Positions 1 to 64,000 of a DNA stretch of 64,000 bases are shown here, one piece after another (within the stretch, counting starts at the first letter, position 1; the number at the start of each line of letters is the position of its first letter). The notes beneath the pieces are model-generated. The model had not been told where the DNA came from. It searched no databases and was given only the letters and a program-made list of their open reading frames with translations. Source of the DNA: an uncultured Acidobacteriota bacterium (GTDB lineage Bacteria; Acidobacteriota; Thermoanaerobaculia; Gp7-AA8); contig CAWGHO010000002.1 of NCBI GenBank assembly GCA_963822445.1, forward strand, positions 2,368,001 to 2,432,000, written 5' to 3'. Position numbers and translations under genes: made by a program.

Positions 1-424
1 GTGAAGCGCGCCCCGGTCGCTCCTGCGCCTCCGAAACCGAAGCCCGTTGCGGCCGTCACCGAGGCGCCGGTCGAAGGCGAAGTATCGCGGGCCGAGATCG
101 AACAGGCTGCCGCTCCCGAGGTCGTTCCGGGCGAGGCGACGGACGGTGCATCGCCGGCCGTTCCCTTCCATCGCGATGACCTCACCCTCCCCGAGCGCAT
201 GCAGATGGCCGCGGAGATCGGCGGCAAGTGGGAGACGAAGCTCTTCGCGGCGATGGCCCAGACCGACTGCGGCGCATGCGGCTGGGATTGCGAAGGCTAC
301 GCGAACGCGCATTGCCACCGGTGAGACCGACGACATCTCCCTCTGCGTGCCGGGCGAATCCGAAACGCTCGACATGCTCAAACTTCTGATGGAGGAAGCG
401 GGCAAGCCGTACTCCGGCGTGTAG
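1..424 (+). CDS. 3' end of the gene upstream of nuoC (probably NuoB): Pro/Ala linker plus C-terminal RnfB-type 4-Cys Fe-S domain; frameshift near 310
   Basis: Frame 1 gives AMAQTDCGACGWDCEGYANA and frame 2 continues IATGETDDISLCVPG, forming CxxCxxxC-x~17-CxPG as in the PF04060 'FeS' domain. The NuoB identity is inferred only from position directly before nuoC. Confidence 0.6.
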
Positions 425-430
425 CCTCGA

Positions 431-1262
431 ATGTCAGAGCAAGCCCCTCCGCCGCCGCCACCCGCGACCACGCCCCCTGTCGGGTCTGCGGTTCCTGCTG
501 TTCCCGCGGCGCCGCCGGCGCGCTCGTTCGACGACATCAAGCGCGATCCGCTCGTGGCCGCATCAGTCTCGCGCGCCGGCGATGCGATCACCGGCGCGAA
601 AGAGCAGGTCGGCGAGATCACCCTGTTCGTCGAGCGCGATCGCATCGTCGACGTCTGCCGCATCTTCAAGGACGACGGCTTCAACTACCTCGTCGATCTC
701 GCCGGCGTCGACTACTCGAAGTATCCGAATCACACCGGGCCGCGCTTCAGCGTCGCCTACACGCTCTACTCGTTCCAGAAGAACAACCGCGTCCGCCTTC
801 GGGCCTGGACGCCGGAGAACGAATCGATCCCCTCGGTGACGTCGGTCTGGAAAACGGCGAACTGGCACGAGCGCGAGACGTTCGACATGCTCGGCATCGA
901 CTTTTCCGGCCACCCGAACCTCGAGCGCATCCTGATGTGGGAAGGCTTCAACGGCCATCCGCTGCGCAAGGACTTTCCGATCCGCGGCATCGACACCGGC
1001 GCACGGATTTACCCCGAGGTTTTCCCCGAGGGTGGGGGACCGAAGCCGGGATCGACGGGCAAGCCTGCCGCGGACGTGAACATCTTCAAAGGTGAGTGGA
1101 ACAAGTACGGAACCGCGCCCGCTCCGCAGATCGGCGGCGGCGCGAAGCCGGCTGCTGCCGCGAAACCCGCGCCGAAGCCTGTCGCCGCCGCCCCAGCAGC
1201 GCCCGCGCCGGCCCCGGCGGCTGCCGCAGCGGCCGCGTCTTCAGAGGATGAGGAGCCTGCCG

Positions 1263-1270
<8 letters not shown>
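431..1270 (+). CDS. nuoC: NADH-quinone oxidoreductase subunit C with Pro/Ala-rich N- and C-terminal tails
   Basis: [41 protein letters not shown] signature. Confidence 0.95.
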
Positions 1271-2382
<1,112 letters not shown>

Positions 2383-2383
2383 C

Positions 2384-2465
2384 CGAATGCAGAATGCAAA
2401 ATGCAGAATGCAGAAAGAGGTCGCGCATCAGGCTTCTGCATTCTGCATTCTGCATTCTGCATTCG
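2384..2465. repeat. Heptamer tandem-repeat hairpin, (GAATGCA)x~4 - loop - (TGCATTC)x~4
   Basis: Directly visible inverted tandem repeats filling the nuoD-nuoH gap. Confidence 0.9.
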
Positions 2466-2482
2466 CTCCGCGGGGCACGCGC

Positions 2483-3623
2483 ATGAACAAGACTCTCCTG
2501 ACTTACCTCATCTGGCCGGTGGTCAAGTTCATCATCGCCTTCCTCATCGTGCAGATCATCGTCGCGGCGATGAACTGGGTGGAGCGGCGTCTTCTCGGCC
2601 TGATGCAGGCGCGCCTCGGCCCGAATCGCGTTGGTCCGATGGGGTCTGCTGCAGATCGTCGCCGATCCGATCAAGTTCCTGCTCAAGGAAGACATCATTC
2701 CGTCGAAGGCCGAGAAGGTCGGGCACTTCCTCGGACCGGTGCTGCCGCTGCTGCCGGCGTTCATGGTCTTCTGCCTGATTCCGTACGGTCCGCCGCCGAC
2801 TTTCACCGTCACGCGCGTGAACGTTGGCCTCCTGCTGATCCTGGCCATGACCTCGACCGCGGTCTACGGGATCATCCTCGGCGGCTGGGCTTCGAACAAC
2901 AAATACTCGCTGATGGGCGGTCTCCGCTCCGCGGCGCAGATGGTCTCGTACGAAGTGCCGTTCGGGCTGTCGATCGTCGGCGTGTTGATGATCTGCGGCT
3001 CGCTCGATCTCGTGCAGATCGTGCGCTACCAGGAACTGAACGCCTGGAACTTCCTCACCCAGATCGTGGCCTGCTTCATCTTCTTCGTGTCGATGAACGC
3101 GGAGAACAATCGAACGCCGTTCGATTTGCCTGAAGCGGAATCGGAGCTCGTGGCCGGCTATCACACCGAGTATTCGGCGATGAAGTTCGCGTTCTTCATG
3201 CTCGGCGAGTACTCGATGATGATCGTGAACTCCTGCCTGATCGTGACGCTGTTCTTCGGCGGCTGGACGCTGGGCATGTTCGACATGGGGCTGACCACGG
3301 CGGTGCTCGCGAAGATGGGCTTCATCGGCGGACTGCTCGGCGCGGCGATCTTCTTCACGAAGGTCATGATGTTCATGCTCGTGTACGTCTGGTTCCGCGC
3401 GACCTTCCCCCGTTTCCGCTTCGACCAGCTCATGGACCTCGGATGGAAGTACATGATTCCCCTGGCCCTGGCGAACATCTTCGTCACCGGCATCTTCATC
3501 CTCATCGGTCAGGAGCGGACCATGGGCCTGTTCGGGCTGGTGGTGATCGGAGCGACGGCCTTCTTCCTGTTCAAGCCGAAACCGAAGCGCGCGACGACCG
3601 CGAAGGTGATCCATGCAAGTTGA
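2483..3623 (+). CDS. nuoH: NADH-quinone oxidoreductase subunit H (frameshift near 2641)
   Basis: ERRLLGLMQARLGPNRVGP, GWASNNKYSLMGGLRSAAQMVSYE, NRTPFDLPEAESELVAGYHTEYS. Confidence 0.95.
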
Positions 3624-4143
3624 GTATCCGAAGAATCGCTGGTCGGAGAAGTTCCTCCTCCTGGACATCTTCGAGGGGCTGAAGACCACTCTGCGCGAGC
3701 TCTTCGTTCCGAAGGTCACCATCCGTTATCCGGAAGAGCGGATGGAGCCGGCCGATCGCTTCCGCGGCATGTTCCGTTTCTCCTTCGACCGCTGCATCGC
3801 CTGCAAGCTCTGCGCGGTGGCCTGCCCGATCGACATCATTTACATCGACGTGCACGACGAGACGATCGAAGAGGGCGGCAAGAAGAAAAAGATCAAAGTC
3901 CTCGACCGCTACGACATCGATGTGAAGCGCTGCATGTTCTGCGCGCTCTGCGAAGAAGCCTGCCCGACGAAGCCGAAGTCGATCTGGCTGACCACCAAGA
4001 CCTACGAGCTGGCCAGCTACGACCGCAACGACCTGTACTTCAACATGCAGGAGCTCGAGTACTGGGACGACAGGCCGAAGTACACCGGCCTGCCTGAGGA
4101 AGAGGGCCAGCCGAAAGTCGATGAGACCCGGCTGCTGACGTAA
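3613..4143 (+). CDS. nuoI: NADH-quinone oxidoreductase subunit I
   Basis: Two CxxCxxCxxxCP motifs; position after nuoH. Confidence 0.95.
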   Translation: MQVEYPKNRWSEKFLLLDIFEGLKTTLRELFVPKVTIRYPEERMEPADRFRGMFRFSFDRCIACKLCAVACPIDIIYIDVHDETIEEGGKKKKIKVLDRYDIDVKRCMFCALCEEACPTKPKSIWLTTKTYELASYDRNDLYFNMQELEYWDDRPKYTGLPEEEGQPKVDETRLLT

Positions 4144-4146
4144 ATC

Positions 4147-4827
4147 ATGGACGAGCTGATTGCCAACATCCCGATGCTCGTGTTCCTGGTGATCGGGACA
4201 CTCGCCGTGGCTTCGTCGATTCTGGTCGTGGCCATGCGCAATCCCGTGCACTCGGCGCTGTTTCTCCTGCTCACCTTCCTCTGCGTGGCGGTGCTGTTCG
4301 TCATCAAGTCCGCGGAGTTCGTCGCGGCCGTGCAGGTGCTCGTCTACGCCGGCGGCGTCATGGTGCTGTTCCTGTTCGTGGTCATGCTGATCAACCACCG
4401 CGAGCTTCCGGAAGAGAAGGTGCTCTCCCGTTTCTGGACGGGCGGCCTGCTGGTCGGAATCGGCGTGTTCGCGCTCTTCTTCACCATCGTCCGCACCGGC
4501 GCGTACCACGACTCGATCGCCAATCCGGAGAAGAAGCTGAACACGGTGAAGGAGTCGTACATCACCGACCATCCGACGGATCCGAACAAGTCCGTGCGCC
4601 GCACGCGCGATCGCGAGAATCACAATGCCGAGGCGGTGGCCATGTCGCTGTATCGCGACTATCTCGTGCCGTTCGAGGTCGTGTCGCTATTCCTTCTTGT
4701 GGCCATGGTCGGCGCGATCGTGATCGGCAAGCGCGAGCTGCTGGCCGAGGAAGAAGAGACCACGCCGCAGTTCATCCTGGAGCGGGCCGAGGTCGAGAAG
4801 GAAGTGAAGGACGTCGTGAATGCCTGA
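4147..4827 (+). CDS. nuoJ: NADH-quinone oxidoreductase subunit J
   Basis: NPVHSALFL, QVLVYAGGVMVLFLFVVML, PFEVVSLFLLVAMVGAI. Confidence 0.95.
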   Translation: MDELIANIPMLVFLVIGTLAVASSILVVAMRNPVHSALFLLLTFLCVAVLFVIKSAEFVAAVQVLVYAGGVMVLFLFVVMLINHRELPEEKVLSRFWTGGLLVGIGVFALFFTIVRTGAYHDSIANPEKKLNTVKESYITDHPTDPNKSVRRTRDRENHNAEAVAMSLYRDYLVPFEVVSLFLLVAMVGAIVIGKRELLAEEEETTPQFILERAEVEKEVKDVVNA

Positions 4828-5122
4828 TACCGCCGCTTACCTGATGCTTTCCGGGACGATGTTCGCGGTCGGCCTCGTCGGCGTGATCGTCCGGCGGAAC
4901 ATGATCACCGTGCTGATGTGCATCGAGCTGATGCTCAACGCCGTCAACATCAACCTCATCGCATTCTCCCATCGCCTGGCCAATCTCGAAGGGCAGGTCT
5001 TCACGGTGTTCATCATCACCATCGCGGCCGGCGAGGCGGCGGTGGGGCTGGCGATCATCATTCAGTTGTACCGGCTGCGGGCCACGGTGAACATCGACGA
5101 AGTGAGGACGCTGCATGGGTAG
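4820..5122 (+). CDS. nuoK: NADH-quinone oxidoreductase subunit K
   Basis: IELMLNAVNINL, IAAGEAAVGLAI. Confidence 0.96.
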   Translation: MPDTAAYLMLSGTMFAVGLVGVIVRRNMITVLMCIELMLNAVNINLIAFSHRLANLEGQVFTVFIITIAAGEAAVGLAIIIQLYRLRATVNIDEVRTLHG

Positions 5123-5124
5123 CC

Positions 5125-5247
5125 TTTATTCAATCCTTGGCCGCGGAGCGGCCGAGGATCTACGGTGCACCTGCGCAGCTCGTGGCCGAGGGCGTCGCGA
5201 GTGTAACCAGAGATCCTCCGGCGCGTCGCGCCGAAGGATAAAGTGAA
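5125..5247. repeat. REP-doublet (REPIN-like) palindromic element, copy 1
   Basis: Two inverted hairpin units ATCC...GGAT flanking a ~50 bp spacer; homologous in opposite orientation to 50002..50123. Confidence 0.75.
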
Positions 5248-5249
5248 CT

Positions 5250-7334
5250 ATGGCTAGCGCACTTCTACTAGTCGTCCTGCTGCCCGCGCTCGGTGCGCTG
5301 ATCAACGGCACGCGCGCGTTCGTGAATCCGCATACGCCGAAGAACAAGAGCATCACCAACCTCGTCGCGCTGGGAACCACCGGACTGTCCGCGCTGATCG
5401 CGGCCTACATCGTCTACGCCCACATCGGCCACCCGGAACAGTACTCGTACTACGAGTGGATCCCGTCGGGCATGGGCGCGGTCGGCAATCAGATCGCCAA
5501 CTTCTCCATCGACTTCGCGTTCCGCATCGACTCGCTCTCGTCGACGATGCTGTTGATCGTCACCTGGATCGGCTTCCTGATCCATGTCTACGCGACCGGC
5601 TACATGTCGCACGAGAAGGGCTACACGCGCTTCTTCACCTACCTCAACCTGTTCATGTTCATGATGCTGCTCCTCGTTCTCGGAGCGAACTACATCGTCA
5701 TGTTCGTGGGCTGGGAAGGGGTGGGCCTCTGCTCGTACCTGCTCATCGGTTTCTATTACGACAAGAACTTCGCCGCCGACGCGGGCAAGAAAGCGTTCAT
5801 CACCAATCGCATCGGCGACTTCGGCTTCATCCTCGGCATTTTCCTCATCTTCAACACCTTCGGCACTTCCGATTACGTGAAGGTGTTCACGCTGGCGAGC
5901 GAAGGCGGACATGCCTACGCGGGCGTCGCGACGGCGATCTGCCTGCTGCTGTTCATCGGCGCGTGCGGTAAGTCCGCGCAGGTGCCGCTGTATGTCTGGC
6001 TGCCCGACGCGATGGCCGGACCGACGCCGGTCTCCGCGCTGATCCATGCCGCGACGATGGTCACCGCCGGTGTGTACATGGTCGTGCGCTCGAACGTGCT
6101 GTTCCGGCTTTCTGAAACGGCTTCGCTGACCGTGGCCGTCGTCGGTGCGGTCACGGCGATCTTCGCGGCGTCGATTGGTCTCGCCCAGAACGACATCAAG
6201 AAAGTCCTCGCGTATTCGACCGTCTCGCAGCTCGGGTTCATGTTTATCGCCGCTGGCGTCGGTGCGTACAGCGCGGCGATCTTCCATGTCATGACCCACG
6301 CCTTCTTCAAGGCCTGCCTCTTCCTCGGCGCCGGCTCGGTCATTCACGGCTGCGGCGGCGAGCAGGACATGCGCAAGATGGGCGGCTTGCGGAAGTACAT
6401 GCCCCACACGCATCGCACGATGGCCATCGCCACGTATGCGATCGCCGGTCTGCCGTTCGCGGCGGGCTTCGTTTCGAAGGATGAGATTCTCGCGACGGCC
6501 TGGGGCAAACAGCCGGCCATCTGGGTCGTCGGTGCGATCGCGGCGGCGTTCACCGCCTTCTACATGTTCCGCCTCTACTTCATGACTTTCTGGGGTGAGT
6601 ACCGCGGCGGCCACGCGCCCGAGCATGGCCACGGCCACGACGCGCACGACGACCACGGTGGGCATCACGCGCACGATCCGCATGAATCGCCGGCGTCGAT
6701 GACCGGAGTGTTGTGGGTGCTGGCGATCCTCTCGATCATCGGCGGCTTCATTGGCTGGCCTGCGGCTCTCGGCGGATCGCATCCGACACCGTTCCAGAAC
6801 TGGCTTTCGCCGGTCCTGCCGCCGGTCGGCGATCACGCCTATCACTTCCATCACGAGCCCCGCCTCTGGCTGGAGTGGCTGCTGATGGGCATCTCCGTCG
6901 GCCTGGCACTCATCAGCGTTTTCCTCGCGTATCGGTTGTACGTGAAGCGGCCGCCGGTGCCGGACGTCCTCGAGCGCCGTCTCGGATTCGTCCACCGCGT
7001 GCTCGAGAACAAGTACTGGGTCGACGAGCTGTACAACGCGACGGCGATCCGCGCGACGATGCTGCTATCGACGGCGCTCTGGTGGTTCGACCGCTGGATC
7101 GTCGACGGCATCGTCAATTCCATCCGTCATCTGACCGTGTTCGGGTTCGGCCACGGCTCGAACATCTTCGACAAGTACGTCGTCGACGGCGCGGTGAACG
7201 GCGTGGGCTGGAGCGCGAAGAGCGGCTCCATGATGTTCCGGCGCGCACAGAGCGGTTTCGTGCAGAACTACGCGCTGATCATGGGCGGCGGCATCGTGTT
7301 GATTGCATTGGTTTATCTGTTCATGAAGCCGTGA
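5250..7334 (+). CDS. nuoL: NADH-quinone oxidoreductase subunit L
   Basis: GWEGVGLCSYLLIGF, KSAQVPLYVWLPDAMAGPTPVSALIHAATMV. Confidence 0.97.
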   Translation: MASALLLVVLLPALGALINGTRAFVNPHTPKNKSITNLVALGTTGLSALIAAYIVYAHIGHPEQYSYYEWIPSGMGAVGNQIANFSIDFAFRIDSLSSTMLLIVTWIGFLIHVYATGYMSHEKGYTRFFTYLNLFMFMMLLLVLGANYIVMFVGWEGVGLCSYLLIGFYYDKNFAADAGKKAFITNRIGDFGFILGIFLIFNTFGTSDYVKVFTLASEGGHAYAGVATAICLLLFIGACGKSAQVPLYVWLPDAMAGPTPVSALIHAATMVTAGVYMVVRSNVLFRLSETASLTVAVVGAVTAIFAASIGLAQNDIKKVLAYSTVSQLGFMFIAAGVGAYSAAIFHVMTHAFFKACLFLGAGSVIHGCGGEQDMRKMGGLRKYMPHTHRTMAIATYAIAGLPFAAGFVSKDEILATAWGKQPAIWVVGAIAAAFTAFYMFRLYFMTFWGEYRGGHAPEHGHGHDAHDDHGGHHAHDPHESPASMTGVLWVLAILSIIGGFIGWPAALGGSHPTPFQNWLSPVLPPVGDHAYHFHHEPRLWLEWLLMGISVGLALISVFLAYRLYVKRPPVPDVLERRLGFVHRVLENKYWVDELYNATAIRATMLLSTALWWFDRWIVDGIVNSIRHLTVFGFGHGSNIFDKYVVDGAVNGVGWSAKSGSMMFRRAQSGFVQNYALIMGGGIVLIALVYLFMKP

Positions 7335-7349
7335 GCTGACGGGAGAGCA

Positions 7350-8960
7350 ATGGGCATTCTCAACATCATCACGTACATCCCCCTCGCGGGCGCGCTGTTC
7401 ATCCTGTTCGCGTTGAACCGCGGCAATGCGCGCGCGATCCGGATCGTGGCCACGGCCACGGTCGTGATCGACTTCCTGGTCTCGCTCTACCTCTGGCCGA
7501 ACTTCGACCGCGCCGCGTCGGGCAACGGGATCTGGCAGTTCCAGGAAAAGTACGAGTGGATTCCTTCCCTCGGCGTCAGCTACCACTTCGGCATCGACGG
7601 CATCGCTCTGCTGCTCGTCCTGATGACGACCTTCTTCGGCATCATCGCCGTGGTCTCGTCGTACAGCGCCATCCAGCATCGCGAGAAGGAGTACTACACG
7701 CTGCTGCTCATGCTGCAGACGGGCATGATCGGCACCTTCTGCGCGCTCGACTTCTTCCTCTTCTACGTCTTCTGGGAAATCATGCTCGTGCCGATGTACT
7801 TCATCATCGGCATCTGGGGCGGCGCGCGGAAGCTCTACGCGGCGATCAAGTTCTTCCTGTACACGCTGGCCGGCTCCGTGCTGATGCTGCTGGCCATCCT
7901 GGCGCTGTTCTTCTTCAACGACGGCGGCATCGAGTTCCTGAACATTCGAGGGTTGGGCAACGCGCCGACGTTCAGCGTGCTCCAGTTCCACAACATCGGC
8001 CATCTCATCCCGCCGACGCTGCAGTTCTGGATCTTCCTCGGCTTCTTCTTCGGCTTCGCCATCAAAGTGCCGATGTTCCCGTTCCACACCTGGCTGCCCG
8101 ACGCTCACGTCGAGGCGCCTACGGCCGGCTCGATCATCCTGGCGGCCGTGCTCCTGAAAATGGGCACGTATGGTTTCGTGCGGTTCGCACTGCCGATCCT
8201 GCCTGATGCGACGAAAGAGCTGCTCGTGCCGATCGTCGTGCTCTCACTGATCGGCATCATCTACGGCGCGCTCGTGTCCCTCGTGCAGAAGGACATGAAG
8301 AAGCTCGTCGCGTACTCGTCCGTTTCGCACCTCGGCTTCGTCATGCTGGGGATGTTCGCGCTCAACCCGATGGGCCTCAAGGGCTCAGTGCTGCAGATGA
8401 TCAACCACGGCATCTCCACCGGCGCGCTCTTCCTTCTGGTCGGCATCATCTACGAGCGCCGCCATACCCGGATGATCGCGGACTACGGCGGACTGGCCAA
8501 GCAGATGCCGATGTACGCGGCGCTGTTCCTGATCGCCGCGCTCTCGTCGATGGGATTGCCCGCGCTCAACGGCTTCATCGGTGAGTTCACGATCCTCCTC
8601 GGTGCCGCGAACTCCACGGCTTTCGGAACGATCGCGTACGCCGTCATCGCTGCCGTCGGCATCGTCCTCGGCGCGGCATACCTGCTCTGGCTCTACCAGC
8701 GCGTCTTCTGGGGACCGCTCGACAATCCCGCCAATGCCGCCGTGCCCGACGTCAATCGCCGGGAGTTGCTGCTGATGCTTTCGCTGGTCGGCCTGATGGT
8801 GTGGATCGGCGTGTATCCGAAGCCGCTCTTCGACGTGATCGAAGAGCCGGTGAACTACATCGTGCGCAAGGTCGATCCGACGTACTTCGACAGACAGCCG
8901 CTGACGTATCCGGATGCGCCGGCCGCTCCGGCTGCGCATCACGAGGTCGCGGTGAAATGA
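7350..8960 (+). CDS. nuoM: NADH-quinone oxidoreductase subunit M
   Basis: KVPMFPFHTWLPDAHVEAPT, KKLVAYSSVSHLG. Confidence 0.97.
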   Translation: MGILNIITYIPLAGALFILFALNRGNARAIRIVATATVVIDFLVSLYLWPNFDRAASGNGIWQFQEKYEWIPSLGVSYHFGIDGIALLLVLMTTFFGIIAVVSSYSAIQHREKEYYTLLLMLQTGMIGTFCALDFFLFYVFWEIMLVPMYFIIGIWGGARKLYAAIKFFLYTLAGSVLMLLAILALFFFNDGGIEFLNIRGLGNAPTFSVLQFHNIGHLIPPTLQFWIFLGFFFGFAIKVPMFPFHTWLPDAHVEAPTAGSIILAAVLLKMGTYGFVRFALPILPDATKELLVPIVVLSLIGIIYGALVSLVQKDMKKLVAYSSVSHLGFVMLGMFALNPMGLKGSVLQMINHGISTGALFLLVGIIYERRHTRMIADYGGLAKQMPMYAALFLIAALSSMGLPALNGFIGEFTILLGAANSTAFGTIAYAVIAAVGIVLGAAYLLWLYQRVFWGPLDNPANAAVPDVNRRELLLMLSLVGLMVWIGVYPKPLFDVIEEPVNYIVRKVDPTYFDRQPLTYPDAPAAPAAHHEVAVK

Positions 8961-10432
8961 CCTGGGCCGATACCATCTACCTCCTGCCGGAGATCATCAT
9001 CGCCATCGGCGCGTGCGCGCTGCTGATTGCGCCGGTGACCGGTTTCCGCAGCGAGGGCGGGGGCGCGAAGTGGTCGATGCTGGTGCTGCTGGCGATTACG
9101 GCAGGATCGGTGATCGCCTGTTCGGCCGCCGTGACGGACATCGACCAGACCCGCGGGTTCGCGGCGATGTTCGCGCTCGATTCCTTCTCGATCTTCTTCA
9201 AGCTGCTGTTCATCGTCACCATCGCCTGCATCGTGCTGCTCTCCGATGACTTCTTCAAAGGCACGCGGTACTCGCCCTGGGAGTACTACTCGCTGCTCGC
9301 CTTCGCGCTGTGCGGCATGCTCTTCATGGCTTCGGGCATCCACCTGGCGACGATCTACGTAGGCCTGGAGCTGATGTCGCTGTCGAGCTACATCCTGGCC
9401 GGGTACTTCAAGAACGAGCAGAAGAGCACCGAGGCGGCGATGAAGTATTTCGTGCTCGGGGCGGTGAGCTCGGCGATCTTGTTGTACGGAATCTCGCTGA
9501 TTTACGGAGTCACGGGCACGCTCAACCTCGTCGAGGTCACGCGGAGCATGTCCACGCTCGTGTCGAACGACGCGCTGATGTTCGGGATCATGATGCTGGC
9601 CGCGGGACTGTGCTTCAAGATCGGCGCGGCACCGTTCCACGTCTGGGTTCCCGATGTTTACGAAGGCTCACCGACGCCGATCACGGCGTTTCTTTCGACC
9701 GCTTCAAAGGCCGCGGCCTTCGCGATCTTCGCGCGGATCTTCTACACCGGCCTGCATCACTTTCGGCTCGACTGGCAGTACGTGCTGGCGACCATCGCCG
9801 CGCTGTCGATGATCATCGGCAACCTCGCCGCCATTACCCAGGACAACATCAAGCGGATGTTGGCTTACTCGTCGATCGGACATGCCGGCTACGTGCTCCT
9901 GGGCATCCTGGCCGTCACGGAGATGGGGTTGTACGGCGTGCTGGTGTACTCGGTGGTCTACGTCTTCGCCACGCTGGGCATCTGGGCGACGGTGATGATG
10001 ATGTCCAAGCCGGAGTACGCCGGCGAGTCGGTGAACGACTTCGAAGGACTGCACCGTCGTGCGCCGTGGGCCGCGTTCGGGATGATCGTGTTTCTGCTTT
10101 CGCTCGGCGGCATTCCGCCGACGGCCGGGTTCATCGGCAAGTACTTCCTGTTCTACGCGGCCGTGCAGTCGGGCTTCGGATGGCTGGCCATCATCGCCGT
10201 GCTGATGTCGGCGGTTTCGATGTTCTTCTACTTCCGCATCGTCATGGCCATGTACCTGCGCGACGGCAGCGGCCAGGCGGAGATCGTGAACAATCGCCCG
10301 CTGCAGCTCGTCGCGGCGATCTCGCTGGTGATCACGCTGGCGTTCGGGATTGCGCCGCGGTATCTGATCGATCAGGTCACCGTGTCGGGGCGGGGAGTGG
10401 CGAAACGCGCGGCCCTGCTGCATGGACGATAA
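8957..10432 (+). CDS. nuoN: NADH-quinone oxidoreductase subunit N
   Basis: EAAMKYFVLGA, FKIGAAPFHVWVPDVYEGSP, KRMLAYSSIGHAG; ATGA overlap with nuoM. Confidence 0.96.
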   Translation: MTWADTIYLLPEIIIAIGACALLIAPVTGFRSEGGGAKWSMLVLLAITAGSVIACSAAVTDIDQTRGFAAMFALDSFSIFFKLLFIVTIACIVLLSDDFFKGTRYSPWEYYSLLAFALCGMLFMASGIHLATIYVGLELMSLSSYILAGYFKNEQKSTEAAMKYFVLGAVSSAILLYGISLIYGVTGTLNLVEVTRSMSTLVSNDALMFGIMMLAAGLCFKIGAAPFHVWVPDVYEGSPTPITAFLSTASKAAAFAIFARIFYTGLHHFRLDWQYVLATIAALSMIIGNLAAITQDNIKRMLAYSSIGHAGYVLLGILAVTEMGLYGVLVYSVVYVFATLGIWATVMMMSKPEYAGESVNDFEGLHRRAPWAAFGMIVFLLSLGGIPPTAGFIGKYFLFYAAVQSGFGWLAIIAVLMSAVSMFFYFRIVMAMYLRDGSGQAEIVNNRPLQLVAAISLVITLAFGIAPRYLIDQVTVSGRGVAKRAALLHGR

Positions 10433-10634
10433 GCAACGACGGAACGCCAAGCAGTTACTCGAGGCCTCGTCCCTCGGCTTCATGTTCCCGATCGCGATCG
10501 GCCTCGGATTCGGGTGGGGCTACTGGATGGACAAGGTCTTCGGGACCCGTCCGTGGCTCACCGTCATCTTCACGATCTTCGGGCTCATAGCCGCGTTCGT
10601 GAACCTCTTCCGCATCGGCATGCGCGATGGCTGA
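10422..10634 (+). CDS. AtpZ/AtpI-family small membrane protein
   Basis: Two TM helices with GxGYWMDKxFGTxPW motif; position upstream of atpB. Confidence 0.85.
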   Translation: MDDKQRRNAKQLLEASSLGFMFPIAIGLGFGWGYWMDKVFGTRPWLTVIFTIFGLIAAFVNLFRIGMRDG

Positions 10635-11010
10635 TGAGACGGCTCAGGTCCTGCGGCGCATCCGCTGGCTGGCCGTTGCGGCGTATCTCGTTTTCGCTGT
10701 TTTTTGCTCGATTTACGGGGGTTTTCGGGCTTTTCTCGGGTTGACTTGCAGTGCTGCCGTCACTATGATCAGCTTCCTTTGGCTGGAGGAGGTGGCGACA
10801 ATTCTCCTGCAGCCGGAGGCGGCACACCAGCACGCTCGGAGGCTGACGTTGCGCTCCCTGGCGCGCTTCGCTCTCCTGGGTGTGGCGCTCACGGTCACGA
10901 TCATCATTGCTCGTTTCAATGCAGTCAGTGTGTTGCTGGGATTCTCAGTGATCGTCGCGGGAATCTGCGGCGAAGCTCTGTATTCGCTGTACCGCAGTTT
11001 TGCGAAGTGA
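10627..11010 (+). CDS. atpI: ATP synthase subunit I-like protein
   Basis: Four-TM hydrophobic protein directly upstream of atpB. Confidence 0.7.
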   Translation: MADETAQVLRRIRWLAVAAYLVFAVFCSIYGGFRAFLGLTCSAAVTMISFLWLEEVATILLQPEAAHQHARRLTLRSLARFALLGVALTVTIIIARFNAVSVLLGFSVIVAGICGEALYSLYRSFAK

Positions 11011-11038
11011 GAAGTAGCGAGAGGTAGTCCGGAACCCG

Positions 11039-11752
11039 ATGGCACAGGAACACGAACACTCAATTCTCTACGAGCCGTTCAATCACACGGTGAGCAAGGT
11101 CGTCGGCCGTGAAGTGCACGTGCCCGATCACGTGATCATGGCCCTGCTGGTGCTGCTCATCAGCTGCATCGTCTTTCCGTTGATGCGGCGGAAGATCAGC
11201 CGCGACAATCCCAGCGGCTTCCAGCACGTGCTCGAGATGGTGGTCGACGGACTGAAAGGCCTGCTCGAAGACGTCGTCGGCCACGGCGCGTCGAAGAAAT
11301 ACATCTACATCATCGGCGCCTTCGCGTCGTTCATCTTCATTTCGAACATCTTCGGGCTGTTCTTTTTCCTGCAGCCGCCGACCGGCAATCCCAACACGAC
11401 CTTTGCTCTCGGACTGACGGCGTTCCTGTACTACAACTTCGTCGGCATCAGGGAAGTGGGACTGCTGCATTACCTCAAGCATTTCGCCGGCCCGATGCCG
11501 CTGCTGGCGCCGCTGTTCATCCCCATCGAGATCATCGGCCACACGGCCCGCATCCTCTCGCTGGGCATGCGCTTGTTCGGAAACATCTTCGGTGAGCACA
11601 CCGCCACCGGGATCTTCATGGGCATGCTTCCGTTCGTCCTGCCCTGGCCGATGATGGGGCTGGGCATCTTCGGCGCGTTCCTGCAGACCTTCGTCTTCTG
11701 CATGATGACCATGGTCTACATCGGTGGCGCGGTCACGGCGGAAGAGCACTGA
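11039..11752 (+). CDS. atpB: F0F1 ATP synthase subunit a
   Basis: RILSLGMRLFGNIFGEH, LQTFVFCMMTMVYI. Confidence 0.96.
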   Translation: MAQEHEHSILYEPFNHTVSKVVGREVHVPDHVIMALLVLLISCIVFPLMRRKISRDNPSGFQHVLEMVVDGLKGLLEDVVGHGASKKYIYIIGAFASFIFISNIFGLFFFLQPPTGNPNTTFALGLTAFLYYNFVGIREVGLLHYLKHFAGPMPLLAPLFIPIEIIGHTARILSLGMRLFGNIFGEHTATGIFMGMLPFVLPWPMMGLGIFGAFLQTFVFCMMTMVYIGGAVTAEEH

Positions 11753-11799
11753 TCAAGAGTTCAAAACATTCGCGACTATCGCGAAAGGAGGAGAATCGA

Positions 11800-12117
11800 G
11801 TGAACAAGAAACACATTCTGCTAGTCGTCATCCTGCTGCTGACGGCCTTCTCGGCGTTCGCACAGACTGACGCGGCTGCTGCGCCGGTCCGGACCGGAGT
11901 GCGTTGGGGTGCGATCGCTGCCGCGTTCGTTCTCGGCATCGCTGCTGCTGCCGGCGCGATGGGCCAGTCTCGCGCCATCGTCGCTGCCTGCGAAGGCATC
12001 GCCCGCAATCCGGGCGCGGCCGGTCCGATCCGTCTGGCGATGATCATCGGCCTCGCGCTGATCGAGTCGCTGGTCATCTACGCGCTGCTGATCGCGTACT
12101 TCGTCCACGAGTTCTAG
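11800..12117 (+). CDS. atpE: F0F1 ATP synthase subunit c with signal-peptide-like N-terminal extension
   Basis: IARNP loop and ALIESLVIY; strong SD (AGGAGG) before GTG. Confidence 0.95.
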   Translation: MNKKHILLVVILLLTAFSAFAQTDAAAAPVRTGVRWGAIAAAFVLGIAAAAGAMGQSRAIVAACEGIARNPGAAGPIRLAMIIGLALIESLVIYALLIAYFVHEF

Positions 12118-12139
12118 GACAGCAGTTCCGGCGTCGACG

Positions 12140-12170
12140 AGCCCGGTGCCTCACGGCGCCGGGCTTTTTT
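12140..12170 (+). terminator. Rho-independent terminator of the nuo-atp operon
   Basis: AGCCCGGTGCC-TCAC-GGCGCCGGGCT followed by a T-run. Confidence 0.85.
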
Positions 12171-12231
12171 GTGCTCGCTTTTCCGGCCAGTGGCACCGGC
12201 GTTGCTGACTCCGCTCTACCGGAGGTACGCC

Positions 12232-12399
12232 GTGAACTGGTTCAATCTGTCTTTCATCGGGTGGCTGATCGTGATCATCGCCCTGGCCCTGGTCGCGTAC
12301 AAATTCGACGTCCAGCCTTTCTGGATCGGCATCGGCGCGCTGCTGCTGCTCGGAGTGGGGATCATCACTTCGGTGAAGCACTCGAAGCCCCGCATCTAG
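12232..12399 (+). CDS. Small two-TM membrane protein (55 aa)
   Basis: GGAGG SD then GTG; MNWFNLSFIGWLIVIIALAL... hydrophobic. Confidence 0.7.
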   Translation: MNWFNLSFIGWLIVIIALALVAYKFDVQPFWIGIGALLLLGVGIITSVKHSKPRI

Positions 12400-12421
12400 G
12401 GTCGGACGAAACTCGAGCAAC

Positions 12422-12452
12422 AAAAAAAAGCCGGCGAGGCGCCGGCTTTTTT
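12422..12452. terminator. Bidirectional intrinsic terminator
   Basis: A-run, GCCGGCG-AGG-CGCCGGC, T-run, lying between convergent genes. Confidence 0.85.
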
Positions 12453-12484
12453 GCGTTTTCCGCGCGGACGCGGATGAGCGGTTC

Positions 12485-13498
12485 TTACTGTTCGTTGACC
12501 AGGCGGCGGATCGCGTCGATGGCCGCGGCCGCGGTGAGCTGTCCGTCGAGCGCGATCTCGCGCGACTCGGACCATTCTCCTTCGCGAAGAAGAACGTAGT
12601 GGACCTTCTGCTCGTCGCGAACGTAGAAGGCCAGGCGATCGTGATCGCCCTGAACCGCGCCCATCGTGCTGTTCGCGGCCGCTCCGAAGCGCGGTGCACC
12701 GGCGCCGCCTTCGCGCTTGCCAACCGGGATGCGAATGCGGCCGTCCGCTTTCGGCGGCTTGAACGCGGATACGCGAACGCGGTGAAGGCGCTCGCGCGCG
12801 ATGTCGCCGAACGTCAGCAGCACGCTGTCCTGTTTGGACGAGAGAGACATGACCGGCTTGCGGAGGACTGCCAGCTCTTCGGTAGTGAGGCTCGGGGTGT
12901 GCGCGCCATTGGGCGCGGGGATGAACTCGCTGAGGTCGAGATAGTTGATCTCGGCGACCTTCCCGTTCTCGAGAGCGAGGATCGCGTACTTCGCGCCTTT
13001 GTCGCCGCTGTGCGTGTCCATCTCCCACCAGGCAGCGTGGACGGTGATTCCGGTCTGGACATCGCCTTCGGAGGTGATCACGTCGCGGGTAACGGCGATG
13101 CTGAGATTCTCGCGGTAGTCGAACGGATCGCCGAAGGTCGTAGCCTCGCTCCAGACGCCTTCCGCGTCGACCGAGGAAAACAGCAGCCTGTTCTCCAGCG
13201 TGCCCTTGTAATGCAGCCAGAAGATGTACAGGACGCCGGACTGCGCGTCATACGCGAGCGTCGCGTTGGCGTGCGCGCCGGCGGCGTAGGTGGCCGGGAC
13301 GACTTCGCGAGTGACTTCGGTTCCGCGGCGCGTCGTGAGCACGAGGCGAAGTGCTGCCTCGGTCTTTTCCGTCGCCGCTTCTTCCTTCATCTCGACGGTG
13401 TACAGCGTTCCGTTCGGAGCGAGCAGCGTCTGCACGTCCTCAGCCGCGGCGAAAAGCGGCGTGAGGATCAGCGCGACCAATACCAGCAGCTTCTTCAT
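12485..13498 (-). CDS. Secreted hypothetical protein
   Basis: Signal peptide MKKLLVLVALILTPLFAAA; ATGA overlap with the upstream TPR gene. Confidence 0.8.
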   Translation of the reverse strand: MKKLLVLVALILTPLFAAAEDVQTLLAPNGTLYTVEMKEEAATEKTEAALRLVLTTRRGTEVTREVVPATYAAGAHANATLAYDAQSGVLYIFWLHYKGTLENRLLFSSVDAEGVWSEATTFGDPFDYRENLSIAVTRDVITSEGDVQTGITVHAAWWEMDTHSGDKGAKYAILALENGKVAEINYLDLSEFIPAPNGAHTPSLTTEELAVLRKPVMSLSSKQDSVLLTFGDIARERLHRVRVSAFKPPKADGRIRIPVGKREGGAGAPRFGAAANSTMGAVQGDHDRLAFYVRDEQKVHYVLLREGEWSESREIALDGQLTAAAAIDAIRRLVNEQ

Positions 13499-14379
13499 AG
13501 TTTCAAATTCACCATCGACCGCAGATCGATCGCGTACAGAACGTTCTTGAGATTCCGGAACTCGGGGTAGAAGCGCGCGAGCTCCGTGAAGTGGTAGTCG
13601 GCGCGATCTTCGTCGCCGGCCTTGTAGCAGGCTTCGCCGAGGAGGTAGTGAGCGTTGCGGACCTGGCGCGATTCACTCGCCAGTTCCAGACCGGACTCGC
13701 CGTAGAAACGGGACTTCTCGAAATCGCCGAGCTCCAGATAGCCGAAGCACAGATCGATGTGCGCTTCCGCCATCGCGGCGGAAGAGAGGATCGACGAAAG
13801 CGCGCTCTCGATGATGGCGACGCCTTCCGCGTGATTTCCTTTGAGAAGCTGCGACGCGCCGAGGTTCTGCAGGGCCGTGCCGTAGCTCAGCTTGTGCTCG
13901 TCGGCGTTCGAGACGCGGCCGATCAGCGTGAGCGCCTCTTCGAAGCACTCGATGGCCTGATCGAACTGCGAGTCGATCTCGTAGATGATGCCGAGGTCGT
14001 TCAGCGCGGCGATGCGCCAGAACGGTTGATCGGCGTCGTTCGCTGCATCGAGAGCGACGTGACCGTAGAAGATCGCGCGCTTGCTCTCGTTCTGAATGCG
14101 GTGTTTGAACATCAGCGCATACGCCGCGAGGAACACGTGATGCTCGTTGCGGCGGCGCATGAGGATCGACGCCAGCGCCTGGACCTCGGGGCCCGAGCGC
14201 TCGAGCGCGATCATCGCGTCGGCTTTGTTGATGGTCAGAAGCTCGCGGACTTCGTCATCCGTCGCGATCGCGAGCGCTTCGTCGTACAGCGCGAGCGCTT
14301 CCTCGTACTCTGCGGAACGGACATGCGCGAGACCGGCCTGGCGTAGTTCCTCGACCCGATTTTCTTGCTGTTTAAGCAT
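13495..14379 (-). CDS. Tetratricopeptide repeat protein
   Basis: TPR-like repeats, e.g. AALNDLGIIYEIDSQFDQAIECFEEAL; start set at MLKQQ. Confidence 0.82.
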   Translation of the reverse strand: MLKQQENRVEELRQAGLAHVRSAEYEEALALYDEALAIATDDEVRELLTINKADAMIALERSGPEVQALASILMRRRNEHHVFLAAYALMFKHRIQNESKRAIFYGHVALDAANDADQPFWRIAALNDLGIIYEIDSQFDQAIECFEEALTLIGRVSNADEHKLSYGTALQNLGASQLLKGNHAEGVAIIESALSSILSSAAMAEAHIDLCFGYLELGDFEKSRFYGESGLELASESRQVRNAHYLLGEACYKAGDEDRADYHFTELARFYPEFRNLKNVLYAIDLRSMVNLKL

Positions 14380-14728
14380 CGGACTCTCCACCCTCCACCC
14401 CGTCGAGGTCACCCTCTTCCTGTGCGCGCTTGAACTCGATGAAGCTGTCGACTTCCTTCTGCGCGGACGGGCTGAGGGAGCGATACTTCTCGAAGACGTT
14501 GTTCGCACGATTGGTCTCGTCGAAGAAGTCTCCGATGGTCAAGTCGAAGCACTGCAGAATCTTGAGCAATGTATCCAGGCCGACTTTGTACTCGCCCTGC
14601 TCCATGCGCGAGAGATCGGACTGATGGATGCCGATCTTCTCGGCGAGCTCCACCTGCGTCAGCTTGCGCTGGCGGCGGAGTTGGCGGATTTTTCGTCCGA
14701 CGAGTTCGAGTTGTGCGGGCCTATTCAT
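14372..14728 (-). CDS. XRE-family helix-turn-helix regulator
   Basis: IRQLRRQRKLTQVELAEKIGIHQSDLSRMEQGE. Confidence 0.93.
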   Translation of the reverse strand: MNRPAQLELVGRKIRQLRRQRKLTQVELAEKIGIHQSDLSRMEQGEYKVGLDTLLKILQCFDLTIGDFFDETNRANNVFEKYRSLSPSAQKEVDSFIEFKRAQEEGDLDGVEGGESDA

Positions 14729-14783
14729 CGTGGGTTTCTTTGACTTTTATGCTATTGAACAATAAACTGCGGCAACTTTCAAT

Positions 14784-15587
14784 ATGCGGGTTTCGGATGT
14801 TCCTGTCAAGCCCGCCCGGTTCGCCGCCACGTACGCCACTCTCCACCTCCTCCGCGAGCTGATCAAGCGCGACTTCAACGCCCGATTCACCGGCTCGGCC
14901 CTCGGCCTGGCCTGGGCCGTCCTGCAACCGCTGAGTCTGGTTGCCCTCTACTGGTTCGTTTTCACGTTCATGATCCCGGGCGGCCGCGCAGGCGGGCTCG
15001 GCAGTTTCTACATCTTCTTTCTCATCGCCGGCCTCATTCCCTGGCTCGGGGTGAACGAAGGCCTGACCCGGTCGACCACGGCGGTGGTCGACAACGCCGC
15101 CATCGTCCGGCGGCTTCCGCTCCGCAGCGAGCTATTAGTAGTGGTGCCGAACGCCTCGGCCATGATTTTCCAGTGTGTCGGGCTCGTCATTTTCCTACCG
15201 ATGGTTGTGATCCAAGGGATCTCGCTCCGGTTTCTCTGGCTGCTTCCGCTCGCCCTGCTGCTGCAGCTGACGCTTCAACTGGGTGTCGGATTCTTCCTGG
15301 CGGCGCTCTACGTCTTCTTCCGGGACCTGACCCAGGTGATCGGGTTCGTCCTGTCCATCCTCTTTTATCTGAGTCCCATCCTCTATCCCGTCGGAGGCCG
15401 CTTCGAAAAGTTCTTTTCCTGGAATCCGATGACTCCGCTGCTCGGTTTGTTTCGCAGCGCCCTGCTGGCGTCTCCGTTACCTGACGCCGCCTCGATCGTA
15501 TTTCTACTGATCGTCGCGTCGGCGGTGTTCACGGGAGGTCTGCTGTTTTTCCGGCGGGCCCAGCCCACGCTGGTCGATCTCATCTAG
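14784..15587 (+). CDS. wzm: ABC-2 polysaccharide exporter permease (Wzm/RfbA-like)
   Basis: KRDFNARFTGSALGLAWAVLQPL, FFRDL, YLSPILYP, NPMT. Confidence 0.9.
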   Translation: MRVSDVPVKPARFAATYATLHLLRELIKRDFNARFTGSALGLAWAVLQPLSLVALYWFVFTFMIPGGRAGGLGSFYIFFLIAGLIPWLGVNEGLTRSTTAVVDNAAIVRRLPLRSELLVVVPNASAMIFQCVGLVIFLPMVVIQGISLRFLWLLPLALLLQLTLQLGVGFFLAALYVFFRDLTQVIGFVLSILFYLSPILYPVGGRFEKFFSWNPMTPLLGLFRSALLASPLPDAASIVFLLIVASAVFTGGLLFFRRAQPTLVDLI

Positions 15588-15605
15588 TTCCACTCAGGAG
15601 AAAGA

Positions 15606-17345
15606 ATGTCTCGAAAGATTCTGTCGGTGGTCATTTCTCTCGGTCTCATGGCCGGACTCACGCCGTTGCATGGTCAGGACAAGAAGAAGACCACGCCGAA
15701 ACCGGCCGCTGCCTCGCAGACGATCGAGGGAGGCGAGCCCCGCTTTGTCCGTCCCGAGACACCGGAGCAGCGCAAGGAGCGTCTCGGCACGATCGAGGAT
15801 CCGGGACCGAATCCCGATCCAGACAAGATCTGGTGGCGCTTCGGAAAGCCGTTCAAGATCCAGCGCTTCGACCGCAAGTGGGCCGTGTACAGCGAAGACC
15901 CGCGCTTCCTGAGGCCGTTCGGCTTCGCGAACTTCACCGAAGAGCTCTACCAGGAAAACGACAAGTACGTCTGGGTCTGGATGGAGGAGATCGACGAGGA
16001 AGCGCAGAAAGAAGAAGCGAAGGAAGCGCTGCGCACCGCGCAGTATCGCCCGGTCGATGATGCCGGCCTCGCGTACTTCGAAAAGCTGCGCGAAGACTTC
16101 AAGCCGATCGATGTGCAGAAGAGCGACGTGCGGGTGAAGTTCGAGGAGTCATCGGAAGGTCTGCCGGCCGCGGGCTCGTGGCGTAACTCGCTCGACGTCG
16201 GCGACATGAACGGAGACGGATTCGCCGATCTGATTCTCCCGCCGCAGCGCGGTCCGGTCGGAACGCCCTCGATCTTCCTCGGCGACGGCAAGGGCGGCTG
16301 GAAGCAGTGGAAGGTGAACTTTCCGCGCGCCTTCAACTACGGCAGCGTCGCCGTCGCGGACTTCAACAAAGACAAGCATCTCGACATCGCCGCCGGCATC
16401 CATCTCACCGGCCTGGCCGTGTTTCTCGGCGACGGCAAGGGCAACTTCCGAGAGTCGTCCGAAGGACTGCCGAAGAACTTCCCGACGCGGCGAATCCGCG
16501 TGACCGACATCGATCGCGATGGATGGATGGACATCGTCACCATCAGCGAAGGTCCGGTTGGACGAGGCGTCGATCTGCAGGGCGCCGACTACTCGAACCT
16601 TCGCGGGTACCTCAACAAGAACAAAGGGCAGTCATGGGACGGCCTCAACATCTCGGAGCTGAAGCATCCGATCGGCGGAGACTGGCTCTCGGTCGGTAAC
16701 CTGAACGGTGACAAGTACCCGGACTTCATCGGTGCGAGCGTCTACTTCAACGGCGTCTCCACGATGTGGGTGAGCAAAGACACCAAGTCGTACGAGCTCC
16801 TCGACACCACCGGTTTCATCATTCCGTTCCGCTCGTACTACCACGCCAACACGGTCGGCCCATTTTCCTCGAAGGATCGGGATGACGCGGTCGTCGCGTA
16901 CGTCCGCTTGTGGCCGCAGCAGCTCGACCCCGAAGTCATTCCGGTGCCGCCATGGCCGAAAGTCGTCGGTCTCGATCGCATCAGCTACAGCGGTTCGCAG
17001 CCGAAGCGGACTCCGATCCTGCGATGGGAAGGGACGCGCCAGGTGCCTGGTCTCGGCCGGGGCGACTTCGACGCCGACGGCAAGCAGGACATCCTCTACA
17101 CCCGTTTCGATCCGCGCGAGGCGGTGATCCTCGTCGGCGATGGTGCGGGCAACTTCAAGCGTGCCGCCGTGGAGGGGCTGAATCTTTCCGGTCTGCGGAA
17201 CTACGACGTGACCGTGGCCGACGTGAACAACGACAAGCGGCCGGACGTGATCGTGATGTACGAGTCGGAGTCGAGCACGGCGTTCGCGAAGAAGAACGGG
17301 AAGGTCCAGGTCTTCCTGAATCGCGGCACGATTGCGGCACCGTGA
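15606..17345 (+). CDS. Secreted FG-GAP/VCBS repeat beta-propeller protein
   Basis: Signal peptide; repeated GDMNGDGFADL, ADFNKDKHLDI, GDFDADGKQDI motifs. Confidence 0.88.
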   Translation: MSRKILSVVISLGLMAGLTPLHGQDKKKTTPKPAAASQTIEGGEPRFVRPETPEQRKERLGTIEDPGPNPDPDKIWWRFGKPFKIQRFDRKWAVYSEDPRFLRPFGFANFTEELYQENDKYVWVWMEEIDEEAQKEEAKEALRTAQYRPVDDAGLAYFEKLREDFKPIDVQKSDVRVKFEESSEGLPAAGSWRNSLDVGDMNGDGFADLILPPQRGPVGTPSIFLGDGKGGWKQWKVNFPRAFNYGSVAVADFNKDKHLDIAAGIHLTGLAVFLGDGKGNFRESSEGLPKNFPTRRIRVTDIDRDGWMDIVTISEGPVGRGVDLQGADYSNLRGYLNKNKGQSWDGLNISELKHPIGGDWLSVGNLNGDKYPDFIGASVYFNGVSTMWVSKDTKSYELLDTTGFIIPFRSYYHANTVGPFSSKDRDDAVVAYVRLWPQQLDPEVIPVPPWPKVVGLDRISYSGSQPKRTPILRWEGTRQVPGLGRGDFDADGKQDILYTRFDPREAVILVGDGAGNFKRAAVEGLNLSGLRNYDVTVADVNNDKRPDVIVMYESESSTAFAKKNGKVQVFLNRGTIAAP

Positions 17346-17359
17346 CGCGCGATTGATGG

Positions 17360-17388
17360 TTGCGGTAGGGGAGTGGAAGCAGTATAGT
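17360..17388 (+). promoter_or_regulatory. Candidate sigma70 promoter P1 for the 476-aa gene
   Basis: TTGCGG-N17-TATAGT. Confidence 0.5.
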
Positions 17389-17443
17389 CCTCGAAATTCG
17401 GCCAAGGGATATGCCGCAATCGCATAAAAAACCGTCTTGGGTA

Positions 17444-17472
17444 TTGACTTCGAGAATATTTCGCCATACTTT
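17444..17472 (+). promoter_or_regulatory. Candidate sigma70 promoter P2 for the 476-aa gene
   Basis: TTGACT-N17-TACTTT in AT-rich context. Confidence 0.55.
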
Positions 17473-17611
17473 TAGGCCAGTTCACTCGGGAATACCCGTG
17501 AGTTTTGTTGTCGCAGAATTGAAAAATTGAACACGGAGGTGATCGTATCGTTTGGATCGGGTGAGCAACCTTCGTTCGTTTTCAAGTCAACTTGATGTGT
17601 AGGAGATAGAA

Positions 17612-19042
17612 ATGAGAAAAACTTTTGTTTGGGCTTTGATGGCCACCTTGCTCGTTGCAGGGTCGGCGTTCGCAGCCGACAGGAACATCCGGGAGAACGC
17701 TACGTTCGCCACGGGTGGCCCGTCGACCACGAACAACGACGACTCGTGCGACATCGGAGTTACGCCGGCGGCGACGCTGCTGCTGCCGTACTTCGAAGTC
17801 GACATTACCTCTCCTGCCGGCACTGGCGAGACCACGATCTTCACGATCACGAACGTCTCGAACCTGCCGCAGGTCGCCCACGTTACTCTGTGGACGGACT
17901 TCTCGTACCCGGTCATCGACTTCAACATCTACCTGACCGGTTATGACGTGCAGAGCATCAACCTGTACGACGTCATCTTCCGTGGCGAGATCGCTCCGGA
18001 TGACGGTACGGGCTCCGACGTTTCGCCGGTTGGTCCGCTGTCCGGTACGTCCGCGACGGCTGATTTCGACAACCCGGTCGTCACCGAGGCGAGCTGCGTT
18101 CAGCTCCCCGTTGAGCTGCCGGCGGCTTACGTCACCCGCATGCGGAACGCGTTCACGACCGGCAAGGCGCCGGGCGTTGGCGTGACCACCGCGGGCGCGA
18201 CCTGCAACACCGCTGGCGGCACTCACACGAATGCCGTCGGCTATGCGACGATCGACGTGGCGGGCATCTGCTCCACCACCCTCCCGACCGCCGCGTCGTA
18301 CTTCGACACCGAAATCCGCTTCGACAACGTCCTGATCGGCGACTATCAGCAGATCAACGGCGATGAGGATTTCGCGCAGGGCAACCCGATGGTTCACATC
18401 CGTGCGATCCCCGAGGGCGGCACTCAGGCCACCCGCGTGGGCGCAGCGTTCGCCGTGAACTTCGATCGCACCTTCTACAGCCGCTACGATGCGGACAACA
18501 GCAACGCCCGTCAGCCGCTCCCGGCGCTCTTCGCCGCGCGCTGGATTGAGGGTGGCGCTGGTGGTTTCGAGACGTTCTACAAGATCTGGCGCGAAGGCAA
18601 CACGACCTCCGCGACGGTCTGCTCGCAGTACCCGGCCCAGGGTGGCGCTCTGAACATCGTCGAGCTCGTCCGCTTCGACGAAGAAGAGAACCCTGAGACG
18701 CTGGCTCCGGACGTCCTGGTTTCGCCGCCGCCGAGCTTCGCTCCGCAGCTGCCCGAGACCTCGCTGTCCGACGTCGCTGAGAGCGATGACTTCCCGACCA
18801 ACACTCAGGGAGCCGTCGCTGGTTGGATGTACATGAACCTTGATTCCGGTCTCGATGACGCGTCGCTGTCGGCGAGCCAGAACTGGGTCATCGTTTCGAT
18901 GCGCGCCGAGGATCGCTTCTCGGTCGACTTCGACGCGGCATGGCTCGGCAACGGCTGCACGCCGGAAATCGCCATCACCGAAGCTTCGGGTGGCGCTGGC
19001 GCTCCGATCGGTCCGGCCCCGAACTTCAACCCGAATCTGTAG
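17612..19042 (+). CDS. Secreted acidic Thr/Ala/Gly-rich protein (PAATLLLPYFEVD type); S-layer/major surface protein candidate
   Basis: Signal peptide, AGGAGA SD, own promoters and terminator; function inferred. Confidence 0.75.
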   Translation: MRKTFVWALMATLLVAGSAFAADRNIRENATFATGGPSTTNNDDSCDIGVTPAATLLLPYFEVDITSPAGTGETTIFTITNVSNLPQVAHVTLWTDFSYPVIDFNIYLTGYDVQSINLYDVIFRGEIAPDDGTGSDVSPVGPLSGTSATADFDNPVVTEASCVQLPVELPAAYVTRMRNAFTTGKAPGVGVTTAGATCNTAGGTHTNAVGYATIDVAGICSTTLPTAASYFDTEIRFDNVLIGDYQQINGDEDFAQGNPMVHIRAIPEGGTQATRVGAAFAVNFDRTFYSRYDADNSNARQPLPALFAARWIEGGAGGFETFYKIWREGNTTSATVCSQYPAQGGALNIVELVRFDEEENPETLAPDVLVSPPPSFAPQLPETSLSDVAESDDFPTNTQGAVAGWMYMNLDSGLDDASLSASQNWVIVSMRAEDRFSVDFDAAWLGNGCTPEIAITEASGGAGAPIGPAPNFNPNL

Positions 19043-19068
19043 TACTTACTGCATCCGCAGTAGCCGTG

Positions 19069-19100
19069 AGGCGGGCCGGGAAACCGGCCCGCCTTTTTTT
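19069..19100 (+). terminator. Rho-independent terminator
   Basis: GGCGGGCCGG-GAAA-CCGGCCCGCC-TTTTTTT. Confidence 0.92.
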
Positions 19101-19161
19101 GTTTCCGCTCGAATGAATCACGCCGTCCTCGTGGTTCCTTCGATCGGGTCCAAAAAAGTCT

Positions 19162-19190
19162 TTGCCAAACGGCTCGGCTTTCCTTAAAAT
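19162..19190 (+). promoter_or_regulatory. Candidate sigma70 promoter for the PKD gene
   Basis: TTGCCA-N17-TAAAAT. Confidence 0.6.
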
Positions 19191-19242
19191 AACAGTTCAA
19201 TCTCGTCCGTTCTCGACAACACTTTTCACCGGGGGTGTGGAT

Positions 19243-22200
19243 TTGAAGCTATTTACGAATACCGCTGCGCTTTTGCTGGCCGTGTGGCTCTCGCCGGCAG
19301 CTTTCGCCGGCTACTACACGCTGCCTTCGAAGACGTCCGAGGCTGTCACCAAGTGCATCGGGTGCAAAGGCAGCAATCTCTATGGCGAGTCGAACGACGG
19401 ACTGCCGACGTATCAGTACGCGTCGCCGATCGCCAAGCACGTCGGCCGGATCGTCGACTCCAGCTGGACCAAGGACATTCAGAACGGCTATGGCCTCCGG
19501 ACGCTTCGCGCGGGGGTGATCCGCGTCGCACCGACCCAGCGCGGCAGCTCTCCTCCCACGATCTACATGGAGCTGGGCGGCGCCGTCGCGGCCTATCAGA
19601 TGAGCACCTTTTTCTCCTCCAAGCTCCCCGCGGGCATGGTTGACATCAAAACACTCGTCAGCGGCGTCGGTGGTTCGAGAACGGGACGCGGCGACCTGAA
19701 CGAGATGGTCACGCCCTGGGACTCCTACAGTTACATCGAGAAGTACCGCGATTTCGGTTGGGACATCGTCGAGTACGACATCCAGGACTCCCTCGGCGAT
19801 TTCGACTTCGACGATCGCGGCTATCTCTACGGCTCATTCAGCTCGTTCGGCTGGGCCATCGCCCAGGATGCCGGCATCACCGGTGGCTCGATCATGCCTC
19901 CCATCGGTCAGGGCCAGGACGGCGGCATGACCATGACCGCCATCAAGACAGGTGGTGTGTATTACGCCGCCATTTCCTCCGGTGGTGGTAACCACGTCCT
20001 CTACAACACCACCAATCCGGCGCTGCCGGTGCAGATTGCGACGCGTAACTACGCCATCACCAAGTGGGCCCGCCACGACGCCACGAAGCGCCTGGCCATC
20101 GTCGACAACGTCGGCAAGCTGCGCATCTACGACTACGACACGTTCGTCGGCGGCGGCAATCCTCTGATCGGCCCCGTGACTGCTGAGAGCAACAACAAGT
20201 TCATCGACGTCACGTCCGACGAGAACGGAAACTTCTGGGCGATCGAGAGCTCGCAGTCCTTCAACTCATCGGTCGTTCGCTACGCCGTCGGATCTTCGAC
20301 GGGTCTTCGTCTGGGCCTTGGCGAGACTTACTCGGGCTCTCACATCACCGCGCAGGCCGGACATCTGGCCGTCGCGGGCATGTCGGCTGACGGCATGGAT
20401 GTGCTGATGTTCAAGATCGAGGGCAATACGCTTCGCAAGCTCGATCTCCGGAACTTCTTCAAGCGCTACTACCACGCGCCGCTGAGAGGAAATGCGCAGC
20501 CGCCGGCAGACCGCAGCTACGTTTCCACGCCGACCGCCGTCCAGTTCATCAAGTACAACAACAAGCTCTACTTCATCTACAACGCCCACGGCATGGGCGA
20601 CGTCTTCGAGATCGAGTCCGGCGACAGCATCACCGGCGCGATGAAGACCACCAGCTTCGGTACGGCCAACCCGAACTCGAAGGCGCCGGCCGGCAGCGGT
20701 CCGTTCCCCGGTGACGTCGTGAAGTTCACGGCGGCAAGCTCGAATGCGAACGTTCCCTACACGCTGAGCTGGGATTTCGATAATCCGGAATCGGGAGCGA
20801 ACCTCGCCCAGGCAGCGACCGGCGTGGAGGTTTCCCATCAGTTCGGCGGCTACACCACGGCTGGACAGATCACCACGGTGAAGAGGGTCACGGCGACCGC
20901 CACCAGCGATTCCACGATCACCGACACCATCAACGTGACCCTCAAAGTCCCGGTCGTGCGCATGGGCGTGAGCGGCAGCAGCACGCCGATCACTTCCGCC
21001 GCGACGCCCCTCAACGTTCTTCTGGGCGATACCTTCAACGACGCCTCGGACGGATCGATGGAGAGTCATTACACGACGTGGGCGTTCGATGGCGGACCGG
21101 CCACGGCCATGCTTCCCAACGCGTCGGCTCCAACCGGCGCAATCGGAGCACACACCGTCAGCCTGAATGCCTACTACGGACGCTACGACATGACCACGGG
21201 CGCGACCACGACGCCCATGTTCAACGCGTCGCTCCTGAACGTTCCCTACACGGTGCGCCCGTTCCTGTTCACGCTGAGCGCGGCCAAGTCGGGCGCGAAC
21301 GCGGTCTTCAGCGGAACGTCGCCCCGCGTCACGTCGACCCCGGGCGTCATCACGGCCACCGAGTGGACCGTGACCTGGTCGATCACCGGCACTCACACGG
21401 CGACGATTCCGGCGCCTCAGACGGTTGCAATCGGGACCATCCCGCCGCTGACCGTTCCCGCATCCGCGGTGAATGCCGACAACGTCGTGACCCTGACCGT
21501 CTCCATCCCCGCCGCGAACCTTACCGGCGCTGGTCCCGAGTACGCGTCGTATTCGCAGTCGATGACTCTCGCCAAGCCGGTGCCCGCCATCAGCAAGGGG
21601 AACACCTGCCAGCACGCCAACGCTCCATGCACGCTGACCGTCAGCGGTCCCAGCGTCTCCGATTCGACCGTCACCTGGACGATCACGAAGGACGGCGCGC
21701 CGTTCAGCTCCGGTAGCGGCCTGTCCGTCTCGCCGGTCATCACGGAGCCCGGCAGCTACGTCGCCACTGCGACCGCTGTCAAAGGCATCTTCGAAGGTGT
21801 CGCGAGTCTTCCGTTCACCGTCGCCGCCTCCCTGTGCGGCGCGCCGCCGCACATCGACACCGTCTCGATCCACATGTCCTGCCCGAATGCCGGCTGCGTT
21901 CCCAACGTCGACATCACGTTCAGGGCTACGTTCATCGGCTACACCCCTCAGGACTGCGACGTCTACACCTGGCGGATGGGCGACAACACCGCGACGAAGA
22001 GCGGTTCTCAGGTTACGCACAAGTACACGGCCGGCGGCACCTTTACCGTTCGCCTCACCATCTCGAATTCGAGCGGCCAGACGGCCACTGAAATCTCGAA
22101 GATCATCGCCATCACCGGTAGCGGTGGCGGCGGTGGTGGTGGCGGAGGTGGAGGTGGGGACACCTGCACCCGTCCCAGCAACGTGACGTTCACCTACGGT

Positions 22201-24507
22201 GGGGTCACCAGCGATTGCGAACCCGGCGGCGTTCCCTGCAAGGCCGGTGAGCGCGTCAACTTCACCGGTCTCAAGAACGGCGACTTCCTGAGCACCTCTT
22301 GCGACACCGCCACCTGGGAATTCGGCGATGGCGGCACGGGCACAGGTCGTAGCCCGAACCACACCTACGCCTCTCCAGGAACCTACCCCGTCACGCTTCG
22401 GGTCTCGAGCTCGGCCGGTGCGGCGACGCCTTACACGTACTCGATTCAGGTCGTCAGCAGCGACGGCAGTGGTGGTGGTGGTGGTGGCAGTGGCAGCTGC
22501 TCGCTCACACCGACGGAATCGGAAGTCCTTCTCGATTTCCGCGGCACGCAGAGCGCCTGCACCGACTCCAACGGCGCTCTCTGCAGCCGCAATGAGGTCA
22601 TTCAGTTCGACGCCAAGCCGTTCCGCTACACCTTCCAGACCTGCGACAAGTTCGAATGGAACTTCGGCGACGGCAGCACCTCGGATCAGAAGAACCCGAC
22701 ACATGTGTACACCGGTACCTCGCCGGCGTACACCGTCACTCTCCGCGTCTACAACACGAACAATCCCACCGGCTTCACGCTGAACGCCATCGTGCCGTTC
22801 GACAACGCTCCGGTCCTGCAGACGCCTGTCGTCACCCTCTCGTCGCCCTCCGGCGCCGCGAAGGGTCAGGTCGTGACGTTCACCGCAACGACCGACATCC
22901 CGGCCACAGGCTGGTCGTGGAACTTCGGTGATGGCTCCGCGAAGGACAACTCGCAGGCGTCCGTGAAGGGCACTTCCAGCACCGTGACCCACGTCTTCAC
23001 CAAGACCGGCTCGTTCAACGTGACGGTCACGGCGAAGAACGCGGAAGACGCCGGCAGCGCGTCCACCGGCACCGGTCTCGGATCGATCGCCGTCTCCGAG
23101 ACGCCGCTCTACAAGTTCCTGATTCCGGCGGTCATCCACGCCGGTGGTCTCAACGGCAGCTCGTGGCGTACCGACGTGCAGGTTTACTACAGCGCGCCGA
23201 ATCCGTCCGCGGAGCCGCTGGTCATGACGGCTGAGTTCAACGGCTCGACCGACCAGCTGCAGATCAACCAGTCCACCTTCATCTACGAGGACTTCGTCAA
23301 GAACCTCGTCACCGGTGACGGTCAGGGCGCGGTCATCCTCACGACCCAGACGAAGTACAAGCCGCAGATCTGGACGCGTACCTACAACGTCGACGCGAGC
23401 GGCAAGACCTTCGGCCAGTTCATTCCGGCCATCGAGCTCACCGGCACGGCCAGCGCCGCTGTCGAAGGGCTGGCTGATCCGGTGAAGTACTTCCTGCCCG
23501 GTCTCCGCGAGAACAGCCGTTACCGCACCAACCTCGGCTTCATCAATCCGAACCCGACTCCAGTCAGTGCCAACGTCGTGGTCTACGACGATCTGCGCAT
23601 TCCCTTGACGCAGTTCCACGTGGACATGGGCCCGTTCGAGCTCGTGCCGGTCAACGGCCTGAAGTCGAAGGTTCCGGATCTTCCGAACCGTCCGGTAACG
23701 CTCGAGATCACCGTGCCTGCCGGTAAGTGGCTGGTTGCCTATGCCTCCTTCATCGACGGCTTCAGCAACGACCCGGCGTACATCGCGGCCGTTGCCGAGA
23801 CCGAGCTTTCGTCGACCGCTTACGCCACGGGAATCACTCCCGGTGTCGGTCACGTCGGCGATTGGCGCAGCGACGTCACGATCTTCAATCCCGATTCATC
23901 GGGTGTGAGAGTCAATCTGATGTACTACGACGCCGCCGGTCTGCAGCGTGCCGAGGCGAAGGACCTATTCATCGGCGCCGGTCAGGTCAAGACGTACGAC
24001 GATCTGCTGAAGACGTCCGGCCTCTGGTCGACCACGCCGCCCGACGGCCTGGGTATGCTCCTCCTGAAGACGACGACTCCGGTGACGAAGTACCCGCTGA
24101 CCTTCTCGCGGACGTATAACGACAAGGGCTCGGCTGGTACCTTCGGCCAGGGCATCGCCGGCATTGCGGCTGCGAACGCCAACGTCAAGGTGGGCAAGCC
24201 GGGAATCATCCCTGGTGTCCGCAACGACGCGAACTACAAGACCAACATCGGCCTGACCAACACGACCGCGAACGTCGTGAGTGTCGTCGTTCGTCTCCTC
24301 GACCCGAATTCGGGCGCGGTTGCGCAGGAACTGCCGGTAACGCTCAACGCGTATCAGAGCGTGGTCGGTAACTACAACTTCGGCAGCTTGAACACGGGCA
24401 CCTTCAAGGTGGAGATCACCAGCGGTGAAGGCGCGGTCTGGGCCTTTGCCTCGATCATCAACCAGGGCAACGATCCGGAGTACGTTCCGGCCATCCCCCT
24501 GCAGTAA
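19243..24507 (+). CDS. Giant secreted PKD-domain surface protein (~1750 aa) with Gly linkers and a duplicated C-terminal module
   Basis: Signal peptide ending PAAFA; several WxFGDG PKD motifs; poly-Gly linkers; start (19237 or 19243) approximate. Confidence 0.85.
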   Translation: MKLFTNTAALLLAVWLSPAAFAGYYTLPSKTSEAVTKCIGCKGSNLYGESNDGLPTYQYASPIAKHVGRIVDSSWTKDIQNGYGLRTLRAGVIRVAPTQRGSSPPTIYMELGGAVAAYQMSTFFSSKLPAGMVDIKTLVSGVGGSRTGRGDLNEMVTPWDSYSYIEKYRDFGWDIVEYDIQDSLGDFDFDDRGYLYGSFSSFGWAIAQDAGITGGSIMPPIGQGQDGGMTMTAIKTGGVYYAAISSGGGNHVLYNTTNPALPVQIATRNYAITKWARHDATKRLAIVDNVGKLRIYDYDTFVGGGNPLIGPVTAESNNKFIDVTSDENGNFWAIESSQSFNSSVVRYAVGSSTGLRLGLGETYSGSHITAQAGHLAVAGMSADGMDVLMFKIEGNTLRKLDLRNFFKRYYHAPLRGNAQPPADRSYVSTPTAVQFIKYNNKLYFIYNAHGMGDVFEIESGDSITGAMKTTSFGTANPNSKAPAGSGPFPGDVVKFTAASSNANVPYTLSWDFDNPESGANLAQAATGVEVSHQFGGYTTAGQITTVKRVTATATSDSTITDTINVTLKVPVVRMGVSGSSTPITSAATPLNVLLGDTFNDASDGSMESHYTTWAFDGGPATAMLPNASAPTGAIGAHTVSLNAYYGRYDMTTGATTTPMFNASLLNVPYTVRPFLFTLSAAKSGANAVFSGTSPRVTSTPGVITATEWTVTWSITGTHTATIPAPQTVAIGTIPPLTVPASAVNADNVVTLTVSIPAANLTGAGPEYASYSQSMTLAKPVPAISKGNTCQHANAPCTLTVSGPSVSDSTVTWTITKDGAPFSSGSGLSVSPVITEPGSYVATATAVKGIFEGVASLPFTVAASLCGAPPHIDTVSIHMSCPNAGCVPNVDITFRATFIGYTPQDCDVYTWRMGDNTATKSGSQVTHKYTAGGTFTVRLTISNSSGQTATEISKIIAITGSGGGGGGGGGGGGDTCTRPSNVTFTYGGVTSDCEPGGVPCKAGERVNFTGLKNGDFLSTSCDTATWEFGDGGTGTGRSPNHTYASPGTYPVTLRVSSSAGAATPYTYSIQVVSSDGSGGGGGGSGSCSLTPTESEVLLDFRGTQSACTDSNGALCSRNEVIQFDAKPFRYTFQTCDKFEWNFGDGSTSDQKNPTHVYTGTSPAYTVTLRVYNTNNPTGFTLNAIVPFDNAPVLQTPVVTLSSPSGAAKGQVVTFTATTDIPATGWSWNFGDGSAKDNSQASVKGTSSTVTHVFTKTGSFNVTVTAKNAEDAGSASTGTGLGSIAVSETPLYKFLIPAVIHAGGLNGSSWRTDVQVYYSAPNPSAEPLVMTAEFNGSTDQLQINQSTFIYEDFVKNLVTGDGQGAVILTTQTKYKPQIWTRTYNVDASGKTFGQFIPAIELTGTASAAVEGLADPVKYFLPGLRENSRYRTNLGFINPNPTPVSANVVVYDDLRIPLTQFHVDMGPFELVPVNGLKSKVPDLPNRPVTLEITVPAGKWLVAYASFIDGFSNDPAYIAAVAETELSSTAYATGITPGVGHVGDWRSDVTIFNPDSSGVRVNLMYYDAAGLQRAEAKDLFIGAGQVKTYDDLLKTSGLWSTTPPDGLGMLLLKTTTPVTKYPLTFSRTYNDKGSAGTFGQGIAGIAAANANVKVGKPGIIPGVRNDANYKTNIGLTNTTANVVSVVVRLLDPNSGAVAQELPVTLNAYQSVVGNYNFGSLNTGTFKVEITSGEGAVWAFASIINQGNDPEYVPAIPLQ

Positions 24508-24528
24508 CCCCGCATCCACAGCATCTCT

Positions 24529-24563
24529 CGAAGTGGCGGGCTCCGGCCCGCCACTTCGCTTTT
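24529..24563 (+). terminator. Rho-independent terminator
   Basis: CGAAGTGGCGGGC-TCCG-GCCCGCCACTTCG-CTTTT. Confidence 0.8.
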
Positions 24564-24598
24564 GGACGCGTCCTGACGCAAGTCCGTAGAATGCCCGG

Positions 24599-25819
24599 AT
24601 GGAGACCGCCGTCCGCGCCACCAGCGTGTCGAAGCAGTACGACATGTACCGCCGGCCCATGGATCGCGTGGTCGAGATCCTGACGCGCCGCCCGCGGCAC
24701 GTCGTGTTTCCGGCGCTGCAGGACGTTTCCTTCGAAGTCGAGCGCGGCGAGACCGTCGGGATCATCGGCCAGAACGGAGCCGGCAAGAGCACGCTCCTCA
24801 AGCTGCTCTGCGGCGTGGCCCGACCCAGCTCCGGATCGCTCGAGACGCACGGCACGATCGCGTCGATCCTCGAGCTGGGCACCGGGTTTCACCCCGAATT
24901 CAGCGGCCGCGACAACGCCGCCCTCAACGCGGCCATCCTCGGCCTCAATCAAAGTGAAGTGCGCGAGCGCTTGCCGCAGATTCTCGAATTCTCGGAGCTC
25001 GGCTCCTTCGTCGATCGCCCCGTGAAGACCTACTCGTCGGGCATGTACATGCGCCTTGCGTTTTCCGTCGCGGTCAACGTCAATCCCGACATCCTGGTCA
25101 TCGACGAGGCCCTGGCCGTCGGCGACGGTCACTTTCAGAAGAAGTGCATCGACAAGATTCGCGAGTTTCAGGAGGACGGTAAGACCATCCTCTTCTGCTC
25201 CCACGCGCTCTACTACATCACCTCCATCTGCCGCCGCACGCTCTGGCTCGATCAGGGGAGGGTGATGCGTTACGGCCCTTCGGTCGACGTCGTGCATGAG
25301 TACGAGACTTTCTTGCGCGAGCGCGATCGCGAGCATCCCGCGACCGAGGTCGTCGTGCCGGAGCGCACGCCGGTGCGCATCCGCGAGGTCACGGTGATGG
25401 ACCGCGCCGGCCGCGCGCGGGACCGGTTCAGCCGTGGCGAGGAGATCCAGGTCCGCCTGCGCATCGAATCCGATTCGCCGTCACAGCCCGTACACGTGAT
25501 CGTCGGCGTTCATCGCTCTGCCGACGACATGCAGTGTTTCGCCGTTGGAACTCACGCCGACGGAATGCGTCCGCTGTCCGGCCAGAACGAGTACGAAGTC
25601 ACCGCGCGGCTGATGGATGTGCCCCTGCTGCGCGGCGACTACGACATCCTGACCTTCGCCGGAGACGAGCACGCCATGACCGTGTTCGATCGCCGCGATC
25701 TCCGCCCCGGTTTCTCGATGAGCGGGGATCGCTACGAGATCGGCATGCTCGCGGTCGATCATCGCTGGGACGTGCCCGTTCACGAAGAGGCCGCGGCCCC
25801 CGCGGCCAAGTCGCGATGA
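24599..25819 (+). CDS. wzt: ABC polysaccharide exporter ATPase with C-terminal Wzt carbohydrate-binding domain
   Basis: GQNGAGKST, YSSGM, ILVIDEALAVGD; ~150-aa C-terminal Wzt_C-like extension. Confidence 0.92.
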   Translation: METAVRATSVSKQYDMYRRPMDRVVEILTRRPRHVVFPALQDVSFEVERGETVGIIGQNGAGKSTLLKLLCGVARPSSGSLETHGTIASILELGTGFHPEFSGRDNAALNAAILGLNQSEVRERLPQILEFSELGSFVDRPVKTYSSGMYMRLAFSVAVNVNPDILVIDEALAVGDGHFQKKCIDKIREFQEDGKTILFCSHALYYITSICRRTLWLDQGRVMRYGPSVDVVHEYETFLRERDREHPATEVVVPERTPVRIREVTVMDRAGRARDRFSRGEEIQVRLRIESDSPSQPVHVIVGVHRSADDMQCFAVGTHADGMRPLSGQNEYEVTARLMDVPLLRGDYDILTFAGDEHAMTVFDRRDLRPGFSMSGDRYEIGMLAVDHRWDVPVHEEAAAPAAKSR

Positions 25820-26844
25820 TCTCGCTGCTCGTCGTGAATTACCGCTCGGCGTCGCTCGCTGCCGAGGCCGTGCGGACCGCGCGTGTGGCCACGACGGAGC
25901 CTCTGCAGGTCGTGGCCGTCGACAACAGCGTCGATCCGTCCGAGGCCGCGGCGTTGCGCGCGTTTTCCGACGTGGTCGTCGTCGCCGAAACGAATCGCGG
26001 TTACGCCGGCGGCATCAACCTCGGCCGCCGGGCCTGTGAAGGCGAAACGATCGTGGTCACGAATCCCGACGTGACCTTCGGCGAGCTGGCGATCGACCGG
26101 CTGAACACCGAAGTTCGCCGCGGCGCCGCCGTCGCGGGACCGGCTCTCTTCTGGGATGACGCGCATACGTGGTTGTTGCCGCCCGGCGATCGCTCGACGA
26201 CGATCGAGAAGTTCGACGAGGTCCTGGCCAGCCGCTCGCACGCATGGCGCGATCAGCGCGATCGTCGCCGTTTCCGCCAACGCCTCGCGTTCTGGTCTCT
26301 GCGCGAGACGACGGCCGTGCCGATGCTTTCCGGCGCCGTATTGGCCATTCGCGCGGGCGTCTTCGACGACCTTGGCGGATTCGACGAGCGGTTTCCGCTC
26401 TATTTCGAAGAAACGGACTTTCTTCGCCGGGTTACCGAACGACGCAAACGCATCGCGTACGTGCCCTCGGCCAGATGCCGTCACCTCTACAACCAGAGCG
26501 CCGGCGACGCGTCCGATCACGCCGCGATGAGCTACGCCACGTCCGAAATGCGCTATCTCGAAAAGTGGAGCGGCCCGTTCATGGCCCGGCTGCTGAAGAA
26601 TCTCGAGCGCCCGCTCCCTGTCATCCCGAGCGAAGTCGAGGGACCCGGCGGGCCGGGCGGCGCGACAACCGAGGACGTCATCACCGAAGCCTCCCCCTCC
26701 CCGGTCTTCTCCACCGCCGCCGGCCACTTCGGCCCCGCCACCCTCCCCGAGGAAATCCGGAAGACCCTCAAAACACCCTTCTACCTTCGCACCGTCGCCC
26801 GCGCCACGAGCGAAGTCCTTTCCACGGTTAAAATTTGCCCATGA
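25816..26844 (+). CDS. Glycosyltransferase family 2
   Basis: VVNY, VDNS, NRGYAGGIN, NPD, GGFDERFPLYFEETD. Confidence 0.9.
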   Translation: MISLLVVNYRSASLAAEAVRTARVATTEPLQVVAVDNSVDPSEAAALRAFSDVVVVAETNRGYAGGINLGRRACEGETIVVTNPDVTFGELAIDRLNTEVRRGAAVAGPALFWDDAHTWLLPPGDRSTTIEKFDEVLASRSHAWRDQRDRRRFRQRLAFWSLRETTAVPMLSGAVLAIRAGVFDDLGGFDERFPLYFEETDFLRRVTERRKRIAYVPSARCRHLYNQSAGDASDHAAMSYATSEMRYLEKWSGPFMARLLKNLERPLPVIPSEVEGPGGPGGATTEDVITEASPSPVFSTAAGHFGPATLPEEIRKTLKTPFYLRTVARATSEVLSTVKICP

Positions 26845-28262
26845 GCTCGACCAGTGTCTCGGTCGTCGTGCCGCAGCGCGGAACGGGCTTCGATCCCGCT
26901 CCGATCGAGCGGTATCTCGAGACCACCGGCCTCACGTTCGAGATCGTCGGCCGCGTCAGCGACGCCAGAGGCGCGGTCATCGTGGTCGTGGACGAGGGCA
27001 TGCCCTACCCGGTCAGCGCGATCGGCGACGCCGTGGCCATGATCGAATCGGGGCTGACCGACATCGTCCTCGGCACCACGACCGAGTTCACCGAGTCCCG
27101 CTTCCTGCGCTGGCTGCTCGTGCCGATCCTTCCCGATCCGCGCTTGAAGCTGAAAGCCTTCTCGAACGTCGCCGGAAAGCTGATCCACAGCGAATCACGC
27201 GTCCACGACGAAGCAGGCCTGGAGATCGCCTTTCTCGCGAACAAGTACGGCTTTCGCGTCGAGCGACTGGTCGTGCACACGAGCCGAAATCCGCGACGTT
27301 TATCCGGAGGCATCGGCGCGGCGGTGTCGATCCGCCTCGCCAATCGCCGCAACGCGTATCGGCCGGCGCGCCGCTGTCCGGTTTGTTTCTCATCCGAGGT
27401 GTGGAGTTGCGCGCAGATTCCGGGCAACGTCGTTCGCGCCTGCCGGCGCTGCAAGTGCCGCTATCTGAATCAATTTGCCGACGATGAAGGCACGGTGCCG
27501 GTTCGGCGCGTGCTGCGGTCGCATGACGCACCGGCGACGCCGACCTACGAGTCGCATTCACCTCCCGCGCGCGAGCGAACGAGTCTCCGACGCTTTCGAT
27601 GGGTGAGCCGCCAGCTTCCGTCGCGCGCGCGGCTGCTCGAGGTCGGCGTCCGCGACGGGAGTTTCGGATTCCTTGCCGCGGCGGACTACGAATACGTCGG
27701 CATCGATCCCGCGCCGGCGGCAGCTCGTCACGCGCGTGCGCGCGGCCTCGAGGTGTACTGCGCGTCGCTGTCGGCGTTCGTGAACACCGGGCCTTCCTTC
27801 GACGGAATCACGCTCTTTCACGTATTCGAGAACATGCCCGACCCGCACGACACCCTCGGCCGCATCAAAGACCTGCTGAAGCCCGGCGGGATGTTGTTTC
27901 TCTCGACGTTCGATACCGAGGGGTTGATTTATCTCGCGTCCGAGCGGAAGCGGATGGCGCAGAACTTCCGCACGCATCTCATCCTGTACTCGCGCTCCGC
28001 GCTCATCGAGCTGCTCGAGCACTCCGGATTCGAGATCGCCGACATCGGTCCCGACTTCGAATATCGCGACCACAAGTTCCTGCGTCACTGGCTGGCGTCG
28101 CACCATCCGCTCGTCGCGCCGGCCGCCCGCGCGGCGTTGCAGGTGCTTCCCGATCCGCTGATCGTGAGCTCGGGCTCGATCCGCATCGTCGCCAAGCGCC
28201 GCGGCGGGAGATCGCCGTCGGTGCGCGCGATCCGGTCGGTGGAAGCGACGCATGCCCGCTGA
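26841..28262 (+). CDS. Degenerate GT2-like domain, Zn-ribbon and class I SAM methyltransferase fusion
   Basis: CPVC...CRRC; LLEVGVRDG; HVFENMPDP...LLKPGG. Confidence 0.75.
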   Translation: MSSTSVSVVVPQRGTGFDPAPIERYLETTGLTFEIVGRVSDARGAVIVVVDEGMPYPVSAIGDAVAMIESGLTDIVLGTTTEFTESRFLRWLLVPILPDPRLKLKAFSNVAGKLIHSESRVHDEAGLEIAFLANKYGFRVERLVVHTSRNPRRLSGGIGAAVSIRLANRRNAYRPARRCPVCFSSEVWSCAQIPGNVVRACRRCKCRYLNQFADDEGTVPVRRVLRSHDAPATPTYESHSPPARERTSLRRFRWVSRQLPSRARLLEVGVRDGSFGFLAAADYEYVGIDPAPAAARHARARGLEVYCASLSAFVNTGPSFDGITLFHVFENMPDPHDTLGRIKDLLKPGGMLFLSTFDTEGLIYLASERKRMAQNFRTHLILYSRSALIELLEHSGFEIADIGPDFEYRDHKFLRHWLASHHPLVAPAARAALQVLPDPLIVSSGSIRIVAKRRGGRSPSVRAIRSVEATHAR

Positions 28263-29253
28263 CCCGCGCTTCATCACGCGCGCGTACCGCCCTGATAGCG
28301 ACACGTCGGACGAGCAGGCGATTCTCGATCTCTTCAATCGATCCTTCCCGCATTCGCCGCGCAGCGCGGAGCACTTTCGATGGAAGTACCGCGACAACCC
28401 GTTCGGCAGCGGCCGGATCAGCCTGACCTTCGACGGCGACGGCCGACTGGTCGGCCATTACGCCGGCTACTCCGTTCCCTTCCGTTACGACAACCGGGAT
28501 GTGATCGCCCACCAGATCGGCGATACGATGACCGATCCCGCCATCCGCCACATCGGCCGCGGCCCGACGAGCATCCTCGGCCGCACCGCACTGCATTTCT
28601 ACGAGAACTTCTGCGAAGGACAGGTGGCGTTCAACTACGGCTTCAACGTCGCGAACATTCAGAAGTTCTCGCTCCGCTTCCTGCGCAGCGATCGCGTCGA
28701 GCCGGTCGGATATCGCGTTCGCGCACCGCTTCCGCCGATCTCGCGACTGGAGCGATGGAGCCGGGGGTATCAGTTCGAGGTCGTGAAAGAGACCACGGCG
28801 GAATGGGACGATCTCTTCGCGCGAGCGAGCGGCTCGTATCGATTTCTCGTTCGCCGCGACGCGGCATACGTGCGCTGGCGTTATCTCCAGTGCCCTGACG
28901 TTCCGTACTTCGTCGTAGCCGTGCGCAAATGGCGACGCCTGATCGGCTGGATCGCGTTCCGGATCGAGGCGAATCGGTTCGTCTGGGGCGACGCACTCTT
29001 TCATCCCGCGTTTCCGGACGCCATCGACGTCACGTTGCGGCACGTCGTTCCTTCGCATCCCGTCGATTCGATCGAAGCGTGGTTCCCTCCGCGCCCGCAT
29101 TGGCTCGATGCAACCCTGCACGAGCTTGGCTTCGAGACGCGCCAGCAGCCGCAGGACCTCTCGGTGATGTGCGTGCCGTTCCTGTGGCCGGACGCGCTCG
29201 CGCGGATGCGTGATTCGCTGTATTACGCGTGGGGAGACAGCGACCTGTTCTGA
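28252..29253 (+). CDS. GNAT-family N-acetyltransferase
   Basis: FRWKYRDNP, LVGHYAG, DTMTDPAIR, YVRWRY motifs typical of polysaccharide-locus GNATs. Confidence 0.8.
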   Translation: MPADPRFITRAYRPDSDTSDEQAILDLFNRSFPHSPRSAEHFRWKYRDNPFGSGRISLTFDGDGRLVGHYAGYSVPFRYDNRDVIAHQIGDTMTDPAIRHIGRGPTSILGRTALHFYENFCEGQVAFNYGFNVANIQKFSLRFLRSDRVEPVGYRVRAPLPPISRLERWSRGYQFEVVKETTAEWDDLFARASGSYRFLVRRDAAYVRWRYLQCPDVPYFVVAVRKWRRLIGWIAFRIEANRFVWGDALFHPAFPDAIDVTLRHVVPSHPVDSIEAWFPPRPHWLDATLHELGFETRQQPQDLSVMCVPFLWPDALARMRDSLYYAWGDSDLF

Positions 29254-29268
29254 TGGCTCACCTCCTGC

Positions 29269-29706
29269 ATGCCGTTCTCAGCCGTCGATATGAGCGCAGC
29301 CGAACAACACACCGGAACCCGTGAGAAGCGCCTCGATGAGGTCGCGAAGAAACGGGTGCTGGTCATCGATGACGATCTGCCTCTCAGGGGCATGCTCGCG
29401 GCGGCGCTGCGGCAACATGGGTTTCAGGTTCTGCTGGCGGGCGACGGTGCCGAGGGTCAGCGTGCCCTGACCATTCACCGGCCGGACATCGTGCTGCTCG
29501 ACCTGGCCATGCCCGACGTCAACGGCTGGGACTTCCTCCAGCGTCTCCAGGAAACCGGCCACCTCGGCAAACTCCCCATCGTCGTGCTGTCCGCCCACGT
29601 GCACGTCGAGCCGGCCGCGCTTCTGCAGATGGGCGTCGCCGCGATCCTGCCGAAGCCGTTCAATCTCAACGAACTGATCGAGCTGATCGAGCATCTGGCG
29701 TCGTGA
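29269..29706 (+). CDS. Single-domain response regulator (CheY-like)
   Basis: VLVIDDD, LLDLAMPDVNG, KPF. Confidence 0.92.
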   Translation: MPFSAVDMSAAEQHTGTREKRLDEVAKKRVLVIDDDLPLRGMLAAALRQHGFQVLLAGDGAEGQRALTIHRPDIVLLDLAMPDVNGWDFLQRLQETGHLGKLPIVVLSAHVHVEPAALLQMGVAAILPKPFNLNELIELIEHLAS

Positions 29707-30371
29707 CGCGGACGGAAGTCGCGAAGCGGATCTCGAACCTTTACGGCATTCGCTCGCTGCGCAGGTACGTATACTGGAAGGTGCGGACCGATCCCGCGTA
29801 TGACGCCGTGCGCGAGAAACTGCGCGGCCACGAGCATCAGCCACTGCTCGACCTGGGATGCGGCGTCGGCGCGCTCGCGTTCTTCCTGCGTGAGCATGGT
29901 GTCGACGTGCCGATCGCCGGCGTCGATTTCGATGAGCGAAAGATCGAAGCGGCTCGTGTTGCGGCGAAGCAGTATCAAGACATCGAGTTCATCGCTGCTG
30001 ACGCGCGGGATCCGCTTCCTCAGGATCACAACGTCGTGTTGCTGGACATGCTGCAGTACGTCGATTCCGGCGCGCGGCAGCAGATTCTCGAGAACGTCGC
30101 CAGAACCATCCCGCCGGGTGGAATCGCGATCCTGCGGCAGGGAATCCGCGATGACTCGTGGCGGCACAAAGTCACGACCGTGGTCGACGCGTTCGCGCGT
30201 CTCGCTCGGTGGATGCAGGCGGAGCGGCTGAACTTTCCGACGATGGAGGAAGTATCGCGGCCATTCGCGAGCGCATTCGACGCGGAGATCACGCCGTTGT
30301 GGGGACGGACGCCCTTCAACAACTACCTGTTCGTCTTCATGCGGCGCGAAGCTGCGCGTCCGCGGGGATGA
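29703..30371 (+). CDS. Class I SAM-dependent methyltransferase
   Basis: LLDLGCGVG; C-terminal PLWGRTPFNNYL. Confidence 0.88.
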   Translation: MTRTEVAKRISNLYGIRSLRRYVYWKVRTDPAYDAVREKLRGHEHQPLLDLGCGVGALAFFLREHGVDVPIAGVDFDERKIEAARVAAKQYQDIEFIAADARDPLPQDHNVVLLDMLQYVDSGARQQILENVARTIPPGGIAILRQGIRDDSWRHKVTTVVDAFARLARWMQAERLNFPTMEEVSRPFASAFDAEITPLWGRTPFNNYLFVFMRREAARPRG

Positions 30372-31089
30372 CCAGCTCGTAGCCGCGCTCGCGCAGCGCG
30401 ACGATGACCCGCTCGAGCACGCGCAGTGAATGCTCGCGGCCCTGATGCAGGACGATGATCGCGCCCGGGCGAAGCTCGGTGAGGATGCGCGAGGCCACGT
30501 GTTCCGGATCGCTGACCACCGCGTCGAAGCCGCGCGCCGTCCAGCCGATCAACCGCATGCCGCGTCGCGCGAGTGCGGGATGGACTGCCGGGTTCTTCAT
30601 CCCCACCGGAGCGCGAAACCAGGTCGGTGCGTTTCCGGTCGCGGCCCGCAGCGCGCGATTGCAGTCGTCGACCTCCGCCGCCACCCGTCCGGGCAGCGCG
30701 CACCAGAAGCTTCCCGCGGGGTGGGTGTGGGTGTGATTGGCGACGGAGTGACCTCTCGCGACGATCTCACGAATCGTTTCGGGATCCCGCTCGGCGAGAA
30801 CGCCTTTCACGAAGAACGTCGCCTTCACCGCGTGCGCTTCGAAGAGATCGAGCACGGCCCGCGTGTCTTCCGTCGGCCCATCGTCGACGGTCAGCCACGC
30901 CTGTTTTTCATCGGTCTCGAAATGGGTCACGACCGGCCCGAGCCACTGCACGTTCGGCCGCAGCGTCGGATAGATGATCAAAGCGTGCGAAAGCGCGAGG
31001 ACGGCGATTGCCGCGACCGGCGAGACCGGCCAGAGCAGGATCAACGCGATCGGCGCGATCACCGCGAAAGCCAGGATCAGCTTCCGGAT
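30337..31089 (-). CDS. Polysaccharide deacetylase (NodB/CE4) with N-terminal TM segment; start uncertain
   Basis: LTVDDGP, ANHTHTH, FRAPVG, IIVLHQG; GAGGTG SD precedes an ATC at 31089. Confidence 0.85.
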   Translation of the reverse strand: MRKLILAFAVIAPIALILLWPVSPVAAIAVLALSHALIIYPTLRPNVQWLGPVVTHFETDEKQAWLTVDDGPTEDTRAVLDLFEAHAVKATFFVKGVLAERDPETIREIVARGHSVANHTHTHPAGSFWCALPGRVAAEVDDCNRALRAATGNAPTWFRAPVGMKNPAVHPALARRGMRLIGWTARGFDAVVSDPEHVASRILTELRPGAIIVLHQGREHSLRVLERVIVALRERGYELVIPADAQLRAA

Positions 31090-31598
31090 AGAACACCTCG
31101 TTCCAGTCGCGCGATCGGGTCGCGCAGCGCGAAGAGGATCACCGCCGCGATTCCGTTCAGCGCGACGAGCGCCAGAAACTGCCACGCCGCGAAGCGCGCC
31201 CACGACGAATGCCGTGCGAAGTAGATCGCCAGCGCCACGAACGCGGACATCAGCATGAAGGAATTCAGGCGCCGGTTGCCGAGCGTGAGCGCTCCGATGC
31301 TCAGCAGCGGAGCGTGAATGGCAATCGGCGACAGTAGAAACGCAACAGGAAGCGCAACCGGCAGCGGCCAGCGCGAGAACACCGTCGCCGCGAGATAGCA
31401 CGTCACGGTCAGCGCGATCCAGAGCGACACACCGTGATGTTCCACGGCGGTCTGATCCCGATCGACGATCATCACCAGCCCGTCGCGCGGCTCGGGGGGC
31501 GCGTTCTGCAAACGCAGAAACGCGTACAGCCGGAAAAGCGCGAAGCGATGCCGCGACGGCAGCCACCGCGCATCGGCGCGTCCTCTGACGACGTTCAT
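31077..31598 (-). CDS. Hypothetical membrane protein
   Basis: Several hydrophobic helices; ATGA overlap with the acyltransferase. Confidence 0.65.
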   Translation of the reverse strand: MNVVRGRADARWLPSRHRFALFRLYAFLRLQNAPPEPRDGLVMIVDRDQTAVEHHGVSLWIALTVTCYLAATVFSRWPLPVALPVAFLLSPIAIHAPLLSIGALTLGNRRLNSFMLMSAFVALAIYFARHSSWARFAAWQFLALVALNGIAAVILFALRDPIARLERGVLSGS

Positions 31599-32495
31599 GC
31601 GGCGACATCCTCGAAGTAGGGCTCGAACGCGAACCACTGGAACCAGGCCGTCCCCAGCACGCCCTCGAGCTCTCGCGTCCACTGCGCGGCCGCGCTCGAG
31701 AAAGCTTCACCGCGGTCGGCCGTGCGAACGACCTCGATCGGCGCGCCGGTCAGCAGTCGATAGCGGCGCCGGCCGAGGCGGAAGATGAAGAGCGGGTAGA
31801 TCGGAACGCGTGCCGACATCGCCAGTGCAAAAGGTCCCGCCGGAACGTACGTGCGCTTGCCGAAAAGCGTCGCCGGAATCGGCGTGATGCCCGGCGTCAC
31901 ACGATCGCCTTGAATGGCCACGATCTGCCCGTCGCGCAAGGCGTCGAGGAGATCGAGCGCGAGATCGCTCGCCCGGCTGTTGAAATCGATCTTCAAGCCG
32001 CCGCTGCGCTCGAGTCGTTCCGTCTCGTATCGATGCGTGTCGGGGTCGCTCTCCGGCGCCCGGACCATCACCATCTGGCGGCTCGATGTTTCGGCGAAAA
32101 GATGCGCGCCGAGGTCGTAGCTGCCCATGTGCGCGGTGAGGATGATCGCTCCGCCCTCGTGGGCGAATGCAGACGCTCGAAGTTCTCGAGCCCGGCGAAC
32201 TCCCAATCCGGCACGACGCGCATGCTCTTTGAAGCGCGCGTTGTCGGAGAGAGTCCAGGCGAAGTTCCACAGGACGCGGTAGGTGCGAAAGAAGTTCACG
32301 AACGCCGAAGAGCCCGGAAGGATCGCTCTTCAGATTGTGCATGACCCCTCGGCGCCCCGCTCGCCAGAACAGGAAAAGCGCGGCCCACAGCGCCATCACC
32401 GCGGGCTCGATCCAGATCGGAACGTTGATGACCGCCCAACGCAGAAGCTTCCGCCAGAACACGCCACGCGCGAGAAACGGCCGGAGGAACCTCAC
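31595..32495 (-). CDS. LpxL/lysophospholipid acyltransferase-family protein (frameshifted)
   Basis: TAHMGSYD (HxxxxD), IVAIQGDR, QWFAF; N-terminus in a different frame. Confidence 0.82.
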
Positions 32496-33678
32496 GGTTT
32501 GATGATCTCGCCCAGGGTTCGATCGACCGACGGCAGTTGCGGCCGCAGCAGCCGGAAGATCGCGCCGTTCATCAGCGACTCGTCACCCGGATACGTGGGA
32601 ACGAAATGCAGCGGAAATCGCTCGAAGATCTCCCGGTCGCTGCGCTTGCCGCATCGACTGCACGCGATGTCGCTTCTGCGCGAGCCGCGCTTCATTCGCG
32701 ACGATCCAGTCGAGCGCGCGGAACTGCATCGTGGTCAGCGGATCATCGAGCGCGGCCAGTGGCTTCGGCCCGGCGATGCGGCGTTTCACGCGGCGAAGAA
32801 AGGTCTGGCGCGGCGAGATGCGCGGATCCAGCGCCGCGCGCGACAACTCGCCCGCCCGCGGATTGCGTGTCGTCGCGTAGTGATGCAGCCGGTGCAGGTA
32901 GGTGAAGAAAACGGCCGCGCCAGACTCGGCGAGGTTCTCGTAGTTCTTGATCGCGGTCTGCAGCGCGTTCCGTTCGAACAACACACCGCGCTCGAAATCG
33001 CCGAGGCGGTTGCTGGTCGTGCTCGACGCATGCCGGACGGTCGCTTGCGGCTCGAAGAGGACGCGCAGACCGGCGATCCACGCGCGCCATCCGAAGTCGA
33101 CGTCTTCGAGATACGCGAAATAGTCATCGTCGAACGCGCCGAGCTCCATGAGCGCTCTCGCGGCGCGAGATCATGTTGCCGCCGCACGCGAAGAGGATCT
33201 CCTCGCCGCTCTTCGGCTCTTCGCGCGATCCCAGCGGATAGCGGAAGCCGTTCTGGAACGCGTGACCATCGAAGGTGAGCATGCCGCCGATGAAGTCGAT
33301 GCGCGTGCCGGTCGGATCGACGATCTTTCCACCGACCGAAACGACATCCTCGGACGCCTCATCAATCGCGCGAACCAGTGCCGCCAACCAGCTGGGCTCG
33401 GGGACGGCGTCGTTGTTCAGGAAGATGACGTTGCGCGCGGTCGATCCCGCGAGTGCCGCGGCGAGGCCGCCCGTGAATCCGCGATTCTCCTGCAACGCGA
33501 AGAGCTTGATCTTCGGATACCGCGAGGTGATGGCGGTTGCGCTGCCGTCGGTCGAGCCGTTGTCGACCACGGTGATCGTCCCGTCCGCGATCTCACCCAG
33601 TTGCGCGGCGACCGCATCGAGGCACTCCAGTGTCTCGCGGCGGTTGTTCCAGTTGACGATGATGATTTCGGTGCTCAT
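32492..33678 (-). CDS. Glycosyltransferase family 2 (frameshifts near 33155 and 32645)
   Basis: IVNWN, VDNGSTDGS, FLNND, then FDDDYFAYLEDVDFGWR in another frame. Confidence 0.85.
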
Positions 33679-34892
33679 GAACGAAGGCGGCGCCGGAGCC
33701 GATGCAGGATCGATCGCGGCGGATCGGGGATCGCCGGTGCAGCGGCAAACGTTTCCTTGGTCGCGTCGGATTTCGGCGCGCGGCAGAACTCGCGCAACGG
33801 TCCGAGGGTCCGCGGCCATTGATGCTCGAAGACGAAGTGCTGCGTGCCGCGCACCATCGAGTAGTACGTCTCATGCGCGAGGATCAGCGCAATCACCTCT
33901 TTCGCGAACGCTTGTGGCGAATCGCTGCCGATGACCCGGCCGGCGTGATAGCGATGGAGGATCTCGTCGGTTCCCGGCGCAGAGCTCGTGACGACGGGCA
34001 GGCCGCACCAGAGGTAATCGTAAACGCGCGTCCGCATCGAAAGGTCCGTCTCCAGCGACCGCGGAAACGTCAGCAATGCCAGGGCGAACCGGTCGAAGAA
34101 CTCCGCGCGCTGCTCGTAGGCGACCCAGGGCTCGAACTTCACGAAGTCGTAATTGCGCTTCTGGCAGTACGCGATGGCCTCGGCCAGTTTTCCCTGCGGC
34201 GTGATCTCCGGATTCGGGTGCGTGGTGAAGGTGAGCGTCGTTCCCGGTAACGACTCGCGCGCGATGGCGATCGCGTCGATGGCGCAGATCGGGTCGTACC
34301 AGTCGTAAATGCCGCCGAAGAGGATCTCCGGCGTCTCGAGATTTCGCGTCGCCACCGCGCGCGGCTGCTGGACGCCGAAAGGGGCGATCGCAATCAGCGA
34401 CTCGGCGCGTGGATCGGATTCGAAGACGACCGGGTTCAGGCGGCCGGCGGCGATCAGCGTACCGAGATAGAAGAATCGCTGGGCTTCCGACGCGCAGAGG
34501 AAGAAGTCGCCGCGCACGAGCGAGTTCATCAGCGTCAAGTGATCGTGCGAAAACACGCCGGCGCCGCGCTCGGCGTAGTAGTGAAGATTCTCGACGATGA
34601 ACGGGTCGTACAGATCGACGACCGTCGGGATCGGCTTCGCGTCCATGAAGTAGCCGTTCGCGACATGGCCCTGCACGACGGCGAGGTCGTTGATCGCCGT
34701 GTGCTGGGCGATGGTCGGCGGATTGATGTAATCGCCGCGGCAGCCTTCGATCGCTCCCGCGTCGGGGGAGAGGATGGTGACGTCGTGACCGTCCGCGCGG
34801 AGCACGCGCGCGATCTCGAGAAAGCGGATGCCGACGCCGGCGGGCTGGCCGTGGCCGAGGGGCTCGGGACAGACGAGAAGGACGCGGGTCAC
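33675..34892 (-). CDS. GT-B (family 4-like) glycosyltransferase
   Basis: VVDLYDP, FFLCASEAQR, GGIYDWYDP, RTRVYDYLWCGLPVV. Confidence 0.82.
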   Translation of the reverse strand: MTRVLLVCPEPLGHGQPAGVGIRFLEIARVLRADGHDVTILSPDAGAIEGCRGDYINPPTIAQHTAINDLAVVQGHVANGYFMDAKPIPTVVDLYDPFIVENLHYYAERGAGVFSHDHLTLMNSLVRGDFFLCASEAQRFFYLGTLIAAGRLNPVVFESDPRAESLIAIAPFGVQQPRAVATRNLETPEILFGGIYDWYDPICAIDAIAIARESLPGTTLTFTTHPNPEITPQGKLAEAIAYCQKRNYDFVKFEPWVAYEQRAEFFDRFALALLTFPRSLETDLSMRTRVYDYLWCGLPVVTSSAPGTDEILHRYHAGRVIGSDSPQAFAKEVIALILAHETYYSMVRGTQHFVFEHQWPRTLGPLREFCRAPKSDATKETFAAAPAIPDPPRSILHRLRRRLRS

Positions 34893-36739
34893 CCGCGGCC
34901 TTTCATCTTTTCGACCATCGTGTGCAGCTTCCAGGTGCGCGAGCGGTAGATCATTTCCAGGAGGCCGTTGAGGCGATCGATCTCCACGCGGGCGCGCTCG
35001 AGCGCTCCATGGGTTTCGCCATTTGCGCCGCGGAGACTGTCGTTCTCGCGCTCCAGCCGTTCGATCTGGATTGCGCGTTCCTCGCTCTTTTCCACGACAC
35101 CGGAGAGCGTGTCCACGACGGCCTCGAGCTCGCGGACGCGGAGCATGTAGCCGTTCAGGTCATTCGTCTGGGCCGCGATCTGCGCGATCAGCTCGTTCTT
35201 CTCGCGCTCCAGGCGGGCTATATCGCGACGCGAGAAATCGACCTGGCCTTTCGATTCCACGAGTTGCGAGTAAACGTCGCCGGCGCGGCGCTTCTGCGTC
35301 GCGAACGCGCCGGCGATGACGTCGTTCGTGAGGAGCGCTGCGTGCTTCTTCCAGATCTGCTCTTTCGCGTCGCGAAACCGCTCCGATCCCTCCGGTGCCG
35401 CGAGGACCACCGACGATCCTCCCTCGAAGTGGCGGATCTCGCATGTGACGCGCGGGACGTGCACGAATGCGCCGGTCCGGGACAGGCGAATCACGAAGTC
35501 CCAGTCTTCGAACAGGTCGAACGCCGGATCGAAGCCGCCGAGATCGAGGAACGTTGCGCGCGCGACGAGCAGCGTCGGCAAGGGGATGTAGTTGTCGATG
35601 AGGAGCAGATCGGGATCGAAGTCCTGCGAGAACAGCCGCAACCGGGAGTGCGCTTCGGTCTGTCCGGACTTGAAGAACGCGGAAACGGCATCGGTGTAGG
35701 CCGCGACGGGTGCCTTCGCCGCGGCGAGAGTCGACAGGTGCTCGGGATAGTAAAGATCGTCATCGTCGAGGAAGGCGATGAACGCATTTTTCGCGGCGCG
35801 AACGCCGGCGTTGGCCGCTTCCGAGCGTCCCCGCGATTTCTCGTGATTGATCAGCGTGACGCCGTCGAGCTCCGGCCGCGCGCCTCCGTCGTTGACGACC
35901 ACGATCTCGCAGGGATACCCGTTGGCGCGGATCGACTCGATCGCCTCGCGCAGCAGCTCCGGCCGGTCCTTCGTTCGCACGATCACGCTGATCGGAAGCG
36001 TTTCTCCGGTGATCTCGATCTCCGGCGGCGCGCTCATGCGCCGGCGAAGCTCGCTGAAAGGTGTAGTGCGCAGGGACGGCAACTCCACGAGGTGATAGGC
36101 CTCGGCGAACGTCGCTGTTGGCGGCAGGGTCATGGCGCGATAGGCATTCAGACCGCGGGCGTAAGCGGTGTAGTCGCGCAGTGCGATCTGGGACGTGTGC
36201 TCGCCGATCGCCGCGTACTTGATCTCGGCGACGTCGGAGATGTCGACGATGGCGTTCGGCCGCAGCGGCGCGCTCACTTCGTAAAACGCGACGCGCGCGA
36301 CGGCGAGCTCCGCGAACAGCAGCGCATCGCGCTGCACGAGCTCGCAGAAAATGCGCGAGAGCGCGACGTGGTCGGGATGGATCTCGATGGGGCTGGGAAC
36401 GAGGACCAGGTCGGGACGAAAAGCCAGCAATTGCTCGTGGATCCGCGCCGCCGCGTCATTGGAAAGCCCGCGGTCCGGAAATCCGAGGAACTCGAGCTCC
36501 GCGCCTTCGCCGAGGCGGGCCACGCCACGCCGCGACTCTTCCTCGCGCGACGCCCGCCCGCCCGCCTCCGCACCATCGGTCATCACCACGATCCGCACCG
36601 CCCGCCGCTCGCGCAAATGCTGCGCGATCAGCCCCCCGCAGGCGATCACCTCGTCGTCGGGATGAGGCGCCAGAACGAGCAGCCGTTCGCCGCGGAGCAC
36701 CGTCGGCTCGTAGGGAATGGCGGAGGCCTCCGTGAACAC
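34889..36739 (-). CDS. PIG-L de-N-acetylase, GT2 and coiled-coil fusion protein
   Basis: APHPDDE and HPDH; VIVRTKDR, FLDDDD, EDWD; heptad-rich C-terminus ending SRTWK. Confidence 0.88.
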   Translation of the reverse strand: MFTEASAIPYEPTVLRGERLLVLAPHPDDEVIACGGLIAQHLRERRAVRIVVMTDGAEAGGRASREEESRRGVARLGEGAELEFLGFPDRGLSNDAAARIHEQLLAFRPDLVLVPSPIEIHPDHVALSRIFCELVQRDALLFAELAVARVAFYEVSAPLRPNAIVDISDVAEIKYAAIGEHTSQIALRDYTAYARGLNAYRAMTLPPTATFAEAYHLVELPSLRTTPFSELRRRMSAPPEIEITGETLPISVIVRTKDRPELLREAIESIRANGYPCEIVVVNDGGARPELDGVTLINHEKSRGRSEAANAGVRAAKNAFIAFLDDDDLYYPEHLSTLAAAKAPVAAYTDAVSAFFKSGQTEAHSRLRLFSQDFDPDLLLIDNYIPLPTLLVARATFLDLGGFDPAFDLFEDWDFVIRLSRTGAFVHVPRVTCEIRHFEGGSSVVLAAPEGSERFRDAKEQIWKKHAALLTNDVIAGAFATQKRRAGDVYSQLVESKGQVDFSRRDIARLEREKNELIAQIAAQTNDLNGYMLRVRELEAVVDTLSGVVEKSEERAIQIERLERENDSLRGANGETHGALERARVEIDRLNGLLEMIYRSRTWKLHTMVEKMKGRG

Positions 36740-36761
36740 GGCGGCATTGTAGTGGTTGCCC

Positions 36762-36841
36762 AGTTGGTTGTCGGGTTGTCCGGTTTTCCGGTTGTCGGGT
36801 GGATGTGACTGACAACCTGACAACCCGACAACCGGACAACT
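36762..36841. repeat. Octamer tandem-repeat hairpin, (GGTTGTCS)n - loop - (GACAACCN)n
   Basis: Visible inverted tandem octamers between divergent genes. Confidence 0.85.
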
Positions 36842-36860
36842 ACAATTCACCCGGGTCTTG

Positions 36861-37904
36861 ATGTCAGACGACAAACAAAACGACGAGCTTGCGCGCCTCC
36901 GCACGCAGCACCGTCAGATCAGCGATTTGCTGGCGCTGATCCAGGAGCTGACCTCGCGCGTGGTGCGCAGTGAGTCCGCCGGGGACCTCTTCGGCGGCGC
37001 GTTTCCGACGCTGTTCCGCTGCGTGCCGTTCGACGTTGCGGTGGCGGTGATGCTCGAGCAGAACCTCGACCTCTACCTGACCACGCGCGAGGGGGCCGAT
37101 TCGCTCCTCAGCGACGAGTTCATCGCCCGGATCCGCGGGACGCTGGCGAAGGCCATCCCGGTCTCGTTCGAGTCGACGGAGGTCGTGGTGAAGGCCGAGG
37201 CGCATCACCTGCCGGCTGGGACGGGGGAGGGGGGAGGGCTCGAGTATTCGGCCCACGCGCTGCTGGAACGGGAAAAGCGCACCGCGGGCATGCTCCTGCT
37301 GTTCCGTTCCGATCGCGACTTCAGCGAGAACGAGCGCCAGATCCTCGCCATCTTCGCCACCCAGGTGGCCATGCTCCTCGGCACGATCCACGCGCGGGAG
37401 AAGATCCTCAATCTTGCCGACACGGACGATCTCACCGGCATCTGGAACCGGCGCTACTTCCGGCGGCAATTGCCGCAGGAGTTCGAGCGCGCCCGCACGT
37501 TCGGCGTGCCCCTGTCGGTGCTGCTCTTCGACATCGACGACTTCAAGCAGATCAACGACGGCTTCGGACACACCATCGGCGACGTCGTGCTGTCCGAGCT
37601 ATGCGGCGTGGTGCGTGAGGCCCTGCGGCCCACGGACTCGCTGGCGCGATTCGGCGGCGACGAGTTCGCGATCATCCTTCCGCACACCGATCTGACGGGC
37701 GCGATGGCGGTCGCGGATCGATTGCTGAATCGCGTGCGGTCGCTGACCGTGCCGACGGACGAGGAAGGAGCGATTCAGTGCTCGGTCTCCATCGGCATGG
37801 CTGAATTCCGGCGCGAGGACGCGACGGCGAGCGATCTGGTGCGCCGCGCCGACGAGCAGCTTTATCTTTCCAAACGCACGGGCAAGAACCGGTACAGTGC
37901 CTGA
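36861..37904 (+). CDS. GAF-like sensor diguanylate cyclase
   Basis: DDLTGIWNRR, DIDDFKQIND, RxxD I-site (RPTD), RFGGDEF. Confidence 0.92.
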   Translation: MSDDKQNDELARLRTQHRQISDLLALIQELTSRVVRSESAGDLFGGAFPTLFRCVPFDVAVAVMLEQNLDLYLTTREGADSLLSDEFIARIRGTLAKAIPVSFESTEVVVKAEAHHLPAGTGEGGGLEYSAHALLEREKRTAGMLLLFRSDRDFSENERQILAIFATQVAMLLGTIHAREKILNLADTDDLTGIWNRRYFRRQLPQEFERARTFGVPLSVLLFDIDDFKQINDGFGHTIGDVVLSELCGVVREALRPTDSLARFGGDEFAIILPHTDLTGAMAVADRLLNRVRSLTVPTDEEGAIQCSVSIGMAEFRREDATASDLVRRADEQLYLSKRTGKNRYSA

Positions 37905-37907
37905 GCC

Positions 37908-38672
37908 ATGTCTCAGCAAGTGCGCTATCTCATCGCGAACTGGAAAATGAACCTGCCGCCGGAAGGCGTGAAGGGTTACGTCGGCACCCTCATCGAACGG
38001 ACGCAGAGCGACGTTTCCGTCGTGGTGGCGCCGCCGTTTCCCTTTCTCCTCGACACGCACGGCGTGCGGCTGGCGGGACAGAACTGCAGCGAGCATCCGT
38101 CCGGCGCGTTTACCGGTGAGGTCTCGGCCCAGATGCTTCATGACTGCGGCGCCGAAATGGTCATCCTCGGCCATTCCGAACGCCGCAATCTCTTTCACGA
38201 GACCGACGCGGTCATCGCCCGGAAATTGACGCTGGCCATCAACACCGGTCTCGCGCCGGTACTCTGCCTCGGCGAGGATCTCAAGGTGCGCGACGCCGGG
38301 CAGGTGGCGCGGTGCCTCGCGGATCAGATCAAGGCCTGCGCGGTCGACGCGCTGGAGACGGTGCAGGAGATCGTCATCGCTTACGAGCCGGTGTGGGCGA
38401 TCGGCACGGGGCGCAACGCCAGCGGGCAGATGGTCGCGGAAACGCTGGTCGAGATCCGCCATGCCCTGGAGCGATTCTGGCCCTTGCGTCTGGCCCGAAC
38501 GTCGATCCTCTACGGCGGCAGCGTCACCCCGGACAACGTCGGCGATCTGGTCGAAAACGGGACGATCGACGGGTTTCTGGTAGGGGGCGCAAGTCTCGAT
38601 TCTGCTAAGTTTTTGGCGATTCTCGCGGGCCTTGACGGGACCGGCGATTCCGGGAAGAATTCGCACCCCTGA
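37908..38672 (+). CDS. tpiA: Triosephosphate isomerase
   Basis: ANWKMN, GHSERR, AYEPVWAIGTG, LVGGAS. Confidence 0.97.
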   Translation: MSQQVRYLIANWKMNLPPEGVKGYVGTLIERTQSDVSVVVAPPFPFLLDTHGVRLAGQNCSEHPSGAFTGEVSAQMLHDCGAEMVILGHSERRNLFHETDAVIARKLTLAINTGLAPVLCLGEDLKVRDAGQVARCLADQIKACAVDALETVQEIVIAYEPVWAIGTGRNASGQMVAETLVEIRHALERFWPLRLARTSILYGGSVTPDNVGDLVENGTIDGFLVGGASLDSAKFLAILAGLDGTGDSGKNSHP

Positions 38673-38690
38673 CCCGTTAGGGAGTTTTCC

Positions 38691-38996
38691 ATGACCGTTT
38701 TGATCCTCATTCTGCACGTCCTCATCAGCCTCTTTCTGATCCTCGTCGTCCTTGTCCAGCAGGGCAAAGGCGCGGATCTGGCGGGCGCGTTCGGGGGCGG
38801 CGGATCGCAGACAGCATTCGGCGCGCGCGGCGCGACGACGCTCCTGCACAAGCTCACGACCGGGTTCTTCATCGCCTTCGTCATCACCTCAATGACGCTG
38901 GCGGTTCTTCAGGCCCGGCCGCGTGGATCAGTCATGGCCGGCGAGACCCCGGCGGCGCCGACGGTTCCGGCCAAGGCCCCTGCTCCCGCGAAGTAA
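38691..38996 (+). CDS. secG: Preprotein translocase subunit SecG
   Basis: VLVQQGKGADLAGAFGGGGSQTAFGARGA; conserved tpiA-secG-tRNA order. Confidence 0.96.
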   Translation: MTVLILILHVLISLFLILVVLVQQGKGADLAGAFGGGGSQTAFGARGATTLLHKLTTGFFIAFVITSMTLAVLQARPRGSVMAGETPAAPTVPAKAPAPAK

Positions 38997-39017
38997 GGAA
39001 ACGCAGCACCGCTCTTT

Positions 39018-39095
<78 letters not shown>

Positions 39096-39102
<7 letters not shown>

Positions 39103-39154
39103 GATCAGTAAGCAAACGAAAAGGCTCGCCATTCGGCGAGCCTTTTTCATTTGC
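39096..39154 (+). repeat. Direct repeat copy 1 (tRNA 3' end plus terminator hairpin)
   Basis: Matches 43436..43493 with ~6 differences; contains AAAAGGCTCGCC/GGCGAGCCTTTT hairpin. Confidence 0.85.
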
Positions 39155-39195
39155 GAGCCTCGCGATTTAGGTAAGATTCCACCCACAACCCTCCC

Positions 39196-42100
39196 ATGAA
39201 TCTGCGTTGGCTCCTCGCTCTGTGCGTGCTCGTTTTCTCCGTCTCCGCGAAGGCCGGGATGCATGTCTGGACGGGTGCGGCGAACGACAGGTTTTCGGAT
39301 GCGGGGAACTGGATCGGCGGTTCGCCGGCCGGGGACGCGGAGGCGGAGCTTGTGTTTCCGGCGGGGCCGGAGCGGGTGGTGCTGACGAACGACATCACCG
39401 GCCTGACCGTGCGCACGATTTCCTTCAGCGGCGTCGCATACGCGATCGGTGGGTCGCCGATCACGCTGACGGGCGGTGCGGAGGTGTTCGATACGACGAG
39501 CGGGCCGAATGCGATCGCGTGCGACGTGCATCTGGCCGGCGGTGCGACGTTTCTCTCCGACCACTGGACTAACTATTCGTTCAACACTCCGTCGGGTCTG
39601 GAGTTTTCCGGGGTGATCGGCGGGACGGGGCCGCTGACCAAAGTCGGCTCGGGTGTGGTGATCTTCTCCGGCTCGCGCCCGAATACGTGGTCCGGCCTGA
39701 CCCGCGTGCTGGACGGCACGTTGCGACTGGCGAAAGAGCCGGGCGTGAATGCTGTTCCGGGCGACGTGAACGTCTCCGGCACCGGCTTCAACGGCCAGGA
39801 CGGGACACTCGCCGTCGCGGCGGCCCACCAGATTCCCGACACGGCGGCGATTCGCGTCGGCGGGCAGGCTCGCTTCCTCATCGAGGCGGACGAGATCGTG
39901 GGACCGCTGGAGGTCGAGGGAAACGCGGAGGTCAACGGCCGGCTGATCCTTACCAACGACGTCACCGTTCTTGACGGCTCTTCCTCTTCCGAGGTGCGGT
40001 TGTGGGGTTTCGCGCTGTCGGGCATCCGCACGATCCGGATGCTGGGTAGCACGAGCGTGAGCATCTATCGGATCAGTGACCACACGCCGGGCTCGGGTCT
40101 GATCCTCCGAACCGAGGGCGGCGCTCCGCGCTCGCTCAACATCGACGCCACGTACTTCGGCCCGACGATCATCGACATCGACGGGAGCGTGCGCCTCGTC
40201 AACCGGAATACGGCGGTCCGGCTGCGCCGAGGGACGTTCCAGGGTAACGTGGCATCGCTCGCTGCTGAAGGCGGAACCGTCGACGGAACCAGCGGCGGCG
40301 TGACGACGACGGGCGACCTGCGCGTACACGCCGCGGCCACAATGAAGCTGGCTGCCGACCAGTCTGTAGTTTCTGTCGGCGGCGTGCTCGACCTCCGTCG
40401 CGCGAAGCTCGCCCTCGACTACTACCAGTCCGTCACGCGCACACTCGGCGCGACCTACGCCGCGGTCAGAAACACAGGACCCGATCCGGTGAGCGGAACG
40501 TTCGCCGATGTTCCCGAGGGAACGATCTTGTCGGACCGATTCCGCATCTCGTATCGCGGCAACGACGGCAACGACATCACCATGACCGACGTCGGCAAGT
40601 TCGCCAGCAGCACCAGACTCGAGTACGAGCCCACGTATCTGGAAGGCGGCCGGCCGGTGACGCTCGTCGCCACGGTCACGATTCCACAGTTCGGCGGCAC
40701 GCCCACGGGCACGATCACCTTCCGCGAGGGCACGACGGTCCTCGGCACGGCGCCGTTCAGCTATCGGTCCAGCATCACCATCCAGCCCGAGCGGGGGATG
40801 CATACGTACACGGCGACGTTCGAGAGTCCCGACAGTTCGATCAAACCCTCGACCGGCACGGTGCAGGTCCCGGTTCCGGCGATTCGCGCGGAGCTCGATT
40901 CTGTCGAGCCGATGGAGGTGACTTCCGGCACGACCGTCGAGTTGATCCTTCGCGGCAGTGGCTTCCTGCCCGGAGGAGAGGTCGTGATCGACAGCAAGGA
41001 ATTGCCGTCGACGTTCATTTCGCCGAGCGAGGTGCGCGCGACGTGGAACGTGTACCACGTCGACTTCGACGCGTGGGCCGCTGTGATGTACCGCCAGCCA
41101 GGACCGGGCGCCGTGCCCTCCCCGCAGGTGCAGGTCAGGATCCGGAAGGTTGTCGATCCCTACGCGCTGTTGTTCGAGCCCAGCGCCGTGAGCGGCCGCG
41201 TGACGCCGGGCGGCAACGCGGTGTGGTTCAGCACTGCGTACCTGGGCGGCGGCACGTACGCGAGTCACGCCGAGATCATGAGCGACTCCGATGGCGACGG
41301 CGTGGTGCGCTGGGCACAGGTCAACGGAATCCCGTCGGTGAGCCTGTGGCTGCTGATCGACACGATCACCGCCAAAGTGTCGGGCGGGCGTCCGAATGGC
41401 TCCCCGGCCCAACGGTCATCGTTTCCGACGGCGATGTTCCTTCGCGACGAGCAAGGCCGCCACACCTACGCATACCTTTGCGCCGGCTTCGAAACGCACG
41501 TGCTGTGGATCCGGCCGAACCAGGGCGCGTGGTTCCTCTCCGGGTTCGACGGCAGCAACGCGGACATCGCCGAAGGCAGGAACGGCTGCTGGATGTTCCG
41601 CGCCTCGCAGATGTACGACATCATCGGCTCGCCTTCGTCGCCGCCACAGGCATTCGAGCGCGGGGACATCGTCGTCGGCATCGAGAGGACTTTCGACTTC
41701 ACCTCCTGGTTCGGCGACCGCATCGACCAGCACCTCGCCGAGTCGGACGGTCCGGGGACGATTGCGTTCGGCGAACGCACCGAGGTCGGCTTCACGGACG
41801 AAGGGGCCACGCAGCGCATGCCTCTGCTGCGCACTGGCGGCACGGACGGCCAGGTGTCGGTCGACTACACGACCGTCGATGGCACCGCGAAAGCGGGACT
41901 CCACTATGTTCCCGCGTCCGGACGAGTGACGTTCGGGCCGGGCGAGGTTCAGAAGTTCATCGAAGTGCGCCTGCTCAATGCAGGCGACTACGCGGGCGGC
42001 GCGAGGTTCAAAGTCGTCCTCCAGAATCCCGCCCGCGCGGCGATGGGCGACGTTCGGGAGCGCGTGATCACCATTAACGACCACGACGAGGCGCCGATGC

Positions 42101-43443
42101 TGAGCGTCGAAAGCGTCACCGTGCCCGAGGGCGACGAGGGGCTGCGCGAAGTGATTCTTCGCGTGACCATCAGCCGCCGGGCCAGCATCCCGATCACTGT
42201 CAACTGGTCCTCCCACGGGCAATCGACCAACGCATCGGGCACGCTGACCTTCCTCCCGGGCGGACCGCTCACGCAGACCATTTCCGTTCGCGTCCAGGGT
42301 GATCGAATTTCGGAGGACGATGGGGGGATCGAGGTCGTCCTGCGCGCCGAAGGGGTCGTGCTGCCGCCGACGGTCACCGGGCGCGTGACCATCAAGGATG
42401 ATGACTTCGCCACGTTGTCGATCGTCGATACGACAGTGAGCGAATCGCGGAACAGCGTGACTCTGCTGCTCGTGTCGAGCGGCCCGAGCCAAAAGGACAT
42501 CGCGATCACCTACACGACCGTCGCCGGCACGGCCACGGCAGGGGAAGACTTCACGACCACCACCCGCACGCTGACGATCGACAGCTTCGCCGCGGTGACG
42601 GTTCCGATCGTCGCCGACAGCGCGGCGGAGGGACTCGAGACGTTCACGATCGTCCTGTCCGACGTGAAGGGCGCGCGGATTCAGCGCGGCACGGCCACGG
42701 TGACGATCCTCGACGACGACTCGGCAGCGCTGCCCGTCCTCCGCGCGGACCCGGTAACGGTGCAGGAGTCGGGCGATGGCGTGGCGGTGTTCCGGGTCTA
42801 TCTGTCGTTCCCGGCGCGGACCGAGGTGAGCGTGCGCGCGAGAGCCATCGCGGGAACGGCGGCGGAGCGGCTCGACTTCGAGGCCTACGACCGGACGCTG
42901 GTCATTCCGGCTGGACAGACGGAGTCGGTCGTTGGGGTGAAGATCGTCAAAGATTTCGACGTCGACCCCTCGGAGACGTTCGAGCTGGCGTTGTCCGACG
43001 TGGTGGGCGCGACGATCGGCACGCCGAGCGCCACAGCGACGATCGTCGACGACGACCTACGCTTCGATCCGAACGCGGTGGCGATCGAAGTGGCTGGCGC
43101 GCCGGTGACCGAGGGAACGGGCGGCACGACCCCGGCCCGCTTCAGTGTGCGCCTGTCCCGCGCAGGCTCGGTTCCGGTCACCGTGCAGTACGCCACGACG
43201 GACGGCGATGCGACGGCACCCGCGGACTATGCTCCTCTGTCCGGAACGATGACGTTCGCACCCGGCGAGACGGTGAAGTTCATCGACGTGAATATCAACG
43301 CCGACACGAGCGCGGAGCCGGACGAGACGTTCCGTTTAGTGGTAGGGAATGCGACGAATGCGACGATCCGCGTACCCGCCGCGGTCTGTCGCGTGATCAA
43401 CGACGACACGGCCCCGGAGAAGGGGCGAGCGGTGCGGCACTAG
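39196..43443 (+). CDS. Large secreted surface protein: autotransporter-associated beta-strand repeat, Ig-like/IPT domains and multiple Calx-beta domains
   Basis: Signal peptide; GPLTKVGSG...NTWSGLTRVLDGTL; repeated YxTxDGTA.AG.DY...GxxTFxPGE and TIxDDD motifs. Confidence 0.88.
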   Translation: MNLRWLLALCVLVFSVSAKAGMHVWTGAANDRFSDAGNWIGGSPAGDAEAELVFPAGPERVVLTNDITGLTVRTISFSGVAYAIGGSPITLTGGAEVFDTTSGPNAIACDVHLAGGATFLSDHWTNYSFNTPSGLEFSGVIGGTGPLTKVGSGVVIFSGSRPNTWSGLTRVLDGTLRLAKEPGVNAVPGDVNVSGTGFNGQDGTLAVAAAHQIPDTAAIRVGGQARFLIEADEIVGPLEVEGNAEVNGRLILTNDVTVLDGSSSSEVRLWGFALSGIRTIRMLGSTSVSIYRISDHTPGSGLILRTEGGAPRSLNIDATYFGPTIIDIDGSVRLVNRNTAVRLRRGTFQGNVASLAAEGGTVDGTSGGVTTTGDLRVHAAATMKLAADQSVVSVGGVLDLRRAKLALDYYQSVTRTLGATYAAVRNTGPDPVSGTFADVPEGTILSDRFRISYRGNDGNDITMTDVGKFASSTRLEYEPTYLEGGRPVTLVATVTIPQFGGTPTGTITFREGTTVLGTAPFSYRSSITIQPERGMHTYTATFESPDSSIKPSTGTVQVPVPAIRAELDSVEPMEVTSGTTVELILRGSGFLPGGEVVIDSKELPSTFISPSEVRATWNVYHVDFDAWAAVMYRQPGPGAVPSPQVQVRIRKVVDPYALLFEPSAVSGRVTPGGNAVWFSTAYLGGGTYASHAEIMSDSDGDGVVRWAQVNGIPSVSLWLLIDTITAKVSGGRPNGSPAQRSSFPTAMFLRDEQGRHTYAYLCAGFETHVLWIRPNQGAWFLSGFDGSNADIAEGRNGCWMFRASQMYDIIGSPSSPPQAFERGDIVVGIERTFDFTSWFGDRIDQHLAESDGPGTIAFGERTEVGFTDEGATQRMPLLRTGGTDGQVSVDYTTVDGTAKAGLHYVPASGRVTFGPGEVQKFIEVRLLNAGDYAGGARFKVVLQNPARAAMGDVRERVITINDHDEAPMLSVESVTVPEGDEGLREVILRVTISRRASIPITVNWSSHGQSTNASGTLTFLPGGPLTQTISVRVQGDRISEDDGGIEVVLRAEGVVLPPTVTGRVTIKDDDFATLSIVDTTVSESRNSVTLLLVSSGPSQKDIAITYTTVAGTATAGEDFTTTTRTLTIDSFAAVTVPIVADSAAEGLETFTIVLSDVKGARIQRGTATVTILDDDSAALPVLRADPVTVQESGDGVAVFRVYLSFPARTEVSVRARAIAGTAAERLDFEAYDRTLVIPAGQTESVVGVKIVKDFDVDPSETFELALSDVVGATIGTPSATATIVDDDLRFDPNAVAIEVAGAPVTEGTGGTTPARFSVRLSRAGSVPVTVQYATTDGDATAPADYAPLSGTMTFAPGETVKFIDVNINADTSAEPDETFRLVVGNATNATIRVPAAVCRVINDDTAPEKGRAVRH

Positions 43444-43493
43444 GTCAGTACGCAAACGAAAAGGCTCGCCATCTGGCGAGCCTTTTCATTTGC
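43436..43493 (+). repeat. Direct repeat copy 2 / terminator
   Basis: Near-identical to 39096..39154. Confidence 0.85.
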
Positions 43494-43498
43494 TCGCG

Positions 43499-43590
43499 GC
43501 AGGCAGTGGGCAGTAGGCGGGGGAACGACGCCATCATTTCCGTGGATGGGCGGCGGCCCCCTGCCTACCGCCCACTGCCTACTGCCTACC
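43499..43590. repeat. Heptamer tandem-repeat hairpin, (GGCAGTR)n ... (YACTGCC)n
   Basis: Inverted tandem heptamers; right arm overlaps the stop codon of the convergent gene. Confidence 0.75.
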
Positions 43591-43906
43591 GTTCTCTGAT
43601 GCGCCGGTCGTACTCCGCCGCCCGGTCCAGAAACGACTCGATGCTCCGGCCCAGCCCCAGCTTCTCGGTCAAATCGCTGGACTTGTCGAAATCCGCCCGC
43701 AGCCGCGTCGCCTCGGCCAGGTAGTAATCGCGAAGGCCGTTTTCCACCTGAAACTCCGGATACTTCTCCGCCAGCGTGCGCATCCACTCCTCGACCTGCC
43801 GTCTGCGGTCCTTGTCGCCGGCGCCGCTCTTGAGCTCGGACAGGAGGTTCGTGACCACGCCGGAGAGGATCTGCATTCGCTGCTGCTGCACTTCGTCGGT
43901 TGACAT
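43586..43906 (-). CDS. Small alpha-helical hypothetical protein (106 aa)
   Basis: MSTDEVQQQRMQILSG...; plausible composition; TAAACT 7 nt upstream. Confidence 0.7.
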   Translation of the reverse strand: MSTDEVQQQRMQILSGVVTNLLSELKSGAGDKDRRRQVEEWMRTLAEKYPEFQVENGLRDYYLAEATRLRADFDKSSDLTEKLGLGRSIESFLDRAAEYDRRIRER

Positions 43907-43933
43907 GCGCGCGAGTTTACAATGCGCGGCGGC

Positions 43934-45430
43934 ATGAAGGTCCTCATCGCGAATCGTGGCGAGATCGCCGTCCGCGTGATCCGCGCCTGTCGCGAGATGG
44001 GCTATCCCACCGTGGCCGTCTACTCCGAGCCCGACCGCTCGGCGATGCACGTCGTTTACGCCGATCAGGCCATGCCCGTCGGCCCGGCACCGTCGCGCGA
44101 AAGCTACCTGCGCATCGACCGCATTCTCGAGGCGGCGAAAAAGACCGGCGCCGACGCGATCCACCCCGGCTACGGATTCCTCGCCGAGAACGCCGAATTC
44201 GCGCGCGCTTGCCGCGACGCCGGGATCATCTTCATCGGTCCCTCGCCGGAATCGATCGAAGCCATGGGCTCGAAGACGGAGAGCCGCCAGCGGATGAAAG
44301 CCGCGGGCGTCCCGGTCGTGCCCGGGCTCACCGAGCCCGTGAAGTCGTTCGATGAGATCGAGGCCTTCGCCAAAGAGGCCGGCTTCCCGATCATGATCAA
44401 AGCCAGCGCGGGCGGTGGAGGCAAAGGCCTGCGTTTCGTCGATCGCGAGGAAGACCTGCGGCCGGCATTCGAGCGGGTCACCAGCGAGGCCGAGTCGTTC
44501 TTCGGCGACGGCGCCGTTTACGCGGAGAAGTTCATCGCCTCGCCGCGTCATATCGAAGTGCAAATCGTCGGCGATCAGCTCGGGAACATCGTCCACGTCG
44601 GCGAGCGCGAATGCACGCTGCAGCGGCGGCACCAGAAGGTCGTCGAGGAGTGCCCGTCCCCCGTCGTCGACGTCGAATTGCGCGCACGCCTCGGGGCAAT
44701 GGCAGTGAAGGCCGCGGCGGCCGTCAATTACTACTCCACCGGCACCATCGAATGTCTGATGGGACCCGATCGCGAGTTCTATTTTCTGGAGATGAACACG
44801 CGGCTGCAGGTCGAGCATCCGGTCACGGAGATGGTCTGGAACGTCGACCTCGTGAAAGAGCAGTTGCGCGTCGCCCAGGGCCAGCCGCTCTCGTTCAGGC
44901 AGGAAGATCTTCGTCCGCTGGGGCACGCCATCGAATGCCGCATTTACGCGGAGGATCCGGCCCGCAAATTCGCGCCTTCGCCGGGGCTCGTTCGCTACCT
45001 CAACCTGCCGCAGGGGCCGGGCATCCGCAACGACAACGGCATCTACGCCGGATACACGGTGCCGGTCTACTACGACCCGATGCTCTCCAAGCTCATCGCT
45101 CACGCCAACTCGCGCGAGGAGGCGATCGCCCGCATGCGCCGTGCGCTGCTCGAGTACCGCGTCGAAGGCATCGAGACCACGATTCCTTTCTTCAGCTTCA
45201 TCATGAACAACGCCGAGTTCCAGGCGGCGACGTTCGACACGGGCTTCATCGATCGCATCCTTCCCGACATCGACTTCGACCAGCGGCCCTCATCAGAAGG
45301 TCATGTCGACGCCGCCATCGCGGCCGCGGCAATCATGGCCTTCGAAGAGTCGCAGAACGTGCAATTGCCGCAGGAGGGCCCTTCGCGCTGGCGTGATGCG
45401 GCGCGGAAGGAAGGAGTGTCGCGGCTTTGA
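43934..45430 (+). CDS. accC: Biotin carboxylase subunit of an acyl-CoA carboxylase
   Basis: ANRGEIA, HPGYGFLAEN, GGGGKG, EMNTRLQVEHPVTE; acetyl versus propionyl specificity unresolved. Confidence 0.9.
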   Translation: MKVLIANRGEIAVRVIRACREMGYPTVAVYSEPDRSAMHVVYADQAMPVGPAPSRESYLRIDRILEAAKKTGADAIHPGYGFLAENAEFARACRDAGIIFIGPSPESIEAMGSKTESRQRMKAAGVPVVPGLTEPVKSFDEIEAFAKEAGFPIMIKASAGGGGKGLRFVDREEDLRPAFERVTSEAESFFGDGAVYAEKFIASPRHIEVQIVGDQLGNIVHVGERECTLQRRHQKVVEECPSPVVDVELRARLGAMAVKAAAAVNYYSTGTIECLMGPDREFYFLEMNTRLQVEHPVTEMVWNVDLVKEQLRVAQGQPLSFRQEDLRPLGHAIECRIYAEDPARKFAPSPGLVRYLNLPQGPGIRNDNGIYAGYTVPVYYDPMLSKLIAHANSREEAIARMRRALLEYRVEGIETTIPFFSFIMNNAEFQAATFDTGFIDRILPDIDFDQRPSSEGHVDAAIAAAAIMAFEESQNVQLPQEGPSRWRDAARKEGVSRL

Positions 45431-45930
45431 AATTCATCGCCCGCGAAGGGGACCGCGAGATCCCGGTCGAAGTCACGCGGCACGGCAGCGGCTATCGCGT
45501 CTGCATCGGCGATCGCTGCATGGACGCCGATCTCGTGGAGATGGGCCGATACGTCCGCTCGCTCCGGCTCGAAGACGGCACGCAGTTCTCGCTGGTCGAT
45601 CACCGCGAAGGAAACATGCACGAGATCTCCTTCGGCAACGCGACCGTGCGCGTGGAGATGGTCGATCCGCTCGCCGCTCGCCGCAAACGCCGCGAGGACG
45701 AGATCAGCGGCGGCGGGGTGATCAAAGCGCTCATGCCCGGGCGGGTCGTGCGCGTCCTCGTGGCCGAGGGGGACACCGTGCGGAAGGGCGCGGGGCTGCT
45801 CATTCTCGAGGCCATGAAGATGGAGAATGAGATCCAGGCGCAGACCGACGGAGTTGTCGATCGGCTGTTCGTCGAGGCGGGTCAGACCGTGGACGCCGGT
45901 GCCGAGCTCGTCCACATCCAGCTCGTATAA
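45427..45930 (+). CDS. Biotin carboxyl carrier protein
   Basis: EAMKMENEI biotinylation motif. Confidence 0.92.
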   Translation: MKFIAREGDREIPVEVTRHGSGYRVCIGDRCMDADLVEMGRYVRSLRLEDGTQFSLVDHREGNMHEISFGNATVRVEMVDPLAARRKRREDEISGGGVIKALMPGRVVRVLVAEGDTVRKGAGLLILEAMKMENEIQAQTDGVVDRLFVEAGQTVDAGAELVHIQLV

Positions 45931-45940
45931 TAACTTCCAC

Positions 45941-48811
45941 ATGTCCAATCAGCCCCTTGGCCCCTACGTCATCGGAGAGCGTGTCGGCACGTCGGTCTGG
46001 CTGGCCGAAGACACGCGCAACGGCAAGCGCGTCGCGCTGAAGCTCCTGAGCAAGCAGCTGCCGAAGGACGAGGGGCGCCGCGAGACGCTGATCCGCGAGG
46101 TCCGCGTCGCCGCCGCGCTGTATCACGCGTTCCTGGTGCCCATTCTCGAGATCACGGCGATCGACGACAACCTGGTGATGATCATGGAGGTCGTCGAGGG
46201 GATGTCGGTCGCGCGCAAGCTGCGCGGCCAGCCCGTCGATCGCGCGGAGTTCTTCCGCGTCGCCTACCAGCTCGCGGCGGTGCTCAAGTACCTCCACACC
46301 AAAGAGCGGCTGCACGGAAACCTGAATGGCGACGCGGTGATGATCACGCCCGAAGGTCAGGTGAAGCTCGGCGGGTTGAATCTGTCGAACCTCCTGCGCC
46401 GCGAGCGCACGTCGTCGCAGTACCAGCAGAAGGGCAGCGATGTCCGTTGCGTTTCGTACATCGCGCCGGAACAGATCTCCTCGCAGGTCATCGACGAAAA
46501 GACAGACATCTTCTCGGTCGGTGTCGTGCTGTACGAGCTGGCCACCGGCAAGCTTCCCTTCGCCGGCAACGCCGCGGCGGACATCGCTCGCGCGATCGTG
46601 GAGGGGCAGCCGATCTCCCCGAAATCGGTCAATCCCGCCATCGACAAAGACGTGATGGCCGTTCTCGGCGCGTGCCTGTTCAAGGACCCGTACAAGCGTC
46701 ACCGCGATGCCAAAGCGCTGGTCGACTCGCTCGAGCGTCTGGACAGCAGCGCGGTCGAATTCGCGATGCAGTTCGAGCGGAAGATCGCCAGCGGAGGAGC
46801 GGCCGCGGCCGAGCACCGCCGCACGATCCTCTTCCTGGCCGACGTCGCGAATTACGACGAGCTCCTGGCCGAAGATCCCGAGGCCGCCGCGAAGGCTGCT
46901 GCCCGCATGCAGCAGGTACTCGGCGAAGGCGTCTACCTCTTCGACGGTAAGGTCGTCGACCCGTTCGGGACGCGCCTCATCGCCGAGTTGCCCTCCGTCG
47001 AGAGCGCGCTCGAAGCTGGGCGCAAGGGCGAGTTCGACTTCTCGCCCGACCAGACCGTCAGCATCAGCGACCGCCTGAAAGTCCGCATGCTCCTGCATGC
47101 CGGCGAGCTCGAGATCAACGAAGGTGTCGTCTCGGGACCGGCTGTCGAGAAAGGCATTGCCGCTCTGGCGCACCTCACGCCGAACACGCTGTTCATCTCC
47201 GAAGAATTCGTGAAGGAAGGGCGTGGGCAGGTTCGGTTGCGCGATGCCGGTGCGAAGGGCGGGCTGAAGCTCTTCACGATCGTTCCCGTGGAGCCGCCCC
47301 AGGCCACGATCGACGAGCCGGAACCGACGACCGCGGATATCGAAGCCGAACTGGCCGCGGAAGCCGCGGAGCTCGCGGCCGCGCAGCGCCTCGCCCGCAG
47401 GAAGCAGCTCACGACTTTTGCGATCGCCGCGAGCGTGCTGGTGCTGATCGGCATCGCCGTGGTCCTGATGTGGGCGAAGCGCGGACCGACGGAAACCGTG
47501 AAACCTGCCGTGGCCGCGGCGCCGGCATTACCAGACCATCCGACGGCCGCCCATCCGCAGACGGTTCATCTCTCGCAATTCACCGTCGAAGTTCCCGATC
47601 CCCTCGTCGCCGAGCGCGCAAACGCCATCCGCCTCGGCGCAGCAGCGATTCTCCGCAGCTTCCCCGAGTTGCGCGTCGCCGAAACCGCCGGCCCCGACAC
47701 GCCGACGTTCTCGGCGCGCATCCGTCTCGGCGCAACCGGCGCGGAGCTCGTCCCCGTCGCTGCCGGAAAATCCGGACCGGCAGTGCCGCTCCTCGACTCG
47801 GCGAGCGGCATTCGCACTCTCGTCCAGTTCGTGATCGCCGAAGTGAAAGCACAACCGCGGACGTATGCGGCCGCGGACGCGCTGAACTCTTTCGCAGACG
47901 CCTTGCTCGCCCGCTCGCTGAACGACACGACCCGCGCCGACGCTTCTCTGCGCGCGGCGATGCAGTCCGATCCCCGATTCCTGCCGGCGCAGCTCACGGC
48001 GATGGAGTTCTTCGCTCTCAACGGCCAGGAAGAGGATGCGATCGCCGCGGCGAAGCAGGTCGTGGCGCTCGATCCGGCGAACATCGGAGCCGCCCGAAAA
48101 GTCGCGCGAGCAAGCCTGATCCTCGGCGATCTCCAGCAGTCCTTCGCCCTGTACCAGCTGGTGCTCGATCGCGAGCCGAATGATGCCGAGGCGCTGAATC
48201 TCGTCGCACGGTATTCGCTGGCGACGGGGAACACGGCACAGTTCAACACGATGCTTTCGCGGCTGCAGAAAGTTCCGCCGCTGCAGGTCACCGCGCACGC
48301 ACCCGACGCACTCGCCGCCTCCGGAAGACTGAGCACTGCCGTCGATCGCTACTACGACGTGCCCGCCGATCGCCGCGCCAGTCCGGCACTGGCGCTCAAG
48401 ATCGGCCGGCTCACCGTCCTTCGTCACTCGATGCCGCTGGCCGAGGATGAGCTGAAGCGGCTCGCGCAATCCGATCCGCTTTACGGCTACCACATGCTCA
48501 AGGCCTACATGGCCGCCGAGAATCGCAATCGCGACGAAGCGGTGAGGGAGTTGGAGCTCGCACTCAAGGCCGCGCTTCCGGGTGACGACTCCTGGACCTC
48601 CGCTGCCGAGGTTTACGCGATCCTGAACGACACCAGCGGTGTGATCGCCTCGCTGGAAAAGGCGGCGCAGCGCAAAGAGCCGACGTCCGCGTACATCCTC
48701 GCCAATCCGCTCTTCAAGTACCTGGAGAACGACGCGCGGTTCGCGAAGCTGCAGACGAAGCTCACCGAGCAGCAGGCGGAGATCAAAACCGCGCTCGCGC
48801 AGGTGAAGTAG
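45941..48811 (+). CDS. Membrane protein: degenerate Ser/Thr kinase, degenerate class III nucleotide cyclase, TM helix and TPR
   Basis: VALKLL, YIAPEQ, DIFSVGVVLYELATGKLPF; TILFLADV...VRMLLHAGE; TM FAIAASVLVLIGIAVVLMW; TPR-like C-terminus. Confidence 0.85.
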   Translation: MSNQPLGPYVIGERVGTSVWLAEDTRNGKRVALKLLSKQLPKDEGRRETLIREVRVAAALYHAFLVPILEITAIDDNLVMIMEVVEGMSVARKLRGQPVDRAEFFRVAYQLAAVLKYLHTKERLHGNLNGDAVMITPEGQVKLGGLNLSNLLRRERTSSQYQQKGSDVRCVSYIAPEQISSQVIDEKTDIFSVGVVLYELATGKLPFAGNAAADIARAIVEGQPISPKSVNPAIDKDVMAVLGACLFKDPYKRHRDAKALVDSLERLDSSAVEFAMQFERKIASGGAAAAEHRRTILFLADVANYDELLAEDPEAAAKAAARMQQVLGEGVYLFDGKVVDPFGTRLIAELPSVESALEAGRKGEFDFSPDQTVSISDRLKVRMLLHAGELEINEGVVSGPAVEKGIAALAHLTPNTLFISEEFVKEGRGQVRLRDAGAKGGLKLFTIVPVEPPQATIDEPEPTTADIEAELAAEAAELAAAQRLARRKQLTTFAIAASVLVLIGIAVVLMWAKRGPTETVKPAVAAAPALPDHPTAAHPQTVHLSQFTVEVPDPLVAERANAIRLGAAAILRSFPELRVAETAGPDTPTFSARIRLGATGAELVPVAAGKSGPAVPLLDSASGIRTLVQFVIAEVKAQPRTYAAADALNSFADALLARSLNDTTRADASLRAAMQSDPRFLPAQLTAMEFFALNGQEEDAIAAAKQVVALDPANIGAARKVARASLILGDLQQSFALYQLVLDREPNDAEALNLVARYSLATGNTAQFNTMLSRLQKVPPLQVTAHAPDALAASGRLSTAVDRYYDVPADRRASPALALKIGRLTVLRHSMPLAEDELKRLAQSDPLYGYHMLKAYMAAENRNRDEAVRELELALKAALPGDDSWTSAAEVYAILNDTSGVIASLEKAAQRKEPTSAYILANPLFKYLENDARFAKLQTKLTEQQAEIKTALAQVK

Positions 48812-48813
48812 CG

Positions 48814-49191
48814 CTATTTCGTCGTGAACAGCACGCTGTATCGCGCGTCGACCAGTGCTCCCTTCAGGTCATAGCACCGGATCGAGACGAGGATGTCCTT
48901 TCCCGTCTCGACGAAGCTGGTGACGCTGCAGAAGGTGTTCATCGTGTTCACCGGCGTGACCTGTACGTTGCCGCCTGCCGACATCGGGCCGAGTTTCTCG
49001 AACCGGATCTGATACGTCCCTTTTGCGACTCGCGTGATCTTGATGTCACCTGCAGGATTGAACGAGTTGTTGTTGCCCGGCGAATAGCTTGGTGTGACTG
49101 GATGGGCGCCCACCGCCCACGCCGACGTCGCACCAAACGCTGGAACCGCCGCTGCCAACAGAAAGACCGCGAAGACGTACCGCTTGCTCAT
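48814..49191 (-). CDS. Small secreted hypothetical protein
   Basis: Signal peptide, GGAGGT SD. Confidence 0.75.
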   Translation of the reverse strand: MSKRYVFAVFLLAAAVPAFGATSAWAVGAHPVTPSYSPGNNNSFNPAGDIKITRVAKGTYQIRFEKLGPMSAGGNVQVTPVNTMNTFCSVTSFVETGKDILVSIRCYDLKGALVDARYSVLFTTK

Positions 49192-49233
49192 TTGCTACCT
49201 CCGTTCAAGGTAGTGAGCCCGGCCGTTGATTCG

Positions 49234-49545
49234 TTACAAGTCCCTCGGCGGGGACGGCCGCCCCTGCTTGCGCCGCTCCACCGCCATCACCCGAATCGAC
49301 TCCTTGAGGTCGACGATGGCCAGCTTGACCGCGTCGCGGAACATCGGTGCGCGGAAGCGGCTCTGCAGAAGGCGGCGGCGGCCGTCGGTCAGCCGCACCG
49401 TGGAGATGGTCAGGGTGTCCTCGTCTTCGCGTGTGTAGACGAAGCCGTTGCTGACCATCGCCGACAGCGACTTCACCAACGCATCGGGAAGGAGGAAGAC
49501 GCCGTTACGGCACACGACGTACTGCGGCTCGTCTGACGGCATCAT
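49234..49545 (-). CDS. Hypothetical protein (~103 aa)
   Basis: C-terminal part of ORF 49234..49890 from MMPSDEP, divergent from queD. Confidence 0.55.
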   Translation of the reverse strand: MMPSDEPQYVVCRNGVFLLPDALVKSLSAMVSNGFVYTREDEDTLTISTVRLTDGRRRLLQSRFRAPMFRDAVKLAIVDLKESIRVMAVERRKQGRPSPPRDL

Positions 49546-49572
49546 TCGAATAGGATTACAAAAGGTGAACCA

Positions 49573-49983
49573 ATGATCGTTTCTGCAAGACTGACGTTCT
49601 CGGCAGCCCACCGTCTGCACAATCCGAACCGTGATGCGGACTGGAACCGCCGGACGTACGACAAATGCGACAACCCGGGCGGCCACGGCCACAACTACAC
49701 CCTCGAAGTGAGCGTGAAGGGGCGGATCGACCCGGAAACAGGGATGGTCATCGACCTGAAGCAGCTCAAGGACATCATGCGCGACCGCGTCGTCGATCGC
49801 GTCGATCACACCAATCTGAACGAAGACGTCGACTTCCTGCGCGGGGTGATTCCCACGGCCGAGAACCTGGCCCGCTCGTTCTGGGAGCAACTCGCCCCGG
49901 CCATTCCGCGCGGCGAGTTGTACGAGGTGTTTCTTCAGGAGACCGATCGGAATTCGGTGCGCTATCGGGGAGAGGATCAGTAG
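49573..49983 (+). CDS. queD: 6-carboxytetrahydropterin synthase / PTPS family
   Basis: FSAAHRL, CDNPGGHGHNY, GMVIDL, DHTNLN, TAENLA. Confidence 0.9.
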   Translation: MIVSARLTFSAAHRLHNPNRDADWNRRTYDKCDNPGGHGHNYTLEVSVKGRIDPETGMVIDLKQLKDIMRDRVVDRVDHTNLNEDVDFLRGVIPTAENLARSFWEQLAPAIPRGELYEVFLQETDRNSVRYRGEDQ

Positions 49984-50001
49984 GTTCCGCTTGGTCCTCT
50001 C

Positions 50002-50123
50002 TTCAGTTTATCCCCGCGCGTAGACGCGGGGATCTCTCGGTTACACCGCGCGACCGTAGCCTAAACACGCGAATCGTTTGTGCACGGAGAGATCCCCGCG
50101 TCTGCGCGCGGGGATAAACTGAA
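50002..50123. repeat. REP-doublet (REPIN-like) element, copy 2
   Basis: 37-bp inverted arms (1 mismatch), each internally palindromic, around a 48-bp spacer. Confidence 0.9.
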
Positions 50124-50148
50124 AAAGCAGCGATAAACTGCAAAACAA

Positions 50149-50379
50149 ATGAATTACGACCTGGCCATGATGGCTCTCGAGGGGATGGCGCGTGCGCCGA
50201 TGTCGCTGCGGGTGGAGGGTGGGGAAGTGGTGATCGAAGGGGAGGCGGCGTCGTTCAAGGAGCTGGCGCGGCTGTGCCTCCTGCTCGGTGGAACGCAGAC
50301 GACGAATGAAGAGTTCGAGCTCGCGCCCGGTGTTCACGTGACGCGCGAGTCGTTGAAATTACGACTCGTAATCCGGTGA
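50149..50379 (+). CDS. Small hypothetical protein (weak resemblance to Imm32-type immunity proteins)
   Basis: EVVIEGEAASFKELARLCL; family call is tentative. Confidence 0.5.
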   Translation: MNYDLAMMALEGMARAPMSLRVEGGEVVIEGEAASFKELARLCLLLGGTQTTNEEFELAPGVHVTRESLKLRLVIR

Positions 50380-50799
50380 GTAGGTCACCAGCTCGTTGAG
50401 GAACGTCGCTTTGCGGCGTTGATTGGCGTCGTCGACTTCGAGCAGATCGCGAATCGAGAGCATCCCCACGAGGTGCCCGTCTTCGACGACCGGCAGATGC
50501 CGGCAGCCGATCGACTGCATGGTCTCGAGCGCCGTGTCGATGTCCGCGCGCGGCTCGATCACCACCAGCTCGCGGGTCATGACCGATCCCACGGTCGTGC
50601 CGTCCGGATCGAGGCCCGCCGCCACGACGCGGGACATGATGTCGCGCTCGGAGAAGATGCCGCTCAGGGCACCCGCGTCGACCACCGCGCACGCGCCGAT
50701 GTTGCGGTCCGCCATCCGTTTCGCGGCGGCGCGCACGTTGTCGTCCGACTCGAGAATCGTCAGCGTCTGTCCCTCGATGAGCTCCGCGATCTGCTTCAT
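50359..50799 (-). CDS. CBS-pair protein
   Basis: GIFSERDI, VMT, RHLPVV, GMLSIRDL. Confidence 0.92.
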   Translation of the reverse strand: MKQIAELIEGQTLTILESDDNVRAAAKRMADRNIGACAVVDAGALSGIFSERDIMSRVVAAGLDPDGTTVGSVMTRELVVIEPRADIDTALETMQSIGCRHLPVVEDGHLVGMLSIRDLLEVDDANQRRKATFLNELVTYSPDYES

Positions 50800-50800
50800 C

Positions 50801-52180
50801 TCATCTCCTTCGTGCCACGTTTCCCAGGCCGTCGTAGGCCGCGTATTTGTACGCCTCGCTGAGCGTCGGAAAGTTGAATACGCAGTCGATGAATGCATTC
50901 AGCGTTCCGCCGAACTGCATGACCATCATCCCGACGTGCAGAAGCTCCGAGGCATTCTCTCCGACGATGTGCACGCCGAGCAACTTCAGCGTCTCGCGCT
51001 CGAAGATGATCTTGATGAGTCCCTTCGTGTCGCCGATGATCTGCCCGCGCGCATTGTTGCGGTACAGCGCTCGCCCCACCTCGTAATCGACCTGCTGTTC
51101 CTTGCACTGCTCCTCAGTCAACCCGACCGTCGAAACCTCGGGGATCGTGTAAATCCCGTACGGCAGGATCGAGGCGACGCGCGTTTTGTACTTGAGATCG
51201 AAGGCGTGAACCATGGCCACGCGGGCCTGTTCCATCGACGTGGAAGCGAGTGACGGAAAGCCGATGACGTCGCCGGCTGCGTAGATGTTCGGGACGTTGG
51301 TCTGATAGCTCTCGTTGACCGTGAGCAAGCCGCGCTCGCCGGCTTTTACTCCCGCTGCTTCGAGGTTGAGCGTCCCGACGTTGCTCGTCCGTCCGGCAGC
51401 GTACAGAACCTTCTCCGCGACGACGGTCGAACCGCTTTTCAGAATCAGCGAGACCTGGCCGCCACTCTTAACCACGGAGTCGACTTCGCAGCCGAGGTGG
51501 GCGATGACGCCGACGCGGCTCTCCATTTCCCGAAGCAGCAGATTGCCGATCTCCCGATCGATGAAGGGCAGCAGGTAAGGGCGGTTGTTGATGAGATGCA
51601 CTTCCACGCCGAGGGCGGCGAAGATCGAGGCGTATTCGCAGCCGATGACACCTGCGCCGACGACGGCCAGCGATTGGGGGATGCGGTCGAGGGCGAGGAT
51701 GGTGTCGCTGTCGAGAATGTGCTCGTCGTCGAAGGGAACATTCGGCGGGCGGAAGGGGGAGGAGCCGGTGGCGATGAGGATGATCTCGCCGCGGAGAACC
51801 TGATCCCCCACTTCGACTTCATGCGCGGAACGAAATTTCGCCTCGCCGCGGAAACGCTCGACGTTGTGCCGCTTGAGGTTCTCGTCGATGCGATTCCATT
51901 CGCGCTCGACGACGATCTGCTTGCGATGCATGAAGTCGGCGACGGTGATGTTGCGCCGGAGCTGCACGTCGACCGCGGCCAAAAACCCGCGCTGGCGCAT
52001 GCCCGAAAGGTGCAGCGCCGACTCGCGGAGGGTCTTCGACGGAACAGTGCCCGTGTTGACGCAAGCGCCGCCAAGGACCGGCTCCCGCTCGATCAACGCA
52101 ACGCGCTTCCCGAACCACGCCGCCTGCGCCGCGCCCTTCTCACCGGCCGGTCCGGAGCCGATGACGATGAGGTCGAACAT
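50801..52180 (-). CDS. sthA: Soluble pyridine nucleotide transhydrogenase
   Basis: GSGPAG, GGACVNTGTVPSKTLRE (single Cys), YTIPE, FNFPTLSEAYKYAA. Confidence 0.92.
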   Translation of the reverse strand: MFDLIVIGSGPAGEKGAAQAAWFGKRVALIEREPVLGGACVNTGTVPSKTLRESALHLSGMRQRGFLAAVDVQLRRNITVADFMHRKQIVVEREWNRIDENLKRHNVERFRGEAKFRSAHEVEVGDQVLRGEIILIATGSSPFRPPNVPFDDEHILDSDTILALDRIPQSLAVVGAGVIGCEYASIFAALGVEVHLINNRPYLLPFIDREIGNLLLREMESRVGVIAHLGCEVDSVVKSGGQVSLILKSGSTVVAEKVLYAAGRTSNVGTLNLEAAGVKAGERGLLTVNESYQTNVPNIYAAGDVIGFPSLASTSMEQARVAMVHAFDLKYKTRVASILPYGIYTIPEVSTVGLTEEQCKEQQVDYEVGRALYRNNARGQIIGDTKGLIKIIFERETLKLLGVHIVGENASELLHVGMMVMQFGGTLNAFIDCVFNFPTLSEAYKYAAYDGLGNVARRR

Positions 52181-52263
52181 GTTGGGTTACTAGGTTACGG
52201 GGTTGCGGGGTTACGAGGTGGATGAAAAACCCCGTAACCCCGAGACCTCGTAACCCCGCAACT
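52181..52263. repeat. Octamer tandem-repeat hairpin, (GGTTACGG-like)n ... (CGTAACCC-like)n
   Basis: Inverted tandem octamers fill the apt-sthA gap. Confidence 0.8.
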
Positions 52264-52787
52264 CAATATCGCAATAGCGAATGAAACCTCACTCCCGGAT
52301 CCAGCTTCGCGCGTCCGCCCAGAAACTCCAGCTCGATCACCGTTGCGGCTCCGACGAGGTTTGCGCCGAAGCCAGAGGCGAGGGTGGTGGCGGCGATGAG
52401 CGTGCCGCCGGTGGCCAGGACGTCGTCGATGACCAGGACGCGATCGTCGGCGGTCAGGGCGTCGTCGTGGATCTCCAGCGCGTCTTTGCCGTACTCGAGG
52501 ACGTATTCGTGGCGCCGCGTGGTCCAGGGGAGCTTGCCCGGCTTGCGGATGGGGACGAAGCCGGCGCCGAGCATCTGCGCGACGATGCTGCCGAAGATGA
52601 AACCGCGGGATTCGATTCCAGCGACGGCGGTGACGTCGGCATCGCGGAACGGCTCGGCCAGAAGCTCGCAGGTGCGCTCGAGCGCTCGCGGCGATTTGAG
52701 GAGCGGGGTGATGTCCTTGAACATGATCCCCGGCTTCGGGAAGTCGGGGACGTCGCGGACGAAGGTGTGGAGCTGTTCGATCTGCAT
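52263..52787 (-). CDS. apt: Adenine phosphoribosyltransferase
   Basis: PDFPKPGIMFKDITPLL, ESRGF, RKPGKLP, IDDVLATGGT. Confidence 0.96.
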   Translation of the reverse strand: MQIEQLHTFVRDVPDFPKPGIMFKDITPLLKSPRALERTCELLAEPFRDADVTAVAGIESRGFIFGSIVAQMLGAGFVPIRKPGKLPWTTRRHEYVLEYGKDALEIHDDALTADDRVLVIDDVLATGGTLIAATTLASGFGANLVGAATVIELEFLGGRAKLDPGVRFHSLLRY

Positions 52788-53062
52788 CAGAACTTCACAT
52801 CGAAGTCCGGCAGCTTGCCGGTGAAATCCTTCGACTCCTGATCGATCGACGTGACCTCGGCGTACCGCGGTCCTTCCTTCAACTCCTCGAGCCACTCATC
52901 GATGGCCTTCTTCTCACCTTCGACGAGCGCCTCGACCGTGCCGTCGCGGTTGTTCTGAATCCAGCCCTTGAGGCCCATGCGACGTGCGACGCGCGTGGCG
53001 AAGAAACGGTACCCGACGCCCTGCACTTTGCCGTTGATCTTGACGTGCCGCTGTTCCTTCAT
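52787..53062 (-). CDS. acyP: Acylphosphatase
   Basis: GKVQGVGYR, GWIQNNRDGTVE. Confidence 0.95.
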   Translation of the reverse strand: MKEQRHVKINGKVQGVGYRFFATRVARRMGLKGWIQNNRDGTVEALVEGEKKAIDEWLEELKEGPRYAEVTSIDQESKDFTGKLPDFDVKF

Positions 53063-53083
53063 GAGGCGGGGATGATAGCAGGC

Positions 53084-53554
53084 TCACCGCCGGCGCTTGG
53101 TCGTCTTCTTCTTCGCCGGTGGCTTCCTCGACGGCGTGATTTTCAGGACCGGTTTTGGAGCAGGCGGCGGCGCCTGCACGGTCACGACTTTCGGCGGAGC
53201 GTTGCGGATGTCGGTGACGCTTTTCTGGAGGTCGGCGATCAGCTTGTTCTGCTGCGCGGTCTGCGTGCGGAGCAGGGCCAGCTCGCGCTCGACTTTCTGG
53301 CGATCGGCCTCGGTCAGCGCGATCAGGGCGATCGTCGCCGCGGCCGCGGCATCGGTGCGCGGGTATTGCTGCACGATCGAGGAGAGCTTCTTCCGCGCGT
53401 CGGCGTTGTTCTTCTTCTCGATATCGGCCTTTGCGTCCTTGAGCAGCGAATCGGCGCGAAGGTCGTTGGGGACGGACAGCATCAGGTAGACGACCACCGC
53501 GCCGAGAATGGACGAGACGATCCCGGTGAGGATGAGAAGGGGTTTGATTCTCAT
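53084..53554 (-). CDS. Membrane-anchored TPR-like/coiled-coil protein with basic tail
   Basis: N-terminal TM; IVQQYPRT TPR-like motif; Pro/Lys-rich C-terminus. Confidence 0.65.
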   Translation of the reverse strand: MRIKPLLILTGIVSSILGAVVVYLMLSVPNDLRADSLLKDAKADIEKKNNADARKKLSSIVQQYPRTDAAAAATIALIALTEADRQKVERELALLRTQTAQQNKLIADLQKSVTDIRNAPPKVVTVQAPPPAPKPVLKITPSRKPPAKKKTTKRRR

Positions 53555-53561
53555 GACGGGA

Positions 53562-54242
53562 TTACTCCCGCCAGCCGAACTTGCCCACCAGCGGAACGAA
53601 CTCCGCGTCGCCGTGGTCCTCGACTTTGATCCCCGTGCCAACGCGCGTCACCCGCGCGAGACGTTGCTTGCCGGTCGGGCCGATCGGCATCACCAGCTTG
53701 CCGGTGCGCACGAGCTGCTGCACCAGCGGCTCGGGCACTTCCGGCCCGGCCGCGGCGATGATGATCCGGTCGAAAGGCGCCTGATCCGACCAGCCGTACG
53801 TCCCATCGAACACCTTCACGGAGATGTTGTGAATCCTCAGGGCGCGGAACGTCTCTGACGCTCGCAGCGCCAGTTCGTTGATCCGTTCGATGGTGAAGAC
53901 TCTCGTACACAGCTTCGACAGTACTGCCGCCTGATATCCCGTTCCCGTGCCAATCTCCAGGACCTTTTCCTTCCCGCTGAGCTCGAGCAGCTCGATCATG
54001 CGGGCCACGATGTAGGGCTGGGAGATGGTCTGCTTCGCGCCGATCGGCAGCGCGCCGGGGCCGTAGGCCTTCGACGCGACGACCTGGGGGACGAAGCGAT
54101 GGCGGGGGACCTCGCGCATGGCGTCGAGGATCCGCTTGTCCTGAATGCCGCGCGCGGCCACGTGCCGCTCCACCATGAGCGCCCGCTGGTGGGCGTGCTC
54201 GCGCTCCTGATCAGCGTTTCGCGGCGGCGGCGAAGTGGCCAA
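53562..54242 (-). CDS. pcm: Protein-L-isoaspartate O-methyltransferase
   Basis: VPRHRF, QTISQPY, LEIGTGTGYQAA, FVPL. Confidence 0.95.
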   Translation of the reverse strand: MATSPPPRNADQEREHAHQRALMVERHVAARGIQDKRILDAMREVPRHRFVPQVVASKAYGPGALPIGAKQTISQPYIVARMIELLELSGKEKVLEIGTGTGYQAAVLSKLCTRVFTIERINELALRASETFRALRIHNISVKVFDGTYGWSDQAPFDRIIIAAAGPEVPEPLVQQLVRTGKLVMPIGPTGKQRLARVTRVGTGIKVEDHGDAEFVPLVGKFGWRE

Positions 54243-54981
54243 GGGTCTCCTCGAGCGGCTTGAGTCGAACGAGCGACTCGTGATGGGTCAGGTCGAGGTG
54301 CAGCGGGGTGATGGAGATGTAGCCGGCCTGGATGGCCTCGAAGTCCGTGTCTTCGCCGGGATGCCAGATCGGAGGCTCGCCGCCGATCCAGTAGTACTTG
54401 CGGCCGCGGGGATCGAGGCGCTCGATGACCCCTTCCGAATAGATGCGCTTGCCGAGCTTGGCGACTTTCACGCCGGCGAACTCACCGACGGGGAAGTTCA
54501 CGTTGAGGACGATGCTCGGGTCTTTGTGCTGCTCGAGCATCACCTTGACCAGCTCCCCCGCGAACTGCGCGCAGGGATCGAACGAAAAGTGCTTGCCGAC
54601 CAGCGCCGAGAAGGCGATGGAGGGGATGTTCAGCAGCGCGCCTTCGAACGCCGCGGAGATCGTGCCGGAGTAGGTCACATCGTCGCCGAGGTTCGGGCCG
54701 AAGTTGATGCCGGAGACGACCAGGTCGGGCCGCTTTTCCTTCATCAGCTTGAGCACGGCCAGGTTCACGCAGTCGCTGGGCGTGCCGTCGACGACCCACT
54801 CGTTCGTCTCCACTTCCAGGAGCCGCAGCGGCCGATTGAGGGTCAGCGCGTGCGACGCGGCGCTCTGCTCGCGGTCGGGCGCGACGATGGTGACGTCGCC
54901 GAGGAGGCGGCAGGCGTCGGCCAGCTTGCGCAGACCTTCGCTGTAGATCCCGTCGTCGTTGGTGACCAGAATGCGGGGCAT
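54211..54981 (-). CDS. surE: 5'/3'-nucleotidase SurE
   Basis: ILVTNDDG, GTPSDCV, VSGINFGPN, YSGT, SITPL. Confidence 0.96.
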   Translation of the reverse strand: MPRILVTNDDGIYSEGLRKLADACRLLGDVTIVAPDREQSAASHALTLNRPLRLLEVETNEWVVDGTPSDCVNLAVLKLMKEKRPDLVVSGINFGPNLGDDVTYSGTISAAFEGALLNIPSIAFSALVGKHFSFDPCAQFAGELVKVMLEQHKDPSIVLNVNFPVGEFAGVKVAKLGKRIYSEGVIERLDPRGRKYYWIGGEPPIWHPGEDTDFEAIQAGYISITPLHLDLTHHESLVRLKPLEETLGHFAAAAKR

Positions 54982-55024
54982 GGACGCGCGGATGATATCA
55001 ACGGGTGGGCGTCGTTCAGGCGCC

Positions 55025-55153
55025 TCATCGCGGCGACGCTTGGTGCTGGCGCTGGATCATGACCAACGTCTTGTGCAGATGCGTCATCACCAGCGCGAAC
55101 CCGAGCAGGAGCAGCAGGCCCATGATGCGCACCGCCCACTTGTTGTAGTTCAT
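55025..55153 (-). CDS. Small single-TM protein (42 aa), absent from the ORF track
   Basis: MNYNKWAVRIMGLLLLLGFALVMTHLHKTLVMIQRQHQASPR; ATGA overlap with the pdxA stop. Confidence 0.65.
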   Translation of the reverse strand: MNYNKWAVRIMGLLLLLGFALVMTHLHKTLVMIQRQHQASPR

Positions 55154-56004
55154 CGCGCGAACCTCGCCGCCCATTCGATCGCATAGCGCATCGGCGCCGC
55201 GTCGGCGATGCCTTTGCCGGCGATGTCGAAGGCCGTGCCGTGATCGACGGACACGCGCAGGTACGGCAGGCCGATGGTCACGTTGACGGACTGTTCGAAA
55301 GCGAGGGTCTTGATGGGGATCAGCCCCTGGTCGTGGTACATGGCCAGGACCACATCGTACCTGCCATTCGTGGCCGCGAGAAAGACGGTGTCCGGCGGAT
55401 GCGGCCCGCTGACCTCCAGGCCCGCCGCGCGGGCGAGCTCCACTCCGTGAGCGATCTCCGTTTCCTCGTCCCCGAACTTTCCCCCTTCACCCGCATGCGG
55501 ATTCACACCCGCGACGGCGATGCGCGGCGCGGCGCCGTAGAGCCGCGCGTATTCGCGAGTCATCAGCTTCGCCAGCGCGGCGATCGATTCGGCATCGATC
55601 AGCGTCAAAGCCTCGCGCAAGGGCACGTGCACGCTGAGCAGGACGGTCTTGAGACGCGGCGAGTCGAAGTACATCGCGTAGTCGTACGCGTATCGCTTCA
55701 AACCTGCGCGTTCAGCCAGCAGCTCCGTGTGTCCTGGATGCGTCGACCCGGCCAGGGCGATCGATTGCTTGTGAATGGGGGCGGTGACCAGCGCCGAGCA
55801 TTCGCCGCGCTCGATCGCACCGATGGCCTCATCGATTGCGTTCAGCGCGACGCGGCCGTACTCCGCGGAGATCTCGCCGTAGCGCACCGGCCCGGAGATC
55901 GCGCCGAACAAGCGCACGGGGACGTCCAGACCAGAGAGGGCCTTCTCGACGACTTCCGCTCCGATGCCGGCCGGGTCGCCGAGGGTGATGGCGAGGGGCT
56001 TCAC
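55150..56004 (-). CDS. pdxA: 4-hydroxythreonine-4-phosphate dehydrogenase PdxA family
   Basis: GDPAGIG, TAPIHK, GHTE, NPHAGE, MYHDQG, SVDHGTA. Confidence 0.93.
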   Translation of the reverse strand: MKPLAITLGDPAGIGAEVVEKALSGLDVPVRLFGAISGPVRYGEISAEYGRVALNAIDEAIGAIERGECSALVTAPIHKQSIALAGSTHPGHTELLAERAGLKRYAYDYAMYFDSPRLKTVLLSVHVPLREALTLIDAESIAALAKLMTREYARLYGAAPRIAVAGVNPHAGEGGKFGDEETEIAHGVELARAAGLEVSGPHPPDTVFLAATNGRYDVVLAMYHDQGLIPIKTLAFEQSVNVTIGLPYLRVSVDHGTAFDIAGKGIADAAPMRYAIEWAARFAR

Positions 56005-56019
56005 ACCGCGATCTTAGCT

Positions 56020-56126
56020 GGAACGCTGGCGTCCTCGCCGGCTGTACCGCAGGCGTCTCGCCGGCTTCTCTCCGTGGTGCCGGCGGGACGCCGGCGCAAC
56101 AGCCGGCGAGGACGCCAGCGCTCCGG
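56020..56126. repeat. REP-like nested palindrome cluster
   Basis: GGAACGCTGGCGTCCTCGCCGGCTGT ... ACAGCCGGCGAGGACGCCAGCGCTCC inverted arms with an inner GCGTCTCGCCGGC/GCCGGCGGGACGC pair. Confidence 0.8.
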
Positions 56127-56168
56127 ATGCAGGCGCCTGCGCTCCGGGCGAGCGCCGTTCCGGCGGCG

Positions 56169-56531
56169 TTACGCGGTCGTGAGCTCTTCCTGCTTGAACA
56201 GGTACTTGATGCAGTGCTTCTGAATCAGCAGGTTCGGCGCGCCTTCGCGGTTCACCTTCAGGCAGGACTTGTCGTACCACTCGATCCAGCCCTGGATCTG
56301 TTCGCCGTCGGTCATGACGATGACCATCGGCGTCTTGGAGTTCATCTGCTTGAGGTAGTAGAAATTCTCGGCGTTGGTGTTCTCGGGCGGCGCGGCCTTG
56401 GCGTAGCGGCCGCCGTTTCCGTTGCCGTTTCCATTCGGCTTAGCGCGCTTGAAGTCCGTGAACGACCGGAACGCCCGCCTTCCGTTGACCTGGTTGCCTT
56501 CCACTTCATGCGGTCTGCTGGACACTGGCAT
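56169..56531 (-). CDS. Hfq/Sm-like RNA chaperone with N-terminal extension
   Basis: [20 protein letters not shown]...[10 protein letters not shown] Sm1/Sm2-like pattern; GGAGG SD before 56531. Confidence 0.75.
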
Positions 56532-56723
56532 CGCCGACCTCCGTTTTCCCCGCGCCTTTTTTGGTGAACCCTTTGTGTTGCGCAAGCGCACTGCGAACCG
56601 CGTGCCGTTGTTGCGGCGGATGCCCGTTTTACCTAGAATGGCCGCCCGATTTGGGGTTGCTTCTTCCCGCCAGGCAACCCAGCAACCCAGCTACCTAGCA
56701 ACCAGGGATTTCTGGAGGTTCGA

Positions 56724-57503
56724 TTGAGCTCCGTCGTTTGCATCAGCCACGTTCCCGATACCGAGTCGCGCATCAAAGTCGCGGCGGACGGTCGCAAGAT
56801 CGACGAGACCGGTCTGAAGTTCATCGTCTCGCCATATGACGAGTTCGCGCTCGAAGAAGCCATCCGCCTGAAGGAAAAGTCGGGCGGCGACGTCACGGTC
56901 ATCACCTTCGGTCCCGATCGCGCGCAGCAGGGCCTGCGCGAGGCGCTGGCCCGCGGCGCCACGAAAGCCCTGCACGTGAAAGGCGAGTCGAGCGACGCGG
57001 ACTCCCTCGGCGTCGCCAAGGTCCTCGCCGCGGCCATCAAGACCGTCGAGCACGATCTCGTGTTCCTCGGCAAGCAGGGCGTCGGCACGGACAACGCCCT
57101 GGTCGGCCCGATGCTCGCGGAGCTGCTCGGCTATCCGCAGGTCAACGTCATCACGCATCTCGAGATCGGCGAAGGCAAGCTGACCGCGCATCGCGAGATC
57201 GAGGGCGCGGAAGAAGTAATCGAGGCGCCGACGCCGGCGGTCGTGACCGCGCAGAAGGGCCTCAACGAGCCGCGTTACGCGTCGCTCAAAGGGATCATGG
57301 CCGCGAAGAAGATCGCCATCGACACGAAGACAGTCGCCGACCTCGGCCTCGACGAAGCCGATGTCTTCAACCAGCGCGTGAGCGTCGTGAAGCTCGAGAT
57401 GCCCGCCGAGAAGAGCGGCGGCCGGAAGATCGACGGCGCCGACGCGGCCGCGGCGGCGAAAGAGATCGTGAAGTACATCAAAGAAGAAGCGAAGGCGCTG
57501 TAG
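56724..57503 (+). CDS. etfB: Electron transfer flavoprotein beta subunit
   Basis: VPDT, YDEFALEEA, GKQ, NEPRYASLKGIM. Confidence 0.93.
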   Translation: MSSVVCISHVPDTESRIKVAADGRKIDETGLKFIVSPYDEFALEEAIRLKEKSGGDVTVITFGPDRAQQGLREALARGATKALHVKGESSDADSLGVAKVLAAAIKTVEHDLVFLGKQGVGTDNALVGPMLAELLGYPQVNVITHLEIGEGKLTAHREIEGAEEVIEAPTPAVVTAQKGLNEPRYASLKGIMAAKKIAIDTKTVADLGLDEADVFNQRVSVVKLEMPAEKSGGRKIDGADAAAAAKEIVKYIKEEAKAL

Positions 57504-57512
57504 GAGACCGAC

Positions 57513-58466
57513 ATGCCTGGTGTTCTCGTTTTCACCGAATCAAAAGAAGGCAGGCTGAAGAAAGCCTCGCGTGAAGCACTGTCGATCGGCCGCAAACTGG
57601 CCGAGGCCGCAGGCGGAGATCTGATCGCTTTCGCCAGCGACACCGGTGCGGCCGAGGAAGCGGGCAAGTACGGCGCGAAGAAGGTCTACGTCGGCGGCTC
57701 GGCGCAATACACGACCGAGGCGTTCACCGCGGATCTCGTGCAGGTCGCGAAGGACGTGCAGCCCGCGATTCTGTTGCTGGGCGGCACTTCGAACGGACGC
57801 GATCTCGCGCCGCGCGTCGCCGCACGGCTGAACGTCGGCGTGGCCTCGGATGTCGATCGCCTCGAGTGGACCGACGGCAAGTTGCGCGCGCGGCGCCCCG
57901 TGTACTCCGGCAAGGTCTTCGCGACCGTCGACGTGACAGGGACTCCCGCCATCGCCACGACGCGTCCCAACGCGTTTCCTGCAGAAGAAGCGGGCGGCGG
58001 TGCGGCGGAGGTCGTTAACGTGACGTCGTCCGCTGCCGATCGCGTGAAGGTCGTGGAGACAAAGACTCCGGAAGCCGGCGAGCTGTCGATCGCCGAAGCG
58101 GACATCATCGTCAGCGGCGGGCGCGGTCTGAAGGAAGCGACGAACTTCTCGGTGATTCGGGATCTCGCGCATGCCATCGGCGGCGCGGTCGGCGCATCAC
58201 GCGCGACGGTGGACGCGGGATGGATCGATCACCAGCACCAGGTCGGCCAGACCGGCCGCGTGGTCAGCCCGAACGTCTACATCGCCGCGGGCGTGTCAGG
58301 CGCGATTCAGCACCTGGCGGGCATGTCGTCGTCGAAGCACATCATCGCCATCAACAAGGATCCCGAGGCGCCGATCTTCCGCATCGCCGACCTGGGCGTG
58401 GTTGGAGATCTCTTCCAGATCCTGCCGGCGCTGACCGAGGAAGTGAAGAAAGCGAAAGCGCACTAA
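57513..58466 (+). CDS. etfA: Electron transfer flavoprotein alpha subunit
   Basis: IVSGGRG, GASRA, QVGQTG, GVSGAIQHLAGM, AINKD. Confidence 0.96.
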   Translation: MPGVLVFTESKEGRLKKASREALSIGRKLAEAAGGDLIAFASDTGAAEEAGKYGAKKVYVGGSAQYTTEAFTADLVQVAKDVQPAILLLGGTSNGRDLAPRVAARLNVGVASDVDRLEWTDGKLRARRPVYSGKVFATVDVTGTPAIATTRPNAFPAEEAGGGAAEVVNVTSSAADRVKVVETKTPEAGELSIAEADIIVSGGRGLKEATNFSVIRDLAHAIGGAVGASRATVDAGWIDHQHQVGQTGRVVSPNVYIAAGVSGAIQHLAGMSSSKHIIAINKDPEAPIFRIADLGVVGDLFQILPALTEEVKKAKAH

Positions 58467-58990
58467 GGCTGCGGCGGGGGAGGCGGCGTCGGGCTATCGG
58501 GCGAACCGTACGGGCCTTCACCCTCGACCAGCGATTCGGTGAGAGCCATGCCCGCGCCGATGGACGACGGAATGGCGTTCTCCTCGGCACCGCAGTTCAT
58601 CGTGATCTTGATGACGTGACGCGCGAACGGTGACTCGCAGTTGGCGCTCACGCGCGAACGGTACATGCGCGCGCTGCGGGCCATGACCTGGCGTCCGTCG
58701 AGGAGCACGAAGAAGTATTCGATCTCGTCGCCGTTATCGAACTTCGGAAGGACCACGCGCGAGAGCGGACCTTCGTTCGTTCCCTCCACCGAGCACCAGT
58801 CGGTGGTGTTCACGCGGCGGAAGTAGGCGCGAAGCTCGCCCTCGCCGGCCACGTCGACCTGCAGGAGCGCGAGCTCACCGCCTTTGACGCAGCTGATCGG
58901 GGAGAACGTCAGGACAGGCTTCTGCGGCTGTGCACCGGCGGTGAGCGCGGCGACAGCAACGAGAGCGATGAGCACGATGCGAGTCTTCAT
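58463..58990 (-). CDS. Secreted hypothetical protein
   Basis: Signal peptide MKTRIVLIALVAVAALTAGA; four Cys. Confidence 0.7.
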   Translation of the reverse strand: MKTRIVLIALVAVAALTAGAQPQKPVLTFSPISCVKGGELALLQVDVAGEGELRAYFRRVNTTDWCSVEGTNEGPLSRVVLPKFDNGDEIEYFFVLLDGRQVMARSARMYRSRVSANCESPFARHVIKITMNCGAEENAIPSSIGAGMALTESLVEGEGPYGSPDSPTPPPPPQP

Positions 58991-59027
58991 GGTGGGTTCC
59001 CCGATTAGCGACGTCGAAAATTCTACG

Positions 59028-59816
59028 TCACCTGGGTCCGAAAAACCCCAGTAACCGTGTGAAAAATCCGCGAGTTGGCTGAAGTTCGGGCTCCGGCTCG
59101 TACTCCAGACGGCGATTTTCGACCACGGCGGCCGGATTGCGCCGAAAAAGAGCGTCCGCGACCGTGTCCCCGGCAATGGCGCGCAAGGCCGCGATCGCTG
59201 CCTGAACCTTGGGTGGCCGCTTCGACGTGTTGTGAGCGTCGGTCGCCACGAAATGCACGAGTCCGGCATTTACCCAAGCCTCTGCGGCCCGTTGCGCGGA
59301 GCTGCCGAACTCGCCGGTCAGGCTGCCGGCGGTGATCTGCATCCGCGCCCCGATCTCGATCAGCGACGCCAGCAGTTCCGGCTTCGCCTGAAAGACGATG
59401 TTCCGCTCGGGATGGGCAATGATCGGTATCCATCCGTCGAGCTGCATGCGGTACAGCGGCTGATCGAGAAGCGGGGGGACGTTGTTCGAGGCGAGCTCGA
59501 TCAGGACGTACCGGCTCCCGGCCAGCGGCACGATCGCGTTTCCGGCGCGAAGGACGTCCGCGACGTCGTGACCGAAAAAGTATTCGGATCCGAGGAGCAG
59601 TCGCGGTGTTGCGCCGACCTTGTCGCGAAGCGTGGCGATGCGCGCCTCGAGCTCGGCGATCGGCGCCGTGCGCCAACGGCCGCGAAGGACGTGAGGAGTG
59701 GCCACGATCGTCTCGATGCCTTCGTCAGCGGCCATCCGGCACATCGCCACTGCTTCATCCCACTCGCGCGGGCCGTCATCGACGTCGGGAAGGCAGTGGT
59801 GGTGAATGTCGATCAC
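59028..59816 (-). CDS. PHP-family tyrosine phosphatase (CpsB/CapC/YwqE)
   Basis: IDIHHHCLP..DDG, ATPH, IAHPERN, ATDAH. Confidence 0.93.
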   Translation of the reverse strand: MIDIHHHCLPDVDDGPREWDEAVAMCRMAADEGIETIVATPHVLRGRWRTAPIAELEARIATLRDKVGATPRLLLGSEYFFGHDVADVLRAGNAIVPLAGSRYVLIELASNNVPPLLDQPLYRMQLDGWIPIIAHPERNIVFQAKPELLASLIEIGARMQITAGSLTGEFGSSAQRAAEAWVNAGLVHFVATDAHNTSKRPPKVQAAIAALRAIAGDTVADALFRRNPAAVVENRRLEYEPEPELQPTRGFFTRLLGFFGPR

Positions 59817-62012
59817 GAGACGGTCTGGCGCTCGCGAGACTCTTCATCCTCGGCCGAGTAGTAGTCGTAGTAGCTCTTCTTGTACGTGTAGCCGTACTGG
59901 TGCAGGTCGAGGTTGTTGAGGATCGCGCCGAGCACGGGGATGTTGGCCTGGCGCAAACGCTCGGCCGAGCGCTGGACGAGATCGCGCGGCGTATGTCCGC
60001 CGTGAACGCAAAGCACCACGCCGTCGGCGTTCGCGGCCAGAACCACCGCGTCGGTGACCGCGAGAACGGGCGGCGAATCGAAGATCACGTACGCGAACTT
60101 GCCGCGGATCTCTTCGATGACGTGCTTCATGCGATCGGATGCGAGCAGCTCCGAGGGGTTCGGCGGCGTGGGACCGGAAAGGATGACCGAGAGATTCGGC
60201 ACCTCGGTGGGCTGGATGATGTCGTCCAGGGGGATGTTCGCGGCGAGGTAGTTCACCAGGCCGAGGTTCATCTTTCCCTTGAAGACCTTCTGCAGACGCG
60301 GACGGCGAAGGTCGGCGTCGACCAGCAGCGACCGGCTTGCCCATCTGCGCGAGCACGGTCGCGAGATTCGCGGACGTCGTGGTCTTGCCCTCGCGTGCGA
60401 ACGACGAGGTGATGACGATGACTTTCGGCGAGCTGGCCGAAGCGAGCAGCAGCGACGTGCGGAACGCGCGGTAGGCCTCGGAGATCGGCGAGCGTGCGTC
60501 GGTGTGCGGGATGAGCTCGATGCCTGTTGCCTTGTCGTTCGGCGTTTCGACCGCACGCAACGGACCGCTGCTGCGGCCGTAGCCGTAGCCGAATCCGTAC
60601 TGCTTTGTGATCGAGCCGGCCGCGGGAATCACGCCGAGGGACGCGAAGCGCGTCATCCGCTCGAGATCTTCCGGCGACTTGATGGAGCGGTCCATGTATT
60701 CGAGGAAGAAGATCGCCGCGAGACCCATGATCAGGCCGAGCGGCAAGGCGCTCTGCAGGTTCTTCTTCATCGAGAGATTGAAGCGGCCACCCGGATATAG
60801 CGCCGATTCGATGACGTGGATGTTGGAGGAAGCCGAGCCGCGCAGGCGCGCCGTGACTTCCGCTTCGTTGAGCTGTTTCTGCAGCGTGGTGAGCAGGCCC
60901 TGCTTGGTCTCGACGGCGATGCGAAGGTCGACGAAGCGGGACGCGTCGACGTTCATCTTCTGCGCGTCCCCCTTCTGACTCTCGTACGCCGAGCGAACCG
61001 AGGAGACGCTTGCCGATGCCGCTTCCATCGCTGCGCGCGCTTCCTCGATGTCCTTTTCCGCGGCGGTGCGAATGGCCTGCTCGCGCTGTCCACGGGTCTT
61101 TTCGATCTGCTCGGCCAGGCCGCGCATCACCGGATGGCCTTCGAGGAACTGCGCCCGCTGTTCGCTCTGCTTGCGCTGCAGCGCGTTGAGCTCGTCTGTC
61201 AGCCGCTGCACGTGCGGATCATCCTGGGCCAATGCGGCGGGTGACGTGCGGCGTACCGATTGATATGTAGCCTGTTTCTGGAAGAGATCGTTCTGCGCGG
61301 TGGTGACGTCGGCAGCGAGCTGTTGCAGCTTCTGCATGGTGATGTCGTCGCTTCCTTCGGACGAGGAGACGATCCCCTTGCTCTGCCCGTAGCGCTGAAG
61401 CTCCTGGCGGCTCTGCTCCAGCTCCTGCTGCACCGACGCGATCTGCTCGCTCAGAAATTCGTTCGCCTGCTGAACGGACCGCAGCTTCTTGGCGACGTTC
61501 ATCCTGATGAATGATTCGCCCCAGGCATTGGCGATTTTCTGGGTCAGGCGCGGCGACGTGCCGACGTATGAGATGTCGACCAGCGACGTGTTGCGCACGG
61601 GCGTGACGGTGATGCCACCGACCAGCGCGCCCGCCATTCCTTCCGTGATCTGCGCCACTTCCTGCGGCGTTTTGCCGGCGATCCCCGGCGGATAAAACTC
61701 CGGGTCGCTGAGGAGCTTGTGGTCGTCGATGACGCGCATCGCCAGGCCGCGGCTCTTGAGCAGGACGTACTGGGTCTGGAGGAACTCCTGATCCGAGGCG
61801 GCGATGCCGAAGAGATCCTCGACCGTGACCATCTGGTTCTCACGCTCGATCTCGATCTGGATCTTCGCCTGGTACAGAGGCTTCGACAGGTAGCCGGCGA
61901 TGAACGCCCCGGTCATCACCACGACCATGATCGCGGCCGCGACTTTCCATCGCTTCCGGATGACGTTCCAGTAGTGACTTAGATGAACTTCCTGCTGGGT
62001 GTTCAGGTCCAT
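59813..62012 (-). CDS. wzc: Wzc-like polysaccharide co-polymerase / BY-kinase (frameshift near 60332)
   Basis: Two TMs with coiled coil; EGKTT; LLVDADLRRP; FDSPP; Tyr-rich tail YGYTYKKSYYDYY. Confidence 0.9.
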
Positions 62013-62029
62013 GTCCGCCGTTTCAGGCC

Positions 62030-62866
62030 CTAGAAGAAAGCTTCTTGGACCACCACGGTGTCATTGTCCTGCAGGATCAGGTCCTTTTCACGTCCGGAGA
62101 TGATGCGCTTGTAGTCGACCTTGATGGTCTGCTCCTTCCCGTTGACCATCCGCTTGATCGTCACCAGGCGGTGGGCGCGGTCGGTGGGACCGCCCGCGGA
62201 GGCGATCGCCTGAAGCAGGGTGGGGGTCTGGGAGCGGCGGAAAAGGGCTTTGCCCGGATCGCTGACCTCGCCCATCACGTAGATCGTGATGGCCGTATCC
62301 AGCGGGATATTGACGAGGTCGTTCGGCGACAGGGGGATGTTCAGATCTGGGTTGCCCGCGACCATGAGCTCTTCAATGTCGATCGCCAGCTGCTCGCTGA
62401 GGCCGTTCTGGCCGGTGCGGAGGACGTACAGCTCGCGGCCGTAACCGGTGGTTAGACCGCCGGCCTGGGTGATGGCCTGGATGAGGGTGGTGTTTCCGCT
62501 GGCGCTGATGCGGCCGGGACGGAGAACCGCACCGACGACGGAGATCGGCTTGCTGCTGAATTCGACGACCTGAACGGCAATCGTGGCCTTGGCCAGGATG
62601 GTGGACTCGAGCAGAGTCTTGAGCTTGGCTTCGACCTGCGAGACGGTCAGCCCGGCCACGTAGACCTTGCCGACGTTGGTGAGGACGATGTTGCCGTCGT
62701 CGCCGACGGTGGTCCGGCCGCTCATCGTGGCGTCTTCGAGAACCCTGATCTCGACGACGTCGCGCGGGCCGATGGGTGAGTCAGTCGACAAAATCGGCAG
62801 ATCCTGCGCGGTCGCAGTACCCGCCAGCGCAAGAACCATCGTGATCAGAATGCCGAGTCGTTTCAT
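62030..62866 (-). CDS. Polysaccharide export protein (Wza/SLBB family)
   Basis: IGPRDVVEI, AGLT, AITQAGG, VMGEV..PG, LQDNDTVVV. Confidence 0.88.
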   Translation of the reverse strand: MKRLGILITMVLALAGTATAQDLPILSTDSPIGPRDVVEIRVLEDATMSGRTTVGDDGNIVLTNVGKVYVAGLTVSQVEAKLKTLLESTILAKATIAVQVVEFSSKPISVVGAVLRPGRISASGNTTLIQAITQAGGLTTGYGRELYVLRTGQNGLSEQLAIDIEELMVAGNPDLNIPLSPNDLVNIPLDTAITIYVMGEVSDPGKALFRRSQTPTLLQAIASAGGPTDRAHRLVTIKRMVNGKEQTIKVDYKRIISGREKDLILQDNDTVVVQEAFF

Positions 62867-63046
62867 CCGTCTCCCTGAACCAGTTGCTTCCACAAAACCA
62901 TCCGGAGGCTCCGCGGGCGGAACGGGCTCCCTCCTTGAACTATTGGACCGAGCGCAAAGCTACCGTCCCGCGTGTCACCTGCGCGTTCCGGTCGGCGTCA
63001 TTCGTTCGTGAAAGCCTCTCGGGAAGTCGCAGTTATTTTTACAATT

Positions 63047-64000
63047 CTACGGGGTGAAGGACAAGTGGATGACATACCGTATTCCAGAATCGGTGTCACC
63101 GCCGATGTTGGAATCGCGCTCGTACCAGCCGACATCCGAGCCGATGTTCACTCTCCGGATCGTGTAGATGAATCCGACGCTGGTGAACGAGATCGTGTCC
63201 CGCCGGGTGATGCCGCCGACCGGCACGTCGTAGTCGTCGCGTTCGTAAGTCGAGCCCGCGCGAAGCGTCAACCGCCTCGAGGCGACATGGCTGACGCCAG
63301 CCCGTAAAGTATTGGAAATGAAGTAGTTGTTGAACAAGAAAATCGAAAAGCCGAGGTCGCGGTCGAAGCCTGCGGAGAAGGTGCGGCGTCCGTTGGATCG
63401 CTGGGCGTTGAGCGAGCCGACGAGCCCGCTGAAATCGTGTTCACGGGCATCGTCGAAGTCGAGTTTGGCCGGCCCCGCCTCGACCCGCAACGTGGTCCGG
63501 CCGGCGTTGTAGAGCGCGCCGCCCCCGACGTAGGTCCGGGTCGCGTCTTTGTAGGTGGCGTGGTCGAAGCCGTAGTCGCTGCGTTCCGCCGCGGCGAACA
63601 GCGAAGTCAGCGGGAAGGTCTTGTGGAGAATCGAAACGCGCCCGTTGCGCTCGGACCGCTCCAGAAGGTCGACGGGGATCTCGTCGGGCTGCAGCCGGCC
63701 TTCGGGGAACTTCGTGTCGCTCGCCCGCACGCTGAACAGCGCGCTGGTCTTGCTCGAGTACTTGAGCTCCCCCATGACCCCGACCTCGTCATTGCGGACA
63801 GTGGCCAGGCGGTTGATGTCGGCAACGTGCGCGCGAATGTGATCCTCGCGAAGGCCGTAGAAGTCGAGATACAGGTGATTGAACAGCAGGTGCACGTCGC
63901 CGCGGAGCCTGTAGTCGAACTGCCCGTCGCGGTCTCCGCCGCTGAAGAAGCTGTATCCGGGTGTGGCCTCGAGCGTGAAGATCGTCTTCTTGTGCGGAAC
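63047..64000 (-). CDS. Outer-membrane beta-barrel protein of the polysaccharide export locus (5'-truncated by window end)
   Basis: Alternating amphipathic beta-strands, C-terminal YVIHLSF, YERDSN motif; upstream of the Wza-like gene. Confidence 0.7.
   Translation of the reverse strand, partial: VPHKKTIFTLEATPGYSFFSGGDRDGQFDYRLRGDVHLLFNHLYLDFYGLREDHIRAHVADINRLATVRNDEVGVMGELKYSSKTSALFSVRASDTKFPEGRLQPDEIPVDLLERSERNGRVSILHKTFPLTSLFAAAERSDYGFDHATYKDATRTYVGGGALYNAGRTTLRVEAGPAKLDFDDAREHDFSGLVGSLNAQRSNGRRTFSAGFDRDLGFSIFLFNNYFISNTLRAGVSHVASRRLTLRAGSTYERDDYDVPVGGITRRDTISFTSVGFIYTIRRVNIGSDVGWYERDSNIGGDTDSGIRYVIHLSFTP

Follow-up and report, generated by a model that had tools for sequence, protein, structure and literature searches.

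The NuoB subunit at the start of this window (the window being the whole stretch of DNA analysed, 64,000 nucleotides; G000:C2:2368001-2432000, where G000 is this genome) ends in an extra Fe-S domain of the RnfB-B8 / corrinoid Fe-S protein type, and the operon to which it belongs encodes a complex I without NuoEFG. We consider it reasonably probable that the domain serves as a tethered, acidic, ferredoxin-like one-electron shuttle for the NuoI-NuoB chain of the Q-module, because those relatives whose role is known or can be inferred (RnfB B8 and the reductases here called FeS-FNR) carry single electrons and are mobile, because the module hops among the three subunits that form the top of the Q-module, and because it is acidic like ferredoxin and occurs in arrays on linkers of the swinging-arm type. 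The features of the locus, all on the plus strand, are as follows.

1-159, plus strand: distal part of the nuoB linker, rich in Pro, Ala and Glu (about NuoB residues 200-252)
160-421, plus strand: C-terminal PF04060-type Fe-S domain of nuoB (87 aa once the break is read through)
268-346, plus strand: codons of the four presumed ligand Cys (268-270, 277-279, 289-291 and, after the break, 344-346)
307-311, plus strand: single-base insertion within GCGAACGC[GC]ATTGCC that breaks the frame and is private to this genome
311-424, plus strand: frame 2 part of nuoB (IATGETDD...PYSGV), which ends with the genuine TAG stop codon at 422-424
431-1270, plus strand: nuoC (PF00329, 151.3 bits), with a Pro-rich N-terminus and no Fe-S domain
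1263-2379, plus strand: nuoD, broken by private +1 insertions
2483-3623, plus strand: nuoH, directly behind nuoD with no nuoEFG between; one private insertion
3613-4143, plus strand: nuoI, with all eight cluster Cys and the Lys-rich loop GGKKKKIK
4147-4827, plus strand: nuoJ
4820-5122, plus strand: nuoK
5250-7334, plus strand: nuoL
7350-8960, plus strand: nuoM
about 8957-10432, plus strand: nuoN

The window opens inside nuoB, whose 3' end lies at window position 424. From gene order, the initial annotation had taken the gene ending just ahead of nuoC to be NuoB, and reading the upstream sequence bore this out: the ORF starts at window position -596, right behind nuoA, and its core, which lies upstream of the window, is a canonical PF01058 domain (100.8 bits vs. 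a Pfam cut-off of 27) that contains the expected ACCAIEM motif and the Cys motifs of the N2 cluster (GLACCAIEMM, GSCATCGG and PGCPP). The proposed lack of nuoEFG was likewise borne out, as nuoB is followed by nuoC-D-H-I-J-K-L-M-N, with nuoH coming straight after nuoD. ATP-synthase genes lie directly 3' of the nuo operon, an ordinary respiratory context. The extra domain is indeed foreign to ordinary NuoB, as had been claimed: the second NuoB of the same genome consists of PF01058 only, and orthologues from outside the order match only to about residue 160-213.

Reading the domain requires a break in the nuoB frame to be bridged. Frame 1 (window positions 1 to 324) encodes a Pro/Ala/Glu-rich stretch that continues into ...AMAQTDCGACGWDCEGYANA and then HCHR and a stop; ahead of these last four residues and the TGA, it reads ...KLFAAMAQTDCGACGWDCEGYANA. 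Frame 2 takes over after the break with IATGETDDISLCVPGESETLDMLKLLMEEAGKPYSGV and reaches its stop at 422-424, and a read-through protein of 339 aa was built with a one-base step at 307-311. The single indel assumed in the initial annotation is real in the assembly, where it is a +1 insertion: the window is one base longer at this point than 11/11 same-genus loci, a second comparison found the same single-base insertion against 18/18 related loci, and the TGA at 322-324 is its out-of-frame product. Further private +1 insertions were found in nuoD near 1555 (17/17 covering loci), 1840 (10/12 loci) and 2310 (7/7 loci) and in nuoH near 2640 (5/7 loci), probably with one more in nuoD near 1795. 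There are thus five or six private single-base insertions in all, clustered in nuoB, nuoD and nuoH, which are all out of frame in this assembly; the same scan against related loci gave no consistent private indel between 2700 and 10500.

Because the insertions are clustered in these three genes, assembly error is their most likely source, and we hold with high confidence that the extra bases arose in this way. It is improbable that the breaks are real in the strain and that nuoB, nuoD and nuoH are pseudogenes of a decaying operon, although the crowding of five to six insertions within 2.4 kb (~310 to ~2640), with none consistent in the next 7.8 kb, speaks for decay in that it is not the pattern of a uniform error rate. 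Every break is a +1 insertion, with no deletion or larger lesion, and conservation of the frames is complete on either side of the breaks and extends to the fourth Cys and the PG behind it; both points argue against decay, as does L035, another long-read-style metagenome-assembled genome (MAG) locus with multiple breaks of like kind along its whole operon. Past the break, orthologue proteins share 86-94% identity with NuoB over its final 36-37 residues, and codon differences number 200 synonymous vs. 49 not synonymous across 16 ungapped comparisons (2 of the 18 comparisons were left out for gaps), the pairs not being independent of one another. Were the breaks real, the operon would be dead in this strain; decay concerns the state of the genes and is compatible with any reading of the domain's role. 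A programmed frameshift was considered as well and ruled out, all relatives being in frame at the break site.

Once read through, the last 87 residues match PF04060 ("FeS") with 29.4 bits against a curated cut-off of 23 (E = 6.5e-7; profile positions 3-33 of 33), which upholds the family assignment made from the Cys pattern, and the intact orthologue P0123 scores 26.8 bits against the same profile. Spacing of the Cys residues is C-x2-C-x3-C-x17-C. An alignment of 41 homologues shows no variation at C37, C40 or C44, and ≥90% of its sequences retain C62; all four are invariant in a further alignment (A3), so that the supposed conservation of the motif stood up to comparison. One [4Fe-4S] cluster would presumably be bound by these residues. 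A search with the domain among 1.84 billion cluster representatives returned 401 clusters at E ≤ 1e-3, of which 162 reached E ≤ 1e-10. Query residues 2-82 are covered by the match, which makes the conserved unit ~80 residues long and larger than the 33-residue Pfam core, with ~30 more conserved residues (a PWHD..L.L.ERM helix) N-terminal to that core. The domain is strongly acidic, with a net charge of -10 in this NuoB; the range is -9 to -12 among 14 copies fused to NuoB and -5 to -10 among 13 fused to NuoC.

An AlphaFold2 model of the domain, built from the 41-sequence alignment, is confident (pLDDT 93.1, pTM 0.85) and has four helices. When it was compared with 48,161 chains using VIA-align, the top row was RnfB of A. 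woodii (9eri_B), aligned through chain residues 34-95 with an rmsd of 3.0 Å over 61 residues; its Z of 4.9 is weak and exceeds that of unrelated rows by one unit. Foldseek gave no row at E ≤ 1e-3 for the domain model; its rank 1 was the corrinoid Fe-S protein CoFeSP (4c1n_G; weak, with E 1.5, TM 0.49, rmsd 2.6 Å, 60 columns) and its rank 4 another CoFeSP (9fzy_F; also weak, with E 2.1, TM 0.47, rmsd 2.0 Å, 51 columns). The sole PDB sequence match of the domain was RnfB of A. vinelandii (8ahx_B), weak at E 0.11. The weakness of these matches (Foldseek E 1.5, VIA-align Z 4.9, PDB sequence E 0.11) was counted against the shuttle.

PF04060 is common to the domain studied here and the B8 domain of RnfB (PDB 9ERI chain B; 8AHX chain B). 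In RnfB, it lies between the transmembrane helix and the polyferredoxin, whereas here it forms the C-terminus of NuoB behind a Pro/Ala linker, and the aligned RnfB chain has x4 as the second gap between Cys where the domain here has x3. That the gene might itself be an RnfB was tested and did not hold: the domain lies behind a NuoB core, no Fer4 match was obtained in NuoB, and the operon is nuo. According to an excerpt of the Rnf study, B8 is a highly dynamic single-cluster domain of ferredoxin-like character, tethered just behind the membrane helix, and has been proposed to move so as to pass electrons on within this membrane redox pump (PMC11889175). The best Foldseek rows bring in a second parallel, the N-terminal [4Fe-4S] domain of the CoFeSP large subunit (4C1N chain G, 9FZY chain F). 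In CoFeSP, the protein that bears this small cluster domain on a flexible linker, and that is supplied with electrons through it, works in methyl transfer; here the host is a respiratory complex. The nearest sequence relatives outside complex I are CysJ-like PF04060 reductases (P0155, P0167), which share the extended 80-residue domain. These carry it on the donor, whereas here it sits on the membrane enzyme, and the two fall in separate clades of the domain tree; a CysJ-like identity was also tested, and this NuoB has neither FAD_binding_1 nor NAD_binding_1. Reductases of the P0155/P0167 type are annotated as of the sulfite reductase flavoprotein type.

To follow the domain across placements, 185,579 species genomes were scanned, which yielded at least 598 matching stretches (594 confirmed), and the best 80 loci were annotated with reference proteins. 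Twenty-four of these 80 were linked to nuo genes, 24 had the domain without any nuo gene within 10 kb and 32 were of the FeS-FNR type. None of the 24 nuo-linked loci contained a match to NuoE, NuoF or NuoG, and their gene order was A-B-C-D-H-I-J-K-L-M-N wherever the contig showed it; among the nuo-linked loci examined, the domain is tied exclusively to EFG-less operons. The domain shared an open frame with NuoB in 14 of the 24, with NuoC in 13 and with both in 8. Placement on NuoC only was seen in five nuo-linked loci, among them L040, which has at least five copies, four extra ones lying upstream and cut by the contig end. In L070 (a Verrucomicrobiota MAG) the domain is fused to NuoI and in L094 it occupies a separate ORF behind nuoN; L035 is nuo-linked and frame-broken, and L043 and L055 are cut by contig ends. 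A genome from another family of the order (G025) has a plain NuoB and four tandem copies behind NuoC, with one frame change in the assembly.

In the 32 FeS-FNR loci (Alphaproteobacteria and Planctomycetota) FAD and NAD(P)H domains follow the Fe-S domain, which takes the place of the FMN domain of CysJ, and the gene lies just downstream of a nitrite/sulfite reductase haemoprotein gene in 30 of them. Those of the loci without nuo genes that were read encode a ~225-aa protein with a Cys-rich N-terminal part; genes next to those for the stand-alone proteins of Acidobacteriota were uninformative (RidA, a histidine kinase and a metallo-beta-lactamase-fold protein). Pfam scans of the best 150 of the 401 cluster representatives found NuoB + FeS once (plus a fragment), NuoC + FeS twice, NuoI-like Fer4 + FeS three times (one with two copies), FeS + FAD_binding_1 with or without NAD_binding_1 in 39, three tandem copies alone once, and FeS only in the remainder, many of them fragments. 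Another search had NuoI-FeS fusions as its top group; its best 31 further matches all had 4Fe-4S ferredoxin-type families and all but three also PF04060; they measured 330-400 aa, with two shorter, and were named NuoI or Verrucomicrobia proteins. A tree was built from 54 domain copies, for which matches of <60 residues were dropped and the FNR and stand-alone rows thinned to one in three. It placed the Acidobacteriota copies apart from the FNR type and the Verrucomicrobiota NuoI copy (99/96), and was poorly resolved within Acidobacteriota. With the NuoI-fused copy on the FNR side of this split, the tree suggests at least two recruitments of the domain.

Within the genus, an intact orthologue (residues 1-338/339, no stops, 86-91% identity) was present in 22/24 genomes; the two exceptions are a 790-contig genome in which the match ends at residue 198 and a 71%-complete genome in which only the second NuoB was matched. 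In a large protein collection, the C-terminal part was matched by 899/936 candidate proteins at E ≤ 1e-3, and the best 120 of these were nearly all ~340 aa long with PF04060 and PF01058, came from Thermoanaerobaculia or Acidobacteriota and bore the plain name "NADH-quinone oxidoreductase subunit B". Across the order, the domain was found in 109/127 genomes, 76/86 high-quality genomes and 37/43 genera (by family, f1 107/123, f2 1/1 and f3 0/2); these tallies take in the unpublished genomes G002, G076 and G130, and no claim is based on them alone. In other families of the class the orthologous operons are EFG-less as well, and 11/11 of them lacked the domain (one of them from the unpublished G030). 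The co-occurrence with missing nuoEFG that the initial annotation had put up for checking therefore stands in one direction, from the domain to an EFG-less operon, and its converse fails. By this distribution the domain is a later add-on to an already EFG-less enzyme, and it is dispensable for the enzyme type since the sister-family operons do without it.

Similar restraint is needed for the suggestion that the domain replaces the N-module. The host operon is EFG-less, as had been proposed, and N-module genes exist elsewhere in the genome: a second, canonical nuo set that includes nuoEFG is scattered over three places (nuoA-E-F on C3, nuoB-CD-I on C1 and nuoG-H-J-K-L-M-N on C3), and most members of the genus likewise have a second NuoB, at about 50% identity. 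The organism is therefore not without an N-module, and the Fe-S-bearing enzyme is a second complex I beside the NADH-linked one. Since the sister-family EFG-less operons lack the domain, it is no general replacement either.

The architecture of the arm was compared across 14 fused orthologues, in which the NuoB linker is 83-101 aa long and 33-50% Pro+Ala. It has a conserved first part (FARAAVRDSLRP.HEGPALRAEQ...PAPISGVKR), a variable Pro/Ala-rich second part and a short conserved EIQQAAAPE element as its third. NuoC linkers measure 45-50 aa (141 aa in L035). Subunits that carry no domain still keep a Pro/Ala tail with an acidic patch at its end, as does the NuoC of the window (~80 aa). A full-length AlphaFold2 model was poor (mean pLDDT 59.2, weak NuoB core), with confidence in the domain alone; most of the linker had pLDDT <50 in this poor model, low values that are no proof of disorder. 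The small cargo domain on an Ala/Pro-rich linker resembles the lipoyl domains of 2-oxoacid dehydrogenase E2, which are swinging arms on Ala/Pro-rich linkers and sometimes stand in tandem; cofactor, chemistry and fold are unrelated. On the side of the possible partner, the Lys-rich loop of NuoI lies between its two cluster motifs, is conserved and present with or without the domain, and is two to three residues longer in this order. A complex prediction from P0123 residues 255-344, the window NuoI and three clusters scored 0.29, below the mark of 0.32.

In the mechanism that we favor, the host would be an 11-subunit complex I without NuoEFG and the domain would sit on a flexible NuoB arm of ~90 residues, swinging from a redox partner in the cytoplasm to the end of the NuoI-NuoB cluster chain that is exposed, and back, carrying one electron per trip and docking, we infer, on NuoI. 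Points counted against this shuttle are the domain-less sister operons, the lack of a linked partner gene, the x3 vs. x4 Cys gap and the out-of-frame nuoB, nuoD and nuoH of this assembly. As to the gene for a partner, no obvious electron donor gene was found within the 64-kb window, and neither a CysJ/FNR-like homologue (with the FNR part as query) nor a NiFe hydrogenase large subunit was found in this genome; one 2-oxoacid:ferredoxin oxidoreductase-like gene lies 80 kb beyond the window end, unlinked.

Because ATP-synthase genes follow the operon, an ordinary respiratory context, we think it likelier that electrons enter, in the direction of quinone, than that they leave. The same shuttle might instead run in reverse, with electrons from quinol driven by the proton motive force and handed at low potential to acceptors in the cytoplasm that otherwise need reduced ferredoxin. 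Relatives of the FNR type, which hold the domain on the donor side and serve a ferredoxin-type nitrite/sulfite reductase (30/32 loci), are consistent with this direction, as is the separate NADH-linked set, which leaves the EFG-less enzyme free for another task; Rnf, the source of the best B8 fold match, also runs in both directions according to an excerpt of its description (PMC11889175). We nonetheless judge reverse operation unlikely, as no acceptor or other partner gene linked to the operon was found and the ATP-synthase genes point to ordinary respiration.

A role other than electron carriage, whether in sensing redox state or oxygen or as an appendage for assembly or regulation that would tune or protect the enzyme, seems very unlikely. 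It would fit the sister families that do without the domain and the domain-less subunits that keep a Pro/Ala tail with an acidic end, since such tails may act on their own. However, wherever a role is known or can be inferred for its relatives it is electron carriage, all four Cys are conserved, and tandem arrays of four to five copies better suit a relay or capture device.

Other complex I relatives without an N-module provide the setting for a one-electron shuttle on NuoB. Cyanobacterial NDH-1, Fpo and the 11-subunit enzymes of Campylobacter and Desulfitobacterium have the same nuoABCDHIJKLMN core without the N-module as here, and an alternative low-potential donor is expected for them, again as here. 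These relatives use free ferredoxin, flavodoxin or F420, or extra docking subunits; NDH-1 uses ferredoxin via NdhS/V/O, and Fpo works with FpoF. To our knowledge, no covalently tethered cluster domain has been described for any of them. In an excerpt of a study of the widespread 11-subunit complex I, its electron donor is presented as still debated and an open question (PMC11238625). The Flp of Bradyrhizobium was set aside as a parallel, its operon being a different one and the excerpt of its description containing no mention of an Fe-S domain (PMC4724949).

More tentatively, and as a possibility that we do not rate as probable, tethered ferredoxin surrogates on NuoB, NuoC or NuoI could be the physiological electron port of a proton-pumping complex I that works with neither NADH nor free ferredoxin. 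One to five or more acidic domains on swinging arms would then take electrons directly from cytoplasmic low-potential enzymes and pass them to the clusters of NuoI, a solution that would have arisen at least two times, in Acidobacteriota and in Verrucomicrobiota. With a likely electron port encoded in the subunits themselves, the donor question of the 11-subunit complex I would become directly testable. Repeated independent fusion to three Q-module subunits and to FNR-type reductases would mark the domain as a natural swinging-arm electron carrier, and a carrier of this type could be copied into engineered redox chains.

Searches of the open-access literature turned up no account of NuoB, NuoC or NuoI fused to an Fe-S domain, and the complex I fusions listed in an excerpt of Spero 2015 are NuoCD and NuoBCD only (PMC4453560). 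Automatic domain tables already show the architecture: the extra domain is carried by several hundred public proteins under the plain name NuoB and by fewer under the names NuoC or NuoI.

In the window and at loci L023-L042 from the genome scan, NuoB and NuoC show a reciprocal pattern with respect to the PF04060-type Fe-S domain: a subunit without the domain keeps a Pro/Ala-rich tail, which closes with an acidic patch such as ..EEDADV, ..DDEDEDAE or ..ETEEEIN. The window and its upstream flank contain the following features:

-2152 to -1013 (L001:5848-6987), PF02636 Methyltransf_28 gene of the NDUFAF7/MidA type, adjoining nuoA upstream
431-1270, nuoC, with a Pro/Ala-rich tail and acidic end at about 1030-1267
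1263-2379, nuoD, out of frame through private +1 insertions
2483-3623, nuoH, out of frame through a private +1 insertion
3613-4143, nuoI, with a Lys-rich loop (GGKKKKIK) between both cluster motifs
10422-10634, PF09527 AtpZ/I-like ORF
between this ORF and atpB, an unassigned 127-aa ORF
11039-11752, atpB
11800-12117, putative ATP-synthase c subunit

In G025, from another family of the same order, NuoC is followed by four near-identical tandem Fe-S domains, each with a linker (L017:3809-6078), the last of which stops immediately ahead of nuoD; the assembly of this array contains one frame change, at copy 1. The Lys-rich loop of NuoI is conserved in this EFG-less clade, both with and without the Fe-S domain, and may represent a docking site for acidic carriers.

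Private insertions, meaning extra bases in this genome without counterpart in related loci, were placed near 1555, 1840, 2310 and 2640, and probably at about 1795. Every frame break in nuoD and nuoH is an insertion, and together with the one in nuoB they cluster within 2.4 kb; comparison with related loci found no consistent private insertions in the following 7.8 kb of the nuo operon.

The same genome (G000) holds canonical complex I genes spread across three loci:

C1:316135-319150, nuoB-CD(fused)-I
C3:982800-992800, nuoG-H-J-K-L-M-N
C3:1019601-1021824, nuoA-E-F

The NDUFAF7/MidA-type family to which the gene upstream of nuoA belongs is a complex I assembly factor. An ORF at the equivalent position in G025 (L017:1387-2565) resembles it, as judged by eye. 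ATP-synthase genes directly follow the nuo operon (10422-12117), of which the last likely encodes the c subunit, judging from its position and membrane-protein-like sequence only. Genes for electron-transfer flavoprotein beta and alpha and a dihydrolipoamide-dehydrogenase-like gene (56637-58463 and 50804-52186) lie far from the nuo operon, with no evident linkage to it in the window.

The Fe-S domain was also found away from nuo genes. An Acidobacteriota protein of about 225 aa carries this domain at its C terminus, behind an N-terminal part that is rich in Cys and resembles a zinc ribbon (L018, from the unpublished genome G030, L019, L020, L044-L054 and L056-L068), and no nuo genes were found near its gene in these loci; its neighbors in L048 encode a metallo-beta-lactamase-fold protein, RidA and a histidine kinase. 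Among Alphaproteobacteria and Planctomycetota, a CysJ-like FAD/NAD(P)H reductase without the FMN domain carries the Fe-S domain at its N terminus, and the gene for this reductase lies directly 3' of a nitrite/sulfite reductase hemoprotein gene in 30 of 32 loci (L069, L071-L093 and L095-L102).
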